The notes under the pieces were generated by a model. The model had not been told where the DNA came from and searched no databases. It saw nothing but the letters and a program-made list of their open reading frames with translations. A program made the translations under genes and the position numbers. A stretch of 64,000 nt of DNA from Ignavibacteriota bacterium (lineage in GTDB: Bacteria; Bacteroidota; Ignavibacteria; UBA10030): positions 1,984,001 through 2,048,000 of the forward strand of contig OY969585.1 of assembly GCA_963701295.1 (NCBI GenBank), in the 5' to 3' direction. Shown here piece by piece: positions 1 through 64,000 of the stretch. How positions within the stretch are numbered: the first letter of the stretch is position 1; each line of letters starts with the position of its first letter.

Positions 1-2081
1 AAAGTATGTCTGGCGCAACAGGAGAACTGATTGAGAATCCGATCATTGCAAACTTCCGCGAAGGCCTATCGATTCTTGAATACTTTATTTCGACGCATGG
101 CGCACGTAAAGGTCTTGCCGATACCGCATTGAAAACAGCCGATGCTGGGTACCTCACGCGCCGACTCGTTGACGTTGCTCAAGATGCAATCATTGGTGAA
201 ATCGACTGTGGAACGATCAAAGGTGTATCAACCAGCGCATTGAAAGAGGCAGAAGATATTAAGGAACCATTGACTGAGCGGATACTCGGTCGCGTCTCCC
301 TCCAAGATATTATCGATCCAATTTCAAATGATGTGATTGTCCAGGGTGGTGAGCTTATCGACGAGGACAAGGCGCAGCAGATTTCTGAAACATCTATCGA
401 GACGGTTATTATCCGTTCAGTACTTACATGCGACTCTCGCCGTGGTGTATGCGCAAAATGCTATGGCCGCGATCTTACGACGGGAAATCTCGTAGAGCCG
501 GGTATGGCGGTTGGTGTTATTGCCGCACAATCGATTGGAGAGCCTGGTACACAATTGACATTGCGTACGTTCCATACGGGTGGAACGGCAAGTCTTATTG
601 CTGCACAATCACAAGTCGTTTCTAAATTTGACGGGCGCATCAAATACGCCGGTATCAAATTCATCGAATTCACAAAGGAAGGTGATAACCGGTTGATGGT
701 TTCTGGACGAAGCGGTGTCCTGAACGTGCTAGATAACGACAATCGAATTCTCACAAAATATGATGTTCCGTATGGTGCAACCTTATTGGTTCGAGATGAT
801 GCAAAGGTTGCAAGAGGCGAACTTGTCTATGAATGGGATCCATATAACGCGGTGATCGTTTCTGAACATAGTGGTACAATTCAGTATGTCGATATGAAGG
901 AGAAAGTAACTTATCGAGAAGAGCCGGATGAGCAAACGGGACACATTCAGAAAGTAGTCATTGATAGCCGCGAGAAAACTCTAATTCCAGCTATTGCGAT
1001 CGTCAACAAGAAGGGTCAGAAGGTTGCATCGTATCCTATTCCCACACGTGCACACGTCAATGTTGATAACGGAGAGGAAATCCAGGCTGGCTCTATTTTA
1101 GTCAAGATCCCGCGTGATATTGGCAAGACGCGTGATATCACTGGTGGTCTGCCCCGTGTAACGGAACTCTTCGAAGCACGGCACCCAACCGATCCGGCAG
1201 TCGTTGGTGAAATCGATGGAACAGTTACTCTTGGTCAGCCGAAACGCGGTTCACGAGAAGTATTCATCGAGAGTGCGGATGGTAAGGACAAGCGCACATA
1301 TCTTGTTCCGCTTGGCAAGCATCTTCTGGTTCAGGAAGGTGATTTGATTCGGGCAGGCGAACGCATGTCGGCGGGCTCGATTGATCCTCATGATGTTCTC
1401 CGCATTAAAGGAACGACTGCAGTGCAGGAATACCTGGTGAACGAAATTCAAGAAGTTTATCGGATGCAGGGCGTTAAAATTAATGACAAACACATTGAAG
1501 TCATCGTGCGGCAAATGATGCAAAAAGTTCGAATCGCTGATCCGGGCGACACAAAGTATCTCGAAGGTGATCATGCTGACAAGAACCAGTTGCATGACGA
1601 GAATGATGGTCTCATCGACAAAATCGTTATCGTTAACAAGGGAGATGCAAAACTGAAAAACGGACAATTACTATCCAAGAAGAATGTGCGAGAGACAAAT
1701 AGCGACCTCAAGAAGAGATCTAAAAAGGTTGTTGATTTTCGCGATGCTTTACAGGCTACATCAGATCCTATTCTTTTAGGCATTACTCAGGCATCTCTTA
1801 CAACGGATAGTTGGATCTCTGCGGCTTCGTTCCAGGAAACCACAAAGGTATTGACTGATGCAGCCATTGCAGGAAAGAACGATCATCTTCTTGGTCTGAA
1901 GGAAAATGTTATTATGGGTCACCTTATTCCTGCAGGAACAGGACAGAAGAAGTTCAAGGATATTATTGTCACTGCCCCTGAACCGATGCTGCCTGGCGCG
2001 ATGGAGGAGGTTTCCGAAGAAGCAAATATTTCAGAAGTCGAAACGAGGAAACCGAAACGAAAGATCAAGGTTATAGATTAG
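1..2081 (+). CDS. rpoC: RNA polymerase beta' subunit, C-terminal part (5' end outside window)
   Basis: Bridge helix [29 protein letters not shown], trigger loop [15 protein letters not shown]...[26 protein letters not shown]. Confidence 0.99.
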
Positions 2082-2107
2082 TTTTTTGTTGTCTTGAGGT
2101 TTTTGCA

Positions 2108-2136
2108 TTGACTTCTAAATCAAAAAACATTATATT
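2108..2136 (+). promoter_or_regulatory. Sigma70-type promoter of str operon
   Basis: TTGACT-17 nt-TATATT upstream of rpsL. Confidence 0.75.
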
Positions 2137-2184
2137 AAACAACTTGTACTTCATGTTGAAGTAGAAAATTCGGAGAATGTAGAG

Positions 2185-2565
2185 TTGCCGACGGTCAATC
2201 AACTTGTGAAAGAAAGTCGAGAAAAGGTGTTGTGGAAAAGTAAATCACCAGCTCTCGATGGTAATCCTCAGAAAAGAGGAGTTTGCACGCGTGTGTATAC
2301 TACGACACCCAAAAAACCTAATTCAGCATTACGTAAAGTTGCACGTGTTCGTTTGACGAATGGTATTGAAGTTACAGCATATATCCCCGGTGAAGGGCAC
2401 AATCTTCAAGAGCATTCTATCGTCCTTATTCGAGGCGGAAGAGTTAAGGATTTACCTGGTGTGCGTTATCATATTATTCGCGGCACGTTAGATACTCAGG
2501 GCGTGCAAGATCGAAAACAAGGACGTTCAAAATACGGAGCTAAAAAGCCAAAGCAGCAAGCTTGA
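2185..2565 (+). CDS. rpsL: 30S ribosomal protein S12
   Basis: [20 protein letters not shown]; TTG start after GGAG. Confidence 0.99.
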
Positions 2566-2571
2566 TTATCG

Positions 2572-3039
2572 ATGAGAAAAAAAAGAGCCATACGTCGACG
2601 GGTGACGCCGGATCCAAAGTTCGGTGATGAACTTATTTCCCGCTTTGTCAATAGTGTATTACAAGATGGAAAAAAGAACATAGCCCGTACAATCGTCTAC
2701 AGCGCCCTAGAACAAATAGCGCAAAAGACAGATAAGAATCCGTTAGATATATTTAAAAAAGCAGTGGACAATGCTTCTCCACTCATTGAAGTAAGAGCAC
2801 GAAGAGTTGGCGGTGCAACCTATCAGGTGCCTACAGAAGTTCGTCTCGAGCGACGAACCGCTCTCGCAATTCGTTGGCTGATCAATTACGCCCAAGAACG
2901 CTCGGATAAGTCGATGTCGCAAAAGCTCGCGGCGGAATTACTTGCTGCGTCTTCTGGTGAAGGCGGTGCGGTGAAGAAAAAAGATGATGTACACCGTATG
3001 GCTGAAGCCAATAAAGCTTTCGCACATTTCAGGTGGTAG
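2572..3039 (+). CDS. rpsG: 30S ribosomal protein S7
   Basis: RRVGGATYQVP, MAEANKAFAHFRW. Confidence 0.99.
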   Translation: MRKKRAIRRRVTPDPKFGDELISRFVNSVLQDGKKNIARTIVYSALEQIAQKTDKNPLDIFKKAVDNASPLIEVRARRVGGATYQVPTEVRLERRTALAIRWLINYAQERSDKSMSQKLAAELLAASSGEGGAVKKKDDVHRMAEANKAFAHFRW

Positions 3040-3118
3040 AGTTTTAGTGTTTTATTGTTTCATGTAACCTGTATGGTCGGCAAATGCTGATTTTACGGGA
3101 TGGAGTATGTAATAATTT

Positions 3119-5221
3119 ATGCCTCGTGAGTATTCTTTAGAAAAAACTAGAAACATCGGTATTATGGCGCACATTGATGCCGGTAAGACGACTACGACGG
3201 AGCGAATTCTGTTTTATACGGGCCGTTTGCATCGTCTTGGTGAAGTTCATGACGGCGCTGCAACGATGGATTGGATGGAGCAAGAAAAAGAGCGTGGTAT
3301 CACGATCACCAGTGCTGCAACGACATGTTTCTGGCGCCAGCATCTCATCAATATTATTGATACCCCAGGTCACGTTGATTTTACAATTGAAGTTGAGCGT
3401 TCGCTTCGCGTACTCGATGGTGCTGTTGCTTTGTTCTGTTCGGTTGGTGGTGTGGAACCGCAATCCGAAACAGTGTGGCGGCAGGCTGATAAGTATGGTG
3501 TGCCCCGTATCGCATTTGTGAATAAGATGGATCGTGCAGGAGCAGATTTCCTTGGCGTAGTGGATATGATGAAGACTCGTCTGAAAGCAAATGCTGTTCC
3601 GATACAATTACCGGTTGGCGAAGGCGACATGTTTGCAGGTATCATAGATTTGATCTCAATGAAGGCTCGCATGTATCACGAAGATACACAGGGTGCGACG
3701 TGGGATGAAATAGAAATACCGGAAAAATTAAAATCGAGAGCAAATGAATATCGAATCAAGATGCTTGAAGCGGTTGCAGATGAAGATGATAAGCTGCTTG
3801 AAAACTATCTTGAAGGAAAAGAAATCTCACCCGAAGAAGTTCGCCGGGTACTAAGACGCTCTACAATAAAAGGTGGCATCATTCCTGTCCTTTGTGGTTC
3901 TTCATTCAAGAATAAAGGTGTTCAAGATTTGATGGACGCGGTTGTCGATTTATTACCGTCCCCATTAGATATCAACACTGGAGAAATTCATGGTCACCAT
4001 CCTCACCGGCATGACGATGTTGTACGGCAGGTAAGTGACACAGAAAAATTTACGGCATTGGCGTTTAAAATTATGAGCGATCCTTTTGTCGGGCGATTAA
4101 CGTATTTTCGTGTCTATGCCGGAACACTCTCTGCGGGTTCGTATGTCCACAATGTTGTCTCTGATAGGAAGGAACGCATTGCGCGTATTCTTCGGATGCA
4201 CGCGAATCACCGTGAAGAAATCCAGGAAGCATATGCAGGTGATATTGTTGCTGCCATCGGATTGAAAAATACTCGTACGGGTGATACACTGGCAACTGAA
4301 GACGATCCAATCGTGCTCGAACGGATGGAGTTTCCTAAACCGGTTATCGATGTTGCAATAGAACCAAAGACGAAGTTAGATTTGGAAAAACTGGGCGAGG
4401 CAATGCAGCGTCTTGCTGAAGAAGATCCAACATTCCGTATCTCAACGAACGAAGAAACAGGGCAGACGATTATTAGCGGTATGGGTGAGTTACATCTCGA
4501 AATTATTATTGACCGGATGAAACGTGAATTTAAAGTCGAGGCAAATGTCGGCAAACCGCAAGTTGCATATAAAGAAACGATCACCAAGAAGGTGACGGCA
4601 GAAGGCAAGTTCATTCGTCAGTCGGGTGGACGCGGTCAATTCGGACATGTCTGGATCGATATTGAGCCGAATGAAAAAGGCAAGGGTTTCGAATTTGAGA
4701 ACGATGTTGTTGGCGGCTCGGTGCCGAAAGAATATATCAAGCCGGTTGAGCAGGGGATTATTGAAGCAATGCGTAATGGCGTCCTTGCAGGTTATCCCGT
4801 AGAAGATATTAAGATTAGATTATTCGATGGTTCCTTCCATGCGGTCGATTCATCGGAAATGGCATTTAAGATTGCGGGTTCTATGGCGTTCCAAGAGGGA
4901 GCGAAAAAAGCTGGACCCATTCTTCTCGAACCTGTGATGGCAGTAGAAGTCGTGACACCAGAAGAATATCTTGGTGATGTCATGGGAGATCTCAATTCAC
5001 GCCGCGGCAAAATTGAAGGAATGGGATCTCGAAAAGATGCTCAAGTCGTAACAGCGCATGTGCCGTTATCTGAGATGTTTGGATATGCAACACAAGTTCG
5101 TTCGATGACTCAGGGACGCGCGCTCTACACAATGCAATTTTCACACTATGAACCAGTGCCGAAGAGCATTGCGGAACAGATTGTTGAAAAGGTTCGCGGT
5201 AAAAGTAACGTCGCTGCATAA
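3119..5221 (+). CDS. fusA: Elongation factor G
   Basis: [29 protein letters not shown]; str operon position. Confidence 0.99.
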
Positions 5222-5271
5222 AGTTTTTTAATATGAATGAGTAATTACATCTAATTAAAGGAGATCAACAC

Positions 5272-6483
5272 ATGGCAAAGGAAAAATTTGACCGTAGTAA
5301 GCCGCACGTAAATGTCGGTACGATCGGCCACGTTGACCACGGAAAGACCACTCTGACGGCTGCTATCACTATGGTGCTTGCCAAGAAGGGTCTCTCTGCA
5401 GTTCGTACATTCGATTCAATTGACAATGCTCCAGAAGAAAAAGCGCGTGGTATAACGATTAATACCGCGCACGTTGAGTATTCTACTGAAAAGCGTCACT
5501 ATGCGCATGTGGATTGCCCGGGTCACGCCGATTATATCAAGAATATGATCACTGGTGCCGCTCAAATGGACGGTGCCATTGTCGTCGTAGCAGCAACCGA
5601 TGGCCCGATGCCGCAAACTCGCGAGCATATTCTTCTTGCTCACCAGGTAAACGTTCCAAAGATTGTTGTGTTTATGAATAAAGTTGATGCAGTTGATGAT
5701 CCAGAGTTGTTGGACCTTGTTGAAATGGAAGTTCGTGATCTTTTAAAAAAGTATGATTTCCCCGGTGATGAAATTCCTATCATCCGCGGTTCAGCATTGA
5801 AGGCGATGGAAGCAGCTCTTCACCCAGAAACGAAAGTTGATGATCCGCGATTCAAGTGCATTATGGATTTGATGGATGCGGTTGATTCATACATCCCGTT
5901 ACCAGCTCGTAATATTGAAAAGCCGTTCTTGATGCCGATTGAAGATGTGTTTTCTATTACCGGTCGTGGTACAGTCGGAACAGGTCGTGTTGAACGAGGT
6001 CGTGCAAAGGTCGGTGATGAAGTAGAGGTGATAGGTCTTGGTGCGCATAAGAAGACCGTCATCACAGGCGCTGAAATGTTTCGCAAGGAATTGGATGAAG
6101 TTGTAGCAGGTGATAATGCGGGACTCCTATTACGTGGAATTGAAAAAGATGAACTCGAACGCGGTATGGTTGTCGCCAAGCCGGGATCGATTACACCGCA
6201 CACGAAGTTCACTGCACAGATTTACGTATTGAAGAAAGAAGAAGGTGGGCGTCATACACCATTCTTAACTGGTTATCGTCCTCAATTCTACTTCCGCACT
6301 ACTGATGTGACGGGTGTTGCAGAATTGCCCGCCGGAGTCGAAATGGTGATGCCGGGTGATAATCTTGATGCAATTAACATCGAGTTGATCTCCCCCATCG
6401 CAATGGAAGAAGGACAGCGATTTGCGGTTCGTGAAGGCGGACGCACAGTTGGTGCAGGTGTTATTGGAAAAATCATAAAATAA
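5272..6483 (+). CDS. tuf: Elongation factor Tu
   Basis: [34 protein letters not shown]. Confidence 0.99.
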
Positions 6484-6543
6484 AATATCGTTTATTCTGC
6501 TCTTGGAAGAAATCGAGAGCGGAGAGTAGTCTAGGAGTCTTCC

Positions 6544-6852
6544 TTGGCTGGACAAAAAATAAGAATAAAGCTAAAATCGTTCGATCATAACCTGATCGAC
6601 AAGTCTGCGGAAAAGATCATCAAGACTGTAAAATCTACAGGTGCGATAGTATCAGGACCGATTCCGTTGCCAACAAAGCGCAGCCTCTATACGGTCAATC
6701 GTTCTCCACACGTTGACAAAAAGTCGCGAGAGCAATTCGAGACACGATCGCACAAGAGATTGATAGATATTCTCAACTCCACAAGTCGTACGGTTGATGC
6801 ATTAATGAAATTGGAGCTTCCTGCAGGTGTTGATGTTGAGATTAAAGTCTAA
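6544..6852 (+). CDS. rpsJ: 30S ribosomal protein S10
   Basis: [21 protein letters not shown]; TTG start after AGGAG. Confidence 0.99.
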
Positions 6853-6975
6853 TTCGGCAGAATAGAGTTCTTTGAAGTGGAAGTGTAATGAGAACGGCAA
6901 TCCCTTTGTGAACGTTCTCACTTTGGATGACTGAGCTAATGGCTCATGCGTAAAAGACGCAAAGGAGTAGAAACA

Positions 6976-7605
6976 GTGAGTGGTATTCTAGGCAAAAAAA
7001 TTGGAATGACAAGTCTCTTCGATGAGAATGGCGAGGTAGTTCCTTGTACCGTCATCGAAGCAGGTCCGTGTTACGTGACACAGGTCAGAACCAAAGAGAA
7101 AGATGGGTATGAAGCAGTCCAACTTGGTTTTGATGAAAAAAGAGATCGTCTTGTCAACAAGCCGCTGAAGGGACACTTCGCAAAAGCAGCAACGAAGATG
7201 TTGCGTCTCATGCGCGAGTTCAAAGGGTTCAATGGAACTCAATTGAAAGCTGGCGATGAAATCAAAGTGGATATGTTTCTCCCAGGCGATATTGTTGATG
7301 TAAGCGGAAAATCGAAGGGTCGTGGATTTCAAGGCGTAGTGAAACGCCACCATTTTGGCGGCGTCGGTATGACAACACACGGTGCATCAGATCGTGTTCG
7401 TGCTCCTGGATCTATCGGTGGAAGTTCATATCCATCACGCGTCTTCAAAGGTATGCGAATGGGTGGTAGGATGGGATTTGAGCGTGTTACGGTCAAGAAT
7501 CTGAAAGTTGTGAAGGTTATTCCGGAATCCAATATTCTCATTATTCGCGGTTCGGTTCCTGGTGCGATTAACGGGTATTTGGAAATTGAGAAGAAACATC
7601 ATTAA
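6976..7605 (+). CDS. rplC: 50S ribosomal protein L3
   Basis: [18 protein letters not shown]; GTG start at 6976 after AAGGAG preferred over the ORF-track ATG. Confidence 0.97.
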
Positions 7606-7631
7606 GAGCTGCCTTGTAAGGAAAAAGTATT

Positions 7632-8261
7632 ATGCAGGTTGATGTCTATAAAATAGATGGCACATTAAGCGGAATAACGGTCGAACTTGATCCGAAAATT
7701 TTTGAGATCGAACCGAGTGATCATGCTATCTATCAAGCTGTGCGAAGCATTCAGGCAAATAAACGCCAGGGCACGCATAAAGTGAAGGGACGCAGCGAAG
7801 TGAGCGGCGGCGGCAAAAAACCATTCAAACAAAAGAAGACAGGTCGTGCTCGCTCCGGATCAACACGCTCCCCGTTGTGGGTCGGCGGCGGTTCAATCTT
7901 TGGACCAACTCCTCATGAGTATTCGATTAGTCTTCCGATTAAAGTTCGCAGGCTTGCCCGCAAATCTGCTCTAAGCTATAAAGCGAAGGATGGAGCTATT
8001 AAGGTGGTTGAAGATTTTCAGTTTGATGAAGTGAAAACGAAAAGAATGTCTTCGGTGTTGAAAGCTCTTGCTATCGACAAGCAAAAAACATTATTACTGA
8101 CAAGAGGACCGGATCAAACACTAGTGAAATCAGGACGCAATATCGAAAAACTGCAGGTACGCGAGGCGGACAAAGCTTCGACATTTGAAATTCTCAAGAA
8201 CCAGGTGCTTCTGATTCAAAAGAGCGCTGTGGATTTGCTGCAACAATCTTTGAAGAACTAG
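7632..8261 (+). CDS. rplD: 50S ribosomal protein L4
   Basis: RQGTHKVKGRSEVSGGGKKPFKQKKTGRAR. Confidence 0.98.
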   Translation: MQVDVYKIDGTLSGITVELDPKIFEIEPSDHAIYQAVRSIQANKRQGTHKVKGRSEVSGGGKKPFKQKKTGRARSGSTRSPLWVGGGSIFGPTPHEYSISLPIKVRRLARKSALSYKAKDGAIKVVEDFQFDEVKTKRMSSVLKALAIDKQKTLLLTRGPDQTLVKSGRNIEKLQVREADKASTFEILKNQVLLIQKSAVDLLQQSLKN

Positions 8262-8272
8262 GACAACAAGCA

Positions 8273-8563
8273 ATGATAGGTATTCTCGTTCGACCGATTA
8301 TCACAGAAAAAATGACGGAACTTGGTGAAAAACGTCAATACGCATTTGAGGTTCCGATTTCTGTGAATAAGATAGTAGTCGGTAAGGCTATCGAAAAGAA
8401 ATTTAGCGTTAAAGTAACAAGCATTCGAACTGTGCTCGTCAAGGGCAAACGTAAGAGCCAGATGACACGTCGCGGCCGTTTTGAAGGACACACCAAGACA
8501 TGGAAAAAAGCGATCGTAACGCTCAAAGAAGGCGATAAAATCGATTATTTCGGTAACGTCTGA
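8273..8563 (+). CDS. rplW: 50S ribosomal protein L23
   Basis: RPIITEK, WKKAIVTL; operon order. Confidence 0.98.
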   Translation: MIGILVRPIITEKMTELGEKRQYAFEVPISVNKIVVGKAIEKKFSVKVTSIRTVLVKGKRKSQMTRRGRFEGHTKTWKKAIVTLKEGDKIDYFGNV

Positions 8564-8583
8564 TTGTGAAAGTATAAGAGACT

Positions 8584-9417
8584 ATGGCAATTCGAAAATT
8601 ACGACCAATGACTCCAGCGACGAGATTCTATTCAATCTCGACGTTCGAAGAGATAACAAAAAAAGAGCCTGAAAAAGCACTGCTCGAGTCGAATAAGAAA
8701 TCAGGTGGACGAAATAATCTTGGACGCATCACTTCGCGGCATCGCGGTGGTGGGCATAAACGTCAGTACCGCATTATTGATTTCAAACGAGATAAACATG
8801 GTATCGTTGGAACAATTGCTGCTATAGAGTACGACCCGAATCGTGCTGCTCGTATTGCGCTCGTGCATTATCCCGATGGCGAGAAACGATATATTATCGC
8901 TGCTACGGGAATGAAAGTTGGTACAAAAATTGTTTCCGGTCCCCAAGCTGAAGTTGATCTTGGGAATGCACTTCCATTGAAAAATATTCCTGCGGGCACA
9001 TTTATATATAACGTCGAAATGTTTCCAGGTAAAGGCGGACAGGTTGGTCGTAGTGCGGGCAATTCCTTGCAGGTGATGGCGAAAGAAGATGATTGGGTTT
9101 CACTTAAAATGCCTTCAGGAGAAATTCGTAAGTTTATTTCAGGGTGCTATGCAACTATCGGTACTGTCGGCAATGCAGATCACGAGAACATCAGCCTCGG
9201 AAAAGCCGGACGCTCTCGCTGGCTCGGCATTCGTCCACAGTCACGTGGTATGGCAATGAACCCAGTGGACCACCCGATGGGTGGCGGTGAAGGTCGTTCA
9301 AAGAGCGGCGGCGGAGGGCAGCATCCTGAATCGCCGTGGGGCAAGTATGCTAAAGGTTTAAAGACGCGCAAGCGGAAGAATCAATCAAACAAATATATCA
9401 TTAAACGTCGTAAATAG
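8584..9417 (+). CDS. rplB: 50S ribosomal protein L2
   Basis: [31 protein letters not shown]. Confidence 0.99.
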
Positions 9418-9430
9418 TTGGTAAGCACCT

Positions 9431-9718
9431 ATGAGCCGTTCAATCAAAAAGGGGCCGTATATTGACCTCAAATTACAGGGTAAAATAGAAGTACTCAACA
9501 AGACAAACCAGAAGCGTGTCGTGAAAACCTGGTCGCGATCGAGTACCATCATCCCAGAATTTGTTGGACATACCTTCGCAGTACACAACGGAAATAAATT
9601 CATTCCGGTGTATATCCATGAAGCGATGGTGGGACATAAGCTTGGTGAGTTTGCACCAACCCGAGTATTTCGTGCACATCCGGGCATCAAGAGCGAAAAG
9701 ACGACGGCACCAGCGTAA
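9431..9718 (+). CDS. rpsS: 30S ribosomal protein S19
   Basis: [20 protein letters not shown]. Confidence 0.99.
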
Positions 9719-9742
9719 GAACTGTTTGTTGAAGAGTGAACC

Positions 9743-10186
9743 ATGGAAACAAAAGCAATTAATAGATATATCGGAACTTCACCGCGTAAGATGCGCTTGG
9801 TTATTGACTTGATTCGCGGTAAAGAAGTAGAAGAGGCGTTGAGTATTCTTCACTTCACAACGAAACACGCCGCAAAAATGGCGGAAAGAGTTCTTCGGTC
9901 AGCGATCTCTAATGCTCAGAATAAAGAAGAGAGCGGGCGCCTGGACACAGCCACTTTGTTTATTAAGGAAGCGTTTGTCAATGGCGGAGCAATGACGAAG
10001 CGGGTGATGCCTGCGCCCATGGGGCGAGCATTCCGTGTGCGAAAACGTTCGAATCATATTACCATCGTGTTGGCACAGCGCGAACAAGCAAAGAAGCCGG
10101 CACCAAAAACAAAAGCGGTAGTTGAAAATAAAAAAGCCGCATCAAAGAAATCGGAAACAGCATCAAAAGAAGTAACCGAAAGTTAA
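9743..10186 (+). CDS. rplV: 50S ribosomal protein L22 with Lys/Ala-rich C-terminal tail
   Basis: SPRKMRLVIDLIRG, MGRAFRVRKRSNHIT. Confidence 0.98.
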   Translation: METKAINRYIGTSPRKMRLVIDLIRGKEVEEALSILHFTTKHAAKMAERVLRSAISNAQNKEESGRLDTATLFIKEAFVNGGAMTKRVMPAPMGRAFRVRKRSNHITIVLAQREQAKKPAPKTKAVVENKKAASKKSETASKEVTES

Positions 10187-10198
10187 TCGGAGGATCAC

Positions 10199-10834
10199 TT
10201 GGGCCAAAAAACTCATCCAGTTGGATTTCGTCTCGGAATCGTGCGTGCATGGGATTCAAACTGGTACGATGATAAAAGCTTTTCAGGCAAATTGCAGGAA
10301 GATATTGTAGTACGGAACTATGTTCGAAACAGGTTGAAAAAAGCAGGTATTGCACGAGTTCAGATTGATCGAACTCCTAAACGCGCAGTAGTCACCATTC
10401 ACACGTCACGGCCCGGCATTGTGATTGGCAAGAGTGGTAAAGAAATTGCTCAGCTGGAAGAAGAACTGAAAAAAGTGACATCAAAAGAAATTAAAATTCT
10501 TATCCATGAAATCAAACGCCCAGAATTAGATGCCTATCTTGTGGCAGAAGCCATTGCCGGACAGCTGGAAGGAAGAATTTCGTTCCGCCGCGCAATGAAA
10601 CAATCGATTACCGCTGCTATGCGCATGGGTGCTGAAGGAATTAAGGTAATGTGCGCAGGGCGTCTTGGTGGCGCAGAAATCGCGCGAACGGAGCACTATA
10701 AGGACGGACGTATTCCTTTGCAGACGCTTCGGGCAGATATCGATTATGCAGGTGCAACCGCGAACACTATTTACGGAACCATTGGTGTCAAAGTATGGAT
10801 CTGCAAAGGTGAAATCATCGGATCGCGGTCATAA
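10199..10834 (+). CDS. rpsC: 30S ribosomal protein S3
   Basis: [33 protein letters not shown]; TTG start after GGAGG. Confidence 0.99.
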
Positions 10835-10847
10835 GGAGTGTTGAGTT

Positions 10848-11270
10848 ATGTTGATGCCAAAGAGAGTAAAATTTAGAAAAGCCCAGCGCGGACGGATGAA
10901 GGGAAAAGCGACGCGCGGTGCAACGATTGCATTTGGTGATTTTGGTTTGAAGGCGATGGAACCAGGGTGGGTAACTCAGCGCCAGATTGAAGCATCACGT
11001 GTTGCACTGACCCGTATGATGAAACGCGAAGGCAAAGTATGGATTCGCATTTTTCCTGATAAGCCGGTTACAAAGAAGCCTGCAGAGACTCGTATGGGAA
11101 GCGGTAAAGGATCGCCGGAATTTTGGGTAGCAGTAGTGAAACCAGGCCGGGTTTTATTTGAGTTGGGTGGAATCAACCGCACAACCGCAGCAGAAGCAAT
11201 GAAGCTTGCAGCACACAAGCTCGCGATTAAAACAAGGTTTGTCACTCGTATTGATTATCAGGGTGCATAA
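10848..11270 (+). CDS. rplP: 50S ribosomal protein L16
   Basis: [18 protein letters not shown]. Confidence 0.99.
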
Positions 11271-11282
11271 GAGGGTAAAGCG

Positions 11283-11513
11283 ATGAAGGCACATGATTTG
11301 CGACAACTCTCGGACGCAGAACTGCTGAAGAGAATTCAAGAGGAAGAAGAGAACCTGTCCCATCTAAGATTTCAGAAAGTCATTGGACAGTTAGAGAACC
11401 CGATGAAGTTAGGCCATGTTCGTAAGACTATTGCACGAATCAAAACGATTCTTCGCGATCGACAACTAAATCCATCAACCGAACAACCCGCGCAGGTTGA
11501 GCAACAAAAGTAA
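11283..11513 (+). CDS. rpmC: 50S ribosomal protein L29
   Basis: LRFQ...GQLENP...RKTIARIKT. Confidence 0.97.
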   Translation: MKAHDLRQLSDAELLKRIQEEEENLSHLRFQKVIGQLENPMKLGHVRKTIARIKTILRDRQLNPSTEQPAQVEQQK

Positions 11514-11519
11514 TGTGAG

Positions 11520-11804
11520 ATGAAGATGACAGAAGCACAAAAGGAAAATCTGAAACGCGCACGGCGCAAAGTTCGAATCGGCAAAGTGGTTAGTAATAAG
11601 ATGGCAAAGAGTATCATAGTTGCGGTTGAGCGACAGGTTGCACATGCGCTCTATAAGAAAATATTCCGGCTTACTACCAAGTTGATGGCGCATGACGAGA
11701 AACAAGAAGCTGGTATCGGAGATATAGTGAAAATTATGGAAACCCGCCCGATGAGCGCATGTAAGCGCTGGCGATTGGTGGAAATTATTCAAAAAGCGAA
11801 GTAG
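11520..11804 (+). CDS. rpsQ: 30S ribosomal protein S17
   Basis: [23 protein letters not shown]; start could be 11526. Confidence 0.97.
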
Positions 11805-11813
11805 GCGAAGACG

Positions 11814-12182
11814 ATGATCCAGGAAGAAACTAATTTAGTTGTTGCCGATAATTCGGGCGCAAAAAAAGTACGATGCATCCGCGTCCTCGGTGGCCACGAT
11901 AGGCGTTATGCCAGTGTTGGTGATCTCATTGTGGTGTCCGTGAAGAGTGCTATTCCCGGTGCTCCTGTAAAAAAAGGAGAGGTATCGCGCGCCGTTGTTG
12001 TACGAACGAAGAAGGAAATTCGACGTAAGGATGGTTCCTACATCCGCTTCGATGAAAATGCAGCTGTGTTGCTTAATGCCTTGGGCGAACCACGCGGAAC
12101 GCGTATCTTTGGTCCGGTTGCACGAGAATTACGTGAACGTCAATTTATGAAAATTATTTCCTTGGCACCTGAGGTGCTCTAA
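11814..12182 (+). CDS. rplN: 50S ribosomal protein L14
   Basis: [28 protein letters not shown]. Confidence 0.99.
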
Positions 12183-12187
12183 AAATT

Positions 12188-12523
12188 ATGGCGCAGAATC
12201 TCCACATACATAAGAATGATACAGTCCTCGTCGTTTCGGGCGCGTTCAGAAAAAAGCAAGGCAAAGTGCTGAAAGTGTTTCCTGATACACAACGGGTGAT
12301 TATCGAGAACGTCAATATTATCAAAAGGGCCACACGCCCTTCACAGAAGAATCCGCAGGGTGGGGTAGTTCAAAAAGAGGGAAGTATTCGTGCGTCAAAC
12401 GTGATGGCTATTTGTCCCAAGTGCAGTAAACCGACTCGTATTGGGCACAAACATGTGAAAGATGCAACGAGCGGCAAAAAGAAAACAATGAGAACTTGCA
12501 AACAATGCAATGAGATGTTCTAA
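12188..12523 (+). CDS. rplX: 50S ribosomal protein L24 (with CxxC...CxxC)
   Basis: KOW-like N-terminus, NPQGGVVQKEG, CPKC...CKQC. Confidence 0.97.
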   Translation: MAQNLHIHKNDTVLVVSGAFRKKQGKVLKVFPDTQRVIIENVNIIKRATRPSQKNPQGGVVQKEGSIRASNVMAICPKCSKPTRIGHKHVKDATSGKKKTMRTCKQCNEMF

Positions 12524-12534
12524 GAGAGTAATTC

Positions 12535-13206
12535 ATGGCGAAAGAAACAACTCCTAAAAAGGAAAAAGTTACAAAGGCTGCTACCGAGTCCAAAGGCAAG
12601 AAAGAAGCAGGCGGACAGGAAAAAGGAGTGGCAGCTCGTCTGTTTGAGCGTTATCAAAAGGAAACAGTTCCATCAATGATGAAAAAGTTTCAGTACAAGA
12701 GCAAGATGCAAGTGCCACGGCTGGAAAAAATTTCTATCAACATTGGCGTTGGACAAGCGACACAGGATCCAAAATTGTTGGATGTTGCAGTACACGAATT
12801 GGAAGCTATTACCGGACAGAAGGTAGCGATCACAAAATCCAAGAAGGCGATTTCAAATTTCAAGTTGCGCGAGAATCTTCCCATTGGATGTCGCGTCACG
12901 TTACGCAGAGCTAAAATGTACGAGTTTTTAGATAGATTTGTCAGTGTCGCATTACCGCGTGTGCGTGATTTTCGCGGTGTTTCAGATAAATCGTTCGATG
13001 GTCATGGCAATTATACTGTTGGAGTCAAAGAACAGATTATTTTCCCGGAAATTGATGTAGACAAAGTAACACGGATCTCTGGAATGGACATTACGTTCGT
13101 CACGACTGCCAAGAACGACGTTGAAGCATATGAATTATTAAAAGAGCTTGGCATACCGTTTGTAAAGCGGCAAGAAGTTGTTCAACCCATAACCCAGAAC
13201 ACGTAA
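12535..13206 (+). CDS. rplE: 50S ribosomal protein L5 with N-terminal extension
   Basis: [28 protein letters not shown]. Confidence 0.99.
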
Positions 13207-13221
13207 AGCAAAGGAGTTCGC

Positions 13222-13407
13222 TTGGCACGTTTAGCTATGCGAGTAAAGGCGAAGAGAACGCCAAAACACAAAGTATCACAACACAATCGTTGTAATATCT
13301 GTGGACGTCCGCGCAGTTATTATCGGAAGTTCGGCCTCTGCAGGATCTGTCTTCGTAAGCTCGCGCTTGAAGGCAAGATTCCAGGTGTTTGCAAGGCAAG
13401 TTGGTAA
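13222..13407 (+). CDS. rpsN: 30S ribosomal protein S14, short zinc-binding type
   Basis: RCNICGRPR...GLCRIC...IPGV.KASW, 61 aa; TTG start after AAGGAG. Confidence 0.98.
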
Positions 13408-13432
13408 CACAATAAATTAGAGAGTTCAATCG

Positions 13433-13828
13433 ATGTCGAAAACTGATCCTATTGCCGATTATCTTACAAGAATCCGCAATGCAGCAAAAGCGAAACACCG
13501 TCGGGTAGATATTCCGTCCTCCAAATTGAAGAAGGCGATTTCTCAAATTCTTTTGGAGAAAAATTATATTTCTGGGTTCACAGTACTCGAGGATAAGAAG
13601 CAGAATGTCCTTCGGGTTAATCTCAAGTACTACAACGGAAAACCGGTCATCACCGGATTACGTCGAGTGAGCAAGCCGGGTATTCGATTATACTGCGGTT
13701 CCAATGAATTGCCTCGTGTACTCGGTGGCTTAGGTGTTGCGATCATCACCACATCGAGAGGTGTGATGACGGATGCACAGGCAAAGAGAGATAATGTTGG
13801 CGGCGAAATTCTTGCTTACATCTGGTAA
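13433..13828 (+). CDS. rpsH: 30S ribosomal protein S8
   Basis: DPIADYLTRIRNA, RVSKPG, TSRGVMT, GGEIL. Confidence 0.99.
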   Translation: MSKTDPIADYLTRIRNAAKAKHRRVDIPSSKLKKAISQILLEKNYISGFTVLEDKKQNVLRVNLKYYNGKPVITGLRRVSKPGIRLYCGSNELPRVLGGLGVAIITTSRGVMTDAQAKRDNVGGEILAYIW

Positions 13829-13851
13829 GTTTTTGAAGAGGAGAGAATACA

Positions 13852-14400
13852 GTGTCACGTATTGGTAGAAAACCGGTTCAGATTCCTAAGGGTGTCACAG
13901 TCACTTTGAAGGATGGTGTCGTATCCATCAAGGGACCAAAAGGTGTCTTAGAGGAAAAAGTACATTTGGATGTCAGTGTCGAGGTGAAGGACCAGCAAAT
14001 CCTTCTTAATCGAAAGTCGGATGAAACGAAATATCGTGCATTGCACGGATTGTGGCGTGCACTGATTCAGAATATGATTACTGGTGTCACCGAAGGATTT
14101 TCCAGAAAGCTGGAAATCATCGGTGTCGGTTACCGTGCTGAAATGAAGGGGACACGATTGAATCTTCTCCTTGGTTACAGTCACCCGATTTTATTTGGAG
14201 CGCCGGAAGGAATTAAAATTGAAGCACCGACTCAAACAAGTATTCTCATAAGCGGTATCCACAAACAACTTGTTGGTTTGGTTGCGGCGAAGATACGTTC
14301 TTTCCGTCCGCCGGAGCCGTATAAAGGCAAGGGTATTAAATATGAAGGCGAATATATCCGTCGTAAAGCTGGTAAAGCAGCCGCTACGGCTGCGAAGTAG
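13852..14400 (+). CDS. rplF: 50S ribosomal protein L6
   Basis: SRIGRKP, GVGYRA, RPPEPYKGKGI; GTG start. Confidence 0.99.
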   Translation: MSRIGRKPVQIPKGVTVTLKDGVVSIKGPKGVLEEKVHLDVSVEVKDQQILLNRKSDETKYRALHGLWRALIQNMITGVTEGFSRKLEIIGVGYRAEMKGTRLNLLLGYSHPILFGAPEGIKIEAPTQTSILISGIHKQLVGLVAAKIRSFRPPEPYKGKGIKYEGEYIRRKAGKAAATAAK

Positions 14401-14433
14401 TAAGAAAGATTTTGAGGTAAGGAAGAAAGAATT

Positions 14434-14802
14434 ATGATTCGAAAGAACACAGTGGAACGCCTTGCAAAAAAGCAGGCGCGCATCCGAAAGAAAATCAAAG
14501 GCACGCCTGAGCGTCCTCGTTTGGTCGTCTTTCGTAGCGCTAAACATGCATATGCGCAGATCATTGACGACACAACTGGAAAAACGGTGTTATCAGTATC
14601 AACATTGTCAAAAGATCTTCGTGAGGATGTGAAGCAAGCGAAAACACCGATTGCGCGTTACAAGCTCATTGGCGTTGCAACGGCAAAAAAAGCGCTTGAA
14701 AAAAATATCAAAGAAGTGGTCTTTGACCGAAGCGGTTATCTGTATCATGGCCGTGTTAAAGCACTCGCGGATGGTGCTCGCGAAGGCGGACTGAAATTCT
14801 AA
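14434..14802 (+). CDS. rplR: 50S ribosomal protein L18
   Basis: [25 protein letters not shown]. Confidence 0.99.
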
Positions 14803-14816
14803 CTCCTCATACCCGT

Positions 14817-15326
14817 ATGAAAAATATGCCAAAAGTTAAAGTAGGCGAATTCGAACTTAAAGAACGGTTAGTGAACGTTAACCGTGTAGCGAAAGTGGTT
14901 AAAGGTGGACGCCGCTTCAGCTTCAATGCCATCGTTGTCGTAGGCGATGGTAATGGTCACATTGGCGTTGGTCTCGGAAAGGCGAATGAAGTACAAGATG
15001 CAATTGCGAAAGGTACGGATGATGCAAAGAAGAGCCTCGTTTTTGTCCCTATTGTGAAGGGAACTATTCCACATTCGGTCATTGGAAAGTTTGGCGCAGG
15101 AAAAGTGATGCTCAAACCAGCAGCTCCCGGAACCGGTCTCATAGCCGGTGGCGGTGTCCGCGCTGTTCTAGAAATGGCAGGTGTGAAAGATGTGCTCACG
15201 AAGCAAATGGGTTCACCGAATTCCCACAATGTTGTTAAAGCAACTATGCAGGCACTTTTAAATCTTTCAGATGCTCGAATGATTGCTGAACGCCGTGGAA
15301 TAACATTTCAGGAACTGTTTCAATAA
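14817..15326 (+). CDS. rpsE: 30S ribosomal protein S5
   Basis: [26 protein letters not shown]; start may be 14826. Confidence 0.98.
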
Positions 15327-15346
15327 ACTCTTAGTGAAGACATACT

Positions 15347-15538
15347 ATGTCGGAATCGAAGAAAATTAAAATCACACAGGTCAAGAGTATTGTTGACCAT
15401 CTCGAGAATGCTAAGCTTACCATCAAAGCACTGGGACTCGGCAGGCCGAATTATTTTGTTATTAAAAATGATACTCCGCAGATTCGTGGCATGATCAACA
15501 GAGTCCGGCATCTTGTCAAAGTGGAAGAGGTACAGTAA
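15347..15538 (+). CDS. rpmD: 50S ribosomal protein L30
   Basis: ITQVKS, ALGL, IRGMINRVRHLV. Confidence 0.97.
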   Translation: MSESKKIKITQVKSIVDHLENAKLTIKALGLGRPNYFVIKNDTPQIRGMINRVRHLVKVEEVQ

Positions 15539-16023
15539 TGGCGAAAGACATTCTTAGCAATTTAACGCCAGCGAAAGGTTCGCGGAGAAAGACAAAGCGA
15601 ATCGGCCGCGGTCAGGGTTCCGGGCACGGTGGAACAGCAACCAAGGGACACAAGGGTGCAAAATCCCGTTCGGGTCATAAGTTTAAGATGTGGTTTGAAG
15701 GTGGACAGATGCCGCTGACGCGACGCGTGCCGAAGTTCGGTTTCACACCGCGCAATCGTATCGAGATGCAAGTCGTGAATATTACAACACTAGGCATACT
15801 GGCTGAAAAAAAGAAATTTGCCGACGGCGTGGTGACGCCAGAAGTTCTTTTCAAGACTGGCACAACTGCAAAGAAAAATGTTCCAATAAAAATTCTTGGT
15901 AATGGCGAAATAAAAATAAAATTAGATGTCACTGCACATGCATTTAGTAAATCGGCGATTTCGAAAATCGAAGCCGCCGGAGGAAAAACCACAGTTCTTA
16001 CAAAGACAACCGCGAACTCATGA
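15538..16023 (+). CDS. rplO: 50S ribosomal protein L15
   Basis: RIGRGQGSG, FEGGQMPL.RRVPKFGF. Confidence 0.99.
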   Translation: MAKDILSNLTPAKGSRRKTKRIGRGQGSGHGGTATKGHKGAKSRSGHKFKMWFEGGQMPLTRRVPKFGFTPRNRIEMQVVNITTLGILAEKKKFADGVVTPEVLFKTGTTAKKNVPIKILGNGEIKIKLDVTAHAFSKSAISKIEAAGGKTTVLTKTTANS

Positions 16024-17357
16024 GTAAGCTGACTGACACCTTTACGAATATTTTTAAAATCCAGGAGTTGCGTGAGAGGCTGTTGTTCACAACGCTCTTG
16101 CTGATTATTGTCCGTATCGGCTCGCACATTACGCTGCCTGGCGTTGATGCAGTTCTCTTGGCAGACACGATCCGGAAATCGTCTGAGAATACTCTTTTTG
16201 GATTGTATGATCTTTTTGTCGGAGGTGCCTTTAGCAATGCGGCGATCTTTGCACTCGGTATTATGCCGTATATCAGTGCATCTATTGTCATTCAATTGCT
16301 CGGCGCGGTGGTTCCGTACTTCGCCAAGCTGCAAAAAGAAGGCGAGGAGGGACGCAAGAAAATTACGCAATACACTCGTTATGGTACCGTCGCTATATCG
16401 CTTATGCAGGCGAGTGGTGTGGTAGCAAAACTCATGAGCGTTGCTCCTGGCGGAAATCCTATTGTGCCAATAGGAGTCCGTGGGGCAGGATTCTATATGA
16501 GTACGATGATTATTCTTACTACCGGCACTATCTTTATGATGTGGCTGGGTGAGCAGATTACCGAGCGTGGCATCGGTAATGGAATCTCATTGATTATATT
16601 CATTGGTATCGTAGCGCGTTTCCCGCATGCTATTCTCAATGAAGCCCAGCTTGTTACAGGCGGTACACGAAACCTTATCGTTGAGTTAGTGATCTTTGTC
16701 CTTATGGGCTTCATTGTCGCAGGTGTTGTTCTTATTACGCAAGGTACTCGCCGTATTCCCGTACAATATGCGAAACGGGTTGTGGGAAGAAAAGTATACG
16801 GCGGTGTAACACAATACATTCCGCTGCGCGTAAACACAGCTGGTGTTATGCCGATCATTTTTGCTCAAGCGATCATGTTCGTTCCGCAGATTGTTTTCTC
16901 ATTCTTTCCGGAGAACGAGTTCGTGAATGAGTTGTCCAATAATTGGTTTGGTTATACTTCATGGACTTATTCCGTCATCTATGCGTTGATGATCGTTTTC
17001 TTCACCTATTTCTATACTGCTATTGCTTTCAATCCGAAAGATGTTGCAGATAATATGAAGAAACAGGGCGGATTTATTCCTGGCATTCGTCCCGGTACAC
17101 ATACAGCAGAATTCGTCGATAATATTTTAACAAAGATCACGCTTCCGGGTTCGATCGGACTGGCGATCATCGCTATTCTCCCAACGATGATGATTAAATT
17201 AGGTGTGACGCCGGGCTTTGCATCATTCTTTGGTGGAACAAGTTTACTTATTATGGTAGGTGTTGCACTGGATACATTGCAGCAAGTCGAGTCGCATTTA
17301 TTGATGCGTCACTATGATGGGTTTATGAAGAGTGGTAAGCTCAGAGGCAGACGGTAG
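16020..17357 (+). CDS. secY: Preprotein translocase subunit SecY
   Basis: ALGIMPYISASI, GIGNGISLII, GVMPIIFA, FIPGIRPG, GGTSLLI. Confidence 0.99.
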   Translation: MSKLTDTFTNIFKIQELRERLLFTTLLLIIVRIGSHITLPGVDAVLLADTIRKSSENTLFGLYDLFVGGAFSNAAIFALGIMPYISASIVIQLLGAVVPYFAKLQKEGEEGRKKITQYTRYGTVAISLMQASGVVAKLMSVAPGGNPIVPIGVRGAGFYMSTMIILTTGTIFMMWLGEQITERGIGNGISLIIFIGIVARFPHAILNEAQLVTGGTRNLIVELVIFVLMGFIVAGVVLITQGTRRIPVQYAKRVVGRKVYGGVTQYIPLRVNTAGVMPIIFAQAIMFVPQIVFSFFPENEFVNELSNNWFGYTSWTYSVIYALMIVFFTYFYTAIAFNPKDVADNMKKQGGFIPGIRPGTHTAEFVDNILTKITLPGSIGLAIIAILPTMMIKLGVTPGFASFFGGTSLLIMVGVALDTLQQVESHLLMRHYDGFMKSGKLRGRR

Positions 17358-17372
17358 GCCTCGTTATCTGCG

Positions 17373-18134
17373 ATGATTCCTCTGAAATCGATCGAAGAGA
17401 TTGAATTCATTCGTGAGAGTAGCCGAATCGTCGCCGATGTACTCAAGTTGGTGGGTGCACAAGTTCAACCGGGCATAACCACGCTGGAGCTTGACAAAGT
17501 TGCAGAAGACTTTATTCGCTCGATGGGCGGCGAGCCGGCGTTTAAAGGATATGGTTGGGATAAGAAGAATTTATTCCCGGCAACGCTTTGCACCTCGATA
17601 GATGCGGAAGTTGTGCATGGTATCCCGGGCAAACGAATGTTAAAAGATGGAGATTTATTGTCCATTGATGTTGGTGTGAAGAAGAATGGTTTTTATGGCG
17701 ATGGAGCATGTTCTTTTGGAATTGGAGAAGTATCAGAAGAGAAACAACGGCTGATGCGTGTAACACAAGAATCGCTTGCGAAAGGAATTGAACAAGCAGT
17801 CGCCGGCAAGAGAGTGCACGATGTTTCGAATGCGATTCAACATCATGTAGAAGCAAATGGGTTTTCAGTCGTCCGGGATTTAGTTGGACACGGAGTTGGT
17901 AGGAAGTTGCACGAAGAACCGTCTATTCCGAATTTTGGAGAATCGGGAACAGGTGTAGTGTTAAAAGATGGAATGACGCTTGCTATCGAACCAATGGTCA
18001 ATGCGGGAACGTGGCGGGTAAAAGTAGCAACAGATGGTTGGACCGTTTTGACAGTCGATGGGAAACCATCGGCGCATTTTGAACATACCATAGCGATTGT
18101 ACGCGGCAAGGCAGAGATACTTACCTTGTCCTAA
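17373..18134 (+). CDS. map: Methionine aminopeptidase type I
   Basis: VVHGIP, GHGVG, IEPM, SAHFEHT. Confidence 0.98.
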   Translation: MIPLKSIEEIEFIRESSRIVADVLKLVGAQVQPGITTLELDKVAEDFIRSMGGEPAFKGYGWDKKNLFPATLCTSIDAEVVHGIPGKRMLKDGDLLSIDVGVKKNGFYGDGACSFGIGEVSEEKQRLMRVTQESLAKGIEQAVAGKRVHDVSNAIQHHVEANGFSVVRDLVGHGVGRKLHEEPSIPNFGESGTGVVLKDGMTLAIEPMVNAGTWRVKVATDGWTVLTVDGKPSAHFEHTIAIVRGKAEILTLS

Positions 18135-18140
18135 AGAAGA

Positions 18141-18359
18141 ATGGCGAAGCAAGGACCGATCAAAGTTGACGGAGTAATTACCGATACGCTGCCGAACGCA
18201 ACGTTTCGTGTGAAACTCGATAACGGCGTGGAAATCTTTGCACATATCTCTGGAAAAATGCGAATGCATTACATCAAAATTCTCGTCGGAGATAGAGTAA
18301 CAGTGGAAATGTCGCCGTACGATTTATCTAAAGGTCGTATCACGTATCGATACAAATAG
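18141..18359 (+). CDS. infA: Translation initiation factor IF-1
   Basis: [21 protein letters not shown]. Confidence 0.99.
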
Positions 18360-18387
18360 AGATTCTTATGGGATTGAGGAGCAAAAC

Positions 18388-18501
18388 ATGAAGGTTCGGT
18401 CATCAGTGAAAAAAATGTGTGAGAACTGCAAGATTATTCGGCGCAAAGGTGTCATCCGGGTAATTTGTAAAAATCCAAAACACAAACAGCGGCAAGGATA
18501 A
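18388..18501 (+). CDS. rpmJ: 50S ribosomal protein L36 (37 aa, below ORF-track cutoff)
   Basis: Hand translation [43 protein letters not shown] upstream. Confidence 0.98.
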
Positions 18502-18516
18502 ACAAGGAGTAACGAC

Positions 18517-18900
18517 GTGGCTCGTATTGCTGGAGTTGATTTACCCAAAAATAAGCGTTCAGAAATTGGGCTTACCTATATATACGGTATCGGCCGCTCC
18601 GCAGCACTGGAGATTCTTGAAAAGGCAAAAGTCGATCGTGGAAAGCGGGTCGGCGATTTGAACGATGAAGAGGTAGCGGCGATTCGTTCTATCATTCAAT
18701 CAGACTTTAAGGTGGAAGGTGCTTTGCGGAGTGAATATCAACTTAACACCAAACGATTAATGGATATTGGCTGTTACCGCGGTTTGCGTCATCGCAAAGG
18801 ACTTCCAGTTCGTGGACAGAGAACACGTACCAACTCGCGCACGCGCAAAGGTAAAAGAAAGACGGTCGCCGGCAAGAAGAAAGCACTCGAGAAGAAGTAG
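18517..18900 (+). CDS. rpsM: 30S ribosomal protein S13
   Basis: [26 protein letters not shown]; GTG start. Confidence 0.99.
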
Positions 18901-18936
18901 TCAATTAGTTGAAAATCTTTTAGAAGGAAGATTGCA

Positions 18937-19332
18937 TTGGCAAAACAAACAGCACCAGTAACAAAAAAGAAAAAGAAAGTTCATGTCGATGTCAACGGGA
19001 AGGCGTTCATTAAGGCGACCTTCAATAATACTATCGTAACATTGACTGATACGTATGGTAATGTCATTGCATGGTCAACATCGGGCAAGAACGGATTCAA
19101 GGGATCACGCAAGAGCACTCCATTTGCTGCACAGGTTGCCGCAGAAGCAGCCGCGAAGGAAGCCCATGGTCTAGGACTTCGCCGTGTAGAAGTGTTTATC
19201 AAAGGGCCAGGTGGCGGACGTGAAGCAGCGGTTCGGTCTTTGCAAACAGCAGGACTTGAAGTCATGTTGATTCGAGATATTACACCGATTCCGCATAACG
19301 GATGCCGTCCACCAAAGCGTCGAAGAGTGTAA
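18937..19332 (+). CDS. rpsK: 30S ribosomal protein S11
   Basis: [38 protein letters not shown]; TTG start. Confidence 0.99.
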
Positions 19333-19341
19333 AACAATTGA

Positions 19342-19402
19342 CGATTGTATGATTTCCGATTGAATGATAGTTTGATCGGAAATCGAAAATCGAAATTCGA
19401 AA
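19342..19402. repeat. Heptamer-repeat hairpin in the rpsK-rpsD spacer
   Basis: GATTTCCGAT (19351-60) pairs with ATCGGAAATC (19375-84); tandem ATCGGAA-ATCGAAA-ATCGAAA-TTCGAAA at 19375-19402. Confidence 0.8.
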
Positions 19403-19418
19403 ATTATTAAGGAGATCT

Positions 19419-20048
19419 ATGGCAAGATACATTGATGCCAATTGCAAACTGTGCCGTCGAGAGAAGCAAAAGTTGTTTCTGAAAGGAACAAAGTGCTTGA
19501 CGGAAAAATGTCCTTTGGAAAAGAGGAATTATGCACCGGGTCAGCATGGGCAATCCCGGCGATCGCGGATTTCAGAGTATGGCGTACAATTACGTGAAAA
19601 ACAGAAAGTCCGTCGGATGTACGGAATTTTAGAAGCACAATTCCGAAATTATTTCCATCGAGCGTCTCAGCAATCTGGTCGAACCGGTGATGCGTTGGTG
19701 AAAATGCTGGAACGCCGGCTTGATAATGTAATCTATCGGTTAGGTTTTGCACCATCGCGTAAATCAGCACGGCAGTTAGTCGTTCACAGACATTTTGTAG
19801 TCAACAATCAGATCGTTGATATCCCATCGTTCCTTGTGAGCCCGGGTGATGTTATACAGGTGCGGGAACATGCGAAGAAACTTGCACTGATCCATGATGC
19901 AATGAAACGTGTGAAGGACGCTTCTATGCTGCCCTGGCTCAATATCGACAAAGCAACGATGACCGGTACGTTTCTAAATATTCCAGAACGCGCAGAAATT
20001 CCATTGAATGCAAATGAGCAACTGATTGTTGAGTTGTACTCGAAGTAA
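19419..20048 (+). CDS. rpsD: 30S ribosomal protein S4 (Cys-containing type)
   Basis: CKLCRRE..KLFLKG.KC...KCP, PGQHG, LERRLDNV, IVELYSK. Confidence 0.99.
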   Translation: MARYIDANCKLCRREKQKLFLKGTKCLTEKCPLEKRNYAPGQHGQSRRSRISEYGVQLREKQKVRRMYGILEAQFRNYFHRASQQSGRTGDALVKMLERRLDNVIYRLGFAPSRKSARQLVVHRHFVVNNQIVDIPSFLVSPGDVIQVREHAKKLALIHDAMKRVKDASMLPWLNIDKATMTGTFLNIPERAEIPLNANEQLIVELYSK

Positions 20049-20105
20049 TTGAACTATGAGCCAAGAACTATTATCCGCCTCGATGAACTCGGGAAAAGGA
20101 ACACT

Positions 20106-21089
20106 ATGAGTACTCTTCAAATACCTGAAAGAGTCGAACTGGAACAGTCGACATATTCCACCACGACAGGAAAATTTACACTTCAACCTTTAGAAAAGGG
20201 ATTTGGAGTGACGATGGGAAATTCGATGCGCCGTGTATTGTTATCATCATTACCGGGCACGGCAATTACCGCAATTCGTGTTGAAGGAATTCACCATGAA
20301 TTTTCTACGATCAAAGGGATGGTGGAAGATGTTGCGGATTTTATCTTGAACCTGAAACAGGTTCGTATCAAACCGATCAACAAGAAAGCGTCCAAGGTGA
20401 CGCTGCACGGAAAAGGTCCAGGCAAGTTGAAGGCTGGAGATATTCAGAAGGCTTCCACAGAAGTTGAAGTTATGAATCCGGATCACCATCTCGCTTCGCT
20501 CAATAAAGATGCGGATTTCGAAATCGAACTTCGTCTTGGACGTGGCAAGGGATATGTTCCTGCAGAGGAAAATAAATCGTCAGACCAACCATTAGGAACA
20601 ATAGCCATCGATTCGATCTTTACACCCATCACAAATGTGCGTTATACGGTTGAGCCGACGCGTGTGGGCGGGCAAACGGACTTCGAAAAACTCGTGCTTG
20701 AGATTGAAACTGATGGTTCGGTTACTCCGGAAGAAGCAGTCACGTACGCTGCAAAAATCTTGCGTGATCACTTGCAGCTCTTTATCAACTTCGGCGTGGA
20801 GCCGGAGGCGGAAAAAGCAGAGACAGAGCAGGAAGCAGAAGTCGGCAGAGTGCGCAAGATTCTTCGGTTGTCTGTAGATGAATTGGAATTATCGGTGCGT
20901 TCTCATAACTGTCTCCGTTCTGCTAATATCAAAACACTGGCAGATCTCGTGCACAGGAGTGAATCTGAATTATTGAAGTTCCGCAACTTTGGGCGTAAAT
21001 CGCTGGCAGAGCTTTCCGAAATCGTTGAACAGCATGGACTAACGTTTGGAATGGATGTGGACAAGTATTTGAAAGAAGGCAACGACTAA
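20106..21089 (+). CDS. rpoA: RNA polymerase alpha subunit
   Basis: PLEKGFGVTMGNSMRRVLLSS, ELELSVRS.NCL, NFGRKSL; ATG 20106 after AAGGA. Confidence 0.98.
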   Translation: MSTLQIPERVELEQSTYSTTTGKFTLQPLEKGFGVTMGNSMRRVLLSSLPGTAITAIRVEGIHHEFSTIKGMVEDVADFILNLKQVRIKPINKKASKVTLHGKGPGKLKAGDIQKASTEVEVMNPDHHLASLNKDADFEIELRLGRGKGYVPAEENKSSDQPLGTIAIDSIFTPITNVRYTVEPTRVGGQTDFEKLVLEIETDGSVTPEEAVTYAAKILRDHLQLFINFGVEPEAEKAETEQEAEVGRVRKILRLSVDELELSVRSHNCLRSANIKTLADLVHRSESELLKFRNFGRKSLAELSEIVEQHGLTFGMDVDKYLKEGND

Positions 21090-21110
21090 GTCGTAAAAGG
21101 AATGTGAAGT

Positions 21111-21671
21111 ATGCGTCATCAGAACTCAGGACGAAAACTCAATCGAACCGCAAGTCACCGCAAAGCAACGCTGGCGGCATTGTGCTCGGCATTGATTATG
21201 CACAAAAGAATCAAAACAACCGTTGCGAAGGCAAAAGAAACGCGAATGTTCGTAGAGAAGATTATTACTCGTGCGAAAAATGCAGTTGCGAATGAAACCA
21301 CACCTGACAAGAAGAATATTGCAGCACGGCGCGAAGTATTTGCGGCTCTTCGGAATAGGGAAGCGGTGTCGAGTTTGTTCAAAGATATCGCACCAAAAGT
21401 TGCCACGCGTCCCGGCGGCTATACACGTGTTGTGAAACTCGGCAGACGATTAGGCGATGGCGCTGAGCTTGCGGTGTTGGAGCTTGTCGATTTCAATGTC
21501 GGTCAAGATAAAGCGGCAGCGAAAGCAGCAAAAAAATCCACTTCTCGAAAGAAAAGTACAGTGAAGATAAAGAAGAGTAAGGATGCAGCAACTTCCGAAT
21601 CGGTTGAACAGAAGAAAGTACCAAGCGCATCTGAAACAAGTGTAGGATCACCCCCGATCGCAGGGTCGTAA
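21111..21671 (+). CDS. rplQ: 50S ribosomal protein L17 with long C-terminal tail
   Basis: MRH...[25 protein letters not shown]. Confidence 0.99.
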
Positions 21672-21681
21672 GAAAGTGGAA

Positions 21682-21714
21682 CAAGAAAGGATAGCAGACG
21701 GCTATCCTTTCTTG
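21682..21714 (+). terminator. Hairpin ending the alpha operon
   Basis: CAAGAAAGGATAGC-agacg-GCTATCCTTTCTTG, 14-bp perfect stem. Confidence 0.7.
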
Positions 21715-21738
21715 CTTCTATAAGCATGGGAGAAACAT

Positions 21739-22368
21739 ATGCTCAAAATTGTATCAGCAGAATTTTTACAGGGTGTTGTCGATCTACGACAACTTCCCAA
21801 AAATGAGTTATGCGAGATCGTGTACATTGGCCGATCAAATGTTGGCAAATCCTCATTATTAAACAAAATGTGCAACAAGAAAAACCTTGCGCGCACCAGG
21901 ACCGTTCCTGGAAAAACGCGCGAGATCAATTATTATATTATTAACAACTCGTTTTATTTTGTTGATTTGCCTGGGTACGGTTATGCAAAAGTACCGGAAC
22001 AAATGCGCGCAGGCTGGAAAAAATTGATTGAAGATTTCCTGAAACGCGGACAACCAGTTGCTCTAGCGATGCAGCTCATCGATTCACGTCAGGAGCCGAC
22101 ACCGCTTGACCTGATGATGATGGATTGGCTGGAATACTACGAAGTTCCCTATCTGCTTGTTCTCACAAAATCGGATAAACTTCCATTTAGTAAATTGGGG
22201 AAGCAAATTGAGCTCTATAAAGATCATTTTCATAGCCAGTTGACCGAAGGGTGCTGCCGTGGTATCGTGCCATTTTCTATTATCAGTGGTGACGGACGAT
22301 TGGAACTGCTCAAATTCATTGACTCTCATCTACAGACATCACCCAAGAAGAAAAAAGAAGCTGTGTAG
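21739..22368 (+). CDS. engB: Ribosome biogenesis GTPase EngB/YihA/YsxC
   Basis: GRSNVGKSSLLN, PGKTREIN, DLPGYGYA, TKSDK. Confidence 0.97.
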   Translation: MLKIVSAEFLQGVVDLRQLPKNELCEIVYIGRSNVGKSSLLNKMCNKKNLARTRTVPGKTREINYYIINNSFYFVDLPGYGYAKVPEQMRAGWKKLIEDFLKRGQPVALAMQLIDSRQEPTPLDLMMMDWLEYYEVPYLLVLTKSDKLPFSKLGKQIELYKDHFHSQLTEGCCRGIVPFSIISGDGRLELLKFIDSHLQTSPKKKKEAV

Positions 22369-22393
22369 AATTTTGCCACACTCCATTTCTTGA

Positions 22394-22431
22394 CGACCTC
22401 GAGCAGATATACTCGAGGTCGGTTTGTTTTT
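22394..22431 (+). terminator. Rho-independent terminator
   Basis: CGACCTCGAG-8 nt-CTCGAGGTCG followed by GTTTGTTTTT. Confidence 0.8.
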
Positions 22432-22779
22432 GCTCCCCTATGAACATATCTCAAAACCCTCTTTGCTTGCTCAGCGAGTGATTTCGTCTGTTGAAATAAA
22501 CCATTTCAGTGGCAAAGCTAAGTGTACTCTATTTTCTTTATATTTATCATCCTTCCTCTCTGAAGCAGTAGGCTCGTCTTATTTATTTCGCTTGTTAAAA
22601 CCGCTTGAAAACGAATCTTTGAAAATCGGCAAACGGGCATACAATTTGGCTTAGATATGAAATCTTTCTTTTCTGATTTTTTTAAAAGGAGGCTAAGACA
22701 GACGCAGGCAGGAACATTTTGTTTTCGCCACAAGTGATTATTCACATGAAAAGAATCTTCAATATTTTCTAAAAAAGAC

Positions 22780-22808
22780 TTGACAAACAAAGCAACAAAA
22801 TATATATT
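22780..22808 (+). promoter_or_regulatory. Sigma70-type promoter of the TonB-receptor operon
   Basis: TTGACA-17 nt-TATATT. Confidence 0.8.
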
Positions 22809-22981
22809 CTTGCAAACAAAAAGTCGCACATACTCAAGAAGGAGGTGACGCGATTCCTTGCATGAAGAAATCTCACTGTATGTGAGGAAGCATTTTTTTG
22901 TTACCAATCCCATGTTTTTTTCCGCGACAGATATAAATTAATTATTCTGTGCCGTCTTATAATCTATAAAATGGAGGAAAT

Positions 22982-23725
22982 ATGAAACTTTCCATAACAT
23001 GGTGGCTGATTGTTTTATCGGGCATAATGTTGATTTTCTATGTGGGGGGTTGCGTTAATGTGAACAATCCGGATATCAGCACTGTTGATTATCGTTCTTT
23101 AGTAAAATTTGTTAATCTCTCAAAAATTGGCACAAGTGTGAGTGTAAAAGTGGATGGAAGTACCGTTGTTAATTCTTTAACCAATACTTCTTATTCGGCA
23201 TATGAGGATTTAGCATCTGGCACTCGGTTTTTTTCCTTTACGTATGCTGGCACTACTCCTGCAATTCAAGATACTTTTCATTATTCCCTTGCACCAAATT
23301 ACAAGTTTACATATTTCTTTGTGTCTGATCCTACAGCCGGAGATTCAACTCGTACCTACTGTTTAGTACCTGAAAGACAAACATATAGTGGTACAGTAGC
23401 ATCTATTCCAAACAATATTTTAGTACGTTTCATAAATTTATCAAATGATACTTCCGCTTCAGTAAGCGGCGGTGTACAGTTCCATCTTATTTACAGTACA
23501 ATTGACACAACAACCGATTTATTGGTTTTTAAGGGAGTCAGTCCCTATTATCAAGTCGCTCTATCTAACTCAGCTCAATATCTTGTTATGAGTGCGGATA
23601 CTTCGATACATACACCGCTCATTCCGTCGACATCCGTGTCTACAACACAAGGACGTTTTTCAGTTGTATTGTATGGATTCCAAGGTACAAACACATTGCA
23701 AACACAAGTTTATAAAGAAGATTAA
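22982..23725 (+). CDS. Lipoprotein with two DUF4397-like beta-rich repeats
   Basis: Signal peptide ending VGGC; repeated VKFVNLS / VRFINLS...SPY motifs; GGAGG RBS. Confidence 0.7.
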   Translation: MKLSITWWLIVLSGIMLIFYVGGCVNVNNPDISTVDYRSLVKFVNLSKIGTSVSVKVDGSTVVNSLTNTSYSAYEDLASGTRFFSFTYAGTTPAIQDTFHYSLAPNYKFTYFFVSDPTAGDSTRTYCLVPERQTYSGTVASIPNNILVRFINLSNDTSASVSGGVQFHLIYSTIDTTTDLLVFKGVSPYYQVALSNSAQYLVMSADTSIHTPLIPSTSVSTTQGRFSVVLYGFQGTNTLQTQVYKED

Positions 23726-23741
23726 GGTAAAGGAGGATCGT

Positions 23742-26726
23742 ATGATGAAACAATACGCTGTAATTTTCTTCTTACTCTTATTGAGTTTCTCTATAGCGAG
23801 TGCTCAATATGGAAAAATAACAGGAGTGATAACCGATCAAGAATCAAAAGAGCCATTGGTTGGTGCGAATGTTGTTGTTGAAGGGACATCATTAGGAGCA
23901 GCAACGGACTTAAATGGGAGTTATGTGATTCTTAATATTGCTGCAGGAACATACACAGTTAAGGCTTCGTACATAGGCTACCAGACAATCACAATAACGA
24001 ATGTAAAAGTTCTTGCTGATCTCACGAGAGAGCTTAATATTAAATTATCGAATACGACTGTTCAGATCACTGCGATAACTATTGTTGCTGAAAGGCCTTT
24101 AATTGAAAAAAGTGCAACAAATGCTGTAAGAATTCAAGCAGCGGAAGATATTGAAAAGTTACCAGTGAGAGGTGTTCAAGGTTACTTCACATTAGAACCA
24201 GGTGTTGTTTTACAAAATGGCACTGTTTATATGCGTGGTAGTCGTAACGACGAAGTTGGCTTTTCTATTGAAGGCGCTGATGTAAGAGATGTTGTTGGAA
24301 CAACTGTGCGAAATAATGCTAATGGTAATTTAATAACAACAATTCCTGAAGCTCTGGAAGAAGTTACTGTTCAAGCTGGTGGGTATGGTGCCGAGTACGG
24401 AGGTGGAAGTGCAGGAATTGTAACTCAAACATTTAAGACAGCGGGTTCTGGCACCAAGGTTACACTTCAAGCAGAAACAGATAATTTTGGTAATTACCCC
24501 GGCAAAAAATTCCTAGGAACTTATTCTTACGGCTATTCAGATTATGTGATGACTCTCAGCACACCCATCACATCAGATAATATTAAACTCTTCGCAGCTT
24601 TGGAAAGTAATTTTCAGCGTGATCAGAATATTTGGTTCTGGTCAGGCGGCAATTTTGGATATCTCTATGACAATGGGGGAAGTGGAGGACATGCGGGTGA
24701 TTCAGTGCTCATGAACTGGAACAACGGTAACATCCCCGGGAGAATGAATAAACGATATACGGGTAATGGTTCATTGCTCTTCGACTTCAAACCTCTTGAA
24801 GTAAGATTTTCAGGCGCATACACATGGTCAAGAAATGAAAATAATAATTTTATCGCAGATATTTTTGATTTAGATCGTGCACCAACAGGAGACAATGATA
24901 ATTTACTCCTTAATGGTAAAGCGACTTATTTCCTTACAAATAGTACATTTGTTGAGGTTAATCTCAATTATGCGGATGTTCGGAATAAAACGTACGATCA
25001 GACATTTGGTGATGATCTCATTTCATATCTGGATAGCGTTGCAGCGGCACAACATGGATGGCAGTTTGCAAGTCTAACTCAAGATCCGCTCCCTTACAAC
25101 ATCAATGGATTTGAATTCAATAGGCCTGGAGCACCGATCGTTGGCAGTAACAATTCGTTACCGGGCTTTTTATATCAAAAGAATAAGAATACGTCGATGG
25201 GAGGATCTTTAGCAATATCATCACAAATGAATAAACATGAATTGAAAGTAGGTGGATCATTCAACTACTGGTCAGTCTCCCATTACGATGTTGATCCAGG
25301 ACTTATCTTCGCTTCGACTATAAACAATCCTGATATCGTAAGAGATCCTACGGCTTATGCAATGATGATGCGGACAGTGAATCATGTTAACAATTACGGA
25401 TTCGATGAATTCGGAAATCCTATTACAAGTGGATCAGACGGTCCCAAGCATCCATATTTTGCTGCCGCTTATATACAGGATAAAGTTGAATTAACTGATA
25501 TGATTGTAAATGCTGGTCTGCGTTTCGATGCAATTAATTTGGATGGATGGGCTTTTCCCAATGTAAGTGATCTCGTTGTTAATCAAAGTAATTTCACCAT
25601 ATCAAATTTAAGTAAAACGCCAGTCTATACATACGTTGAACCTCGAGTAGGATTTTCTTTCCCGGCATCAGATAAAACGGTTTTCCATTTGCAGTATGGA
25701 GAATTTGTTCAAGCGCCGCCATTATATAGTCTCTATCGAGGCGAAGCGTTTACAGTATATATTTTACAAAATGGGCATTATTTTGCGAACCCTGTAGGAT
25801 ATAATATACAGCCAGAAAAGACAACTCAGTATGAGATTGGTTTTTCACAGCAATTTAGTGATGTATCCGCTATTGATATTACTGGTTTCTACAAGAATAT
25901 TGCAGGTCAATTACAGACTTCAGTTTATAACATGCCAGCGTCACTTCTCCTTCCGGGGAATGTGTATTATGCATACTCGAACGGTGATTTTCAAAACGTG
26001 CTTGGCGTTGAGATAAGTCTGCATCTCAGAAGAATTGAACGATTTCAAGCAGATTTAAATTACACGCTGCAAGATTCACGCGGAACGAACTCCTACGCGA
26101 ATGGAACTATTGCTTTATTAAATACAGGTAGTACTCCTCCAAGTATGGTTGTTCCTTTGGAGTACGCAGAAACGCATCGCGGCTCTATCTCGTTAGATTA
26201 TCGGTGGGGAAAGAACGATGGCGGGCCAATTCTTGAGCAATTGGGATTCAATCTTCTGTTCACATTTAATTCCGGCCATCCATATACGTTGTCAACCGGC
26301 AGCGGCGGACAACAAGGACCGGATTTAGGAGCCATCTTGAATGATGCAGATGCACGAACAAGATTTCCTGTAGAACCGATAAACAACTCAGTAACTCCGT
26401 GGGCGTATGAATTGGATTTTCGAATTGATAAATCATTTTCGATAGGATCTTTTAATATTAATATTTATGCTTACGTTCAAAATTTGCTTAACACACAAAA
26501 TGTTACGAATGTGTACTATAGAACGGGTAATGCCTACGACGACGGATGGCTAAGTGATCCATTAGCAAGTGGAAAAACGGTTAGCAATCCTTCCTATGGA
26601 CAGACGTATTCAGGACTCTATCAGGTTATCAACCTTCAAAACAATCAAAATCAATTCCGACAAAATGGTTTTGTCAACTTTGGCACGCCGCGTCAGATAC
26701 GTATTGGTGCAAAGTTAGAATTGTAA
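23742..26726 (+). CDS. TonB-dependent receptor (carboxypeptidase-regulatory-like N-domain, plug, beta-barrel; Oar-like)
   Basis: GKITGVITD..EPLVGANVVVEG, MRGSR..EV, GGYGAEYG, YIQDK, EPRVGFSF, PEKTTQYEIG, C-terminal PRQIRIGAKLEL; ATG 23742 after AAGGAGG. Confidence 0.92.
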   Translation: MMKQYAVIFFLLLLSFSIASAQYGKITGVITDQESKEPLVGANVVVEGTSLGAATDLNGSYVILNIAAGTYTVKASYIGYQTITITNVKVLADLTRELNIKLSNTTVQITAITIVAERPLIEKSATNAVRIQAAEDIEKLPVRGVQGYFTLEPGVVLQNGTVYMRGSRNDEVGFSIEGADVRDVVGTTVRNNANGNLITTIPEALEEVTVQAGGYGAEYGGGSAGIVTQTFKTAGSGTKVTLQAETDNFGNYPGKKFLGTYSYGYSDYVMTLSTPITSDNIKLFAALESNFQRDQNIWFWSGGNFGYLYDNGGSGGHAGDSVLMNWNNGNIPGRMNKRYTGNGSLLFDFKPLEVRFSGAYTWSRNENNNFIADIFDLDRAPTGDNDNLLLNGKATYFLTNSTFVEVNLNYADVRNKTYDQTFGDDLISYLDSVAAAQHGWQFASLTQDPLPYNINGFEFNRPGAPIVGSNNSLPGFLYQKNKNTSMGGSLAISSQMNKHELKVGGSFNYWSVSHYDVDPGLIFASTINNPDIVRDPTAYAMMMRTVNHVNNYGFDEFGNPITSGSDGPKHPYFAAAYIQDKVELTDMIVNAGLRFDAINLDGWAFPNVSDLVVNQSNFTISNLSKTPVYTYVEPRVGFSFPASDKTVFHLQYGEFVQAPPLYSLYRGEAFTVYILQNGHYFANPVGYNIQPEKTTQYEIGFSQQFSDVSAIDITGFYKNIAGQLQTSVYNMPASLLLPGNVYYAYSNGDFQNVLGVEISLHLRRIERFQADLNYTLQDSRGTNSYANGTIALLNTGSTPPSMVVPLEYAETHRGSISLDYRWGKNDGGPILEQLGFNLLFTFNSGHPYTLSTGSGGQQGPDLGAILNDADARTRFPVEPINNSVTPWAYELDFRIDKSFSIGSFNINIYAYVQNLLNTQNVTNVYYRTGNAYDDGWLSDPLASGKTVSNPSYGQTYSGLYQVINLQNNQNQFRQNGFVNFGTPRQIRIGAKLEL

Positions 26727-26760
26727 ATAATTCATTCTGAACGGTCAGGAGATATCTACT

Positions 26761-29700
26761 ATGAAATATAAAAAGCTGGTGTTAATGATCTTTCTAGCTC
26801 TGTTGTTCGTCTCATTTTCCTCTCCTGGAAAAGATAATTCGAACAATTCAGCACATAAATTGTTTAAGAACACTGCTGGAGTCTCAAAAGCATTAATGAA
26901 TGCAAATAATGTGACAAGCTGGATAAGGCCTAATGGGTTCTTTAATTGGGATGTTGCACAATCATGGAATGGCGAATATCCAAAACTTTCAGGAGTCGGA
27001 ACAATTTTTGCCGAAGGTATTGTTTTTGGAGGCTTTTCTAATGATGGACTTTATACGAGTTCCCTGCGTGTCACAGGAAATACTTATTTCAATGGAATGC
27101 AGGCAGGAAGTATTTTGACTGCAAACGGCAATACAACAGGCGCAGAAGATCCATCCTCGTCAGCTGTTAATAGAGTATGGGGAGTACGGCCTGATGTTTC
27201 ACCATTTACTGCAACAAGTGCATATCCAAATTTAACGAATGATGCAGCAACATTTTTTCAAGTTTCTCCAGGTTCCGTGACTTCTTCTCAGATTCAAACT
27301 ATTGTCAATCAATATATTGCAGATTGGAATGAATGGCCAGCAAGTGCTCAGAATCCTAAGGGCGCTCCTTGGTACGTTGATACGGTGCAAGTTGTCAGAA
27401 ACGACAACAATTTTTCTGCATCAAATCCACACCATATTCCTGGTATGCCAGGGGCAACAAAAACCATATGGTTTGTCTGCAATGACCTAAATCCATCAGT
27501 ATCTGAAACTTTTGGCGGTTCTCCACCGATGGGTATTGAACAGCAAATGATGCTCTGGTCATATGCATCATCGACCCCATTAAACGATATGATTTTTAAA
27601 CAAGTAAAATTGATTTATAAGGGAAATCCCCATTCACCAGCGAATGCTGAAATAGATAGTATGTATATTGTTCAATGGGCGGATGGCGACGATGGAGATG
27701 CCGGGGATGATTACGCAGGATGCGATTCAACATTAGGCCTCGGATATCAATATAATTCCACTGCAACAGATGCAAAATACGCAGCTGTGGGTTTAGCTGC
27801 TCCTGCAGTTGGTTACGCCATTTTAAACGGCACCGCATATAAAACCGGCAATTTTAATGACAGCGCTGTTGTGAATTTCCAATGGCGGCACGGCTATAAA
27901 TATTGGAGTGCTAACCCGTTAAGTGCGTACGATTATTTTGCAGCTGGTTCACCGATAAGTGATCCGGATAACGGAACATATTCAGGAACGCAGCAATGGT
28001 ATAATCTTATGCGGGGTGATTTACCGCGACCGGCATATCCCGAGGCAACTCCGTATTATACTTCATCTACATATGCGAGCGCACATGGAATAGTAACGAA
28101 ATATTGCCCGAATGGTGATCCAACAACTGGCACCGGCTGGATAGATGGATTAGATATTGCAGCAGGTGACCGCCGAATGGTGAATGTTCATGGGCCATTC
28201 ACACTCAAATTACACGACACGGCTGAGGTTGTTATTGCACTCATTGATGCGATGGGTGCAGATAATATTGGTAGCGTGAAATTGTTAAGAAATAACAGCT
28301 CATTTGCAATACGAGCATTTCAAAATCTTTTTCAATTACCTGCTCCACCGCCTCCTCCATCGGTAAGCGTTTCCGCTCTGGACGCGGAAATCATACTGAA
28401 TTGGGGTGGACCTCAAAGTGCAAACCTGGAATCAAGTTTTAATAGGGGTTACGCTTTCGAAGGGTACAACATTTACCAGTTTGCAACACCAAGCTCAAAA
28501 ATTGAAGATGCTACAACAGTAAAAATAGCAACGTATGATATTGTTGATGGCGTTAAAGTAATTCTCGGCCCTGCTATAGACCCAGCGTCTGGGGCAGCTA
28601 TCACGAAAGTTTATGAGAATGGTAATGATACAGGATTGAAAAGGGTCTTTGACCTTACAAAAGATTATTTACGACAACGTCCTCTGGTAAATGGTCAGGC
28701 ATATTACTTTGCTGTTACGGCATATACGTATGACCCATACTGGAATGTTGATACATCGCAATATTATTCGCCAGGTTCGCCAACGTTGGAGAGTAATCCA
28801 CTTATCCTTGTAATAACACCGCATTCAGTAAATCCAGGTACGCGGCTAACAGCTCAAGCTGGAAGTGCTGTCCAAGTTACACATACTGTTGTGGACTCGA
28901 CAAAACCATCAAGTGATGGAAGTGCTACTGTAATAGTCGAACAACCCGATAAGTTAACAGGCGACAACTACATTGTTAAATTCGACAGTACAGGAGCTAA
29001 TTGGTTTGTTGTCGACGCCACTCAAAATGTGACAGTGGCAACAGGTACTAATGAATCTGGAGACAGTAATTATCCTATTGTTGATGGAATACAGGTTATT
29101 ATTCAGGGACCACAACCCGGAATGAAAGAATGGACAATCCCTTCAGGAACTCGGCGATTTTCTCCAGTTGGAGGGTGGGGAGGTCTAGGGCTTGAAGGAT
29201 TTAGGTACTGCTGCTGACCCATTTGCGTATGACGAAACTGCCGGTACTATAGGTATGGCAGGTCATTTTGCATTTGGCGGTGTAGGAACAACATTGACAA
29301 CTGCACAGCAGTATCATACGGTGCTTTTAAAATTAGCAGCTGTAGACCATACAAACCTATGGGATCCAAAATCTGCACCTACAGATGCTAATTTTTCACT
29401 TGGCTATAGATGGGTGCGGCATGCATCTGCTGCAGCGGATACTATTCCTGCGTTTATGCCATGGATTATTAATCAAGGGAGTGGATATCCGTATCAAGAT
29501 TTTAATTATTCTGTACCTTTCTCAGCTTGGGATATGTCTACTAATCCACCGACTCGCCTTGTCGTGGGAATGTTTGAAAATAATGATCCTGGTGCATCTG
29601 TTGATGGAAGGTATTGGCCACCATTAACAACTGGAGATAATTCGGTAAACCGTGAATTTTGCTTTATCTTTAGTAAGCCATATTCGACGACACCGGATCC

Positions 29701-30214
29701 TACATTTGAAAATAATCTTTCTAATAATTCATCGATGCCTCTTATGTGGGTCATGACTTGCAATAGGCGTGCTGATGTGGACTGGGTTGCTGGTGATCAA
29801 TTTGAAATTATCGCAGCAAATGTGAACGGACCGAATGATATTTTCAAATTTAAAGTACCATCGGTTATGTACTATGCTGATTCAGCAAAGTTAGACGTTG
29901 ATAAGATCAATGTATTCCCCAATCCATATCTTGGTGTACAAGCACGAGAAACGAGTCGTCTTAATAAATTTGTGACGTTTAATCATCTGCCTGCAAGTGC
30001 GACAATTCGAATATTTAGTTTGTCAGGCGTGCCGGTCAAAACTATCACAAAAAATGATGCAACACAGTTTGCGACATGGAATCTTTTGAATGACCACAAT
30101 TTGCCTGTAGCAAGTGGAATCTACATTATCTATGTTGATATGCCAACACTTGGGAAATCGAAAATCCTCAAGTTAGCGCTCGTTCAAGAAGAACAAGTTT
30201 TACCGAACTATTAA
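26761..30214 (+). CDS. Large secreted protein (~1150 aa if joined) with T9SS-like C-terminal domain, split by a +1 frameshift near 29203
   Basis: ORF 26761-29217 has a signal peptide; ORF 29192-30214 lacks one and ends in INVFPNPY...IRIFSLSG..VKTI...WNL...VASGIYI; removing one G from TTT AGG TAC joins them as GLEGFSTAADP. Confidence 0.8.
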
Positions 30215-30263
30215 GATGACCATGATTTTATTATGACTCCAACTAAATTCTAAGGAGCGAATT

Positions 30264-31301
30264 ATGAAAAGAAAAGTTTTATTAATATTAACATTATCAT
30301 TTCTGGTGCTGAGCATGTTTACCATTTCTGCTTTTGCACAGAGCAAAGCAGGAACATCAGCAGCTCCAGAATTGCTTATCCCGCTTGGCGCACCAGAAGT
30401 GTCAATGTCGGGTGCTGTTATTTCTTTTGTTTCCGGACCAAGTGCAATTCCATGGAATCCAGCTGGTCTCGATGTAGGCAATGTCAGTGCAAGTGCATTA
30501 TTTTCTCATCGATCATACATCGGAGACATCGGCATTAATTACGCTGCAGTAGCAACCAGGATATCTTCATTTGGCACATTAGGATTAACATTGCGTGCAT
30601 TTAATATCGGCCAAATCTCTGTAACAACAGAGGATCAACCAGATGGAACTGGAGCTTTTATCAATCCGACTTTCTTTACGCTCGGGCTCACATATTCAAA
30701 ACAGCTTACCGATCATGTAAGTATTGGTGCTACAATGAATATAGTGAATGAAAGCTTCTCAAATGTCAGTGCGTCTGGTATTGCATTTGATGCTGGTATT
30801 CAGTATAGAAATCTTGGAGACGTTGCAGGATTGAGCTTGGGTGTTTGTGTAAACAATATAGGAACATCTATGCAATTTAGTGGATCAGATTTGTGGTTAC
30901 CAGCAACAGCAACAGATCTGTCACGAGGTATAACATACTACAAGGTAGAAGCAGCGAGTGCACAGATGCCTTCTATTATCCAAATTGGCTTAGGGTATGA
31001 AATGAAACTCGATGAAAACACCGGATTGAAGCTCGGGATCGCGTATGAAAATAACAACTATGGTATTGATGAATATAGACTTGGCGCTGAGTTAGGACTT
31101 GTGAAATCCTTGTTCATACGAGGCGGTTATATCTATAGTACTGATCCTGCTGGAGCTAAATCGATTTTCCAAAATTATTCATTTGGATTAGGTGTTGATT
31201 TGAAGGAGTACCTTGGAGTTCCAATAAGTATTGATTATGCGTACATACCAGTTCAATACTTCAGTGCGAACAGTATTTTTGATATTCATATTAATTTTTA
31301 G
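30264..31301 (+). CDS. PorV/PorQ-family outer-membrane beta-barrel
   Basis: Signal peptide, KAGTSAAPELLIP.GA, WNPAGL, FDAGIQY, DYAY, terminal Phe. Confidence 0.85.
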   Translation: MKRKVLLILTLSFLVLSMFTISAFAQSKAGTSAAPELLIPLGAPEVSMSGAVISFVSGPSAIPWNPAGLDVGNVSASALFSHRSYIGDIGINYAAVATRISSFGTLGLTLRAFNIGQISVTTEDQPDGTGAFINPTFFTLGLTYSKQLTDHVSIGATMNIVNESFSNVSASGIAFDAGIQYRNLGDVAGLSLGVCVNNIGTSMQFSGSDLWLPATATDLSRGITYYKVEAASAQMPSIIQIGLGYEMKLDENTGLKLGIAYENNNYGIDEYRLGAELGLVKSLFIRGGYIYSTDPAGAKSIFQNYSFGLGVDLKEYLGVPISIDYAYIPVQYFSANSIFDIHINF

Positions 31302-31324
31302 TTGGAATAAATATATAATTTACC

Positions 31325-31361
31325 AAAACCGTCAATGGAGAGGACATTGGCGGTTTTTTTT
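31325..31361 (+). terminator. Rho-independent terminator
   Basis: AAAACCGTCAATG-loop-CATTGGCGGTTTT plus T run. Confidence 0.85.
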
Positions 31362-31440
31362 ATGCTTACTTGAAAATTTAGTATTACATTCTATTTATAG
31401 AATCGCTAACAAGGTTAGACCATACGAGAATCATACGTAA

Positions 31441-32814
31441 ATGAAAAACATTTTACTTCATATATATTGTGTACTGGCAATACTATTATTAAGCATTAAA
31501 GGACAATCACAAACTATTCCTCCCCAAAATCCGTTTTTAATAAATGTGTTGATTAATAAGTTCTGGCAAAATGATTCTACTGCTTATTTGGAAATTTCAA
31601 CTGCGTGTTATCCCAATCAAGTAACTCTGTATAATGATTCGGCAGGACATCACAAAAGTATTGAGTTTTGGATCAAAATTAAAAATAATTCTACTGAAAA
31701 GATTGTTCAGGCAGATCGGTTTCGTGTACCAATTACTATGCAGGATTCTTCGAATGAATTATCTTCAAAATCCATAGTAAATAAATTTACTTATAAACTG
31801 AGTTCTGGTTCGTATACATTAAGTGTTCATGGCTTTGACAACGGAAAGCCAACCCATCGGGATAGCGCAATTATTCAAGTCGAAATACCTCGTCGCCCGA
31901 GAACTGTCGCATTGAGTGACATCGAACTTGCCAGTAATATTACCGAATCGAAGGATACAAAGGATTATTTTTACAAGAATTCTCTTTGTGTAATTCCAAA
32001 CCCATCGCTGGTTTTCGGAAAAATGAGTAACCCCGTTGTATTTCATTATTTTGAAGTATATAATCTCTGTAAGGATTCTCTCTACACTGTCGAAATATTG
32101 GTGAAGGATCAAAATGGTGAAATTAAAAAAAGTAAAAGAAGTCAGAAACACTACGGAGTGAAAGATGCGGTCGAAGTTGGAACAACCACTATCATGAACC
32201 TATCATCTGGGAAGTACTTATATCAAGTTCGCATACTTGATGGTTGTATGAAAGAGATTGTAATTGGCGGGAAGCAATTGTTTATTAACAACCCACAAGT
32301 AAAGCAAGAGGTACCGACAGGCGCAATGAAGTCGGTTGAATTTCTTAACATGACCGACGATGAGCTGACACATGAATTCAAAACAGCGAAGTACTTAGCA
32401 ACTGATCAAGAAATTAAAACATTCTCAAAACTTTCTAATGCCGAAGGGCGTCGTGAATTTCTTGCAAAATTCTGGTCGGACATTGAGAGCGGACGACATG
32501 AAAACACCGATCTTACTCGTACAATTTATTTGGATCGTGTCATGACCGCAAATCAGCGATATCATTCATTGGGAAGAGAAGGTTGGCAGACAGACCGCGG
32601 AAGAGTGTACCTTTTATACGCTGAACCAGACGAAGTAGAACGATTCCCAAATCAAGGCGATAGCAAACCGTACGAAATTTGGCATTACAATCAAATTGAA
32701 AGCGGAGTTATATTTGTATTTATAGATCGAACTGGCTTTGGAAGTTATTCGCTAGTCCATTCGACAAAGCGTGGTGAAATTCAAGATGACTCATGGCAGC
32801 AATATTTGCGATAA
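31441..32814 (+). CDS. GWxTD domain-containing exported protein
   Basis: Signal peptide; LSDIELA; KFW...RV..AN..Y....EGWQTDRGRVY..Y.EP; YEIWHY. Confidence 0.9.
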   Translation: MKNILLHIYCVLAILLLSIKGQSQTIPPQNPFLINVLINKFWQNDSTAYLEISTACYPNQVTLYNDSAGHHKSIEFWIKIKNNSTEKIVQADRFRVPITMQDSSNELSSKSIVNKFTYKLSSGSYTLSVHGFDNGKPTHRDSAIIQVEIPRRPRTVALSDIELASNITESKDTKDYFYKNSLCVIPNPSLVFGKMSNPVVFHYFEVYNLCKDSLYTVEILVKDQNGEIKKSKRSQKHYGVKDAVEVGTTTIMNLSSGKYLYQVRILDGCMKEIVIGGKQLFINNPQVKQEVPTGAMKSVEFLNMTDDELTHEFKTAKYLATDQEIKTFSKLSNAEGRREFLAKFWSDIESGRHENTDLTRTIYLDRVMTANQRYHSLGREGWQTDRGRVYLLYAEPDEVERFPNQGDSKPYEIWHYNQIESGVIFVFIDRTGFGSYSLVHSTKRGEIQDDSWQQYLR

Positions 32815-33665
32815 TACTCTCTCTGTGCGCCTGGACTGTATCGGCTTGTGCTCAGCCGATAGACTCTATACCGGTTGAAGAATTTTCTGTCGGTTCATTC
32901 GAACGGGCAACACGTATATTCGCGAGGACGCAAGGGGCGATCTATGTTCTTGATGCCGATCAGAATAAAATATTTGTCTTTACGGATATCACGCAATCAC
33001 CGAAGAGCATTGGAGGATTCGGATGGTCGGCTGGTTCCTTCGATAAGCCAACAGGGATAGCGACAGACGGCATCAATCTGTACGTGTCCGATTATGGCAA
33101 TCACCGCATCCAGCAATTTGATCGGAATCTCAATTATCTGTCTTCTTTCTCAACGCGGGATACTTCCGATGTTGTCTCGCGGTTCGGTTATCCTCTTGAT
33201 GTTGCCATGTCTGAACTGGGAGATTTATTTATCCTCGACGGAGAAAATATACGCGTTCTCAAGTTTAATCCGCAACAATTCTTTGAGCGTTCATTCGGCG
33301 ATATCAATGCCGGGAAAGGGAAGCTCCAGAATCCAATCCGACTTGTTGTTACTACATCGCGACTTTTTGTAGGCGAGCAGACACGGATTGTTGTTTTTGA
33401 TTATTTTGGCAATTATCTCAACAGTATCGGGGATGGTGTTGTGTCAGGGCTTACCGGTTTCGCAATATCAGACAATGTCCTTCTTTTGTCATCACCTGAT
33501 ACCTTGTGGCAGTTTTCTCAGGAAGGTGTTTTTCAAAAATCGATTCCGCTCAGTTACCTCATCACTGGTGAGCGTATTGAACGAATTCAAGATATCGCAT
33601 ATATCAGAAATCGACTTTTTATTTTATCGCCAAGGAGACTTCATATTTTTAAGATAGGCGATTAA
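32793..33665 (+). CDS. NHL-repeat beta-propeller protein
   Basis: FDKPTGIATD..LYVSDYGNHRIQQFD, FGYPLDVA..LFILD.EN.RVLKF; overlaps upstream gene. Confidence 0.85.
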   Translation: MAAIFAIILSLCAWTVSACAQPIDSIPVEEFSVGSFERATRIFARTQGAIYVLDADQNKIFVFTDITQSPKSIGGFGWSAGSFDKPTGIATDGINLYVSDYGNHRIQQFDRNLNYLSSFSTRDTSDVVSRFGYPLDVAMSELGDLFILDGENIRVLKFNPQQFFERSFGDINAGKGKLQNPIRLVVTTSRLFVGEQTRIVVFDYFGNYLNSIGDGVVSGLTGFAISDNVLLLSSPDTLWQFSQEGVFQKSIPLSYLITGERIERIQDIAYIRNRLFILSPRRLHIFKIGD

Positions 33666-33682
33666 TCCACCGGATTCATTTC

Positions 33683-33711
33683 TTGACATTCGTTCCGAAT
33701 TATCCTAATTT
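33683..33711 (+). promoter_or_regulatory. Probable ssb promoter
   Basis: TTGACA-17 nt-TAATTT. Confidence 0.6.
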
Positions 33712-33761
33712 TATTTGGTATTCATGGTAGTTCTGCTGCTCACTTTAAGGAGGGAATTTGC

Positions 33762-34202
33762 ATGGCATCAAGGAGCATTAACAAAATTATTCTCATAGGA
33801 AACCTTGGACAGGATCCTGAGCTGCGGTACACCAGTAGTGGCGTCGCAGTTGCCTCTTTTTCGATGGCGACCAGTGAGTCTTGGAAAGATCAGGATGGCA
33901 ATGTTCAAGAAAAAACTCAATGGCATAAACTTGTCGCATGGAGAAAACTTGCAGAAATTGTAGGTGAATATTTGAAGAAAGGCAGCAAGGTGTATGTCGA
34001 AGGGCGCATTCAATATCGCAGCTACGACGATAAAAACGGTGTCAAGAGAGATATTACAGAAATCGTTGTCGATCAATTGCTAATGTTGGATTCCAAAGGT
34101 GTTAGCCATGCAAACACTTCCTCAGCTGACCCAACCGCACCATCGTTGCAACAGCCAGTTGAGGAATCAGGACCGGATAAAGTCGATGATCTGCCATTTT
34201 AA
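33762..34202 (+). CDS. ssb: Single-stranded DNA-binding protein
   Basis: INKIILIGNLGQDPELRYT, YLKKGSKVYVEG, C-terminal DDLPF. Confidence 0.98.
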   Translation: MASRSINKIILIGNLGQDPELRYTSSGVAVASFSMATSESWKDQDGNVQEKTQWHKLVAWRKLAEIVGEYLKKGSKVYVEGRIQYRSYDDKNGVKRDITEIVVDQLLMLDSKGVSHANTSSADPTAPSLQQPVEESGPDKVDDLPF

Positions 34203-34281
34203 GTTTTCTATGTGCTGTAATTGTTGCTTTTTCATTTCTTGTTTATTGAGTTGACATCGTTTTTTTGTTCTTTTTAATTCC

Positions 34282-34496
34282 AGTTCTGGTGTTCCGATGT
34301 ACATCGTGCATCGGGATGAAAAGGGAATTTCGTAAATCCCGCCGTTGGCGAGATAATGCGAAAGCTGCCCCGCAACTGTAATTCCGATTCTGCTGAACAC
34401 AGAATTGTATCTTCAATTGTGAAAGTCACTGTGGTGCCCAAGGTGCCATGGGAAGACGAATTGAAGATCGGAAGAGCCAGGAGACCTGCCAGAGCT
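34282..34496 (+). ncRNA. Cobalamin riboswitch aptamer
   Basis: P1 AGTTCTGGT/GCCAGAGCT, AAAAGGGAA, GCTGCCCCGCAACTGT, GTCACTG...GGGAAG, B12 box GAGCCAGGAGACCTGCC; upstream of btuB; TTGACA at 34251. Confidence 0.95.
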
Positions 34497-34555
34497 ATGT
34501 GCCTCATGAACCTTCGAGGGAAGGTGGTTCACGCACGTCTTCTTTGATGAGTGTG

Positions 34556-34591
34556 AAGCCCCAATCTTTGATGAAGGTTGGGGCTTTTTTT
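34556..34591 (+). terminator. Riboswitch expression-platform terminator
   Basis: AAGCCCCAATCTT-tgatg-AAGGTTGGGGCTT followed by T run, 30 nt before the btuB start. Confidence 0.85.
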
Positions 34592-34621
34592 ATTCACCAT
34601 CATTCAAAGGAGAGACGTACT

Positions 34622-36565
34622 ATGCAACATACATGGAATGCTGTTATTTGTTCAACCCTCGTCCTTTTCGCGTCGGCTGTTGCAGCCGATAACGATACGA
34701 CGAAAACTTATCGTGCTGAAGATGTTATTGTAACAGCTACACGCAGTGCTATTTCTCCATCCGACGCACCTTCACCAGTCCAGATTATTTCATCGTCATT
34801 TATTCAACAGATGAATCCAACAACAGTGGCAGATCTTTTGCAACTGACAAATGGAGTGTATGTAAATTATTATGGAGCGGTTGGAGGTGTAAAGAATCTG
34901 ACATTTCGGGGTCTATCAACAGAAAATTCTCTCATCTTGATTAATGGTAACCCGATCAACGATCCGCAAAACGGTTCTGTAGATTTAAGCTTATTATCGG
35001 TAAATGCTATTGATCGGATGGAAGTTATAAATGGCGGCGGATCAGCGTTGTATGGCAGCGATGCTTTGGGCGGAGTAGTTAATATTATTACTCGCCATGC
35101 CTCTGAAGATTTGCATGCACGTATTCAAGGAGATATAGGCTCTTTCGGCGCAGCGCGTGCACTTGCAGATGTTCAGGGACGTATTGCCGGTATTGGTATG
35201 CTCGCCGGCGTTTCCAGAGAATATGGAATTGATGATTACAATTTTATCTTTCAACGTCAAACAATGAATGATACCACATTGAATCGAAGGGACGCAGATT
35301 ATCAGCGCACACAATTATATTGGAATGGTGATTATCAATCCTCAGATATTATTGACGTCCATGCAGCAGTCCAATATATCAAGTTTGAACGAGGTGTACC
35401 GGGTCCAGTTTATTCGGCATCTACTATAAGCGTTGCCCGTCAGAATGACGAAACGTTTCGAGCGACGTTTGGGTCTCATATTCGATTGCAGGATAGCCTA
35501 TCGATTTCAGTGAATGGAGCTTTCGATCATAATTCTGAAATTTATCGTGATTCATTAGAATTGTCAGATGCATTATATGAGAGTAAATATTATTCCTTAA
35601 ATGGTCAACTCGATTGGTCTCCAACAGCATGGGATCATCTTCTTGCGGGCTGCGAGTACGGAGAGGGATACCTCGATGCAAGCGGTGTTTCGTGGGGATC
35701 ACCATTAATAATGCACCCTGTTCGTGTTCAAAAGTCACTTTATCTTTCAAACGAGAATACGCATCAGATAGAGGCAAAATGGCTTGATCGAATGTCGTTC
35801 TACGAATCAATTCGTTATGACTATTACTCCGATGTTATTGAAGATGCTGTCTCACCAAAGCTTGGAGTGAATATCCGTATCTATCAGCCATACGATATTC
35901 ATGTACGGAGCAGCTGGGGAAAGAATTTTCGCGTTCCTACATTTAATGATAAGTACTATCCATTATTTGGCAATTCCAACCTGAACCCTGAACGTTCCAC
36001 AGCTTTCGATATTGGAGTTATTGGAGCGTTAGATCGGTCTGGAAAACAGTCTGTACAAATCACATATTTTGATATTGAGTCGGATAAAAAAATCGCATTT
36101 AATGGCTATTTACCATACAACATTGGAGAAGCTCAGAATTCGGGACTTGAAGTGCGATATGATTATCATTTATCAGATAATAAACTTAATGCGTTTTTCG
36201 GCTTTTCATTTACGAATGCAATAAAGAAGAATAAATCAGGGCCAATCGATTCATCCTATAATAAACAGTTGCCGTATGTTCCGAAGTCCTTAGGGATGCT
36301 CGGAATTTCATTCGATACAGAAATCGGAAAGATATCTGTCAATCAATCAATGGCTGGTCTCCGCTATATAACTGCAGATGAAAGTAAATCGTTGCCCGCA
36401 TATACACTGACCGATGTGAGTTTTATTAAGAAGCTTGAGATGACCAACGTTCAATTGACATTCCATTGTTCTGTCAATAATGTGTTTGATGTTGATTATC
36501 AGAGCTTTGAAGGTTATCCAATGCCTGGACGATCGTTTCGAGTAAGCATAAGTGCAGACTATTGA
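34622..36565 (+). CDS. btuB: TonB-dependent receptor, probable cobalamin transporter
   Basis: DVIVTATR, FRG...LILING, GGGSALYGSDALGGVVNIIT, NLNPE, YPMPGRSF; under cobalamin riboswitch; ATG 34622 after AAGGAG. Confidence 0.85.
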   Translation: MQHTWNAVICSTLVLFASAVAADNDTTKTYRAEDVIVTATRSAISPSDAPSPVQIISSSFIQQMNPTTVADLLQLTNGVYVNYYGAVGGVKNLTFRGLSTENSLILINGNPINDPQNGSVDLSLLSVNAIDRMEVINGGGSALYGSDALGGVVNIITRHASEDLHARIQGDIGSFGAARALADVQGRIAGIGMLAGVSREYGIDDYNFIFQRQTMNDTTLNRRDADYQRTQLYWNGDYQSSDIIDVHAAVQYIKFERGVPGPVYSASTISVARQNDETFRATFGSHIRLQDSLSISVNGAFDHNSEIYRDSLELSDALYESKYYSLNGQLDWSPTAWDHLLAGCEYGEGYLDASGVSWGSPLIMHPVRVQKSLYLSNENTHQIEAKWLDRMSFYESIRYDYYSDVIEDAVSPKLGVNIRIYQPYDIHVRSSWGKNFRVPTFNDKYYPLFGNSNLNPERSTAFDIGVIGALDRSGKQSVQITYFDIESDKKIAFNGYLPYNIGEAQNSGLEVRYDYHLSDNKLNAFFGFSFTNAIKKNKSGPIDSSYNKQLPYVPKSLGMLGISFDTEIGKISVNQSMAGLRYITADESKSLPAYTLTDVSFIKKLEMTNVQLTFHCSVNNVFDVDYQSFEGYPMPGRSFRVSISADY

Positions 36566-36621
36566 TTTGATTCAAACAAAAAAATCCAGTATAATAAATT
36601 AATTCATTTCTTGGAGGATTT

Positions 36622-37149
36622 ATGCGTAATATTCTTCTTGGTTCATCTTTAATTCTGGCCGCGGCATTATCACGGCTTCTTCCACATCCTGATAATTTCA
36701 CTCCTATAGCCGCGATGGCACTTGCAGGTGGCGTATATCTTGAAAAACGATTCGCACTCATCGTCCCACTAGCTGCGCTTGTGATTAGTGATTTCTTCAT
36801 TGGTTTTCATAACACCATTCTCTTTGTCTATGGAAGCTTTGTGCTTATCGGATTCATGGGACTCTGGCTGAAATCACATAAGAAATTCTTACCTGTCTTG
36901 GGAATTGCGCTTTTAAGCTCAATTCTCTTTTTTGTCATTACTAATTTCGGTGTGTGGCTCACAGGCGGTGGATGGTTCTACCAGAGGACTTGGCAAGGTT
37001 TGGTCGAATGCTATGTCATGGCTATTCCCTTCTTCCGGAATACTCTAGCAGGAGATTTGGTATTTACGGGAGTATTGTTTGGATTGTTTGAATTATCTTT
37101 GCGTTCTCTCCATGCTTCAGAAAAGAAGGCAGTTCGAGCAAATTTATAA
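36622..37149 (+). CDS. DUF6580-family membrane protein (ECF S-component-like)
   Basis: RLLPHPDNFTPIAAMALAGG, LFFVITNFGVW, CYVMAIPFFRNTLAGD; several TM helices. Confidence 0.8.
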   Translation: MRNILLGSSLILAAALSRLLPHPDNFTPIAAMALAGGVYLEKRFALIVPLAALVISDFFIGFHNTILFVYGSFVLIGFMGLWLKSHKKFLPVLGIALLSSILFFVITNFGVWLTGGGWFYQRTWQGLVECYVMAIPFFRNTLAGDLVFTGVLFGLFELSLRSLHASEKKAVRANL

Positions 37150-37172
37150 TTACTCTCTCGTTGTGATTTGTT

Positions 37173-37217
37173 GACGTCGGATTGGCTCGGAAGAAGCTCA
37201 TCTGACGTTTTTATTTT
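37173..37217 (+). terminator. Probable terminator
   Basis: GACGTCGGAT...ATCTGACGTT followed by TTTATTTT. Confidence 0.55.
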
Positions 37218-37548
37218 AAGGAACGAATGAAATTCTGATGGAAGATTTTCAACTATAGAGGAAAATCTTGATTCCATTGGACTTTCTTACCTCGTTGATT
37301 CGTACCTTTTCGATTGATATATATCAAAAATGCTATTGTTGTTTGTTGTCTTCTAATAGCATTTTGTAGAAAAAGCTCTATATTGAACCACATTAAACTA
37401 AAACGCAATCATATGTCCAATACAATAGAGCTTGCGTTACGACGTTCCATTCATATCTCCCCGCATTATTTCTGTTGTGCCAGTTTATTTCTCTATAATA
37501 TAATCACTCGCGGAGACATTCTTCAAAAGTTGAAGAAATGAGGTTGCT

Positions 37549-38889
37549 ATGTCCGATTACATCGATAAAATAATGATTCATGTGAAAGCGAAGAACTCCA
37601 ACGAACCGGAGTTTCATCAAGCGGTAGAAGAAGTATGCGAGTCTTTGGAGCCGGTGTTTGCGCGTCACCCGGAATACCGTGCTGCAAAAATTCTTGAGCG
37701 TATGGTTGAACCCGAGCGGATTGTCATCTTTCGTGTTCCATGGATGGATGATCAGGGTGAAATTCATATTAACCGCGGATTCCGGGTTCAGATGAACAGC
37801 GCAATCGGTCCATACAAAGGAGGATTACGATTCCATCCATCCGTTACACTGAGCATTCTTAAATTTCTCGCATTCGAACAAGTGTTCAAGAATAGCCTTA
37901 CAACGCTGCCGATGGGCGGCGGAAAAGGCGGTTCAGATTTCAATCCTAAAGGGAAGAGCGATAACGAGGTGATGCGATTTTGTCAAAGTTTTATGACAGA
38001 ATTATTTCGTCATATCGGTGCAGATACAGATGTGCCGGCTGGAGATATTGGTGTCGGAACACGTGAGATCGGATTTCTCTTCGGACAATACAAGCGGCTT
38101 ACGACAGAATTCACAGGTGTGCTGACTGGAAAAGGATTGAATTGGGGCGGTTCCCTTATCCGTCCAGAAGCGACAGGATTTGGTGTTGTTTATTTTACTG
38201 AGGAGATGTTAAAGACGAAAGGCTTAAGTATTGCTGGAAAAACAGTCGCAGTGTCCGGTTTTGGCAATGTTGCTTGGGGTGCAGTCACAAAAGTTGACCA
38301 ATTGGGAGGGAAAGTGGTTACACTTTCCGGTCCTGATGGTTTCGTGTATGATCCGGATGGTATTAAAGGTGAGAAGATACATTATATGCTTGAGATGCGT
38401 GCAAGTGCCAAAGACGAAGTAAAACCTTATGCCGATAAATTCAAGGCGCAATTCTTCTCTGGTAAAACGCCGTGGGGTGCAAAGGTAGATGTTGCTTTGC
38501 CGTGTGCTACACAAAACGAGCTTGACGAAAATGACGCGAAAGAGCTTGTGAAAAACGGATGCGTTTGCGTGTGCGAAGGAGCGAACATGCCAACAACAAT
38601 TTCGGGTCTCAAAGTATTTCATTCAGCGGGGATTCTTTATTCTCCCGGCAAAGCGTCGAATGCTGGTGGCGTTGCAACCTCTGGATTGGAAATGAGCCAA
38701 AACAGCATGCGTTTACCATGGCCCAAAGAAGAAGTTGACACACGGTTGTATCAGATCATGAAAAGCATTCATGATACATGTATGCAGACCGCAGAACGAT
38801 TTGGCGAACCAGGTAATTACGTTTTGGGTGCAAATATCGCTGGATTTTTAAAAGTCGCTAATGCTATGCTTGAACAGGGTTTGGTATGA
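37549..38889 (+). CDS. gdh: Glutamate dehydrogenase, predicted NAD-preferring paralog
   Basis: [37 protein letters not shown]; cofactor loop VSGFGNVA...LSGPDG. Confidence 0.93.
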   Translation: MSDYIDKIMIHVKAKNSNEPEFHQAVEEVCESLEPVFARHPEYRAAKILERMVEPERIVIFRVPWMDDQGEIHINRGFRVQMNSAIGPYKGGLRFHPSVTLSILKFLAFEQVFKNSLTTLPMGGGKGGSDFNPKGKSDNEVMRFCQSFMTELFRHIGADTDVPAGDIGVGTREIGFLFGQYKRLTTEFTGVLTGKGLNWGGSLIRPEATGFGVVYFTEEMLKTKGLSIAGKTVAVSGFGNVAWGAVTKVDQLGGKVVTLSGPDGFVYDPDGIKGEKIHYMLEMRASAKDEVKPYADKFKAQFFSGKTPWGAKVDVALPCATQNELDENDAKELVKNGCVCVCEGANMPTTISGLKVFHSAGILYSPGKASNAGGVATSGLEMSQNSMRLPWPKEEVDTRLYQIMKSIHDTCMQTAERFGEPGNYVLGANIAGFLKVANAMLEQGLV

Positions 38890-38997
38890 CAGTTTCATAT
38901 CTAAAGGTTACTCGTTCAAGAGATATTTCGCATCACCTGTATCAGGGAGTTTTCGTGCAACAATTAACAGTGTTTGAAAAATTTGCGCTATGCTCAT

Positions 38998-41979
38998 ATG
39001 AATCGATTTGATCAGTTTTCGACAGAAGATATATATGGAAGCCGTATTAAGTCGTTCCAGAAACTGATGCGTATCAAGGTGCGCGACATTCTGCTTGTCG
39101 CCAGCCTATATGATCAATACCTGTTTGAAGAGGATGGCAGATTATATGAACTGATTCGACAGGAATTTCAAGTCCTCAATCTGAGTCACCCGCCAGAGAT
39201 CACGCATGTGACCAGCGGTGAAGAGGCAATTGAGCTTCTTACCTCTGGCGAGACATTCGATCTTGTCATCACCACAATGCATATTGAAGATATGCATGTT
39301 ATCCGATTTGCACAAAAAGTACGACAGACAGGCGTCGACATTCCCATGATCCTGTTGGCGTACGACAATAGGGAAAAAAAAGAAATCATCATGAATTACG
39401 ATACGTCGGTGTTCGATCGTATATTCATCTGGACTGGCGATTACCGTCTCTTGGTTGCAATGATTAAGTATGTTGAAGACAGGCTCAATGTTGAAAGCGA
39501 TACTGCGACAGTCGGTGTGCAAGTTATTATTTTAGTAGAAGATGATATCAGTTTTTACTCCTCCTATTTGCCGCTCCTCTATACGCAGATTCTTAACCAG
39601 TCCCAACGGCTCATTTCAGAAGGTGTCAATCTTACACATAAATTTCTCAGGATGCGGGCACGGCCGAAGATTTTGCTTTGCGCAACATATGAAGAAGCTT
39701 GGTCATATTTTGAGAAATATGAAGACTTTGTGCTCGGTGTTATTTCGGATGTTGACTTCCTTCGCGAAGGAGTTAAAGACTCTGAAGCAGGTTTCAAATT
39801 TGCGGTAGCAGTCCGACAAAGAAAGGAGGATATTCCTATCCTCCTCCAGTCAGGCGATGCAAAAGCAGCGGCGAAAGCATTTGAAATTGGAGCTGCATTT
39901 CTGCAAAAGGGTTCACCGACACTCTTGCATGACCTGACGAACTTTGTTATGACGCATTTCGGGTTCGGCGACTTCATTTTTCGTATGCCCGACGGAATGG
40001 AAGTAGGAAGAGCGACGAACTTAAAACAGTTAGAGGAGCATCTTCAAATTGTCCCGGATGAATGCATCCAATTTCATGCCAAGCGTAATCACTTCTCTAA
40101 TTGGTTGAAGGCAAGAACGGAATTCTGGCTTGCTCATAAGCTCCGTCCGCAAAAAGTTGAAGACTTCCCAAGCACCGCTGAATTACGGAACGATTTACTC
40201 GGTGCTTTGCGATTGTATTTGGAAACGCGACAGTGGGGCATAATTACAGAATTCTCTAAAGATTCGTTTGATCCTCAAAAAAGCTTTGCACGAATCGGTG
40301 CCGGTTCGGTAGGAGGCAAGGCACGCGGATTAGGTTTTATCAATACGCTTATCAATAACTACAACATCCGCGATAAATTTGAAGGAGTGGAAATATCTGT
40401 TCCGTCTGCAGTAGTTATTGCGACGGATGTTTTCGACAGGTTTTTATCGGAGAATAAACTTGAGAATTTCATTTTGGAGTCGAAAAGCGACGAAGAAATT
40501 CTTCAGCGTTTCACGGATGCACCCTACTTTCCGCCTGATGTAGTCTTTCGCTTGGTCGATTTTCTTGAAATTGTACATAAGCCGTTGGCTGTGCGTTCAT
40601 CCAGTTTGTTGGAAGATTCACAGTATCAGCCTTTTGCCGGTGTATATCAAACCTATATGTTGCCGAACAAAAATTCCGATCCCACTGTTCGATTACATGA
40701 ATTGTTGGAAAGCATAAAGCTCGTGTATGCCTCTACTTTCAGTAAAAATGCAAAAGACTACATGAAAGCGACTCCCTATCGTCTCGAAGAAGAGAAGATG
40801 GCGGTTATCATCCAGCGAATGGTTGGTACATCACATCATAATCGATTTTATCCTGAATTCGCTGGGGTTGCAAAATCATATAACTTCTATCCTGTACCAC
40901 CGCAGAAATCAGAAGACGGCATCGTTCAGGTTGCACTCGGATTAGGGTACACTGTGGTAGAAGGACATAACTCAGTTCGTTTTTGTCCTAAGTATCCACG
41001 TCATCTCATGCAATTCTTTTCAACTAAGGAGACGATTCGCAATGCCCAGCAAGAGTACCTTGCACTCGATCTCACGGCAACGTTCAGCCATGAAAATCAT
41101 GAGACACCAGATGTGATGATCAAACATTATGATCTGAGCACAGCAGAGGAAGATAATACGCTCTTTTATGTCGGATCCACCTATTCCCCGGAAGATGATT
41201 CTGTATATGATGGAGTGTCTCGCACTGGGAAACGTGTCGTTACGTTTGCACCGGTCTTGAAGCACCGGATATTCCCATTACCGGAAATTCTTGATTTAAT
41301 CCTAGAAATGGGGACATGGGGTATGGGCACACATGTCGAAATTGAATTTGCAGTCAATATGAATACACCACCGGGCGCGCCGAAAGAGTTTGCAATGCTG
41401 CAGATTCGTCCCTTAGTCATGAACCTTGAATTTGAAGAACTTGATGTTGATCATTTTGTTCGCGAAAACCTTGTTTGTCAGAGCGAGCAGGTGCTCGGCA
41501 ATGGTGCTATCCAGGATATTCACGATATAGTTGTGGTGGATTCGGATAAGTTTGAAAGATCAAAGAGTAAAGAGACGGCACGCGAAGTCAGTGAAATCAA
41601 TGCCCGATTGCTTTCAGAACATCGACCATATGTGTTGATTGGAATGGGTCGATGGGGAAGTATGGATCCGTGGCTTGGTATTCCTGTCACATGGGACCAA
41701 ATCTCAGGCGCGTCGGTGATTGTTGAGTCTGGTTTTAAAGACATTGATGTAACACCATCACAAGGGTCGCATTTTTTTCAAAATATTACATCATTTCGTG
41801 TGGGTTACTTTACTGTCAACGCCTCTCACAATCTTGGGTTCATTGATTGGGATTGGCTGAAAGTGCAGCCGGCGTTTCAAGAATTTAATCACGTTCGCCA
41901 TTTGAGGTTTGATAAACCATTCAGTGCCAAAATTAACGGACGAAAGAATAAAGGTGTGATTATGAAACCGGGAAAATAG
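38998..41979 (+). CDS. Receiver-like / PPDK_N (ATP-grasp) dikinase-like protein
   Basis: N-terminal receiver-like segments, GGKARGL, AVRSSSLLEDS..FAGVY, MAVIIQRMVG, EIEFA, LQIRP, C-terminal SQGSHFF; start could be TTG 38974. Confidence 0.88.
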   Translation: MNRFDQFSTEDIYGSRIKSFQKLMRIKVRDILLVASLYDQYLFEEDGRLYELIRQEFQVLNLSHPPEITHVTSGEEAIELLTSGETFDLVITTMHIEDMHVIRFAQKVRQTGVDIPMILLAYDNREKKEIIMNYDTSVFDRIFIWTGDYRLLVAMIKYVEDRLNVESDTATVGVQVIILVEDDISFYSSYLPLLYTQILNQSQRLISEGVNLTHKFLRMRARPKILLCATYEEAWSYFEKYEDFVLGVISDVDFLREGVKDSEAGFKFAVAVRQRKEDIPILLQSGDAKAAAKAFEIGAAFLQKGSPTLLHDLTNFVMTHFGFGDFIFRMPDGMEVGRATNLKQLEEHLQIVPDECIQFHAKRNHFSNWLKARTEFWLAHKLRPQKVEDFPSTAELRNDLLGALRLYLETRQWGIITEFSKDSFDPQKSFARIGAGSVGGKARGLGFINTLINNYNIRDKFEGVEISVPSAVVIATDVFDRFLSENKLENFILESKSDEEILQRFTDAPYFPPDVVFRLVDFLEIVHKPLAVRSSSLLEDSQYQPFAGVYQTYMLPNKNSDPTVRLHELLESIKLVYASTFSKNAKDYMKATPYRLEEEKMAVIIQRMVGTSHHNRFYPEFAGVAKSYNFYPVPPQKSEDGIVQVALGLGYTVVEGHNSVRFCPKYPRHLMQFFSTKETIRNAQQEYLALDLTATFSHENHETPDVMIKHYDLSTAEEDNTLFYVGSTYSPEDDSVYDGVSRTGKRVVTFAPVLKHRIFPLPEILDLILEMGTWGMGTHVEIEFAVNMNTPPGAPKEFAMLQIRPLVMNLEFEELDVDHFVRENLVCQSEQVLGNGAIQDIHDIVVVDSDKFERSKSKETAREVSEINARLLSEHRPYVLIGMGRWGSMDPWLGIPVTWDQISGASVIVESGFKDIDVTPSQGSHFFQNITSFRVGYFTVNASHNLGFIDWDWLKVQPAFQEFNHVRHLRFDKPFSAKINGRKNKGVIMKPGK

Positions 41980-42111
41980 ATTCTATATATTGAGAAAAAT
42001 GATGCTATTTTCATATTTCTTTCCATCAAACGTAGTACATAGGAAGTGAAAGAAAAAAAACAGAAATTAAAGGAAAATTCTTTTATCTCTATCATATATA
42101 AATAATTGAGA

Positions 42112-42726
42112 ATGAATATGATTTCTTCAAAGCCACTACGAGTTGTGATTGCAGATGATCAGGAGTCGATGAGTGCTATTATCCGACGCCAGTTGGTGAA
42201 GATTGGACATGTCGTAATAGGAAAAGCGACCAATGGACGTCAAGCAGTTGAAATGACACAGTTGCTGCAACCCGACATTGTGCTGATGGATATTGAGATG
42301 CCGGAAATGGACGGCCTGGAAGCAGCCCGATTGATTCATGAAAAAAGTCCTCGACCTGTTGTGCTTCTGACTGGACATGATGATCCGGAAATGGTACGCA
42401 AAGCAAGCCAGGCAGGTGTTGGTGCTTATTTGATGAAACCCCCAAGTGCTCCAGAAATAGAACGGGCTATTATAATTGCAGTCGCACGATTTGCCGATCT
42501 CATGGAACTGCGCCGATTAAATATTGAATTGCAATTGGCTCTCGACAATGTCAAAGCGTTGAAAGGGCTGCTTCCTATCTGCGCAAGCTGTAAAAAGATA
42601 CGCGACGATAAAGGATATTGGGAAGGTGTGGAGAGCTATATTAAGAAACATGCTGATGTAGAGTTCTCCCATGGACTCTGTCCTGATTGCATAACTCAAT
42701 TATATCCTGAGTACAAGCCAAAATAG
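42112..42726 (+). CDS. Response regulator with C-terminal Cys/His motif domain
   Basis: VVIADD, LMDIEMPEMDG, LTG, YLMKP; LPICASCKKIRDD.GYW..VE.YI...FSHGLCPDC; start 42112 or 42118. Confidence 0.9.
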   Translation: MNMISSKPLRVVIADDQESMSAIIRRQLVKIGHVVIGKATNGRQAVEMTQLLQPDIVLMDIEMPEMDGLEAARLIHEKSPRPVVLLTGHDDPEMVRKASQAGVGAYLMKPPSAPEIERAIIIAVARFADLMELRRLNIELQLALDNVKALKGLLPICASCKKIRDDKGYWEGVESYIKKHADVEFSHGLCPDCITQLYPEYKPK

Positions 42727-42803
42727 AACTGAGATGCGCACATGTAGACTGGCAAGTTATTTCACTATAAGATATTATCAGTCAATTAGCTGTAATCTCA
42801 TAA

Positions 42804-44201
<1,398 letters not shown>

Positions 44202-44249
44202 CCCGCGATACTAATATTTTAAAGAGTGACGTGGTCATTACATTCAAGT

Positions 44250-44545
44250 TTTCTTGTGGAGAAGGTTGCGGTCACTGAGATATCTAGGTGTGGATATACG
44301 GAAAAAAATGTTGATCCAATCGTCAATCCGATAGATCCACCCTCAGTCGAATACGGGTATGGAAATCTGTTCTATGGTTCCTTCTTCTGGGATGAAGCCA
44401 CAGATCATGCACGACTTGAAGAAAAAATTGGAAAGGCATACCGTATAGTTCAATAAGCAATCCGTGATAAAAAAGTCCAAACCTGCGGCTGTCAGCGATG
44501 GTCGTTGGTGCAGCGCGTGTTGCGGAAGCATTTCAGTTTTATACG
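44250..44545 (+). pseudogene. Decayed remnant of a third Glu/Leu/Phe/Val dehydrogenase
   Basis: KVAVTEIS..GYTEKNVD, SFFWDEATDHARLEEKIGKAY, stop at 44454, then shifted frame NLRLSAMVVGAARVAEAF. Confidence 0.7.
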
Positions 44546-44760
44546 GCTGAGTGTAAACAATCGTTGTTGATGCTTCAATTTAACAATTATTCATTGGTTT
44601 TTTAGTTACACGGAATTCGTATAACTCTATCTACTCGCCTTGATGTATCCTGATGGGTTGCTGCCATGGACAGAAAATGCCAGTCATTTATTGTTACTTT
44701 CTCTGAATTCTACTACCTTTTACCAGCACAAGTTTTCAGAGAATAACATTGGAGCGACAC

Positions 44761-45150
44761 ATGTCTACCACTTCTCAAAACTCTCTAGGGGACAAACCAT
44801 ACACGGTTGAATATTATTATAAAACTGCATGGGGATATGCAGATGAGTTCATGCGGTTGTACAAAAAGAACCATTATCCTGTCTTGAAAAAGCAAATGGA
44901 AATGGGACGCATCCTGAATATCACCATGGTGAAACCACGGTTTCATGCAACCGAAGAAGGACGTTGGGATTGGAGAGTGACAATTGTTTGGAAAAATATT
45001 CAAGTGACTGATGATGGTTTTAGGGAAGAAAGCCTCGTTCGGCAACTTTTTTCCGATCAAGAAGCATTTAAGAAAGAAGAACAGCGGAGATTTGAAATAT
45101 TACTCGGTCACTGGGATGTACCGATCATCAATGTTGATTTGGATAAATGA
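44761..45150 (+). CDS. Hypothetical protein (possibly dimeric alpha/beta barrel, NIPSNAP-like)
   Basis: GGAG RBS; YYYK..WG..DEF..LYKKNHYP...RWDWRVTIVW...HWDVP; fold is a guess. Confidence 0.7.
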   Translation: MSTTSQNSLGDKPYTVEYYYKTAWGYADEFMRLYKKNHYPVLKKQMEMGRILNITMVKPRFHATEEGRWDWRVTIVWKNIQVTDDGFREESLVRQLFSDQEAFKKEEQRRFEILLGHWDVPIINVDLDK

Positions 45151-45206
45151 GAAATGAAGACGTAAGACACTTTGATAATGTTCTGAACGTACGAAGGAGA
45201 AGAGCC

Positions 45207-46838
45207 ATGGCAAAAACAAAAAAGTCTTTCAAGAAAACCGGTAAGAAAACTGTTCCAAAACATAAACCGGCTTCTAGACTGAAACGTGTTGTCAGGATTG
45301 AATCTTCTTCTAGAATGTCGCAATTCAAAGCAAGCATGCTTTCACTTATTAGCGAGACTTCAACAAATCTTCCGCCGGATGTGCGACGTGCACTTACATG
45401 GGCGATTGAACGTGAGACTCTGGGAAGTCAAGCCGCACTCGCATTACAGATGATGGCAGTGAATACCGATATGGCATGTGATACTGAAGCACCGATCTGT
45501 CAGGATACGGGTATGCTAACATTCGAAATCAAGACGCCGGCTAGCACAAACCAGATTTTCATGCAGAAAGAAATAAAAGAAGCAGTTGTAGAAGCAACAA
45601 AAGTGGGCAAGCTGCGTCCGAATGCAGTCGATTCTCTTGCAGGAAAAAATAGCGGTAACAATCTTGGAGAAGGTTGTCCGGTGATGCACTTTGAACAATG
45701 GGATAAAAAAGAAATCGAAATAAGACTTATCCTCAAAGGCGGCGGTTGTGAAAATAAAAACATTCAGTATTCGCTGCCATGCGAATTGCAGAATCTTGGC
45801 AGAGCCGACCGCACAATGGATGGAATTCGCAAATGTTTGCTTCATGCTGTTTGGCAGGCTCAGGGACAGGGGTGCAGTGTGGGTGCTCTCGGTGTCGCGA
45901 TTGGCGGTGACCGTGCCTCCGGGTACCATTACGCAAAACAACAACTCTTCCGTACTCTGGATGATATCAATCCAAATCCGGAACTTGCGAAACTGGAAAA
46001 CTATGTTTTGCAGAATGCTAACAAACTGAACATTGGCACAATGGGCTTTGGCGGACTGGCAACGCTTATCGGTTGCAAGATCGCATCATATCACCGGTTA
46101 CCTGCGAGTTTTTTTGTATCGGTTGCATATAACTGCTGGGCTTATAGGCGGCTTGGTGTTATCCTTGACGCAAAGACTGGAGCGATCAAACGCTGGCTCT
46201 ACAAAGAAGATACTCCGGTAATGCGCATGGCAAAAGAAGAGAATTTGCCCTTAACAGGGAGAGAGATTTCTTTGACATTGCCACTCTCAGAAGAGCATGT
46301 GCGCGCGCTGAAGGTGGGTGATGTTTTGTTGCTCAATGGTGTTATGCATATGGGACGGGACGTGTTGCATCATCATTTGATAACGCATGACTCGCCAATA
46401 AGTCTTGAAGGTGGCGTGATCTATCACTGCGGTCCGGTTGCATTGAAAAAGGGAAACAAGTGGTTTATGAATGCTGCAGGCCCAACGACGAGCATACGCG
46501 AGGAACCGTATCAAGGAGAAATCATTCGAAAGTTCAACGTGCGAGCAGTGATCGGCAAAGGTGGAATGGGAATAAAAACACTCGAAGCGTTGAAAGATAT
46601 CGGCGCTGTTTACTTAAGTGCTATTGGCGGTGCTGCACAATACTATGTAAAGTGCATTGAAGAAGTGGAAGGAGTGGACTTTCTGGAGTTTGGTGTTCCT
46701 GAAGCGATGTGGCACATCCGTGTGAAGAATTTTCCTGTAATTGTCACGATGGATTCGAATGGAAATAGTCTTCATGCAGATGTGGAAAAAGACTCAGCAA
46801 CAAAACTTGCCAAATTTTCAGATGCGGTAACATTTTGA
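45207..46838 (+). CDS. Class I (Fe-S) fumarate hydratase, fused alpha/beta
   Basis: PICQDTG, KGGGCEN, GTMGFGG, HRLPASFFV, YHCGP, AGPTTSIREEP, IGKGGM; ATG 45207 after AAGGAG. Confidence 0.93.
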   Translation: MAKTKKSFKKTGKKTVPKHKPASRLKRVVRIESSSRMSQFKASMLSLISETSTNLPPDVRRALTWAIERETLGSQAALALQMMAVNTDMACDTEAPICQDTGMLTFEIKTPASTNQIFMQKEIKEAVVEATKVGKLRPNAVDSLAGKNSGNNLGEGCPVMHFEQWDKKEIEIRLILKGGGCENKNIQYSLPCELQNLGRADRTMDGIRKCLLHAVWQAQGQGCSVGALGVAIGGDRASGYHYAKQQLFRTLDDINPNPELAKLENYVLQNANKLNIGTMGFGGLATLIGCKIASYHRLPASFFVSVAYNCWAYRRLGVILDAKTGAIKRWLYKEDTPVMRMAKEENLPLTGREISLTLPLSEEHVRALKVGDVLLLNGVMHMGRDVLHHHLITHDSPISLEGGVIYHCGPVALKKGNKWFMNAAGPTTSIREEPYQGEIIRKFNVRAVIGKGGMGIKTLEALKDIGAVYLSAIGGAAQYYVKCIEEVEGVDFLEFGVPEAMWHIRVKNFPVIVTMDSNGNSLHADVEKDSATKLAKFSDAVTF

Positions 46839-46847
46839 GAATACAAT

Positions 46848-47135
46848 ATGACAGAAGATGAATATCGAAATAAGTGGAAAGAATCGGGCCCCATCAAGAT
46901 CAGCATGATCGAGAAGCAAGGGAAGTGTAAGCACCAATTGGGAGATACATTCCAATACAAAACCCCGTATGAGAGGCCGAGTGAAGTCTGTTTTGCTCTG
47001 CTTCATATACTTGATCTGTATACTTGGAGAGTGGCACAAAGTTTTCCTTCTTGGGAAAAAGACGATGAAAACGTTTATCGAATTCATTGTCCGTCTAAGC
47101 TTGGCACTGTATGGGAGATGAAAAAAGTGAAATAG
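46848..47135 (+). CDS. Small three-Cys protein, TIGR04076-like
   Basis: GKC.HQLGD.F....P.EVC...L....FP.W.......CP....VWE pattern. Confidence 0.6.
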   Translation: MTEDEYRNKWKESGPIKISMIEKQGKCKHQLGDTFQYKTPYERPSEVCFALLHILDLYTWRVAQSFPSWEKDDENVYRIHCPSKLGTVWEMKKVK

Positions 47136-47259
47136 GGCAATCTGTCATTCTTGAATTATTTTTAGAAATACGAGTTGAGAACATCTGGACAATGGATACC
47201 CGCTTTAAATCCGAGTGCATGACTTTTCACATTTGCTTTTATTTATAGAAAATAATAAA

Positions 47260-47754
47260 ATGCCAAAAAACGATTATCCCGTTACTCCGGCTGTCCGTAT
47301 TTTGCGTGAAAAGAAAATATCTTTCATACCGAAAATTTTTAAATATGAAGAACACGGAGGTACAAGACTTACGGCGGAGATGATAGGTGTTCCGGAGAAT
47401 CTTGTTGTTAAAACATTAGTGATGGAAACAGATCAGAAAAAACCGCTGATCATTTTGATGCCTGGAGATAGTGAGGTTTCAACAAAGCAAATGGCGCGAC
47501 TCATAGGAGCGAAGCAGGTGACACCATGCGATGCCAGCACGGCGCAACGCTATACCGGTTATCAATTTGGCGGTACGAGTCCATTCGGTACACGGTATCC
47601 ATTGCCTGTATATGTGGAAAAGACTATATTGGATTTGCGAAAAATCTATATTAATGGAGGAAAGCGCGGCTTCATCATTGAAATCAATCCGCAAGATCTT
47701 CGGACCGCTTTTCAGATCATGGAAGTTGAAGCAGCTATCCCTCCTCGTTCATGA
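47260..47754 (+). CDS. ybaK: Cys-tRNA(Pro) deacylase
   Basis: TPAVR.L, VVKTLVM, TGYQFGGTSPFG, INGGKRG. Confidence 0.92.
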   Translation: MPKNDYPVTPAVRILREKKISFIPKIFKYEEHGGTRLTAEMIGVPENLVVKTLVMETDQKKPLIILMPGDSEVSTKQMARLIGAKQVTPCDASTAQRYTGYQFGGTSPFGTRYPLPVYVEKTILDLRKIYINGGKRGFIIEINPQDLRTAFQIMEVEAAIPPRS

Positions 47755-47766
47755 GCGGGTAAACCT

Positions 47767-49008
47767 ATGGCCTTAGGTACGATCGAGTGGACTATTCAAC
47801 TGCGATTTATTGTTGCTCTTGCGCTTGGTTTCCTTGTCGGCCTTGAGCGCGAAAGTATCAAGGTTGATCGGAAACTAATATTCGGCGGTGTCCGCACACA
47901 TCCTATTATCAGTATGTTCGGATTTGGATGCGCATGGTTGTATCAGATTGGTGTGGTATTCATGCTGCCGACTGGGCTGCTCGCAATTGCCACACTCACT
48001 GGTATTGCTTATGTAGCCAAGATCCGATCTGATCGTTTCGGAACAACAAGCGAAGTCTCTGCTTTACTGACGTTTATTATAGGTGCATTGGCAATGCTAG
48101 TGGATGTTTGGATTGCTATGGCGATGGGCATTGTCAATACCATGCTGCTTTCAGAAAAAGCGATGCTCGAATCGTACGTGGAACGATTGAGCAAAGTGGA
48201 ATTCCTATCGACTGTTAAATTCCTCTTAGTAACACTTATTATTTTACCGGTTTTACCGAATCAGGAGTTCACGCCTTTTCATATTAATCCAACAAAAGTA
48301 TGGCAGATCGTTATCATTGTATCCACTCTCGGATTTGTTGGATATTTGTTGGAGAAAAAATTTGGTGCAAAAGTTGGATTGTGGTTGTCCGGAATTTTCG
48401 GCGGTATTGTCTCGAGTACAGCAGTAACACTTTCTGTTGGTAGAATGGCGCGGAGCAATCCTGCACGAGGCAGCACTGCATTGCAAGCAGCATTGCTTGC
48501 AAGCAGTATGATGTATCTGCGTGTGATGGTCCTTATATGGTTTATCAATGGATCATTTCTCCCAAATCTTTGGTACCGTCTTGTCATTCTTGCAGGGGTT
48601 GGTGTGATTCTATCGCTCTGGATGTTTCGGAAAGAATTACCTGTGGGAAAGTCAGAATCGCCAGAATTGCAGAATCCATTTGAGATTCGTCCTGCGATAG
48701 GATTTGCACTATTGTTTGTAATTCTCTCTGTTGTGTCAGGATTTGTAAAATCCACGATAGGAAATTCAGGCTTATTAGGTTTATCGGCGATTGTTGGTGT
48801 ATCGGATATCGATCCTTTCATTCTCTCGTTAGTTCAAGGATCGGACGGAACGATGCATATCATTACCTCGGCAATTATTCTTGCGATGATGAGTAACACG
48901 ATTGCAAAAGCAATATATTTCGGAAGCCTTTCTCCGACAACAAGAAAAGAAACGGCATTGAAGTTTTCTATTTTCGCTATAGTGCATATTCCTTTTATTA
49001 TTTGGTAA
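47767..49008 (+). CDS. MgtC/SapB + DUF4010 membrane protein
   Basis: ALALGFLVGLERE, GGVRT, GTTSEVS, LPVLPN, GGIVSSTAVT, NPFEI. Confidence 0.88.
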   Translation: MALGTIEWTIQLRFIVALALGFLVGLERESIKVDRKLIFGGVRTHPIISMFGFGCAWLYQIGVVFMLPTGLLAIATLTGIAYVAKIRSDRFGTTSEVSALLTFIIGALAMLVDVWIAMAMGIVNTMLLSEKAMLESYVERLSKVEFLSTVKFLLVTLIILPVLPNQEFTPFHINPTKVWQIVIIVSTLGFVGYLLEKKFGAKVGLWLSGIFGGIVSSTAVTLSVGRMARSNPARGSTALQAALLASSMMYLRVMVLIWFINGSFLPNLWYRLVILAGVGVILSLWMFRKELPVGKSESPELQNPFEIRPAIGFALLFVILSVVSGFVKSTIGNSGLLGLSAIVGVSDIDPFILSLVQGSDGTMHIITSAIILAMMSNTIAKAIYFGSLSPTTRKETALKFSIFAIVHIPFIIW

Positions 49009-49047
49009 GTGCCCTGAAAATAATTCGAAAAGTAGAGTAAGGAAAAA

Positions 49048-50130
49048 ATGATGAGAAGTTATAGTATTCTGAAATGGAGTGTTCTCTCTCTAAGTATGCT
49101 GCTTTCGTTGTCTTGTTCTTCAACGTCCTATCGAGACGTATATCCTATTCTGGCAGACGGAAAGTATGATTCCGAGTTTCCGTATCGCGGGTGTTCTGCA
49201 CAACTCGAGAAGATTTCAGAATCTGTTCGGATGATAAGTTGTATCGCATATTATAAAAGTTATATTTTTCCACCGGAAGCGAAAATTCGTCTCAGTGATC
49301 TCCATGATCCACTACTGAAGGAGAAGGCGATTAAAGAAGTATTCTTGAACAGAACATCATCAGGAAGCGCAACAACGATTTACTCTGAGAATAAACGGAT
49401 AGCATTGCTTACTTGTGCACACGTTATCGACTTTTCAGATACGATTATTACGTACTATCGTGGAGAAAATAGAAAGGAAACTGAATTTATTCAAAGCCTT
49501 GCTGTGAAAGATCGCCAGTCAATTTATGCGGCATCCATTCAGGGTTTGCCCGATCTTGAGATATTAGCTATGGATAAGGGAAGTGACTTGGCTGTTGTTG
49601 GGCAGAGGATGTATGGACAGTCTGCTCAAAATGTTACGGTATTCAATTATCCCCTCGGCAGAGCCAAAGAGCTTGAATGGGGAACGTTTGTGTACATGTT
49701 TGGTTATCCGGCCGGATATCAAATGATTACAAAAGGAATTGTCAGCAGTCCTAATCGAGATAAGCATGGTTCATTTCTTACTGATGCAGTGTCTAATAGG
49801 GGTTTCAGCGGTGGAATCGTGCTTGCCATTCGTGATGGTGTTCCAAATTTTGAACTAGTTGGCATGGTAACTCTCGTACCGGCACGTCAACAATATTTTA
49901 TGACTCCGTTCAAGGAAGGAGAAACCGTTGATTTTGAGTTGGATGCACCTTTCAAGGGGGATGTTTATATCGAAAGCCGCACTGATATTATTTACGGCAT
50001 AGCTCCAGCGATTTCCTCAGAAGTAATTGTAGATTTTCTAAAAAATAATCAACAACAACTCCAAGAGAAAGGATATAATGTACGTTCATTTCTTGATCGC
50101 CAACCCATACTCAAACAAGAACCTCGATGA
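49048..50130 (+). CDS. Lipoprotein, trypsin-like serine protease
   Basis: Lipobox LSLSC; LLTCAHVI (His), DLAVV (Asp), NRGFSGG (Ser). Confidence 0.82.
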   Translation: MMRSYSILKWSVLSLSMLLSLSCSSTSYRDVYPILADGKYDSEFPYRGCSAQLEKISESVRMISCIAYYKSYIFPPEAKIRLSDLHDPLLKEKAIKEVFLNRTSSGSATTIYSENKRIALLTCAHVIDFSDTIITYYRGENRKETEFIQSLAVKDRQSIYAASIQGLPDLEILAMDKGSDLAVVGQRMYGQSAQNVTVFNYPLGRAKELEWGTFVYMFGYPAGYQMITKGIVSSPNRDKHGSFLTDAVSNRGFSGGIVLAIRDGVPNFELVGMVTLVPARQQYFMTPFKEGETVDFELDAPFKGDVYIESRTDIIYGIAPAISSEVIVDFLKNNQQQLQEKGYNVRSFLDRQPILKQEPR

Positions 50131-50244
50131 AACTTGGCGAATATACTGATGAAAGAAATAGTTTAAGCATCTTTCTCCCATTGAGAACTTTTCCTTGCAG
50201 TTACCGTAATACTATGCATTGGTAAAAGATCGGTTGTCAAAATT

Positions 50245-51372
50245 ATGGTTTCTCGAATGACTCGTTTCTTTCATAATCTGCATGAAATCCTCACCCGCGA
50301 TTTGACATGGAATGACTTGAATAAGTCTCTCAGCGAAGATATGCGCGGAATGTACGAATTTTACGCGAAGAATATGAAATCAGTGGAGGAGAATCCGAAT
50401 AGAATTAAGCGATCGGTCAAGCTTCTATGGCTTCTTTTTATTGCTTTCCTCATGAAACTCACGCCGCCTCGACGATTGATGTATGCAATCGCTTTGGTCT
50501 TCATTTTTGTTGCAGCTTCTCAAGAGAAAATAACATCCGCAGTTTATTCTTTTATTATCGTTAGCATTCTCCTGGCGATGGAGCTTGCCGATAAATTGAT
50601 TACAAAGGACGAACTAAGTGTGGCACGAGACATTCAATTGAGTCTTCAACCGAGCAACAGTACGACGCTTCCAGGATATGAACTTGCCGCACACAGCGAA
50701 GTAGCGAAAGAAGTTGGTGGTGACTATTACGATATACTCACTTTGCCGGATGGTAGCACACTCATTGTTATTGGGGATGTTTCTGGAAAAGGTATTTCCT
50801 CAGCGCTCTATGTTGTGAAGATGCAGACAGCGCTTCAATTGTTTGCAACTGAGACAAGTGACCTGCGAGAATTGCTCATTCGCCTCAATTCGCATATGTA
50901 CGGTCAACTCAAACGAAACTATTTCCTTTCGCTTTTCTTGGTTAAGCTTCACTCCAATGGAAAAATAGAACTCTGCCGTGCAGGTCATCCACCGGCATTA
51001 CTCTACAGTACATTAGAAAAAAGTGTCTCGTGGTTGAGGCCGAATGGTTTTGCTGTGGGAATAGTAGCTTCGGCGAATGGCGATGCATCTACGGACCAGA
51101 AAATAATCACAGATTTTGGATGTTCACTTGAAACCAAGTCTCTTCAACTGCAACAAGGCGATGTACTGTTTCTCTTCACCGACGGTGTAAGTGAATCGGT
51201 GAATGCAGACGGAAAGGAATATGGGCAAGAAAGAATTGCTGGATTGATAAAAACATTCAACAGTGAAACCGTCGAAAAACTCCGAGAACGCATCAATAAT
51301 GAACTCATCTGTTTTCGTGCAGGGACAGACTTGAGAGATGATACCACCTTTGTGTTGTTAAAGCGTTCTTAG
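50245..51372 (+). CDS. Membrane-anchored PP2C/SpoIIE (RsbU-like) phosphatase
   Basis: EL.VARDIQ.SL.P, VGGDYYD, GDVSGKG, RAGHPP, FTDGV.E, DDTT. Confidence 0.92.
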   Translation: MVSRMTRFFHNLHEILTRDLTWNDLNKSLSEDMRGMYEFYAKNMKSVEENPNRIKRSVKLLWLLFIAFLMKLTPPRRLMYAIALVFIFVAASQEKITSAVYSFIIVSILLAMELADKLITKDELSVARDIQLSLQPSNSTTLPGYELAAHSEVAKEVGGDYYDILTLPDGSTLIVIGDVSGKGISSALYVVKMQTALQLFATETSDLRELLIRLNSHMYGQLKRNYFLSLFLVKLHSNGKIELCRAGHPPALLYSTLEKSVSWLRPNGFAVGIVASANGDASTDQKIITDFGCSLETKSLQLQQGDVLFLFTDGVSESVNADGKEYGQERIAGLIKTFNSETVEKLRERINNELICFRAGTDLRDDTTFVLLKRS

Positions 51373-51376
51373 AAAA

Positions 51377-52114
51377 TCATCGGTTCTTCTTTTTGATGGA
51401 AGAATCATGTGCAGAGCCGTGTGCCACAAGCAAATCGCTGACCTTTATAAAAACAAACCCTTTGCATCGAAGTGATTGGATGATCTCAGGTAGCGCTTCC
51501 GCGGTATGCCAGCCGCGACCATTCACATGCATCACAATGATGGAACCATTTCGTGCATGAGAAACAACGTACCGAATAAGACGCTCTCGCGAAATGGTAG
51601 AATCGGGATCGCCGGAAGCGAGGTCATACATCACTGTGACAAGACCAAGCTTCTGCGCGATACGTTTGATTCTTCCATTTGCCTCTGCGTATGGAGGACG
51701 AAATAAATGTGAAGAAGTTTTAGAAATGTTCTTTAACAATAATTCTGTTCGTTGTAATTCATGCTGAACGCTGTCGTCTGAAATATTCATGCAATGAGGA
51801 TGTGAAAAGCTATGGTTTCCTAATTCAAAGTTTTGTACGGATGCGAGCATTTTTGTTTCCCGTCGATGCTTCATGATCCACTTTCCACTCAAGAAAAATG
51901 TCGCTGGTACACCGGAATCGACAAGTGTTTGGACGATGCTTGAATCAAATCCGCCGTGTGTGGAAGAAGGACAAGCGTCAAATGTCAATGCAATCTTCTT
52001 CTCGATTCTTGGACCATGAAACAAGGCAAGTGTGTCTGTTTGCTCGGACTGTACAAGAGCACTGCTAAAAAGGAAGAGGATTTGAATTATAGTGATCATA
52101 TCTATCGGTCTCAT
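51377..52114 (-). CDS. Polysaccharide deacetylase (NodB/CE4)
   Basis: IALTFDAC, ATFFLSG, GNHSFSHP, FRPPY, GSIIVMH; signal peptide. Confidence 0.92.
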   Translation of the reverse strand: MRPIDMITIIQILFLFSSALVQSEQTDTLALFHGPRIEKKIALTFDACPSSTHGGFDSSIVQTLVDSGVPATFFLSGKWIMKHRRETKMLASVQNFELGNHSFSHPHCMNISDDSVQHELQRTELLLKNISKTSSHLFRPPYAEANGRIKRIAQKLGLVTVMYDLASGDPDSTISRERLIRYVVSHARNGSIIVMHVNGRGWHTAEALPEIIQSLRCKGFVFIKVSDLLVAHGSAHDSSIKKKNR

Positions 52115-52123
52115 CAGTCGATA

Positions 52124-52152
52124 TAAAAAAGCCTCTCGAAAATCGAAAGGCT
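52124..52152 (-). terminator. Rho-independent terminator (minus strand)
   Basis: Minus strand AGCCTTTCGA-ttt-TCGAGAGGCT followed by T run. Confidence 0.8.
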
Positions 52153-52179
52153 CAATGTAAGTTCATTTTGCATTTAAAT

Positions 52180-52353
52180 TCAATGAAACGAATGTCCTCC
52201 TCGAACGTGACCGGCGTTAACGCTTATGATAATGCGTTGTCTCTTTGTACTTTGGTCTTTGAATCTTGACTTCAGAACACTGGTTCCAATTTTTCTTTGT
52301 ATCGTTTTATTCGTTCTGAGTTCCTTCGACAGCGGGACGTTAGCAGGTTTCAT
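52180..52353 (-). CDS. Small basic protein, 57 aa, not in ORF track
   Basis: AAGGAGG-5 nt-ATG; MKPANVPLSKELRTNKTIQRKIGTSVLKSRFKDQSTKRQRIIISVNAGHVRGGHSFH*; own promoter and terminator. Confidence 0.6.
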   Translation of the reverse strand: MKPANVPLSKELRTNKTIQRKIGTSVLKSRFKDQSTKRQRIIISVNAGHVRGGHSFH

Positions 52354-52412
52354 AATATCCTCCTTACGTTTGTTGATAAAAGAAGTAATTACAGAGTTTG
52401 AAGTTCTGAGAG

Positions 52413-52441
52413 ATGATACAGAGTAACCTCTTAATTGTCAA
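52413..52441 (-). promoter_or_regulatory. Sigma70-type promoter (minus strand)
   Basis: TTGACA-17 nt-TATCAT on the reverse complement. Confidence 0.75.
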
Positions 52442-52463
52442 GTGTCTGTGCCACAAAATCCTG

Positions 52464-52492
52464 TTGCTCTGCGGGGACTTTTTGCCTATATT
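52464..52492 (+). promoter_or_regulatory. Probable tRNA-locus promoter
   Basis: TTGCTC-17 nt-TATATT, about 20 nt before the outer tRNA-like element. Confidence 0.6.
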
Positions 52493-52538
52493 TCAACATG
52501 TTTAGTATAAATGCTGAAGAAGCTCAGTGGTAGAGCAG

Positions 52539-52651
52539 TCCCGATAATTTCACGCTGGTGTAGCTCAGTGGTAGAGCAGCGGTTTCGTAAACCGCAGGTC
52601 GTCGGTTCAAGTCCGACCACCAGCTCAGAAAAACAACGGAAATTATCGGGA
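52539..52651. repeat. 13-bp perfect inverted repeats bracketing tRNA-Thr
   Basis: TCCCGATAATTTC (52539-51) and GAAATTATCGGGA (52639-51). Confidence 0.9.
52554..52625 (+). tRNA. tRNA-Thr (anticodon CGT), CCA not encoded
   Basis: GCTGGTG/CACCAGC acceptor, GCTC/GAGC D stem, GCGGT-TTCGTAA-ACCGC, GTCGG-TTCAAGT-CCGAC; 72 nt. Confidence 0.97.
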
Positions 52652-52751
52652 TAAACCGAAGGTCGGAGAAAGGTTCTCAACCGAAGGCTGATCCGCCTCT
52701 GACGGAAACTCCCAGCTTCAGCTCAGCGTCAGAAAACAGTTCTTGTTCCTC

Positions 52752-52775
52752 ATCCGCCGTTGAGCGGATTTTTTT
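52752..52775 (+). terminator. Rho-independent terminator after the tRNA locus
   Basis: ATCCGC-cgttga-GCGGAT followed by T run. Confidence 0.75.
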
Positions 52776-52803
52776 ATCTTATATTGTTAAAAGAACATAA
52801 ATA

Positions 52804-53367
52804 ATGTCATTTCTTGAAGTTTTTTTCATTGCACTCGGTTTAGCTTCGGATGCATTTGCGATTTCTATTAGTGCAGGATCAACTGGTGTGACGACAGAAC
52901 CGCGGGCTATGTTACGGTTATCTTTCCATTTTGGACTTTTTCAATTTTTAATGCCCATCTTTGGCTGGCTTGCAGGTTTAAGCATCGAACACTATATCCA
53001 AATGTTCGATCACTGGATTGCGTTCGGACTGCTTCTGTGGGTTGCTGTGCACATGATTCGATCTGCCCAAGCTGGTAACGAACGTGCCGTCCAACAAGAT
53101 CCCAGCCGGGGAATGATGCTGGTTATTCTCTCTGTTGCGACAAGTTTGGATGCGTTAGCGATTGGATTGAGTTTGACGTTATCGCAAGTATCTATTTGGT
53201 ATCCTGCTGTTGTTATTGGTATCGTTACAGGCGTTGTATCATTTGTCGGTATTTTGCTTGGTCGGCGGTTTTCCAAGAAAGTTGGAAAGTGGGCGGCTGT
53301 AGTAGGAGGTGTTTTACTTGTTCTTATAGCTGTTAGGATCCTTTTGGTTCACATTCTTCCTCTATAA
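52804..53367 (+). CDS. mntP: Manganese efflux pump MntP family
   Basis: ALGLASDAFAIS, FGLFQFLMP..GW, DHWIAFGLL, VATSLDALAIG. Confidence 0.9.
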   Translation: MSFLEVFFIALGLASDAFAISISAGSTGVTTEPRAMLRLSFHFGLFQFLMPIFGWLAGLSIEHYIQMFDHWIAFGLLLWVAVHMIRSAQAGNERAVQQDPSRGMMLVILSVATSLDALAIGLSLTLSQVSIWYPAVVIGIVTGVVSFVGILLGRRFSKKVGKWAAVVGGVLLVLIAVRILLVHILPL

Positions 53368-53458
53368 GAGTTTCCCCAAAGGTGAACATGAGAAAATGAT
53401 TGATTGTGGCGGCATCTTTTCATAATTTATTTAAGTATGTTAAAATGTTGTTCACTGA

Positions 53459-54877
<1,419 letters not shown>

Positions 54878-54879
54878 AT

Positions 54880-55293
54880 ATGGCAGATAAAATTCTTCAG
54901 CTGGAAATCGTGACACCCCGGCGTGTTGTTTTCAAAGGTGAAGTGACAAGTTTGAGCGCTCCGGGTGTTGTAGGTGGATTTCAGGTACTTTATGATCATG
55001 CACCATTGCTCTCATCTCTGAAAATTGGCGAGGTTAAGATCAAGGAAGCAAGTGGCACTGAATTCCATTATGCCATTTCAGGTGGTTTTGTTGAAGTGCG
55101 GGACAATCATATCATTTTGCTGGCTGAAACCGCGGAACGTACTGATGAAATCGATGCAGAACGAGCGAAAGCCTCTCGTGATCGTGCTCAGAAACGTATA
55201 ACGGAGAGGAAATCGGACATCGACTTTGAGCGTGCACGGTTTGCACTCTATCGTGCGTTAAACCGTTTAAAGATTGCAGGCGTGAATTTATAG
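54880..55293 (+). CDS. atpC: F1 ATP synthase epsilon subunit
   Basis: LEIVTP, HAPLLS, ISGGFVEV, ILLAETAE..EID.ERA. Confidence 0.97.
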   Translation: MADKILQLEIVTPRRVVFKGEVTSLSAPGVVGGFQVLYDHAPLLSSLKIGEVKIKEASGTEFHYAISGGFVEVRDNHIILLAETAERTDEIDAERAKASRDRAQKRITERKSDIDFERARFALYRALNRLKIAGVNL

Positions 55294-55343
55294 GGAAGCC
55301 CACTGTATATCTTCAGTGTGTTTTACGTTTCTGGAGGTATTCA

Positions 55344-55372
55344 TTGACAATCAAGGCACGAAGGGTTATATT
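55344..55372 (+). promoter_or_regulatory. Sigma70-type promoter
   Basis: TTGACA-17 nt-TATATT. Confidence 0.75.
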
Positions 55373-55425
55373 CATCCCAGTCGTTTTCTCATAAAGTCAT
55401 TCATCATTTGAAACAGCGTTCATAA

Positions 55426-55635
55426 GTGCAGAGAACCACTAATTCCACTATCGTAGTTATTGACCTCGGTGCGATCGCTTTTTACCTTCGCGATATTTGC
55501 AAACACGTTGGACCAAAAGCAAAAATCATATTAGTGAAGTGCAGTATGATGTACGCTTCTAGATATATATGCATCCCCTATGAAAGTTTTAGTCGAGTGC
55601 CATCTTGTGTTCCACGAATAAATAGGAATGTATGA
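55426..55635 (+). pseudogene. alr: Internally deleted alanine racemase remnant
   Basis: T...IDLGAIAFYLRDICKHVGPKAKIILVK resembles the Alr N-terminus; IPYE...S.VPRI resembles the Alr C-terminus. Confidence 0.7.
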
Positions 55636-56513
55636 ACCGCTCACAGAAATACATCTCCATTCTTCTCGAGCGTCTACCGAAATGGGAACTTCGCTCGTAC
55701 GAACACCAAACCAGTCTTGATCGGATTCGAGATCGGGTCACCTCTTCTTCGGATATTTACGCGGAACTCAATTCTCTCTATCAAGTAAAAGGTTTCGCTG
55801 AATTTGCTTTGAGCTTAATGTGGATTGCAGATAAGGTGGAAAAAGATACAACACTGGATGAATCGACGCTTGCCGAAGAAACTCTCGTGTTTGAAAAGTT
55901 ACGTTATGCATTGGGAGATATTTCTGTACCATCACAAGAATCCACTTCTATTACAGAGACAGTCGATCTTCCATCTTCACCAGGATTTGAATCGGCCCCA
56001 TCGCCTGCTCTTGAAGGAATGTCGATATCATCATCCGAATCTCTCCGTGAACTGACACCATCACCTGAGCCGGAGGCTACACCAGAAGTGTTGCTTGATT
56101 CGTGGGGGAAAGAGCCTCAAGCTCCCTCACAGACACTATCGATGGGCGATAGCACAACGATGGGAAGTGAACAGGAACGTGGTTTTTCCAACTTGCTGGA
56201 ACGCTTTTTAGAATCCGTCCAAAGTGGAAATGATGATCGGACAACATTGTTATCTGATGTTATCAATGAATGCAATACAGTGGTCAATGCTGATTCGGTG
56301 CCGGAAGATTATAAACAGTTCTGTCAATTGCTTGTGGAATTTCTCGAATATATATCGGACAATCAATATCTTGATGATATTCGTGTTATGAACATTGTTT
56401 CAAACATTCAAGATCCAGTGAACCAGTGGGCACGAAGTGATGAGAACAATCGAACCGGTTTGTTGGATCCAGCAATTGAAATTCTCCGAGATTTTAAAAC
56501 TATGTTTGAATGA
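55632..56513 (+). CDS. Hypothetical acidic protein, two helical regions joined by a Ser/Pro/Glu-rich linker
   Basis: 293-aa ORF, AGGA RBS, stop overlaps the manC start. Confidence 0.8.
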   Translation: MNRSQKYISILLERLPKWELRSYEHQTSLDRIRDRVTSSSDIYAELNSLYQVKGFAEFALSLMWIADKVEKDTTLDESTLAEETLVFEKLRYALGDISVPSQESTSITETVDLPSSPGFESAPSPALEGMSISSSESLRELTPSPEPEATPEVLLDSWGKEPQAPSQTLSMGDSTTMGSEQERGFSNLLERFLESVQSGNDDRTTLLSDVINECNTVVNADSVPEDYKQFCQLLVEFLEYISDNQYLDDIRVMNIVSNIQDPVNQWARSDENNRTGLLDPAIEILRDFKTMFE

Positions 56514-57610
56514 CGAGTATAAATCAACAAAATATTTACGCAGTAATCATGGCGGGTGGTGTTGGTTCACGGTTCTGGCCGAGAAGCCGTGAGCGGTCAC
56601 CAAAGCAAGTATTGGAAATTGTTGGTTCCGGATCGATGATCTTCAATACCGTAGCTCGTATTCAACCATTGGTTCCATCGGACAGAACGATGGTAGTAAT
56701 AAACAGGCTTCAAAAAGATATCATCCACCAGCAGGTACCTGCACTACCATCGCAGAATGTACTCGTGGAGCCGCTCGGAAGAAATACAGCGCCGTGTATC
56801 GGACTGGCAGCAAAGTGGATACATCACTACGATCCTGAAGCCATCATGGTCATTCTGCCGGCAGATCATATTATTGCCAATACGGAAGAATTTTTACATG
56901 TCGTTCAATGTGCTGCGCATGTGGCAACAGAGAATGATGCATTGGTCACGATCGGGATCAAACCAACTCATCCGGAAACAGGATATGGATACATCCAATT
57001 CGAAGATACTTCAGAACAGAATCCATATTTGGCAGATGGTATCTACCGCGTGAAAACGTTTGCCGAAAAACCAAATCTTGAGACAGCCGAAAAATTTTTA
57101 AAGAGCGGAGATTTTCTCTGGAATAGTGGAATGTTTATCTGGAAAGCTCGCGTCATTTTACAGGAAATTGAAAAACATCTTCCAGAACTTGGCGAGCAGC
57201 TGGCAAAGCTGGGACCCGTCATTGGTACCGATATATATCAATCGACATTAGAGCATGTTTATGGTGTCATTCGCAGTATCTCCATCGATTATGGAGTGAT
57301 GGAAAAAGCGTCGAAAGTTTTTGTGGCAAAGGGAGATTTTGGGTGGAGTGATGTTGGCTCATGGGATGAAGTAGTGCGTCTCACGCCGAAGGATGGAGAC
57401 GGAAACACGCTGCGCGGAACAGCGATTGTGAAAGATTCGCATCGCAATTATATCGACGCAGGCAACAGAGTTATTGCAATGATTGGTGTGGATGACATGA
57501 TCGTTGTCACGACTGATGATGCGGTTCTGATCTGTAAAAAAGGGCGTTCGCAAGACGTCAAAGAAGTTGTTGATTACCTTCGCCGCAAACAGATGAATGA
57601 ATTGCTCTAG
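56510..57610 (+). CDS. manC: Mannose-1-phosphate guanylyltransferase
   Basis: IMAGGVGSRFWPRSR..PKQ, EP.GRNTAPC, PADH, ETGYGYI, EKP, WNSGMF, SIDYGVMEK, WSDVGSW. Confidence 0.95.
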   Translation: MTSINQQNIYAVIMAGGVGSRFWPRSRERSPKQVLEIVGSGSMIFNTVARIQPLVPSDRTMVVINRLQKDIIHQQVPALPSQNVLVEPLGRNTAPCIGLAAKWIHHYDPEAIMVILPADHIIANTEEFLHVVQCAAHVATENDALVTIGIKPTHPETGYGYIQFEDTSEQNPYLADGIYRVKTFAEKPNLETAEKFLKSGDFLWNSGMFIWKARVILQEIEKHLPELGEQLAKLGPVIGTDIYQSTLEHVYGVIRSISIDYGVMEKASKVFVAKGDFGWSDVGSWDEVVRLTPKDGDGNTLRGTAIVKDSHRNYIDAGNRVIAMIGVDDMIVVTTDDAVLICKKGRSQDVKEVVDYLRRKQMNELL

Positions 57611-58064
57611 CAGAAAGACAATATACGGAATAGTACTCATCTCACTCTTCGGTTGTTCCGCATCACCGAGGTTCGCGGAAAAAGGTGGTCATTCCAAAGA
57701 AACCAAAATACCACAATCGATAGATCAGCCCGGGAAGCATGTATCTGGAAAAGCTCTACTGACACTTGAAGGTGTTGTCTCCTACTATGCAAATGATTTT
57801 GATGGCAAGCCGACTTCAAGCGGTGAGACATATGATATGCATGCACTTACAGCTGCTCATCGCACTTTTCCATTTGGAACGAAAGTGCGTGTTACAAACT
57901 TGGACAACAATGAAACTGTTATTGTACGAGTGAATGACCGGGGACCCTTTAAAGAAGGGCGTATTATGGATCTATCGATGGGCGCAGCGAAGGAAATTGA
58001 CTTAATTCTTAATGGTACAGCTCGTGCACGGTTAGAAGTTCTTGAATGGGGGAATGGAAATTAG
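57597..58064 (+). CDS. rlpA: RlpA-family lytic transglycosylase lipoprotein (DPBB)
   Basis: Lipobox LFGC; SYY...GKPTSSGE.YD..ALTAAHRT.PFGT, VRVNDRGPF, DLS. Confidence 0.92.
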   Translation: MNCSSRKTIYGIVLISLFGCSASPRFAEKGGHSKETKIPQSIDQPGKHVSGKALLTLEGVVSYYANDFDGKPTSSGETYDMHALTAAHRTFPFGTKVRVTNLDNNETVIVRVNDRGPFKEGRIMDLSMGAAKEIDLILNGTARARLEVLEWGNGN

Positions 58065-58156
58065 CTGCCTAGAATATATTTTATAATTGAAGTACGAAAT
58101 TTAAGGCATGTCATATGATTGTAAACCAAAAGGATGATTCGTCAAGCAATAAAGCC

Positions 58157-58189
58157 AAGCCGCACAGATTTTTTTCAGTGTGGCTTTTT
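58157..58189 (+). terminator. Probable terminator
   Basis: AAGCCGCAC...GTGTGGCTT followed by T run. Confidence 0.55.
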
Positions 58190-58204
58190 CATTCATAAAA
58201 GAAC

Positions 58205-58423
58205 ATGAAACTTACGGTTAAAATAAAACCCAATTCAAGGAAAAATGAGATAAAGTGTGCTGAAGACGGAACACTTACCATTTTAGTGACAGTTCCACCT
58301 ATAGAGGGAAGGGCGAATGAAAAATTGATTGAACTTTTATCCGAATACTTTAAAAAACCGAAACGATGTATTTCTATTGTGGCAGGATTCAAAAGCAAGA
58401 ATAAAATTGTCGAAATTGAATGA
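58205..58423 (+). CDS. DUF167 (YggU/UPF0235) protein
   Basis: VKIKPNSR, PPIEGRANEKLIELLS, G.KSKNK. Confidence 0.9.
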   Translation: MKLTVKIKPNSRKNEIKCAEDGTLTILVTVPPIEGRANEKLIELLSEYFKKPKRCISIVAGFKSKNKIVEIE

Positions 58424-58609
58424 AAAACTCAAATGCAATGTGGCAAAATTGCCTTAAAAAAGCATATCAATGCAAAAAAAGTCATTCCTTCATTGATTTC
58501 TTGAAGGGAATTAGCTAAATTGCTATAGCAATGGAAGGTAGAGAAATGGAACGTATTTAGAATTTTGAGTGTTCTGAAAATAACTAATGTTGAACCATTT
58601 TGAGGTTTC

Positions 58610-59371
58610 ATGAATATTGTTGAAAAAGAGAAATGGCTGCAAAGGGGTCCTCTTTTTGGAGTGATTTTGATTATTTTCAGTTCTTTAACTATACAGGGAT
58701 GTTCTCAACAAATTACGGGGGCTTCTTTTGTTCAAAAAACCAATAGTCCAAATGATGTATTGATCGAGGGAGCATTCCCAGAGCAACCTTCGCCATTTAC
58801 ATCGATGAACATAGCAGGTCTTGACCGATACATTCCTTTAGTAAAAAAGTATGCACAAGAATATGGAATAGACTGGGTTTTGATTCTTGCAATGATGAAA
58901 CAGGAATCGAGATTTAACCATGAGGCGGTAAGTTATAAAGGTGCATATGGATTGATGCAGATTATGCCGGTAACACAAATTGAACTGGCAGAAAAATTGG
59001 GTGTAGAAGAAACAATAACTCCGCGCAATAATATCAAAGCGGGCATTTATCATCTCAAATCGCTTTATACGATGTTTGAGAATATACAAGAAGAAGACAG
59101 AACCTGTCTTTCACTTGCCGCATATAATGCAGGACTTGGACGTGTGCTCGACGCTCAGAAAATTGCTTCTTATATGGGGAATGATCCTCATCGATGGTCT
59201 TCCGTCCGAGAGGCATTTCCGTTTTTAACAAAGAAGAATTATACATTACATAGCCGTATTTGGAGTGAGGGATGTCCACCCAGCGGATATTTCCGAAATC
59301 CCAAGCAAACGTTGGAATATGTCGATAATATCATGACATCCTATGATCGATATAGTTTATCACTGAAATAG
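58610..59371 (+). CDS. SLT-domain lytic transglycosylase (MltF-like catalytic domain)
   Basis: QESRFN.EAVS..GAYGLMQIMP, NIKAGI, LAAYNAG.GRV.DA. Confidence 0.92.
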   Translation: MNIVEKEKWLQRGPLFGVILIIFSSLTIQGCSQQITGASFVQKTNSPNDVLIEGAFPEQPSPFTSMNIAGLDRYIPLVKKYAQEYGIDWVLILAMMKQESRFNHEAVSYKGAYGLMQIMPVTQIELAEKLGVEETITPRNNIKAGIYHLKSLYTMFENIQEEDRTCLSLAAYNAGLGRVLDAQKIASYMGNDPHRWSSVREAFPFLTKKNYTLHSRIWSEGCPPSGYFRNPKQTLEYVDNIMTSYDRYSLSLK

Positions 59372-59442
59372 CATAGTTTACTGCAACATCTCTTCAGTTT
59401 TTTCGAATCTATTGAATGAATAAATACTACTAGAAAAAACGC

Positions 59443-59471
59443 TTGACATTCATATATTGTAAGTATATATT
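59443..59471 (+). promoter_or_regulatory. Sigma70-type promoter
   Basis: TTGACA-17 nt-TATATT. Confidence 0.8.
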
Positions 59472-59577
59472 TTTATGTGTTTGTTGAATGAACACGTTCA
59501 TAATGAATAAACTACTGCTACTCAATTAACTGATTCACTCATATAACTGATACACTCACTAAACAAGGAGTTACATA

Positions 59578-60129
59578 ATGAAACGCATTCTTCTTATTTC
59601 TATACTGTTGGTTATCGCAGTGGGCTTGTCATTTAGCCAGATGGCGTATAAAAAGGGCGATCAAGTGATAAACGTCGGTATTGGTATCGGCGGACTTGCT
59701 GGCGCGTATGGTACTGGCAGTGTCGCAATTACCGGTGGTTATGAATATGGTGTTACCGAAAACATCTCGTTAGGCGGTGTGGTTGGTTATTCTTCGTCAA
59801 CAGATGATTTCGGTTTTGGTTATGGTTGGAAGTATACATATATAATAATTGGTGCACGCGGTGCATATCATGTTGATTTATTCCATAATCCCAATATCGA
59901 CACCTATGGCGGAATTTTACTGGGTTACAATATCGTTTCCTCAAAAGCAACTGGTAATTTTCCGACTCTGTATGGCTATAGCTTGGGATCATACTCAGCA
60001 TCATCGAGTTATCTCGAATACGGCATCTTTGTCGGAGGTCGTTATTATTTTAATCCCCACTGGGCAGTGCAGGCAGAGTTAGGATACGGCCTCGGTATTC
60101 TGAATGTCGGCCTTGCATACAGGTTATAA
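59578..60129 (+). CDS. Small outer-membrane beta-barrel protein
   Basis: Signal peptide, Gly/Tyr-rich amphipathic strands, GARGAYH, GGRYYF, AELGYG, C-terminal GLAYRL. Confidence 0.85.
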   Translation: MKRILLISILLVIAVGLSFSQMAYKKGDQVINVGIGIGGLAGAYGTGSVAITGGYEYGVTENISLGGVVGYSSSTDDFGFGYGWKYTYIIIGARGAYHVDLFHNPNIDTYGGILLGYNIVSSKATGNFPTLYGYSLGSYSASSSYLEYGIFVGGRYYFNPHWAVQAELGYGLGILNVGLAYRL

Positions 60130-60156
60130 TTTATAATCGTTTTTTTATAAGCAAAG

Positions 60157-60193
60157 AAAGGGAGAAAATCTAAAAGGATTTTCTCCCTTTTTT
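60157..60193 (+). terminator. Rho-independent terminator
   Basis: AAAGGGAGAAAATC-6 nt-GATTTTCTCCCTTT plus T run. Confidence 0.85.
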
Positions 60194-60201
60194 ATTCAGT
60201 C

Positions 60202-60251
60202 AAATTCCCGAAATCTTTCTATTTCATTTCTGGGACAGATTTCGGGAATTT
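60202..60251. repeat. 15-bp perfect inverted repeat with TCCCGA/TCGGGA core
   Basis: AAATTCCCGAAATCT (60202-16) and AGATTTCGGGAATTT (60237-51). Confidence 0.85.
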
Positions 60252-60300
60252 TTTTCCTATTCTTGGAAGCCTGAATTTATTTTCGTATCTTTATAACAGA

Positions 60301-61797
60301 ATGAAAGAATTTGCACATGAAGAAGGAAAGCCGCGCTGCCATTGCGGCGTTTTCGGAGTGTTTGGTCATCCAGAAGCTTCCGTTATGTGTTACTACGGCT
60401 TACACGCGCTCCAGCATCGAGGCCAAGAGGCGGCCGGTATTGTCACAAGCGAGTGGCTTGAAGATAAGAAAAAATGGCGCTTCAATATCCAAAAAGGAGA
60501 AGGACTCGTCTCTGATGTCTTCAAGGATGCCGAGATCCTCAAAGAAAAGTTAAAGGGAAATTCGGCAATCGGGCATAACCGATATTCAACGACCGGGTCA
60601 ACGGATAACAAATCGAATATCCAGCCTTTTGTAGTCAATTATAGATCCGGTAACCTTGCGCTCGGGCACAACGGCAACCTGACAAATTATCGAACGCTGC
60701 GCCATACGCTTCAAGAAGATGGAACAATTTTCCAATCAACATCCGACAGCGAGATTATCCTGCATCTTGCTGCACGAAGCAAGCATAAGGATCAAATCCT
60801 GCAAATCAAAGAGGCGCTGGATACGGTCGATGGCGCTTTTTCGCTCGTCATTTTAACAGACCACAGCTTGATTGCTGCCCGCGATTGGCACGGATTCCGC
60901 CCGCTCGCATTGGGTAAGGTGGAGGGCGCATATGTTGTTGCCTCTGAAACTTGTGCGTTTGATATTATCGGCGCAGAGTACATCCGCGATATCGCACCGG
61001 GTGAAATTGTGGTTATCGATAACGATGCGCTGACGACAGGAAAGATACAATCCTATTGGATTACAAAGAAATCTTCGCAACCACATCACTGTATCTTTGA
61101 GTACATCTATTTTTCCCGTCCGGATAGTAAAATATTTGGTATCAATGTTGATAAAGTACGGCGCAAGTTGGGAAAGTTGCTTGCCAGTGAAAATCCGATT
61201 ATCCCCCAATCACCTGAAGATAAAGTTATTATCATCAATGTTCCGGACTCCAGCAATACATGTACCCTGGGTTATGTAACTGAAAGTAATAAACAAGGGA
61301 GGAATGTCCGGCTTGAGCTCGGTCTGATCCGCAGCCACTATGTTGGGCGTACGTTTATCCAGCCCCAGCAGAATCATCGTGAGCTTAAGGTGAAGACGAA
61401 GTTCAATACCGTGAAAGGTGTTCTCAAAGGGAAGAAAGTTGTTATCGTCGATGATTCGATCGTTCGCGGAACGACATCAAAACAATTAGTAAAACTGATT
61501 AGAGAAGCAGGACCGAAAGAAGTGCACTTCCGTGTTTCGTGCCCTCCCATTAAATTCCCATGTTACTATGGAATGGATTTCCCCAGCCGCGAGGAATTGA
61601 TCGCTAATCGTTTCAACGGTGATATCGAGGCGATCGGTAAAGAATTAGGTGTTGAGAGTCTCTCATATTTGCCGATGGAAAAACTTCTCGCTTCGGCTCC
61701 AACGGATGATGGCAGGAATTATTGTACTGCTTGTTTTGATGGTAAGTATCCTGTTCCAATTGATCCAGGGGCTGCAAAGAACGAAAACGACCAGTAA
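60301..61797 (+). CDS. purF: Amidophosphoribosyltransferase (propeptide, Fe-S type)
   Basis: CGVFG, LQHRGQE, GHNRYST, HNGNL, CIFEYIYF, VDDSIVRGTT, CYYG, CTACF. Confidence 0.98.
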   Translation: MKEFAHEEGKPRCHCGVFGVFGHPEASVMCYYGLHALQHRGQEAAGIVTSEWLEDKKKWRFNIQKGEGLVSDVFKDAEILKEKLKGNSAIGHNRYSTTGSTDNKSNIQPFVVNYRSGNLALGHNGNLTNYRTLRHTLQEDGTIFQSTSDSEIILHLAARSKHKDQILQIKEALDTVDGAFSLVILTDHSLIAARDWHGFRPLALGKVEGAYVVASETCAFDIIGAEYIRDIAPGEIVVIDNDALTTGKIQSYWITKKSSQPHHCIFEYIYFSRPDSKIFGINVDKVRRKLGKLLASENPIIPQSPEDKVIIINVPDSSNTCTLGYVTESNKQGRNVRLELGLIRSHYVGRTFIQPQQNHRELKVKTKFNTVKGVLKGKKVVIVDDSIVRGTTSKQLVKLIREAGPKEVHFRVSCPPIKFPCYYGMDFPSREELIANRFNGDIEAIGKELGVESLSYLPMEKLLASAPTDDGRNYCTACFDGKYPVPIDPGAAKNENDQ

Positions 61798-62351
61798 TGA
61801 CGTACCGTTATCTTACTGTTTCCAATTTCATCAGTGCCAGTCGAATTATTATGGTCATGCCTATGGGCTATTGCCTTTTAACGGAATTCCCTCATCATAG
61901 GCTATGGACAGCCGGTATTATCCTTGTTGCGGTTGCAACGGATTTTCTCGATGGATTTCTTGCAAGAAAATTACACCAAGTCACAGAAATAGGCAAGATC
62001 ATCGATCCATTGGCAGATAAAATTGGTATAGGAGCATACGCCATCTTACTTGCCGTGACTGGTGATGTACCTCTTTGGTTTGTTGTATTCGTGTTGTTGC
62101 GAGACCTTCTTATTTTTTCTGGTGGATTATATATCCATCGAAATAAAAAAATTGTTCCTCAATCTAATTGGCCAGGAAAAATTTCAGTAAGCTGTATTGC
62201 CGTTACTTTTTTCTTAGCAACACTGCGGATGGATGCGTTTAACCACTTCTTGACTCTTTCCCTCTGGGGAAGTGTTGTCTTGATGCTGTGGTCAACGTGG
62301 AATTATGCTCAAAGGCTCTTTATCGGCAGAAACATTGAGATAACGAAGTGA
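61797..62351 (+). CDS. CDP-alcohol phosphatidyltransferase (PgsA-like)
   Basis: TDFLDGFLAR....T.IGK.IDPLADK. Confidence 0.92.
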   Translation: MTYRYLTVSNFISASRIIMVMPMGYCLLTEFPHHRLWTAGIILVAVATDFLDGFLARKLHQVTEIGKIIDPLADKIGIGAYAILLAVTGDVPLWFVVFVLLRDLLIFSGGLYIHRNKKIVPQSNWPGKISVSCIAVTFFLATLRMDAFNHFLTLSLWGSVVLMLWSTWNYAQRLFIGRNIEITK

Positions 62352-62355
62352 TTCT

Positions 62356-63312
62356 ATGGCGTTATTTGAAACACTCACCAAACTTAAAGCTGGACTTGCA
62401 AAGACAAGGGATTCTATCGTCAATAAGGTGCAGCAGCTTGCAGTAACAAAGAGTAAAATTGATGATGAGCTGTTGAATCAGCTAGAAGAAATCCTTATCG
62501 CAGGTGATGTCGGTGTGGAGACTGCAAACATCATTCTCACGAATCTGAAGCACCGTGTCAAAGAAAATAAATATGAATCGACAACTCAGCTTGTTTTATT
62601 GCTCAAGGAAGAAGTTGCAGCAATTCTTCATGTGAATGATGATAAGAAACCATCATTGACAACATTGCCGGTAGCTTCAAAACCGTATGTTGTGTTGGTT
62701 GTTGGTGTAAATGGTGTCGGAAAGACAACAACGATTGGAAAGATGGCGTATCAGTACCGGCAGGCAGGGCATAAGGTTGTCATCGGTGCTGGTGATACAT
62801 TCCGCGCTGCAGCAAACGAGCAGCTTGAGATCTGGGCACAGCGTGCTGGAGTGGATATCGTTCAACAGTCGCGCGGTTCAGATCCGGCAGCCGTGGCATT
62901 TGACGCGCTCACTTCTGCTCTCTCCCGGCAATCCGATGTTGTCATCATTGATACTGCAGGACGGCTTCACACGAAAACGAACCTCATGGAAGAACTTAAA
63001 AAAATTAGACGAGTGATAGACAAACGATTGCCCGGTGCACCACATGAGGTGCTGTTAGTACTTGATGCATCGACTGGGCAGAATGGGCTGCAACAAGTCA
63101 AATATTTTACTGCCGCAGTTGGTATAACCGGAATTGTGTTAACGAAACTTGATGGCACAGCAAAAGGAGGTATTGTTCTTGCCATCAGTAATGAAATGAA
63201 ATTGCCGGTAAAATTTATCGGTATTGGAGAATGTATTGATGACCTCCAGCTATTTGATCGCCGTGCATTCGTTGATGCGCTGTTTGAGGGCAGTGAGATT
63301 GTAAGCAATTAA
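62356..63312 (+). CDS. ftsY: SRP receptor FtsY
   Basis: GVNGVGKTTTIGK, DTFRAAA, DTAGRL, TKLDGTAKGG. Confidence 0.98.
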   Translation: MALFETLTKLKAGLAKTRDSIVNKVQQLAVTKSKIDDELLNQLEEILIAGDVGVETANIILTNLKHRVKENKYESTTQLVLLLKEEVAAILHVNDDKKPSLTTLPVASKPYVVLVVGVNGVGKTTTIGKMAYQYRQAGHKVVIGAGDTFRAAANEQLEIWAQRAGVDIVQQSRGSDPAAVAFDALTSALSRQSDVVIIDTAGRLHTKTNLMEELKKIRRVIDKRLPGAPHEVLLVLDASTGQNGLQQVKYFTAAVGITGIVLTKLDGTAKGGIVLAISNEMKLPVKFIGIGECIDDLQLFDRRAFVDALFEGSEIVSN

Positions 63313-63319
63313 TTATTCC

Positions 63320-64000
63320 ATGTCTTCTAAAATTCACATACTGACTCCTGAATTATCAAACAAAATTGCTGCTGGCGAAGTTGTACAGCGCCCTGCCTCG
63401 GTAGTGAAGGAATTGATTGAGAACTCGCTCGATGCCAAGGCAACGCACATCAGTATTGTGGTAAGAGATGCGGGAAAAGCATTGATCCAAGTTGTGGATA
63501 ATGGCGAGGGAATGTCGGAACAAGATGCGTCTCTAGCGTTTCGAAGACATGCGACAAGCAAAATTCATTCAGCTCACGATTTAGAAGAGATTAAGACACT
63601 GGGTTTTCGCGGAGAGGCGCTGGCATCGATGACGGCGGTTGCGCAAGTGGAACTCAAAACACGTTCTGAATCGGATGACCTTGCCACGTTTCTCCGGATT
63701 GAGGGTGATGAAGTAAAAGAAAAAACTAAGTCAGCGCTTGAATACGGAACAAGCATCACAGTCCGCAATCTTTTTTATAATACTCCGGCTCGCCGCAACT
63801 TCCTCAAGACCCGGCACACAGAATTAAAGAATATCACTGATGCTATTGTGCGGATGGCTATTGCCTATCCAGAAGTTGAATGGTTCTATACAAGCGACGA
63901 TGAAGTGATGTTCGATTTGAAGTCGAACTCGACCGAAGGAAGAGTGGCCGCCATTTTTGGGAAAGTCCTCTACCAATCTATAATAAAATTTGAAGACGCG
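63320..64000 (+). CDS. mutL: DNA mismatch repair protein MutL (runs off window)
   Basis: Hand translation MSSKIHILTPELSNKIAAGEVVQRPASVVKELIENSLDA...DNGEGM...RHATSK...TLGFRGEALAS. Confidence 0.97.
   Translation, partial: MSSKIHILTPELSNKIAAGEVVQRPASVVKELIENSLDAKATHISIVVRDAGKALIQVVDNGEGMSEQDASLAFRRHATSKIHSAHDLEEIKTLGFRGEALASMTAVAQVELKTRSESDDLATFLRIEGDEVKEKTKSALEYGTSITVRNLFYNTPARRNFLKTRHTELKNITDAIVRMAIAYPEVEWFYTSDDEVMFDLKSNSTEGRVAAIFGKVLYQSIIKFEDA

What the first reader, a model, noticed from the sequence alone, without database searches (positions are those of the whole stretch)
52513..52725. A tRNA inside a tRNA: intact tRNA-Thr(CGT) carried between 13-bp inverted repeats in the anticodon arm of a second tRNA-Thr-like gene
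Seen, in order: outer 5' half GCTGAAG-AA-GCTCAGTGGTAGAGC-AG (18 nt identical to the inner D arm region, 52521-38 vs 52562-79); TCCCGATAATTTC; AC; the full 72-nt tRNA; an A-rich spacer; GAAATTATCGGGA; outer 3' half TAAACCGAAGGTCG (13/14 match to inner 52588-601); a T-arm relic GGTTC...AAACTCCCAG; and CTTCAGC-TCA. The insert stands where CGGTTTCG of the anticodon arm would be. The outer acceptor stem (GCTGAAG/CTTCAGC) pairs perfectly yet differs from the inner one (GCTGGTG/CACCAGC) at complementary positions, so it looks like a distinct gene rather than a target-site duplication. One promoter precedes and one terminator follows the whole unit. Known: integrative elements restore tRNAs by duplicating an end, not by nesting a whole gene. 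Inference: a tiny non-autonomous palindromic element that hits tRNA anticodon arms and carries a replacement tRNA, or a nested precursor with unusual processing. No mobilising enzyme is encoded in the window.
Basis: partly seen in the sequence, partly recalled or inferred. Interest (0 to 1): 0.85.

Follow-up and report, generated by a model that had tools for sequence, protein, structure and literature searches.

The report
Replacement tRNA cassette splitting a tRNA
A complete threonine tRNA gene sits inside a short DNA hairpin that has replaced the anticodon of an older threonine tRNA gene; related bacteria show the same layout at several tRNA genes, so it is likely a small mobile cassette that brings a spare copy of the gene it breaks, probably moved by tiny tRNA-linked nucleases.

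Summary
The nesting is real. A 113-bp cassette (13-bp inverted repeats around an intact tRNA-Thr(CGT)) replaces 8 nt of the anticodon arm of a resident tRNA-Thr. Congener G001 has the uninterrupted allele. G010 has the same cassette between outer halves identical to that allele (0/26 and 0/39 differences). Here the outer gene is decaying and has a second 30-nt hairpin in its T loop. Splicing could not restore it, because its anticodon is deleted. This genome has a second case, at tRNA-Leu(TAG). I found 18 distinct two-armed Thr units, plus Leu, Val, Pro and Lys cases, always inside the same isoacceptor. Leu carriers do not form one clade (p-AU 7e-6), and the same cassette sits in different resident alleles, which points to lateral spread. 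The candidate mover acts in trans: ~90-aa GIY-YIG genes, 29 of 30 top homologues abutting tRNA genes and 14 beside copies with the same TCCCG..CGGG anticodon swap. This role is inferred and untested. The cassette fails the tests for Ssn/SRM, REP/RAYT, MITE, integrative island and intron, and my searches found no paper on it. This scan noted the same kind of element earlier on other DNA.

The parts
52464..52492 (+). Promoter-like TTG-N20-TATATT motif upstream of the unit (inferred promoter)
   Evidence: Below the threshold; the same motif lies upstream of tRNA-Thr(CGT) in 17 of 30 related loci
52513..52538 (+). 5' half (acceptor 5' strand, D arm, G27) of the displaced resident tRNA-Thr(CGT), GCTGAAG allele
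   Evidence: 1 of 26 differences from the intact allele of G001; 0 of 26 in G010
52539..52551 (+). Left arm of the cassette (TCCCG core plus extended stem)
   Evidence: pair probabilities 0.97-1.0
52554..52625 (+). Intact cargo tRNA-Thr(CGT), GCTGGTG allele; the genome's only Thr(CGT) gene
   Evidence: 0 of 73 differences in 7 congener loci; differs from the G001 allele by three compensatory pair swaps and one loop base
52626..52638 (+). A-rich trailer inside the cassette
   Evidence: near-identical in G010 and G004
52639..52651 (+). Right arm of the cassette (ends CGGGA)
52652..52676 (+). 3' half of the resident tRNA from T36 to the TTC of the T loop, decayed
   Evidence: 13/14 match; intact in G010, 0 of 39 differences from G001
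52677..52706 (+). Second insertion: 30-nt double hairpin in the T loop of the dead outer gene
   Evidence: Absent in G010 and G001; near-identical copies in G004 and G023 and in the Leu(TAG) outer gene of this genome
52707..52723 (+). End of the resident tRNA (T stem 3' strand, CTTCAGC, discriminator T)
   Evidence: comparison with L005 and L002
52752..52769 (+). Intrinsic terminator-like hairpin followed by a T run
52804..53367 (+). mntP, downstream neighbour; not part of the element
   Evidence: PF02659 E 2e-48
51377..52114 (-). Polysaccharide deacetylase gene, divergent upstream neighbour; not part of the element
   Evidence: PF01522 E 2e-27

Best explanation
A 113-bp hairpin-bounded cassette carrying a complete, different allele of tRNA-Thr(CGT) stands in place of 8 nt of the anticodon arm of the resident tRNA-Thr(CGT) gene, and it is likely a laterally spreading non-autonomous element, probably moved in trans by small tRNA-linked GIY-YIG nucleases. 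Shown: the anatomy; the empty allele; fixed junctions (left end after G26/G27, right end mostly before T36 in Thr and before position 44 in Leu, Val and Ala); no target duplication; in all cases seen the cargo is the isoacceptor it displaced; outer halves decay while the cargo is invariant; the distribution on the tree is patchy. Inferred: (1) a single-domain GIY-YIG enzyme cuts single-stranded DNA at the TCCCG..CGGGA hairpin or at the base of the anticodon hairpin; (2) repair swaps the anticodon hairpin for the donor hairpin and its loop, using D-arm homology on the left and only 1-3 nt on the right; (3) empty hairpins kill a tRNA gene, so only hairpins whose loop holds the same tRNA survive in single-copy genes; (4) the host promoter drives one precursor, from which RNase P and 3' trimming release the inner tRNA, while the outer halves are pseudogene relics later pruned by recombination between the repeats.
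For: Empty allele and pristine filled allele. Same left junction with no cargo or a hairpin cargo in G003, G006, G007, G044, G060. 18 distinct two-armed Thr units, 15 with TAA after the right arm; inner and outer alleles occur in both polarities. Second case in this genome at Leu(TAG), its only CTA decoder. Leu cassette in 9 of 16 congeners, empty allele in 7. Carriers rejected as one clade, p-AU 7e-6. The same cassette lies in resident alleles that differ by compensatory changes in the variable arm and share only TGG at the right junction, and in a third allele in another order, G276/G288. 7 of 135 metagenome or viral pattern hits are nested with both outer halves (Thr, Val, Pro, Lys, Leu), each in its own isoacceptor, judged by eye. 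Three of this genome's four short GIY-YIG genes abut tRNA genes. 29 of 30 top homologue loci lie within 250 nt of a tRNA, and 14 of 30 sit beside a copy with the anticodon arm swapped for a TCCCG..CGGG hairpin. TCCCG-cored hairpins: 29 in the genome against 1-7 for each of eight control cores. Precedent for hairpin-directed ssDNA cutting by a single-domain GIY-YIG: SsnA (PMC11893778).
Against: No nested cassette examined holds or abuts a GIY-YIG gene, so the link is by shared hairpin and junction only. Homologues occur in 69 of 81 genomes of the order, too common to show co-occurrence. 16 of the 30 nuclease loci lack the anticodon swap and have hairpins in the D or T loop or none. GIY-YIG enzymes hydrolyse DNA and are not known to join strands (established knowledge), so the joining step has no identified enzyme. 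No vehicle was found: 0 viral hits for the Thr junction and 0 nested among 16 viral hits. Some Thr units have the same allele inside and outside (L142, L147, L069), which local duplication could also give. The tree is one gene (tig) adjacent to the Leu cassette, and repeated loss could explain part of the patchiness. No RNA evidence of processing.
Confidence: 0.6

Rival explanations
1. No dedicated enzyme: TCCCG hairpins and nested tRNAs arise by host repair (template switching and microhomology-mediated duplication at tRNA hairpins) and spread only by ordinary homologous recombination. The GIY-YIG genes are separate tenants of tRNA genes.
For: No nuclease gene beside any nested unit. The AGCTCA motif occurs twice in tRNA-Thr and is the junction of tandem arrays in G006, G044 and G060. 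Same-allele nests exist.
Against: The same Leu cassette has precise junctions in three different resident alleles with only TGG shared on the right. The same hairpin core and left junction occur beside the nuclease genes.
Confidence: 0.2
2. The mover is an HUH/RAYT-type or IS110-type strand-transfer enzyme rather than a GIY-YIG, as for REPINs.
For: Hairpin-bounded element with no target duplication. The genome has one weak Y1_Tnp gene and nine identical copies of a transposase-like element with a TCCCGACGCAGTCGGGA hairpin at its end (IS110 identity recalled, not tested). That hairpin also occurs in dead tRNA-Thr copies of G044 and G060.
Against: The Y1 gene carries unrelated GTAG-type palindromes. 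The cassette has no GTAG or CGTC tag. Insertion deletes 5-17 nt of target. The tRNA-linked partner genes are GIY-YIG.
Confidence: 0.1
3. The unit is a functional RNA: an intron-like nested precursor, or a tRNA mimic whose long stem replaces the anticodon arm.
For: In G010 the unit folds as two complete cloverleaves. RNA-library contigs of relatives bridge the junctions (DNA carry-over not excluded).
Against: The anticodon is deleted, so excision cannot restore a decoder. Outer halves and arms decay without compensation (G000, G003, G004, G008, G013) or are lost (G009, G015). Rfam finds only the tRNA.
Confidence: 0.06
4. Remnant of one or two tyrosine-integrase islands that duplicated tRNA ends.
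For: Integrase islands use this gene in G004 and G007, duplicating its 5' ~40 nt.
Against: Island junctions lie 3' of the anticodon and delete nothing, whereas the cassette starts at G27 and deletes 8 nt. In G004 the island lies inside the already nested inner copy. Two independent islands would not leave complementary arms.
Confidence: 0.03
5. Misassembly of two strain alleles.
For: No read set of this strain was available.
Against: Same layout in G010, independent contigs across both junctions, and lineage-specific decay.
Confidence: 0.01

Closest known systems
Ssn nucleases with NTS/SRM hairpins (Chenal et al. 2025, PMC11893778; read: abstract, passages, Discussion)
   Same: Single-domain GIY-YIG of ~90 aa associated with short hairpin repeats; the authors note an IS-like layout and compare it with REP/RAYT.
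   Different: No SRM consensus match at any of five tRNA loci tested. The tRNA-linked protein is 30% identical over 66 aa to this genome's Ssn-type protein and hits UPF0213 structures best, SLX1 weakly. The word tRNA does not occur in the paper's main text; supplements not read.
Phage T4/T6 SegB free-standing GIY-YIG homing endonuclease (PMC2330249, abstract only; PMC13096335, abstract and section 10)
   Same: GIY-YIG gene linked to tRNA genes; spreads or amplifies tRNA genes and can act in trans.
   Different: SegB is a phage dsDNA endonuclease that recognises the T arm. In the parts I read there is no palindrome, no split resident tRNA and no nested replacement. No viral copy of the cassette was found.
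REP/REPIN with RAYT; MITEs (PMC3733652, passages)
   Same: Small non-autonomous inverted-repeat elements that insert into each other and depend on an enzyme in trans.
   Different: No GTAG or CGTC tag, no linked RAYT, no target duplication; deletes part of the target; carries a whole gene; targets tRNA hairpins.
Integrative elements that restore a tRNA end at attP (established knowledge)
   Same: Insertion into a tRNA gene is made harmless by supplying tRNA sequence.
   Different: They supply one end, encode an integrase and delete nothing; this supplies the whole gene inside a hairpin and leaves both halves dead.
Group I introns in bacterial tRNA anticodon loops; intervening sequences (established knowledge)
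   Same: Structured insert in the anticodon arm.
   Different: No ribozyme core; removal would not restore the anticodon.

Membership tests
Ssn/SRM system | SRM consensus repeat at the element or beside the nuclease gene | tested here: not met
   0 matches at the window unit, the Leu unit and three GIY-YIG/tRNA loci (pattern)
Ssn/SRM system | Single-domain GIY-YIG under 150 aa | tested here: met
   PF01541, 86-90 aa; located elsewhere in the genome, not in the cassette
Ssn/SRM system | CDD family cd10448 | tested here: inconclusive
   CDD not available; best PDB hits are UPF0213 (E 2e-10), 30% identity to the Ssn-type paralogue
Ssn/SRM system | Hairpin-directed ssDNA cleavage | not testable with these tools
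   needs an enzyme assay
REP/REPIN-RAYT | GTAG or CGTC tag at the palindrome end | tested here: not met
   Flanks are GCAG and TAAA
REP/REPIN-RAYT | RAYT gene flanked by the same repeats | tested here: not met
   The only Y1_Tnp hit has unrelated palindromes
MITE | Terminal inverted repeats, no coding capacity | tested here: met
MITE | Target-site duplication | tested here: not met
   8-nt target deletion against the G001 allele
MITE | Many copies per genome, ends shared with an autonomous IS | tested here: not met
   The 13-mer occurs once per arm; 3 long-armed TCCCG pairs in the genome, 1 holding a tRNA
Integrative element at a tRNA gene | Integrase gene and one duplicated tRNA end | tested here: not met
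   No PF00589 in the window; whole gene supplied, both halves displaced
tRNA intron (group I/II or BHB) | Excision restores a complete tRNA | tested here: not met
   Positions 28-35 are missing from the outer gene
Seg-type homing endonuclease system | Non-reciprocal, endonuclease-dependent transfer into an element-free allele | not testable with these tools
   Patchy distribution is consistent with it; dependence on the enzyme is untested

The most novel reading that the evidence does not exclude
This is the cargo-carrying form of an undescribed class of mobile element with neither transposase nor integrase: ~90-aa GIY-YIG nucleases that live in tRNA genes swap a tRNA gene's anticodon hairpin for their own hairpin, and cassettes with a spare tRNA in the loop take the host's decoder hostage, replacing tRNA alleles horizontally and repeatedly across bacterial lineages.
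Probability: 0.4. Interest if true: 0.9.

Novelty: new variant of a known kind. Interest (0 to 1): 0.75.

Why it matters
It would be a route by which core, single-copy tRNA genes are replaced horizontally, and a way for a selfish element to occupy an essential gene without splicing. It gives a widespread group of unannotated ~90-aa GIY-YIG proteins a concrete substrate with predicted cut sites, testable with oligonucleotides as was done for SsnA, and a possible source of small structure-specific ssDNA nucleases. Standard annotation reports only the inner tRNA, so such events are invisible in databases.

Tried and rejected
Exact inverted-repeat search in the genome: no other copy. Relaxed ARAGORN with introns: 683 calls, noise. 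Rfam: only the tRNA; no riboswitch or ribozyme. RAYT: one weak hit with other palindromes. NCBIfam: no family above cut-off for the four GIY-YIG proteins. Viral collections: 0 hits, and 0 nested among 16 hits. Phylum sample: 3 of 151 genomes had the Thr left junction, none among those outside the class. Generic class-wide pattern: 24 of 301 genomes matched, control 0, but only 8 of 27 loci (6 genomes) were truly nested. Generic metagenome pattern: the scan stopped at 12 of 64 parts; 33 of 135 loci held a tRNA, 7 were nested with both halves, 1 with the 3' half only; one locus was dropped before counting. Sequencing runs: all shares 0.13 or less, so no habitat claim; RNA contigs cannot show level, strand or ends. 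A first regex table returned nothing through a length error and was redone for Thr; its Leu part returned nothing again, so Leu counts come by eye. Literature searches with no description of nested or palindrome-split bacterial tRNA genes in the listings: (open-access library only). No structure or complex prediction was run, since neither would test DNA specificity.

Full report
Observation. The window holds one tRNA gene, tRNA-Thr(CGT) at 52554-52625/6. It lies between perfect 13-bp inverted repeats (52539-51, 52639-51), and these lie between a tRNA 5' half (52513-38) and a tRNA 3' half (52652-52723). None of 3000 random stretches of the genome had so long a flanking repeat (maximum 11), and the unit folds far better than shuffles (z -4.1). 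The genome is a single 3.64-Mb contig. Records that share the left junction are labelled mostly Ignavibacteria, Bacteroidota or Chlorobi metagenome-assembled genomes. No reads of this strain were found, but contigs of related strains from four studies cross the junctions, and congener G010 has the same layout.

What the relatives show. G001, G005 and G012 carry an uninterrupted GCTGAAG-type tRNA-Thr(CGT) at this locus. In G010 the outer halves match the G001 gene exactly (0 of 26, 0 of 39), and exactly 8 nt, CGGTTTCG (positions 28-35), are missing. So the outer gene is the resident and the 113 bp between are an insert that deleted part of the target, with no duplication. The inner gene differs from the resident allele at seven positions, six of them compensatory pair swaps, so the two alleles diverged while both were functional. 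The inner gene is invariant in seven congener loci, whereas the outer halves decay. Here there are several substitutions and a second, 30-nt double hairpin in the T loop (52677-52706), shared with G004. G004 also has two uncompensated mismatches in the arms and an ordinary integrase island inside the inner copy. G009 and G015 have lost the right part of the nest, and G008 the left.

Recurrence. The same left junction takes a bare hairpin with no tRNA in G003, G006, G007, G044 and G060, so the hairpin is the constant part and the tRNA is loop cargo. Over all loci fetched there are 18 distinct two-armed Thr units, CGT and TGT, 15 with TAA after the right arm; an allele that is cargo in one genome is the victim in another. 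This genome has a second nest at tRNA-Leu(TAG), its only CTA decoder, where the whole anticodon arm of the resident is gone. That this inner tRNA is processed correctly from such a precursor is inferred from its being essential. A generic pattern hit 24 of 301 genomes of the class (control 0); 8 of the 27 loci were true nests. A partial metagenome scan added Val, Pro, Lys and Leu(CAG) cases, 7 of 135 loci with both halves, each inside its own isoacceptor by eye; one Thr case shows two successive left junctions. In a phylum sample the Thr junction was in 3 of 151 genomes, all in this order. None was found in viral contigs.

Mobility. The Leu cassette is in 9 of 16 genomes of the genus. On a tig tree carriers and non-carriers are interleaved, and a single carrier clade is rejected (p-AU 7e-6; states were labelled before the tree was built). 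G005 and G012 hold the same cassette as G000 and G010, but in the resident allele of their own subclade, which differs by compensatory changes in the variable arm and shares only TGG at the right junction. G276 and G288, in another order, hold a related cassette with the same 11-nt arm in a third allele. A dead gene does not acquire compensatory changes, so independent insertion or lateral spread is the simplest reading. Caveats: one marker gene, adjacent to the cassette. G001, empty at both loci, falls among carriers, so loss or re-acquisition of an intact allele also happens.

Candidate enzyme. No mobilising gene was found in the window. Elsewhere, three of four short GIY-YIG genes touch tRNA genes (Ala, Cys, Leu(CAA)); the Ala-linked one runs into a partial tRNA copy whose anticodon arm is replaced by a TCCCG..CGGGA hairpin. 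Its homologues occur in 69 of 81 genomes of the order. Of the 30 best loci (of 376 matches; one is the query's own), 29 lie within 250 nt of a tRNA and 14 lie beside a copy with the same anticodon swap. In G360 and G369 a hairpin-killed resident tRNA-Val is followed by a different Val allele and the nuclease gene, a side-by-side version of the same replacement. Against: no nest contains or abuts a nuclease gene, and GIY-YIG enzymes are not known to join strands.

Mechanism, committed. Likely a nuclease-triggered hairpin swap: cleavage of single-stranded DNA at the element's hairpin or at the anticodon hairpin, repair by copying the donor hairpin with D-arm homology on the left and microhomology on the right, and survival only when the loop carries the tRNA that was destroyed. 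The anatomy, junctions, decay and patchy distribution are shown; enzyme, intermediate and processing are inferred. I put about 0.85 on 'mobile replacement cassette' and 0.6 on the full account with GIY-YIG.

Comparison with what is known. It works like a REPIN or MITE with the logic of a tRNA-restoring integrative element, and its candidate enzyme resembles SsnA. It fails defining features of each family: no SRM, no GTAG tag or linked RAYT, no target duplication, no integrase, no restorable anticodon. Papers seen: PMC11893778 (abstract, passages, Discussion; no occurrence of 'tRNA' in the main text), PMC13096335 (abstract, section 10), PMC2330249 (abstract), PMC3733652 (passages). Supplements were not read and could list such loci. 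Searches listed no description of it; the library is open-access only. Earlier notes of this scan describe the same kind of element on other DNA. My reading was recorded before I saw them; they gave the Ssn and SegB leads and are not counted as support.

Verdict. Real, recurrent, and probably mobile; a new variant of non-autonomous hairpin element, possibly a new class. Interest 0.75.

Noticed in passing
G000:C1:857645-857852 (L096), outside the window: Second nested unit: tRNA-Leu(TAG) inside TCCCGCAAA(A)C arms that replace the whole anticodon arm of an older Leu gene upstream of tig; its T loop also carries a hairpin insertion.
   Followed up: yes
G000:C1:2356095-2356530, 3414881-3415245, 3297422-3297830 (L031, L032, L034): Three ~90-aa GIY-YIG genes fused to partial tRNA duplications (Ala, Cys, Leu(CAA)); the Cys-linked ORF ends inside the D loop of the intact tRNA, and the Leu-linked one appears to start right after the anticodon of the dead half.
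   Followed up: partly
G000:C1:226327 and eight other places: Nine identical copies of a transposase-like element (IS110-like by recalled motif, untested) with a 17-nt TCCCG hairpin at its end; the same hairpin sits in dead tRNA-Thr copies of G044 and G060. Unexplained.
   Followed up: no
G002:C2:365003-369130: About 14 tandem GIY-YIG copies at a period of roughly 300 bp.
   Followed up: no
L038 (G004:C5:22400-28300); L045/L046 (G007); G004:C55:69044-117148: Islands use these same tRNA genes and duplicate the 5' ~40 nt; the G004 Thr island encodes a tyrosine integrase and lies inside the already nested inner tRNA. A 48-kb insertion splits the G004 Leu nest.
   Followed up: partly
L040 (G006), L041 (G060), L057 (G044): Head-to-tail arrays of dead tRNA-Thr copies joined at AGCTCA, which occurs both in the D stem and at the 3' end of this tRNA.
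   Followed up: partly
L014 (G028): A nested tRNA-Thr(CGT) bounded by a different palindrome family (CCCGCCTGA / TCAGGCGGG), inserted between CG and T of the anticodon without the 8-nt deletion.
   Followed up: no
G000:C1:2938500-2939600 (L033): Ssn-type GIY-YIG gene between arrays of GTCATTGCG hairpin repeats, unrelated to tRNA genes; already noted by this scan.
   Followed up: partly
G000:C1:2839283-2839325: 5' fragment of tRNA-Arg(CCT) beside an integrase gene: an ordinary island boundary.
   Followed up: no
window 37534-38886 and 42840-44201: Two glutamate dehydrogenase-family genes 4 kb apart.
   Followed up: no
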